Shown: positions 1 to 12,468 of the stretch, piece after piece
How the letters are laid out: each line of letters starts with the position of its first letter
Position numbering within the stretch: the first letter of the stretch is position 1
Origin: Sulfurimonadaceae bacterium
GTDB lineage: Bacteria; Campylobacterota; Campylobacteria; Campylobacterales; Sulfurimonadaceae
DNA: 12,468 bases
NCBI GenBank assembly: GCA_041548245.1
Contig: JBFESZ010000061.1
Location: 1-12,468, forward strand
Direction of reading: 5' to 3'
The notes under the pieces: generated by a model
Told to the model about the DNA's origin: nothing
Databases searched by the model: none
Seen by the model: only the letters and a program-made list of their open reading frames with translations
Program-made: the position numbers and the translations under genes

Positions 1-72
1 TATATCTCTATCCGCTATCCGGAAGGGAATCCTTTTGGCGTGCGTTTCGAGCCTTGGCATATCAAGGTATAG
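1..72 (+). CDS. 3' end (partial) of an M15-family metallopeptidase, VanY-like D-Ala-D-Ala carboxypeptidase
   Basis: Not in the ORF track. Frame +1 translates YISIRYPEGNPFGVRFEPWHIKV*, with TAG at 70-72. RYP...EPWH is the characteristic C-terminal motif of VanY/M15B peptidases. Only 23 residues are visible. Confidence 0.75.
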   Translation, partial: YISIRYPEGNPFGVRFEPWHIKV

Positions 73-867
73 TTATCGGTTTTTGTGTTTTTTGTTCTCA
101 TACATAAGGTTGTCTGCCATCTCAAGGACTTCTCTAAAGTTTGATCCTGCATTAAAACGCGCAATTCCAAATGAAAATGCGAGATAAAGGAGTTCCCCAT
201 TGGAAGCTTTTAATTTTTTACTTAAGAGCTCTTCTTGCAGCTTCTTAAACTTCATATAGACCTCTTCCATCTGTTCTGTGTGTGAGACGATAACAAATTC
301 ATCACCGGCATAGCGTATCACATCCATTTCATTTAAATTCACCTTGAAAAAAGTAGCCATATACTGAAGCACTTTGTCACCTATGACGTGCCCATGATGG
401 TCATTGATAGATTTGAATTTATCAAGGTCTATAAAGATGAGTATTCCATCGTATATAAAATCACCATCATGAATAAGGTTTTCGGCAAGCCATTTTCTGT
501 TATGTGTATTGGTAAGCGTGTCTGTGTAAAGCTGAGATTTTATTTCGTCGACCTCGGTTTTGAGCTTTTTTATTTCGGAAGTGACAATACTGAGTTTGTC
601 CAGGTCTTGGTTTTGTATTGCTTCATGGGCATCCTGGGCGGTTTTATGTAAGTTTTCGAGATTACAATACGCTTTATGTGCCACTTCATTCGCTTCATTA
701 AGACGCATTTGGGCTGATTCGTTAATCATGCTTTCATAATCGAGATCGATCTGCATTTCCCTGGCATTGTTCTCAAAATGCTCCTTGTAGGTTGAAGGCA
801 ATATGACCTCGTTTTTAATGACTTCTTTTAAAACTCTGTCTGTAAGCTCGATTAATTTGTTTGACAT
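73..867 (-). CDS. Soluble GGDEF-domain protein (probable diguanylate cyclase) with helical/coiled-coil N-terminus
   Basis: 264 aa. Motifs TDTLTNTHNR, FIDLDKFKSINDHHGHVIGDKVL, RYAGDEF and ADNLMYENK. No hydrophobic TM segment. Purine-rich RBS AAGGGG upstream of ATG. Confidence 0.92.
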   Translation of the reverse strand: MSNKLIELTDRVLKEVIKNEVILPSTYKEHFENNAREMQIDLDYESMINESAQMRLNEANEVAHKAYCNLENLHKTAQDAHEAIQNQDLDKLSIVTSEIKKLKTEVDEIKSQLYTDTLTNTHNRKWLAENLIHDGDFIYDGILIFIDLDKFKSINDHHGHVIGDKVLQYMATFFKVNLNEMDVIRYAGDEFVIVSHTEQMEEVYMKFKKLQEELLSKKLKASNGELLYLAFSFGIARFNAGSNFREVLEMADNLMYENKKHKNR

Positions 868-897
868 AGATACCGCCCCTTTTATAAGGTAAACACT

Positions 898-960
898 ATT
901 ATAAATAGTTATGGCAAATGTATTCTTATAATTTTTATTGATACATCAAAAAACATTATA
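898..960 (-). promoter_or_regulatory. Candidate sigma70-type -10 boxes for the GGDEF gene
   Basis: TATAAT on the minus strand at 898-903 and 955-960. The latter reads GGT-TATAAT, fitting the gnTAnAAT pattern of Campylobacterota. The spacer is very AT-rich, so chance matches are possible. Confidence 0.4.
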
Positions 961-980
961 ACCAAAGATATTAACAATAG

Positions 981-2114
981 TTAGCGGATGTTGAGATAAT
1001 GTTTAAGTGATATGTCTGTTTGGGCTTTTGAAGCCTCAAGAAAAGAGGAGGCGCTTGCATAGACTTTTTGAAAATCACTGTTCTTTTCACTCTGAACCGC
1101 AATGACATTATTAAGTCCCTGTTTCGCTGCCATTATGACATCATCAGGAAAATCTCTCAACTGGACATCAAGTTCTTTAAGTGTTTTAAGTGCATGCATG
1201 TTCTGAACATGGAAGTCGTACAGCATTTTAGAGTTAAGCTCTTCCGTAGCCATTTCAATGATACTCTGGTGCTCCTGTGAAAGTTTCATCCAGCTTTGAT
1301 GGTTAAAGGTCAATTCAAGTATGCTTCCTGGCTCATGCCAACCGGAGTAATAGTAAGGAGCAACCTTGTAAAAGCCCATTTTTAGATCCAATGCAGGTCC
1401 AACCCATTCCGTAGCATCGATAACACCGCGTTCCAGAGCGGTATATATCTCACCGGCAGGCAGCAGAATAGGGTTGACACCCATAGTTGAGAAAACTTCG
1501 CCTCCAAGTCCGGGGACACGCATTTTAAGCCCTTGAAGATCTTCTAAGCAATTTATCTCTTTTCTGAACCATCCGCCCATTTGTATATTGGTGTTGCCCC
1601 CGAGAAAGGGATAAAGATTATATTTTGCATACATCTCTCGCCATAGTTGATAACCGCCACCGTAATGCATCCATGAGTTTATTTCCTGAGCAGTCATACC
1701 AAAAGGCATACCGCTGAAGAGTGAAAAAGCGGAGTTCTTGCCCTTCCAATAATATGGCCCGGAATGAAAGATGTCAATTTCTCCACTACTTGCAGCATCA
1801 AACACGGCAAGAGCCGGGATAAGTGTGTTTTTAGGATACAGTTTAATTTCGATACTATTGCCGCTTGCAGTATTAACGCGCTTTACAAACTCCTCAACGC
1901 CTGTTCCCATAATGGGAAAATGTGCAGGCCAACTTGTCGCTAGTTTTAGTTTTGTCTTTTTGTTTTTGTTGACATTGACAGAGCGCTCTTTTGCCAACTT
2001 CTTCTCTTTGACTTTGTCATAATCGATGGCTTGACGGTTGCTTTCGTTACAACCAGCAACAATAGAGCCGGCCGCGATGGTCGCACTGGTTTTAATAAAA
2101 TCTCTTCGCTTCAT
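981..2114 (-). CDS. TRAP transporter solute-binding protein (DctP/TakP-like), predicted Tat-exported lipoprotein
   Basis: 377 aa. Tat motif KRRDFIK and lipobox VAG-C22. TakP-type motifs LKLATSWP, YYWKGK, GNTNIQMGGWFRKEI, KMRVPGLGG, YTALERGVIDATEWVGP and WHEPG. RBS AGGA 6 nt before ATG. Confidence 0.92.
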   Translation of the reverse strand: MKRRDFIKTSATIAAGSIVAGCNESNRQAIDYDKVKEKKLAKERSVNVNKNKKTKLKLATSWPAHFPIMGTGVEEFVKRVNTASGNSIEIKLYPKNTLIPALAVFDAASSGEIDIFHSGPYYWKGKNSAFSLFSGMPFGMTAQEINSWMHYGGGYQLWREMYAKYNLYPFLGGNTNIQMGGWFRKEINCLEDLQGLKMRVPGLGGEVFSTMGVNPILLPAGEIYTALERGVIDATEWVGPALDLKMGFYKVAPYYYSGWHEPGSILELTFNHQSWMKLSQEHQSIIEMATEELNSKMLYDFHVQNMHALKTLKELDVQLRDFPDDVIMAAKQGLNNVIAVQSEKNSDFQKVYASASSFLEASKAQTDISLKHYLNIR

Positions 2115-2122
2115 AAAAGTTC

Positions 2123-3127
2123 CTAAAATAGACTTGGTTGACTCTTCTTGACATCAAAGACATCACTGTTGAGGATATCAGCACTTTGCTCTGCGATTAG
2201 CGCGAAGTGATAATACTCGCTTTTAAGCAGACGCATAATATCCCAAAGTGAATCGTAATGGAAGACGTTTCCATTCTCAAGCAGTGTATCTCGTTTTTCA
2301 GATGGGATTATATAGATAATCTTTGCCCAGTTTGCCTGCAGCTTTAAAAAACCTATCTGTTCTCTGATCAGATCGAAGTCAGGTTCAAATATCAGTACCT
2401 TATCACTCTTGCCAAACTCTTAGACTTGAAAGTTAATGTTGGTAAATACCGGTTTAAAATGTTCTATTGGATTAAAGTCTTTAAGTCTGTATTTTATGTC
2501 ATGTTGTTTAAGAAACTGCAGTATCATTTCCAGATAAGGCATAAAAAACGGGGAAAGCAGTTGTCTCTCATAATAGATATCATCATAAATAAAAGAGGTC
2601 TCAAAAAGCGTTTGTTCAACGATGTTGATCGATGAGTTCTGAATCTTCCCAATGGGCTTGTCATCGACAAACAAAGCGGGATCAATCAGCTTGGGAGAAT
2701 AGAGTATATATTGTTTCTCTTGTAGGCGCCAAAGCTCCTGGATGTGGTTTTGTATCGGTTTATCAAGGACAAGCAGTTCATTGGATGTCATGATCTGTGC
2801 TGCAAGTTTTAAAGCGATTTGATCACATGAGAATACCTGTGGGGATTTTTCCATAATATGAAAACGCAAGAGGCGAAGCAGGGCATTCTCTATAGATGCG
2901 ACTTTAATCCAGGCAATTTCCTGATCGGTTATCTGAGTCGGTTTTTCAAAGAGAATCCCATACGCGCCATTGATGACTGCCTGTTCGATATCATCATGTT
3001 TAAGGGCAACAAAAAGGTCTCCTCGTCTTACCTTTGATACCTCGAAACTGACATCCTCAAAAGCTGTGATACTAGGAGAATTGGTCAGTTTTCCTTCGAC
3101 CAAAGCGGTTAGGTTTTGAAGGTTCAT
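2123..3127 (-). pseudogene. Conserved Campylobacterota protein with Mur-ligase-like N-terminal domain, interrupted by one in-frame TAA (2420-2422); nonsense allele or sequencing error
   Basis: The track ORF stops after 235 aa at NFQV*, but the same frame stays open for 98 more codons (EFGKSDKVLIFEPDFDLIREQIGFLKLQANWAKIIYIIP...DVKKSQPSLF) to TAG at 2123-2125, 8 nt before the next start codon. The N-terminus (LTALVEGKL...VSKVRRGDLFVAL...AVINGAYGILFE) resembles the MurE/MurF N-domain. ATGA overlap with metG. Confidence 0.8.
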
Positions 3128-5064
3128 CCTACCGAGCTGCCAACTTTACGTTGACTTTCAGGACGCATAAGCGAGAGTCCCTCGTCGTCTTTTGCAGCCA
3201 ATAGCATACCCTCTGAAAGCATACCCATCAATTTTGCCGGTTTTAGATTTGCTACTACACACACCTGCGTATTGATCAATGATTCGGCTGAATAGAACTC
3301 TCTAATACCTGCAACGACTTGTCGAGGTTTTTCTTCACCGACATCAACTTGAAGTTTAAGAAGCTTTTTACTTTTTGGAACCTCTTCGGCTTCAACAACG
3401 GTTCCGATTTTCAGCGAAGTCTGGAAGAACTGATCAATTGTTATCAGGTTGTCTTCCTCTGTTTTTTCTACCTCTTTTTCCTGCTCGTGTAGCTTTGACT
3501 CTGGCTCTGAAGCTGGAGCCTGCTCCATCAGCGGTTCCTCAATTCTTGGGAAAAGCGGTGGTACTTTTTCTATGACGAATGGTTCAAGCAATTTTTTTCC
3601 AAGGATAAAATCATTATAACTTTGTGTATTGATCTCAAAACCAAGTGCACCAGAAATTGTATTGGTCGTATCTGGCATGACACAATTGAGCATGATTGAA
3701 GCCTTTGCCAAGATGTTTGCGACCAATGCAACAGTAGCAAGTGCCTCATCTTGCTTTCCATCTTTCATCTTAACCCACGGTGCATGCTCTTCTATAGCTT
3801 TATTACCGATTGCAAAAAGTTTCCACAACTCTTCTAGATAACGATGAGTTTGAAGTTCATCAAGAAACTTTTCCAGGTTGTCTAACACGACATTCATTTC
3901 AGAGAGCTCTTTCTCGTGAAACTTTTGTACATCTTGACTGTCAATATTGTAATCAGAGTATTTTCCGCTCATTCCAATGATACGGTTTAATAAGTTGCCT
4001 AAGTCATTACTTAGATCAGAATTGATTCTATCGATAAACGCACGCTGGGAAAAGTCACCGTCTTGACCAAAAGGAACCTCACGCAACATGAAGTAACGCA
4101 AGTTTTCTACTCCGTAAGCATCAGCAACTTCTTTCGGATGTACTACATTACCTTTTGATTTAGACATCTTCTCACCATCACGTGTCCACCAGCCATGCGC
4201 ACCGATGTGTTTAGGCAATGGAAGATCAAGGCTCATTAAAAATGCAGGCCAATAGATGGCATGGAAACGCAATATGTCTTTACCGACCATGTGGATGTCT
4301 GCCGGCCAAAAATCCATATTTTTTTCATCTTTACCGTAGCCAAGTGCTGTTACATAGTTAAGCAGGGCATCAAGCCAGACATACATGACATGCTTGTTAT
4401 CATTAAACTCTTCAGGGAGTTTAACACCCCAGTTGAATGTCGTACGCGTGATTGAAAGGTCGTTAAGGCCGCCTTTTACAAAGTTGATCACTTCATTTCT
4501 ACGTGATTTAGGCAAGATGAAATCAATATTATCATCATAATGTTTGAGCAGTTTGTCCTCATAGGCTGACAGCTTGAAAAAATAGCTCTCTTCTTTTACA
4601 ATGTTTGTCGGCTTGCCGCAGTCGGGACAGAACTCGCCATCAATCAGTTGTGTTTCAGGAAAAAAGGTCTCGCATGATATACAGTAATGACCTTCATAGT
4701 TTCCCTTGTAGATGTCGCCATTGTCATACATTTTCTTAAATGCTTGTTGTACACCTGCTTTGTGATCTTCATCTGTTGTTCTGATGAAATAGTCGTAAGA
4801 GATATTAAATTCGTCCCAGAGGTCTCTAAAGGTCTTGGAGATCTCATCAGCAAATACTTGGGTCGGCTTGTTGAACTTAAGTGCAGACTCCTCAATCTTC
4901 TGTCCATGCTCATCCGTACCTGTTAGAAAAAATGTCTTGATTCCTTTTAGTCTTGAATGACGTGCAACTGAATCAGCGATAAAGGTCGTATACGCATGGC
5001 CTATGTGCGCTTCGCCGTTAACATAATAGATAGGTGTTGTAATATAGTTTTTAGTTGTTGACAT
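3124..5064 (-). CDS. metG: Methionine--tRNA ligase with C-terminal tRNA-binding (Trbp111/EMAP-like) domain
   Basis: 646 aa. YITTPIYYVN, HIGH, TGTDEHGQKI, zinc knuckle CISC...CPDC, YVWLDAL, GKDILRFHAIYWP and KMSKS. C-terminal ANLKPAKLMGMLSEGMLL. Confidence 0.99.
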   Translation of the reverse strand: MSTTKNYITTPIYYVNGEAHIGHAYTTFIADSVARHSRLKGIKTFFLTGTDEHGQKIEESALKFNKPTQVFADEISKTFRDLWDEFNISYDYFIRTTDEDHKAGVQQAFKKMYDNGDIYKGNYEGHYCISCETFFPETQLIDGEFCPDCGKPTNIVKEESYFFKLSAYEDKLLKHYDDNIDFILPKSRRNEVINFVKGGLNDLSITRTTFNWGVKLPEEFNDNKHVMYVWLDALLNYVTALGYGKDEKNMDFWPADIHMVGKDILRFHAIYWPAFLMSLDLPLPKHIGAHGWWTRDGEKMSKSKGNVVHPKEVADAYGVENLRYFMLREVPFGQDGDFSQRAFIDRINSDLSNDLGNLLNRIIGMSGKYSDYNIDSQDVQKFHEKELSEMNVVLDNLEKFLDELQTHRYLEELWKLFAIGNKAIEEHAPWVKMKDGKQDEALATVALVANILAKASIMLNCVMPDTTNTISGALGFEINTQSYNDFILGKKLLEPFVIEKVPPLFPRIEEPLMEQAPASEPESKLHEQEKEVEKTEEDNLITIDQFFQTSLKIGTVVEAEEVPKSKKLLKLQVDVGEEKPRQVVAGIREFYSAESLINTQVCVVANLKPAKLMGMLSEGMLLAAKDDEGLSLMRPESQRKVGSSVG

Positions 5065-5078
5065 GTTTTCCCTTGTTC

Positions 5079-5270
5079 TTAAAATTCAAATCCGCCGATT
5101 TCACCTTTGGACATACTCTCGTAGGTGACTTGGACATATTGTTTACGTAACTCACAGCCGATCAACCGTTCACATTTCATGCATGAGTTGTATCCCTTGT
5201 TTTGCTGACACTGCTGTAGCTCTTGTATCATCTGCGTCAAACGCTCTTCAAACGGGTTAGACTCGTTCAT
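5079..5270 (-). CDS. Small four-cysteine hypothetical protein (CX8CX2CX5C)
   Basis: 63 aa. Fills the fbp-metG gap on the operon strand, overlaps the fbp end by 14 nt, and ends in GGFEF. I recall a similar small gene at this position in C. jejuni. Confidence 0.85.
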
Positions 5271-6099
5271 ACGTCGACTTCACTCTTTCGATCTCATAGT
5301 TCGAGCCAAAGAAACACGGGCTGGTGCCGTGTACATGTTCAGGGATTTGTGAGAGCACACGCTGCTTACCGTCAATGGCACCACCTCCGGCATATTCAAA
5401 TATCAGCGCAAACGGGAAGACCTCAAAGACCTGACGCAGTTTTCCCTCAGGTCGATCCGAAGTACCGGGATATGAGAATAGTCCACCGCCTTTAAGAAGG
5501 ATCTGGTGTAAGTCAGGAACCATCCCGCCCGAGTATCGGAGTCTATAGCCCTCCTGGAATAGACCATCAACCATCGCCTTATGATAGGGCTCCCAGTTTT
5601 GTTGGGTCCCGCCAGGCGCATTAAGCTTACCTTTTTCCTCAAGGTGAATCTCTTTAACATACTCAAACTCACCAGCTTGAAGCAGATAGAGTTTTACTTT
5701 GCCTTCATAAGCAAATACAAGCTCTACGCGTGGTCCGTAGACAACATAACATGAAGCAACCATATTTGCACCGGTAAAATCTTTTTCATATATTCCAAAA
5801 ATAGAGCCGACACTTAAATTAACATCAACTAAAGAAGACCCGTCAAGTGGATCAAAACCTATAAGATATTTGCCATTTTCATTGACAAGCATGGCTTCAT
5901 CTTTTTCCTCGGAAGCAAGCGTATGTACAGACTCGACATGACTAAGCTCTTCTTCAATAATCAAATCACACTGGATATCAAGTTGCAATTGTGTTTCACC
6001 GGAACTGTTTTGTTCTTGTGAATAACCGATATCTTTAACATCGATAGCTTTTTTAATTCGAATAGCAGACTTCTGAATAGCTTCTAAAATTTTTTCCAT
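5257..6099 (-). CDS. fbp: Class 1 fructose-1,6-bisphosphatase
   Basis: 280 aa. Motifs [47 protein letters not shown] and GKLRQVFE. Confidence 0.98.
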
Positions 6100-6101
6100 C
6101 T

Positions 6102-6602
6102 TTATACTTCCTTGGCGTTATTTGAGATCCAGTCTATGACTTGATCGATATTGTTAAGATCGAGTACATCAATGCCCTGCGGAACGTTCTCGTTTTTTAA
6201 ATCAATCGTATTATCAATTGCTAAAGCATCCATGCAGTGATAATAATCTTCATCGATACGGTTTCTGAATATACTAATTCGAGGAAGAGGAAGGGTTTTC
6301 AGTCCCTCTACCAGTAGATAATCAAAGTCACCAAACATATCAATGATCTGCTCCAGATCTTTATGCCGTTTTGAAAAATAAGTGGTTCTCGTTGGAGAAG
6401 TGACAATAACTTCAGCCCCGGTCTGAGAAAATTTATCGCTATCCTTTCCCGGAGTGTCAAACTGACCTTTGTCCTTTGGATCGTTTTTGACTATAGAGAC
6501 TTTTTTACCACTTTGCATCAAAGTAGTCGCAACTTTGGTTATCAGTGTTGTCTTACCGCTGTTAGAGGGGCCTGTAAATGCAACAGCTAGCCTTTTTTTC
6601 AC
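6102..6602 (-). CDS. mobB: Molybdopterin-guanine dinucleotide biosynthesis protein B
   Basis: 166 aa. GTG start with AAGG RBS 9 nt upstream. Walker [18 protein letters not shown] and DYLLVEGLK. Confidence 0.93.
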
Positions 6603-6631
6603 GCAGTCATGCCTTTATATTAGTTGAAGAA

Positions 6632-6637
6632 ATTATA
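6632..6637 (-). promoter_or_regulatory. Candidate -10 box for the mobB-fbp-metG operon
   Basis: Minus strand reads GA-TATAAT (gnTAnAAT) about 30 nt upstream of the mobB GTG, with T-rich sequence further upstream. Confidence 0.55.
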
Positions 6638-6686
6638 TCTAATAAAACTTATAAAAACTCAAAGCAGTATTGTATCTACACTTATG

Positions 6687-6692
6687 TATAAT
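6687..6692 (+). promoter_or_regulatory. Candidate -10 box for the divergent lipoprotein gene
   Basis: TATAAT ends 26 nt before the ATG at 6719. RBS AGGA at 6709-6712. Confidence 0.5.
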
Positions 6693-6718
6693 AACATGAC
6701 ACAAACACAGGAAAAGTA

Positions 6719-7321
6719 ATGAATAAACTTTTAGTTTTAGCCGCATTGGGTTCGTCTTTGATGCTTGGCGGATGTAGTAAAACAACGGCATTTGACTTCT
6801 TTTCGTCTGATACCTATTATGAAAAGGCCGTTTCCAACATGCAAAAAGTCTCTTTAATGAGAGATATGGAGACCAAGGCACTGTTGCATGCTGTTTATCT
6901 TAATAATGTCGATCCGCACATCTACTCAGGTGACGAGTATTTCTATGTTGCCATACACATCATCGAAGATGCCTATGATCCAAAAAGACATGGACTTAAA
7001 AACTTGGACTATCGTCTTAGAATGGTAAAAAAAGGTAAGACCCAAGAGGATCAGGATATTGTTAAAATGCCTGGTTACAACGGTGAAGCAAAAGACGAAG
7101 ATACTGTTAGTGCGAAAGATAACATTATGTACATGGACCCGATAGAGGCGACAGAACTTGATGAAGAGCATAAGCTTCGACGTACAATGCCCATAAGACA
7201 ACAGTGGAACCACTATTACATTGTCCGTTTTAATGAAGTCAACGCTTCCGAACTGACACTATCGTTTGAAAATGATCAGTACGGGAAGGTGCCCCTAAAA
7301 TTTCAGAAAGAGAAAAGATAG
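6719..7321 (+). CDS. Lipoprotein of unknown function
   Basis: 200 aa. Signal peptide with lipobox LGG-C19 and AGGA RBS. Same position (divergent from mobB) as the lipoprotein I recall in C. jejuni. Confidence 0.88.
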   Translation: MNKLLVLAALGSSLMLGGCSKTTAFDFFSSDTYYEKAVSNMQKVSLMRDMETKALLHAVYLNNVDPHIYSGDEYFYVAIHIIEDAYDPKRHGLKNLDYRLRMVKKGKTQEDQDIVKMPGYNGEAKDEDTVSAKDNIMYMDPIEATELDEEHKLRRTMPIRQQWNHYYIVRFNEVNASELTLSFENDQYGKVPLKFQKEKR

Positions 7322-7408
7322 TATCAGCTACCAAAAGATGCATACTATTGCCTCTGTTTCGCTCTACTAAAATATTTTACTTTTTATTCTTTTTTTACTA
7401 TACTTGTC

Positions 7409-7414
7409 TATAAT
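7409..7414 (+). promoter_or_regulatory. Candidate -10 box for the SBP/GGDEF-EAL pair
   Basis: TATAAT 40 nt before the ATG at 7455, preceded by T-tracts (7376-7396) typical of Campylobacterota promoters. Confidence 0.45.
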
Positions 7415-7454
7415 ATATGATAAAACCATATTACTGCAAACGAGGTTTACAAAA

Positions 7455-8339
7455 ATGTTAAGATCGTTTATTATTACGTTAACAGCCTTATTTTTTTTTA
7501 TTTCATGCAGTTCCAATCCACAGAGCAAACTCAAAATCTCGGCTACAACATGGATAGGGTATTCGCCGCTTTTTTATGCTAAAGAGAAGGGGTGGCTGGA
7601 ACCTTTGAATATAAAGCTTTTAAACGTGAGCTCTTTAAGTGAGAATATGTACCTGTATGAAGCAGGCAATGCAGACGCTTATGTCGGAACACAATATGAA
7701 TATGAGCTTATCGTAAAAAAAGATCCCTCTTTAATGCCTATTATGTTGTTTGATCGCTCGTTTGGCGGTGACATTATCATGAGCAATACAAATATTGATA
7801 CCTTAAAGAACAACTCAGGCCCTATCGATGCCTACTTGGAGCTTGATTCGATAAACTCGACCTTGCTCAAGGATTTTATCAAAAAACATGCATTGAACAA
7901 TAAAACAATCAAGCATATCAATATGGACCAGGCACAGATATCGACATTAAAGAAAAAAAATTTCAAAAAAGATGTCATTATTGTGACTTATATTCCTTAT
8001 GACAGCCATTTGAAAAAGAATGGATTTCAAGAGATAGCCTCTACAAAAGATGGCCTTGACCTCTTGGTGCTGGACGCTTTATTTACAACGGAGCAAACGT
8101 TTAATAAACATAGAGAGCAGTTTGTTGCACTTAAAGCATTGGTTGACAAGGCTATTTCCACTCTTCATAACGATCCAAAAGAGTTCTATGAGGTTGTGAA
8201 GCCCTATATGCTTGAAGTCAGTTACAAAGACTTTCATGATTCACTTAATGATATTGTCTGGATAAACAAAGAGATGACTTCTGATCTTGAAAAACGTATC
8301 CAAGAGTCAGATTTTCCTACTAGAAACCTTCTAAGATGA
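7455..8339 (+). CDS. Lipoprotein solute-binding protein, NMT1/THI5/SsuA (NitT/TauT-type ABC SBP)-like; orphan
   Basis: Start re-called from TTG 7404 to ATG 7455 because GAGG lies at 7442-7445 and this gives a clean signal peptide MLRSFIITLTALFFFIS-C18 (294 aa). Family-like motifs TTWIGYSPLFYAKEKGWL, DRSFGGDIIM and VTYIPY. Confidence 0.82.
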   Translation: MLRSFIITLTALFFFISCSSNPQSKLKISATTWIGYSPLFYAKEKGWLEPLNIKLLNVSSLSENMYLYEAGNADAYVGTQYEYELIVKKDPSLMPIMLFDRSFGGDIIMSNTNIDTLKNNSGPIDAYLELDSINSTLLKDFIKKHALNNKTIKHINMDQAQISTLKKKNFKKDVIIVTYIPYDSHLKKNGFQEIASTKDGLDLLVLDALFTTEQTFNKHREQFVALKALVDKAISTLHNDPKEFYEVVKPYMLEVSYKDFHDSLNDIVWINKEMTSDLEKRIQESDFPTRNLLR

Positions 8340-10327
8340 CATTGACGATCAAGAGCTTTTCATTTTTTCTCATTTTTCTTCTTTTTAGCGTTCTGTATGG
8401 AACTTTTGCAAAATATTTCTTCGATCAACGTGAAAATACGGCAGGTGTCATTTTAAAAAGTCTACAAAATGATATGTCCGAACTCAGCTATATCTTATCC
8501 AAAAATATCAAAAGTAAAGCATCGGTTAGTTCACATAGAGCTATATTGGAAAGAGCAGTTTCAAATAATGATTTCATCAAGGCAATCATTATCGCCGATG
8601 ACAGCAAAGTTTTACTGACAACTGATCGTAACTACAAGAGTATCCCATCCAAATATCTGCTTTCTAATGGCCTGGCTATAAACACCTATAAAAAACTATT
8701 GAACAAAAAAGGTATTGAGGGTGTTGTCAGGTTCTACGAGGGAGACACTCAGTATCAACTTAATCTTTTGTTTATGCTTGAACAGGACGAGATCATCACT
8801 TATTTTGAAAAAGACACATTGCGATTTTTCATCTTCTTTGGCCTGATCCCGATAATGGCACTTACTCTCTTATGGATCGCTTTTCACCACTACATATACA
8901 GACCTATGGAGCGTTTACGACAATATGCCTATTATCAAAGTAACATACCAAGCTCTTTCAGACTTCGTGAGCTCGAAGCTATTCGCTCATCCATGGTACA
9001 AACCTTTACACGGCTTGAGCAGGAACAAAAAGAGCTATATGATATCGCTCGAACCGATGAACTTAGCGGTCTTGCCAATCGCAATGCCTTACATGAGTAT
9101 CTCGATCGCCTCATTGCCGATTCAAGACGCTCAGACAAGGAGTTCGCTTTCCTCTTTCTTGATCTGGATCATTTTAAGGATGTGAATGATGCGCTTGGTC
9201 ATCAAGTGGGCGATGAACTCCTAAAGAATGTCGCTTCAGTAATTCAGCAGGTCTTGCGTTCGAACGACTTTGTCGCACGAGTCGGTGGAGATGAGTTTGT
9301 TATCGTCTTACATAATTATAAATCGCTTTTAGAGTTGATAAACGTCATTAAACGTATTCAAGACCGCTTAAGTCAGCCGTGGGTAATCCAGACGCATCCC
9401 GTTGATGTCAAAAGTAGTATAGGTGTTGCTTTTTTCCCTAAAGACGGAGAAGATATCGGTTCTTTAATGCAGCATGCCGATATAGCCATGTATGAGGCGA
9501 AGAATAAGGGACGTGCGCAATACCACTTTTTTACAGAAGAGCTAAATGCCAAAGTCCAAGAAAACATCGCGCTTGACAGATCCATGCGCGAAGCGTTCAA
9601 GCAGCACGAGTATGAGCTTTATTATCAGCCTAAGATTAACATGGATAATGGAAAAATTATTGGTGTCGAAGCCTTGATTCGATGGATCAGTCCAATGAAA
9701 GGCATTGTACCGCCAAGTGTATTTATCCCTCTTGCCGAAGAGAATGGTTTTATCGTTGAACTTGGATGTTGGATCCTAGATGAGGCCCTGAGACAGCAAG
9801 CGAAATGGAAAGAGCAGGGACTTGATATTGATGTATCGATCAATATTGCGACACAGCAGTTGGTGGATGACCTCTTCATCGAAAGGCTGAGTGATTTATT
9901 GAAAAAGCACGATACAGACCCATCCCGCGTTGATTTTGAGATTACGGAATACCTTTTCCTGGAAAATACTGAGAACAACGCAAGAATATTAGAAATGGTA
10001 CGAGATCAAGGTATTTCCATCTCGCTTGACGATTTTGGAACAGGCTACTCGTCGCTGTCATATCTGAAAGATTTCCCAATTGATTACCTAAAAATAGACA
10101 AGGCATTCGTAGATGATTTCAACACACCTCAAGGTGCAATATTCCTTGATACAATAGTCAAGATGGGCCAAACTCTTGGTATCAAGATCATAGCGGAGGG
10201 GGTTGAATCAAAAGATCAGATGCATTATCTTAAAAGCATTGGTTGCGACATCTATCAAGGATATCTTTGTTCAAAACCGCTTTCATCAAAAGAGTTTGAA
10301 GTCTTTTACGCTGCATATGCATCATGA
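8336..10327 (+). CDS. Membrane-bound diguanylate cyclase/phosphodiesterase (TM-periplasmic sensor-TM-HAMP-like-GGDEF-EAL)
   Basis: 663 aa. Hydrophobic segments at about aa 8-26 and 164-183. GGDEF domain: TDELSGLANR, DLDHFKDVNDALGH, I-site RSND, RVGGDEF. EAL domain: YYQPK, VEALIRW, EITE, DDFGTGYSS, KIDK, IAEGVE, QGY. ATGA overlap with the upstream SBP gene. Confidence 0.96.
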   Translation: MTLTIKSFSFFLIFLLFSVLYGTFAKYFFDQRENTAGVILKSLQNDMSELSYILSKNIKSKASVSSHRAILERAVSNNDFIKAIIIADDSKVLLTTDRNYKSIPSKYLLSNGLAINTYKKLLNKKGIEGVVRFYEGDTQYQLNLLFMLEQDEIITYFEKDTLRFFIFFGLIPIMALTLLWIAFHHYIYRPMERLRQYAYYQSNIPSSFRLRELEAIRSSMVQTFTRLEQEQKELYDIARTDELSGLANRNALHEYLDRLIADSRRSDKEFAFLFLDLDHFKDVNDALGHQVGDELLKNVASVIQQVLRSNDFVARVGGDEFVIVLHNYKSLLELINVIKRIQDRLSQPWVIQTHPVDVKSSIGVAFFPKDGEDIGSLMQHADIAMYEAKNKGRAQYHFFTEELNAKVQENIALDRSMREAFKQHEYELYYQPKINMDNGKIIGVEALIRWISPMKGIVPPSVFIPLAEENGFIVELGCWILDEALRQQAKWKEQGLDIDVSINIATQQLVDDLFIERLSDLLKKHDTDPSRVDFEITEYLFLENTENNARILEMVRDQGISISLDDFGTGYSSLSYLKDFPIDYLKIDKAFVDDFNTPQGAIFLDTIVKMGQTLGIKIIAEGVESKDQMHYLKSIGCDIYQGYLCSKPLSSKEFEVFYAAYAS

Positions 10328-11986
10328 ATCAGAAGTGTTGTCCTCTTTACCCTTTTTAGCCACTTTTTTTATCCTAAAATTATCAGTATAGATAGGGTCG
10401 CTCAGTGTTTGAAAAAGCGAGGTTATCTTTACCTCATCACCTAATATCTTTTTATAAATCACATAATTGGCAAGAACTTTTTTTGCGTACTCTCTGCTTT
10501 CACTATTTGCCATTAGTTCCATACTCAAAAACGGCTCGAAACTCCCTCGTGAAAACTTCCCTTTAAGTAGATACCTTTTTGTAAAGCCGATGCCGCCATT
10601 GTAGGCATAGGCAATAAAAAGCGGGTGATAAAGATACTTTTTAAGATATTTAAGATGTTCAATGGCGTATTGAATATTCTTATAGGGGTTAAACATCTCT
10701 TCAAGTTTGACACTCTCTTTCTTTTGCTTAGCCAGGCCTTTAATTAAAAAAGGCATCATCTGCATAACACCCAAAGCATAAGAACGTGAGATAGCTGAAG
10801 GGATGAAATGACTCTCCTGTCGGCCCAATGCATATAGCAGAGCTTTGTCTTCCTTGCTTAAAGAGCGTGTAGCCTCTTTATAGGGCATGATGTAGTTATG
10901 TACTTTATAATCAAGCAACTTCGAATAGATAAAAGCGTTGATTACCTCGTCGTCTGTATTGTTAAACGACTCCATCATTTTTTTAAGTGCCTCTTTTTTT
11001 GATGTTCTGATTTTATCCAGTAGATCTTCCCAGACATAAGGGTCACTAAGGTCATGAGAGGAAGGCTGATCATCAAGTTCAAGCTGTGAGAAATAATTGT
11101 TTGTCTCTATATTAAGTTGCTCTCTGGCATAAAGCGAATAAATATTGATATCACTACTTTGAGCCAACAATTGCAAATATCTGTTATTCTTGGATGATAA
11201 ATAGTGCCAAAAAAGCGCCTTGTCCTTATCCATCTGATAATAGGCTTTGTTGTAAGCAATCTCCAGATAGTACCCAGCTTTTTTCGTCGCTTTAAAGCGT
11301 ATTGCATTCAGAGCCAGAAAAAAATAGGACTGCGCACTAAACTCATGCGGATCAAGTTCAAGCAATGACTCTTGCATCTTATCCATTTCAGCGTCAGTAA
11401 CGATATACTTTATCGCTCTTTCAAACCTTTTATCTTTTGCAAGTTCATTGATATGATTTTTTGAGAGCTTTACATTGAAGTACTTTTGTCTGTTCGCCTG
11501 ACCGAGCTCATTGAAGAGTTTAAGATAATGATCACTGCCACTTGCTAATAGCGTACTGACAAAAGGAGTCTCGTTCATCAGTATTATACGTTCACTTTTT
11601 TTCGGATGCTCTTTTTTCAAAAGCTGTGCGAAATGGCTTCTTTGTTCATTGCTTAACTTCATTGCCTTTATATAGCTCAGCCCGCTGTTAATACAGTCTG
11701 CACTAGTCTCATTTAGTAAAAAACCGATATCTCCCTGCATGCATTGATATTGTTTTTTTATAGCAGCATTGTCTGTTTTGAGCGAATAAACCTTGAGTAT
11801 TTTCGGGTTTAGTTTGTTTTGAACCAGTTTGTAGGCTTTATCAGCTTCAGAGGCGTTGATATCGGTCTGAAAATATTGCCAAATTTGAAAATCTCTGACA
11901 TGACCTTGTGGGCTTTCTTTGAGTATTTTGAATGAAGAGCCTGCAGATAAAAGGGCAGGGATGAGAAGGAAAACGAGTCTTATCAT
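10322..11986 (-). CDS. slt: Soluble lytic murein transglycosylase (Slt-like)
   Basis: 554 aa. Signal peptide, helical N-region, and SLT motifs RQESHF (catalytic Glu), ALGVMQMMP, AYAYNGGIG and ESREYAKKV. Confidence 0.93.
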   Translation of the reverse strand: MIRLVFLLIPALLSAGSSFKILKESPQGHVRDFQIWQYFQTDINASEADKAYKLVQNKLNPKILKVYSLKTDNAAIKKQYQCMQGDIGFLLNETSADCINSGLSYIKAMKLSNEQRSHFAQLLKKEHPKKSERIILMNETPFVSTLLASGSDHYLKLFNELGQANRQKYFNVKLSKNHINELAKDKRFERAIKYIVTDAEMDKMQESLLELDPHEFSAQSYFFLALNAIRFKATKKAGYYLEIAYNKAYYQMDKDKALFWHYLSSKNNRYLQLLAQSSDINIYSLYAREQLNIETNNYFSQLELDDQPSSHDLSDPYVWEDLLDKIRTSKKEALKKMMESFNNTDDEVINAFIYSKLLDYKVHNYIMPYKEATRSLSKEDKALLYALGRQESHFIPSAISRSYALGVMQMMPFLIKGLAKQKKESVKLEEMFNPYKNIQYAIEHLKYLKKYLYHPLFIAYAYNGGIGFTKRYLLKGKFSRGSFEPFLSMELMANSESREYAKKVLANYVIYKKILGDEVKITSLFQTLSDPIYTDNFRIKKVAKKGKEDNTSDS

Positions 11987-12258
11987 AAAGCGTGTTGTAT
12001 CGCCCTGACAAATATTTGTACGACTTGCAAAGTGACAATGATAATAAGTGGAGCTAAATCGATGCCATTGAAAATCGTCGGAATAAAGCGTCTGATCATG
12101 GCATATGTAGGATTGGTCATACGATAAAGAAACTGAACAATCGGATTAAAGGGGTCAGGGCGTACAAATGTCAATAGTGCTGCTATGATGACAATCCACA
12201 TATATATACCGATAAGGGCATTGAAAAGTCCTAATAGCTCTATCAATACTTGATTCAT
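11983..12258 (-). CDS. yggT: YggT family membrane protein
   Basis: 91 aa, hydrophobic. Motifs PDPFNPIVQFLYRMTNP and GIDLAPLI. ATGA overlaps with both neighbours. Confidence 0.93.
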   Translation of the reverse strand: MNQVLIELLGLFNALIGIYMWIVIIAALLTFVRPDPFNPIVQFLYRMTNPTYAMIRRFIPTIFNGIDLAPLIIIVTLQVVQIFVRAIQHAL

Positions 12259-12468
12259 TTAATTACCTCCACAAGATAGTTTTTGATCAATGGATAGATA
12301 AGATGAAGGTCAGGTCCCTTTTCCGCGCCGCATAAGAGTAACCGTAACGGTTTTGAAAGATCTGCATCTTTTAATCCGCTTTTGCTTATAAGATGTGATT
12401 TAAATTCCTCAAATGATTCAAAGAACGGCGCAGTCGAAAGTATGTCTTTCATCTTTGTTATCAATTGA
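12255..12468 (-). CDS. gltX: 3' end (partial) of glutamate--tRNA ligase, anticodon-binding domain
   Basis: The frame is open to the window edge. KPLRLLLCG...GPDL matches the GluRS C-terminal PLR..LTG...GP motif. The gltX-yggT-slt order is known from Helicobacter and Campylobacter. Confidence 0.85.
   Translation of the reverse strand, partial: QLITKMKDILSTAPFFESFEEFKSHLISKSGLKDADLSKPLRLLLCGAEKGPDLHLIYPLIKNYLVEVIK

Follow-up and report, generated by a model that had tools for sequence, protein, structure and literature searches.

We propose that two adjacent genes, at positions 7455 to 10327 of the window (the whole stretch of 12,468 nucleotides that was analysed, from a Sulfurimonadaceae bacterium), form a c-di-GMP switch in which a substrate-binding protein (SBP) acts on a membrane GGDEF-EAL enzyme. 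The switch would resemble NspS-MbaA, with an SBP from a different family and a different docking domain, and we put the probability of this reading at about 0.6. The two-gene unit is most likely a sensor for a chemical outside the cell. To our knowledge, ligands are known for very few of the many bacterial GGDEF/EAL enzymes. A literature search found no described pair of an NMT1-class SBP and a GGDEF-EAL enzyme, in keeping with the statement of an earlier note on this DNA that no characterised example is known in Campylobacterota. One review lists only two SBP-dependent GGDEF/EAL enzymes, NspS-MbaA and ScrB-ScrC (PMC8050422).

The product of the first gene (P0001) is a lipoprotein of 294 aa in the NMT1/SsuA/TauA class of binding proteins, and that of the second (P0002) is a 663-aa membrane GGDEF-EAL enzyme with the order TM segment, periplasmic domain, TM segment, helical linker, GGDEF, EAL. 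The features of the locus, numbered on the window, are as follows.

7409..7414, + strand: TATAAT hexamer, possible -10 box of the two-gene unit (read in the sequence; weak)
7442..7445, + strand: GAGG, ribosome-binding-like motif 9 nt 5' of the ATG at 7455 (read in the sequence)
7455..8339, + strand: SBP lipoprotein gene, divergent NMT1/SsuA/TauA class (ORF, Pfam, AlphaFold2, Foldseek, bridging profile)
7455..7508, + strand: signal peptide with lipobox F-I-S-C, Cys18 codon at 7506-7508 (translation)
8336..8339, + strand: ATGA overlap, enzyme start inside the SBP stop (read in the sequence)
8336..10327, + strand: GGDEF-EAL enzyme gene (ORF, Pfam, NCBIfam, motif residues)
8354..8422, + strand: TM segment 1, aa 7-29 (hydropathy; helix in the AlphaFold2 model)
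8423..8821, + strand: periplasmic domain, aa 30-162 (AlphaFold2 model, Foldseek, Pfam scans)
8822..8890, + strand: TM segment 2, aa 163-185 (hydropathy; AlphaFold2 model)
8891..9049, + strand: helix-loop-helix linker, about aa 186-239, HAMP-like by topology only (model, alignment)
9050..9517, + strand: GGDEF domain, aa 239-394, with the GGDEF motif at 9284-9298 and RxxD at 9257-9268 (Pfam, motifs)
9578..10279, + strand: EAL domain, aa 415-648, with the EAL motif at 9668-9676 (Pfam, motifs)

The ATGA overlap pointed out in the earlier note is visible in the sequence. Its candidate promoter stands in part: the TATAAT hexamer is there, but a promoter and terminator consensus scan found promoter-like sites to be no commoner than in shuffled sequence (10 against 9.7 expected). 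The claim that no ABC permease or ATPase lies beside the pair agrees with the Pfam scan of the window ORFs, which found none; that scan left out a 646-aa ORF at 3124-5064 that by eye resembles a Met-tRNA synthetase. On the low side, the scanned ORFs encode a 200-aa lipoprotein without a Pfam match, MobB, FBPase, a protein without a Pfam match, a DctP-type SBP and a GGDEF protein, and on the high side an SLT transglycosylase and YggT. A plasmid megablast with the region returned no match. An Rfam scan of the whole window gave no riboswitch or leader, with two chance-level matches inside the enzyme gene, so a thiamine or c-di-GMP riboswitch was rejected as a clue to the ligand.

P0001 matched the Pfam family NMT1 (PF09084) at 28.7 bits (cut-off 20.5; E 1.5e-6), which is marginal yet valid. 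The match is marginal across the family as well, NMT1 being hit by 36 and NMT1_2 by 20 of the 68 SBP family members at E ≤ 0.1. The second match of P0001 at that threshold, DUF7203, was below its cut-off (15.5 bits against 27), and an NCBIfam scan of P0001 matched no model. SBP_bac_8 is absent from the 25 most frequent of the 40 Pfam families matched by the 68 members, and SBP_bac_3 gave no match in the scans of P0001 and of those members. The AlphaFold2 model (pLDDT 95, pTM 0.87) together with Foldseek gives P0001 the two-lobed type II binding-protein fold; its matches in the PDB were 3un6, TauA (6ssy), SsuA (2x26), ThiY (3ix1), THI5 and PqqT, with E-values of 4e-12 to 1e-9, TM-scores of 0.5-0.6 and identities of 10-16%. 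Sequence searches of the PDB with P0001 alone or with the subfamily profile A1 gave chance matches only (S100, DARPins); remote homology to TauA (E 6e-11) and SsuA (E 1e-10) emerged once the search used a bridging profile extended to distant relatives. Thus, both HMM and fold bear out the NMT1/SsuA class named in the earlier note, with NMT1 above its cut-off and a type II fold like those of TauA, SsuA and ThiY.

Of the 294 columns in the SBP alignment, 25 are invariant and 35 nearly so. In the model, the conserved columns lie at the C-terminal ends of predicted strands, the positions of cleft-forming loops. They include a family signature (W33-x-G-Y, T79-x-x-E82, D100-x-S-x-G-G-D106, E129 and D207) that recurs in all 33 distant lipoprotein relatives sampled, at 20-25% identity. 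This recurrence hints at a larger family of NMT1-class lipoproteins that could be receptors rather than transport proteins.

Both catalytic domains of P0002 are matched by Pfam, GGDEF (aa 239-394) at 172 bits and EAL (aa 415-648) at 238 bits. The GGDEF motif occupies aa 317-321, with the RxxD site R308-S-N-D311 five residues upstream, and the EAL motif aa 445-447. The other EAL residues that we take to be catalytic, as with our choice for GGDEF, are also present: Q431, N503, E535/E538, D565/D566, K586, E621/E624 and Q641. All 69 enzyme homologues carry GGDEF, E445 and L447, and every one of the other EAL residues just listed; the I-site arginine is found in 57 of 69 and its aspartate in 65. 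The complete GGDEF (with RxxD I-site) and EAL motifs described earlier are thus in place and appear intact in 69/69 members, and from these residues both the cyclase and the phosphodiesterase activities look live. A YfiN-type identity was rejected for P0002, as the NCBIfam DgcN/YfiN model covers the GGDEF part only (aa 220-389).

Hydropathy places the two TM segments at aa 7-29 and 163-185 and AlphaFold2 agrees; they enclose about 133 aa, in line with the periplasmic domain of about 130 aa in the earlier note. The linker is HAMP-like in its helix-loop-helix topology (helix to aa 200, loop 201-210 and helix 211-239 in the AlphaFold2 model), but it does not match the Pfam HAMP family: P0002 had no HAMP match at E ≤ 10, and HAMP is absent from the 25 most frequent of the 85 families matched by 68 enzyme homologues. 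P190 and E212 of the linker are invariant in 68 sequences. The periplasmic domain is modelled as a long helix, a second helix and then four strands, probably a small PAS/PDC-like fold. Neither the N-terminal 240 aa nor aa 27-163 of P0002 matched a Pfam family at E ≤ 10, and a scan of 68 homologues gave scattered sub-threshold matches (including sCache_4 in three, HK-GC-Chemotax_sensor in five and ArlS_N in two).

The two genes stay together across genomes. A contig profile search with the 24 closer rows of the 72-row alignment A1 found 138 relatives; the best 80 loci, with identities down to about 40%, were used and the 58 weaker ones set aside. Three of the 80 end inside the SBP gene, leaving 77 that are informative. 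Among these, 76 have a full-length enzyme homologue directly downstream on the same strand, and the exception (L044) is an SBP without an enzyme in the 860 nt available. The homologues match P0002 from residue 1-31 onward, and the periplasmic part is therefore included. The enzyme start falls between -11 and +3 nt from the SBP stop in 74 of 75 loci, and 22 of 75 share the 4-nt overlap. The flanks were scanned for the nearest ORF on each side (upstream in 76 loci, downstream in 66), and the families found there vary freely, unrelated from lineage to lineage. ABC transporter parts were seen in 0/66 downstream and in 2/76 upstream ORFs, both PstB of the phosphate transporter pstCAB (L036 and L045), and no NitT/TauT-type permease or ATPase was among these nearest ORFs on either side. 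Tight adjacency of the pair is thus near-universal across two phyla, and no cognate ABC transporter adjoins it. The proposal of the earlier note would have been contradicted by SBP homologues lying mainly beside ABC permeases and seldom beside this enzyme; the survey found the opposite. We also considered a phosphate-linked role, since phoBR-pstCAB precedes the pair in L036 and L045 and a PstS-like gene does so in L006, and dropped it because such neighbours are too rare, at 3/76 loci.

The pair appears to move and duplicate as a unit. Campylobacterota and Gammaproteobacteria are interleaved in the SBP tree, with at least three label changes forced by well-supported branches. Three Thiomicrorhabdus genomes have two pairs each (L013/L052, L027/L062 and L010/L057), and the identities of their SBPs and enzymes to the window fall in the same two classes. 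Pairwise distances of the SBP and the periplasmic domain are correlated (r 0.885; partial r 0.60 given the cytoplasmic part); as the pairs depend on one another, this is no more than suggestive. No SBP-enzyme fusion was found among the longer proteins searched, which is weak evidence against the proposed switch. The pair occurs in Sulfurimonas, Sulfuricurvum, Thiomicrorhabdus, Hydrogenovibrio and Nautiliaceae, and also in some marine heterotrophs (Colwellia, Glaciecola and Arcobacteraceae).

Adjacency, SBP class and intact domains support the idea, put forward in the earlier note, of a receptor pair analogous to known ones but built on another SBP family. In our model, the lipoprotein would be exported and lipid-anchored, and its interlobe cleft would bind a small molecule. 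The ligand state of the SBP would decide whether it docks on the PAS/PDC-like periplasmic domain of the enzyme, and the signal may then pass through TM segment 2 to the helix-loop-helix linker, shifting the balance between c-di-GMP synthesis by the GGDEF domain and breakdown by the EAL domain. We infer that SBP and enzyme make contact, that the ligand is read by the SBP and not by the periplasmic domain of the enzyme itself, and that the output is a cyclase/phosphodiesterase switch.

As to the ligand, TauA contacts taurine through Gln30, Gly61, Gly79, Thr132, Glu106 and Asp205, and Glu106 and Asp205 hold the taurine amine (PMC6906117). In the remote profile alignment, mapped by hand, Glu106 aligns with D106 and Asp205 with D207, both of which are conserved; Gly79 aligns with T79, Gly61 with L61 and Thr132 with I133, and Gln30 is outside the aligned stretch. 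There is a faint hint here that the SBP ligand might carry a positively charged amine group.

The roles of the two proteins could also be reversed, with the enzyme's PAS/PDC-like periplasmic domain binding the signal and the lipoprotein serving as an accessory (a scaffold, a stabiliser or a ligand-independent brake), as for other membrane sensors. The Foldseek matches nearest to this domain are the extracellular domains of WalK, KinD, DctB, Mlp24, DcuS and the LapD orthologue CdgS9; several of these entries are ligand complexes, and the top match is a modelled complex in which WalK is joined by YycH, its accessory protein. As this fold binds ligands itself in other sensors, the periplasmic domain might be the real sensor. 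However, the matches are weak (one with E ≤ 0.001; query-normalised TM 0.3-0.57), and 2 of the 133 positions reach 90% conservation, which is unlike a conserved ligand pocket; the mean top-residue frequency is 0.45 in this domain versus 0.66-0.68 in the cytoplasmic domains. The lipoprotein, in contrast, has 60 invariant or nearly invariant columns, concentrated at cleft-forming loop positions, and we consider it unlikely that it is an accessory. We judge it slightly less likely again that P0001 is an ordinary transport SBP for an ABC importer encoded elsewhere, its place beside the enzyme reflecting co-regulation or a second role. Such a role would suit the names of its relatives in their sources ('NitT/TauT family transport system substrate-binding protein' or 'ABC transporter substrate-binding protein') and its resemblance to TauA and SsuA in fold and remote homology, and SBPs that act on chemoreceptors usually serve transporters too (PMC8050422). 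It would not readily explain why all informative loci but one have kept the enzyme, why none has a matching permease or ATPase beside the pair (nearest ORF per side), or why the pair seems to move and duplicate as a unit.

The lipid anchor bears on a further alternative. The SBP is probably membrane-anchored, as the earlier note had it, by a signal peptide ending in F-I-S-C18; the lipobox cysteine is found in 68/68 aligned members, with L/F/M/I/V/S at -3 and G/A/S at -1. None of the 68 has Asp at +2, 45 have Ser there, and the tether between the lipidated cysteine and W33 is very short and constant in length, at 13-15 residues only. Under the sorting rule of E. coli, a lipoprotein without Asp at +2 goes to the outer membrane, and on so short a tether a partner in the inner membrane would be out of reach. 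Outer-membrane placement under that rule would thus count against docking of the SBP on the enzyme. It would suit a lipoprotein that reports the state of the envelope (lipoprotein traffic, surface contact or periplasmic width) instead of a soluble chemical, in the way that the outer-membrane lipoproteins NlpE, RcsF and YfiB signal to inner-membrane sensors. However, sorting rules differ outside the enterobacteria, and the conserved cleft residues fit small-molecule binding, the acidic ones aligning with the two amine ligands of TauA. We regard an envelope reporter as very improbable.

If an SBP-dependent switch is the correct reading, then proteins of the NMT1 class named for 'transport' can serve as dedicated receptors, with consequences for the annotation of thousands of such genes. 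The pair is a clean, compact and conserved two-gene system with both catalytic domains intact. Its hosts include bacteria that dominate sulfidic-oxic interfaces, and the identity of the ligand would tell which cue from their surroundings governs c-di-GMP in them. A bolder version, which we hold to be doubtful, is that the pair represents a third, unrelated class of SBP-dependent c-di-GMP switch, in which an NMT1-class receptor, lipid-anchored and marked by a signature of its own, meets an unclassified PAS/PDC-like docking domain. The two-gene cassette would be spreading by horizontal transfer, both in chemolithoautotrophs that oxidise sulfur and in marine heterotrophs. Its cue would be a compound with an amine group, such as an aminoalkyl-sulfonate, an aminoalkyl-phosphonate or something polyamine-like, and its output would settle whether cells at redox interfaces live attached or free.

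Compared with known systems, the SBP shares its fold class with TauA/SsuA, ThiY and THI5 (Foldseek E about 1e-11, TM 0.55-0.60). Unlike the TauA/SsuA importers, it has no tauBC/ssuBC-type genes alongside among the nearest ORFs and is lipid-anchored, and in the profile alignment the signature residues T79, E82, D100, S102, G104 and E129 are not shared by TauA or SsuA. The ScrB-ScrC system has a third gene product, ScrA, which makes the signal, whereas no conserved third gene is found among the nearest ORFs here. In ScrB-ScrC of Vibrio parahaemolyticus, the membrane GGDEF-EAL enzyme is the target of an SBP, as we propose here, but ScrB belongs to SBP_bac_3 (PF00497), which P0001 does not match (PMC8050422). 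PMC8079147 and PMC11194511 bear out NspS-MbaA and PruR-DcpA as the precedents cited in the earlier note. PruR-DcpA of Agrobacterium tumefaciens is likewise bicistronic: the gene for a periplasmic protein that binds the ligand precedes that for a GGDEF-EAL enzyme of TM / periplasmic / TM layout, and the two are conserved as a pair across Proteobacteria (PMC11194511). The same paper describes PruR as a SUOX-like fold that binds pterins, as opposed to the type II binding-protein fold here, and the DcpA periplasmic domain as a predicted four-helix bundle with WX7E, where our model suggests an alpha/beta domain of four strands with flanking helices (PMC11194511). Closest in layout is NspS-MbaA, in which the SBP gene lies directly upstream of a gene for a TM / periplasmic / TM GGDEF-EAL enzyme that is bifunctional, with NspS setting its cyclase/phosphodiesterase balance (PMC8079147; PMC8050422). 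NspS is a soluble SBP_bac_8 protein (PF13416), in contrast to the NMT1-class lipoprotein here (PMC8050422). The MbaA sensor domain is described as 'dCache-like', a description that sets it apart from what is probably a single small PAS/PDC-like module in P0002 (PMC8050422). MbaA carries SGDEF and EVL (PMC8079147), whereas the enzyme studied here has canonical GGDEF and EAL motifs together with an RxxD site.

The window holds two overlapping plus-strand genes, which an earlier note had read as a candidate ligand-sensing c-di-GMP system:

7455-8339, + strand, ORF of 294 aa, substrate-binding protein (SBP) lipoprotein P0001
8336-10327, + strand, ORF of 663 aa, membrane GGDEF-EAL enzyme P0002

The overlap is plain in the sequence: at 8336-8339 (ATGA) the ATG of P0002 lies inside the TGA of P0001, as the note had said. 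A GAGG motif precedes the P0001 ATG by 9 nt, and the N-terminus of the protein is a hydrophobic signal peptide closed by a lipoprotein lipobox, F-I-S-C18. P0001 has a marginal but valid Pfam match to NMT1 (28.7 bits; cut-off 20.5) and matched no NCBIfam model. P0002 matches Pfam GGDEF at aa 239-394 (172 bits) and EAL at aa 415-648 (238 bits), its NCBIfam matches are generic and confined to the cytoplasmic half, and hydropathy places membrane segments at aa 7-29 and 163-185. These matches uphold the description of an SBP beside a membrane GGDEF-EAL enzyme. The reported lack of an ABC permease or ATPase on either side held among the window ORFs scanned with Pfam; the 646-aa ORF at 3124-5064, judged by eye alone, looks like a methionyl-tRNA synthetase. 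Two further features were weaker than claimed: the supposed HAMP-like linker of P0002 had no HAMP model match, and HAMP was absent from the 25 Pfam families most frequently matched by 68 P0002 homologues; and for the shared candidate promoter, a promoter scan returned 10 sites compared with 9.7 in shuffles.

HMMER, run exhaustively over 1.84 billion representatives, placed P0001 in a sharp subfamily, with 1208 proteins at E <= 0.001, 204 at E <= 1e-10 and 88 at E <= 1e-30. The top group comprises proteins of about 290 aa with 26-51% identity to P0001, and beneath it lie proteins of 310-345 aa with about 25% identity. Scanning GTDB (one genome per species) with the peptide pattern W[IV]GYxPL[FYL]Y[AL] gave 138 relatives; the locus survey covers the best 80 of these 138, down to about 40% identity. 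Three of the 80 loci stop within the SBP gene, leaving 77 that were informative when searched with P0002. A P0002 homologue (30-79% identity) lay directly downstream on the same strand in 76 of them; the matches start at query residues 1-31 and so include the periplasmic part. The sole exception, L044, showed no homologue in the 860 nt downstream of its SBP gene. Of the 75 loci where the distance between the two genes could be measured, 74 have a spacing of -11 to +3 nt and 22 share the 4-nt overlap of the window; individual distances are approximate because start codons were picked by nearness to the alignment. At the surveyed loci, SBP relatives sit with the enzyme and, as far as the nearest ORF on each side shows, not with cognate ABC permeases. 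We conclude that the two genes form a genuine signalling unit under strong conservation, and the interpretation in the earlier note is supported.

Genes were incomplete at a few loci. The enzyme gene is interrupted at three MAG loci, being split at two (L006:6885-8829, 572 aa plus a 93-aa EAL piece; L041:6837-8856, 386 aa plus a 294-aa EAL ORF) and lacking a single ORF at the third (L068:6877-8835), and the SBP ORF at L061:6001-6678 is just 225 aa. These may reflect either decay or assembly errors.

The flanks of the pair are not conserved. When only the nearest ORF of at least 90 aa was taken on each side, the upstream (76 loci) and downstream (66 loci) neighbours belonged to dozens of unrelated families, with ABC parts in 2/76 and 0/66, respectively. 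Both upstream ABC parts are PstB, 374 bits above the cut-off, at the end of phoBR-pstCAB. In these Sulfurimonadaceae MAGs (L036:1202-5914 and L045:3368-5871), phoB-phoR-pstC-pstA-pstB is followed by the pair with no pstS between; a PstS-like PBP_like_2 gene lies just upstream of the pair at L006:4897-5889, which brings phosphate-gene neighbours to 3/76 loci. One Sulfurimonas MAG has a PgaD-like gene (Pfam PgaD, E 3e-29) directly before the pair (L025:5481-5921). The position hints that one local output could be the synthesis of poly-N-acetylglucosamine; Pga synthase is c-di-GMP-responsive.

In the window itself, the low-side ORFs encode a 200-aa lipoprotein, MobB, fructose-1,6-bisphosphatase, a Pfam-less ORF, a DctP-type SBP and a soluble GGDEF protein, and the high side has a convergent SLT transglycosylase and YggT. 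The neighbours of interest are:

6719-7321, + strand, 200-aa lipoprotein with lipobox L-G-G-C, just upstream of the pair
10322-11986, - strand, SLT transglycosylase gene, convergent to the P0002 gene
981-2114, - strand, DctP-type TRAP SBP with a twin-arginine-like leader and a VAGC lipobox
73-867, - strand, 264-aa GGDEF protein, 113 nt after the DctP-type SBP

The 200-aa lipoprotein matched nothing in Pfam or NCBIfam. A Pfam-less 200-aa ORF, alike by place and length, occurs only at the two closest loci (L001:5194-5796 and L054:5191-5793), and this ORF is local synteny outside the conserved pair. The SLT neighbour is also found at L001 and L054; in the window its gene overlaps the P0002 gene by 6 nt at the 3' ends (10322-10327), and the promoter/terminator scan found no terminator-like site between them. 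At 73-2114 on the minus strand, a second transporter-less binding protein adjoins a cyclase: the window has no DctQ/DctM genes, and the 264-aa protein carries an AGDEF motif and, by eye, no hydrophobic segment.

The SBP tree (FastTree, midpoint root) interleaves Campylobacterota (Sulfurimonas, Sulfuricurvum, Arcobacteraceae, Nautiliaceae) with Gammaproteobacteria (Thiomicrorhabdus, Hydrogenovibrio, Colwellia, Glaciecola), and its well-supported branches force at least three label changes. Three Thiomicrorhabdus genomes carry two pairs each (L013/L052, L027/L062 and L010/L057); the two copies fall in separate SBP-tree clades, and in each genome SBP and enzyme sort into the same two identity classes. 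From the interleaved tree and these matched duplicates, we infer that SBP and enzyme travel together through inheritance, transfer and duplication.

AlphaFold2 modelled P0001 from 68 sequences with high confidence (pLDDT 95, pTM 0.87). Foldseek against the PDB matched the model to the NMT1/SsuA/TauA group (3un6, TauA, SsuA, ThiY, THI5, PqqT and MqnD-like; E 4e-12 to 1e-9, TM 0.5-0.6, identity 10-16%), which, with the Pfam match, confirms the NMT1/SsuA-class assignment. At the sequence level, neither P0001 alone nor the subfamily profile had a PDB match; a profile widened with distant relatives reached TauA (E 6e-11), SsuA (E 1e-10), 3qsl and THI5. Over 68 loci, 25 SBP columns are invariant and 35 nearly so, including W33, G35, Y36, P38, Y41, S60, L61, T79, E82, S102, G104, G105, D106, E129, S132, Y179, P181 and D207. 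Judged from the predicted secondary structure, they fall where strands reach their C-terminal ends, the site at which binding proteins with this fold form their cleft. When 33 distant relatives were sampled, all or almost all kept a signature of W33/G35/T79/E82/D100/S102/G104/D106/E129/P181/D207. Among these lipoproteins (P0223-P0271, 309-345 aa, 20-25% identity), W33/G35/Y36/T79/E82/S102/G104/D106/P181/D207 occur in 30-33 of the 33. In an alignment mapped by hand, D106 corresponds to TauA Glu106 and D207 to TauA Asp205, whose side chains hold the taurine amine according to excerpts of PMC6906117; the acidic E82, D100 and E129 are likewise conserved. This hints weakly, the alignment being remote, at a positive amine group on the ligand.

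The enzyme is conserved in its catalytic parts. The GGDEF motif and the EAL motif residues are each present in 69/69 full-length family members, as the earlier note had claimed for the window enzyme, and the I-site residues R308 and D311 in 57/69 and 65/69. The cyclase and phosphodiesterase activities are therefore probably both kept. A model of the N-terminal 240 aa (pLDDT 89) comprises a long helix that runs from TM1 and spans aa 5-57, another helix at aa 61-76, four strands (aa 81-88, 91-95, 126-135 and 138-148), a long helix that passes through TM2 and reaches aa 200, then a loop and the final helix (aa 211-239). In Foldseek, the periplasmic domain weakly resembled extracellular sensor domains of the PAS/PDC type (WalK, KinD, DctB, Mlp24, DcuS and the LapD orthologue CdgS9), with a single match at E <= 0.001. 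No Pfam family matched this domain in P0002, and none did so consistently across 68 homologues. All 67 proteins returned by a word-index search with aa 1-235 are generically named GGDEF-EAL enzymes of 617-675 aa. Conservation within the enzyme is lowest in the periplasmic part (top-residue frequency 0.45 compared with 0.66-0.68 in the cytoplasmic domains), Y52 and T96 being its sole positions at or above 90%.

We propose that the lipoprotein reads a ligand and docks on the PAS/PDC-like periplasmic domain, which would transmit the signal, and that docking may tip the enzyme towards its cyclase or its phosphodiesterase mode. We give this SBP-docking switch, modelled on NspS-MbaA and PruR-DcpA, a probability of roughly 60%. 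The contrast between conserved cleft-like SBP residues and a variable periplasmic domain suggests that the lipoprotein reads the ligand and that the domain serves for docking and transmission. It is thus unlikely that the enzyme's own domain, despite its resemblance to sensor domains, does the sensing with the lipoprotein as an accessory. SBP and periplasmic-domain distances correlate (r 0.885; partial r 0.60 with the cytoplasmic part removed), which fits co-adaptation but, as the sequence pairs share ancestry, is not proof of it.

Slightly less likely again is that the lipoprotein, whose structural matches include TauA and SsuA, serves an unlinked importer, possibly in a dual role; at 76 of the 77 informative loci its neighbour is the enzyme. 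An outer-membrane-anchored envelope reporter seems very improbable to us. Two features raise it: all 68 lipoproteins lack Asp at +2, and only 13-15 residues separate the lipidated Cys from W33. The sorting rule behind this argument is that of E. coli, and these bacteria may not follow it.

Turning from these alternatives to the docking switch, full-text literature searches returned, among the matches listed and in main texts, no description of an NMT1-class SBP paired with a GGDEF-EAL enzyme, and a full-text search for orphan binding proteins with GGDEF/EAL gave no relevant description. Titles and abstracts of the listed matches on Sulfurimonas c-di-GMP/GGDEF contained nothing on the pair, and the excerpts of PMC9239204 are silent on it. 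In the portion of review PMC8050422 holding Table 1, the SBP-dependent GGDEF-EAL receptors are MbaA/NspS and ScrC/ScrB only. By analogy, the pair would work like NspS-MbaA without being a member of that family: its SBP is lipid-anchored and belongs to a different Pfam family, its sensor domain is modelled as a single small module, and the P0002 family has canonical GGDEF/EAL in place of the SGDEF/EVL of MbaA (extracts of PMC8079147). It differs likewise from PruR-DcpA, which, according to PMC11194511, combines a SUOX-fold protein with a four-helix-bundle domain bearing a WX7E motif.
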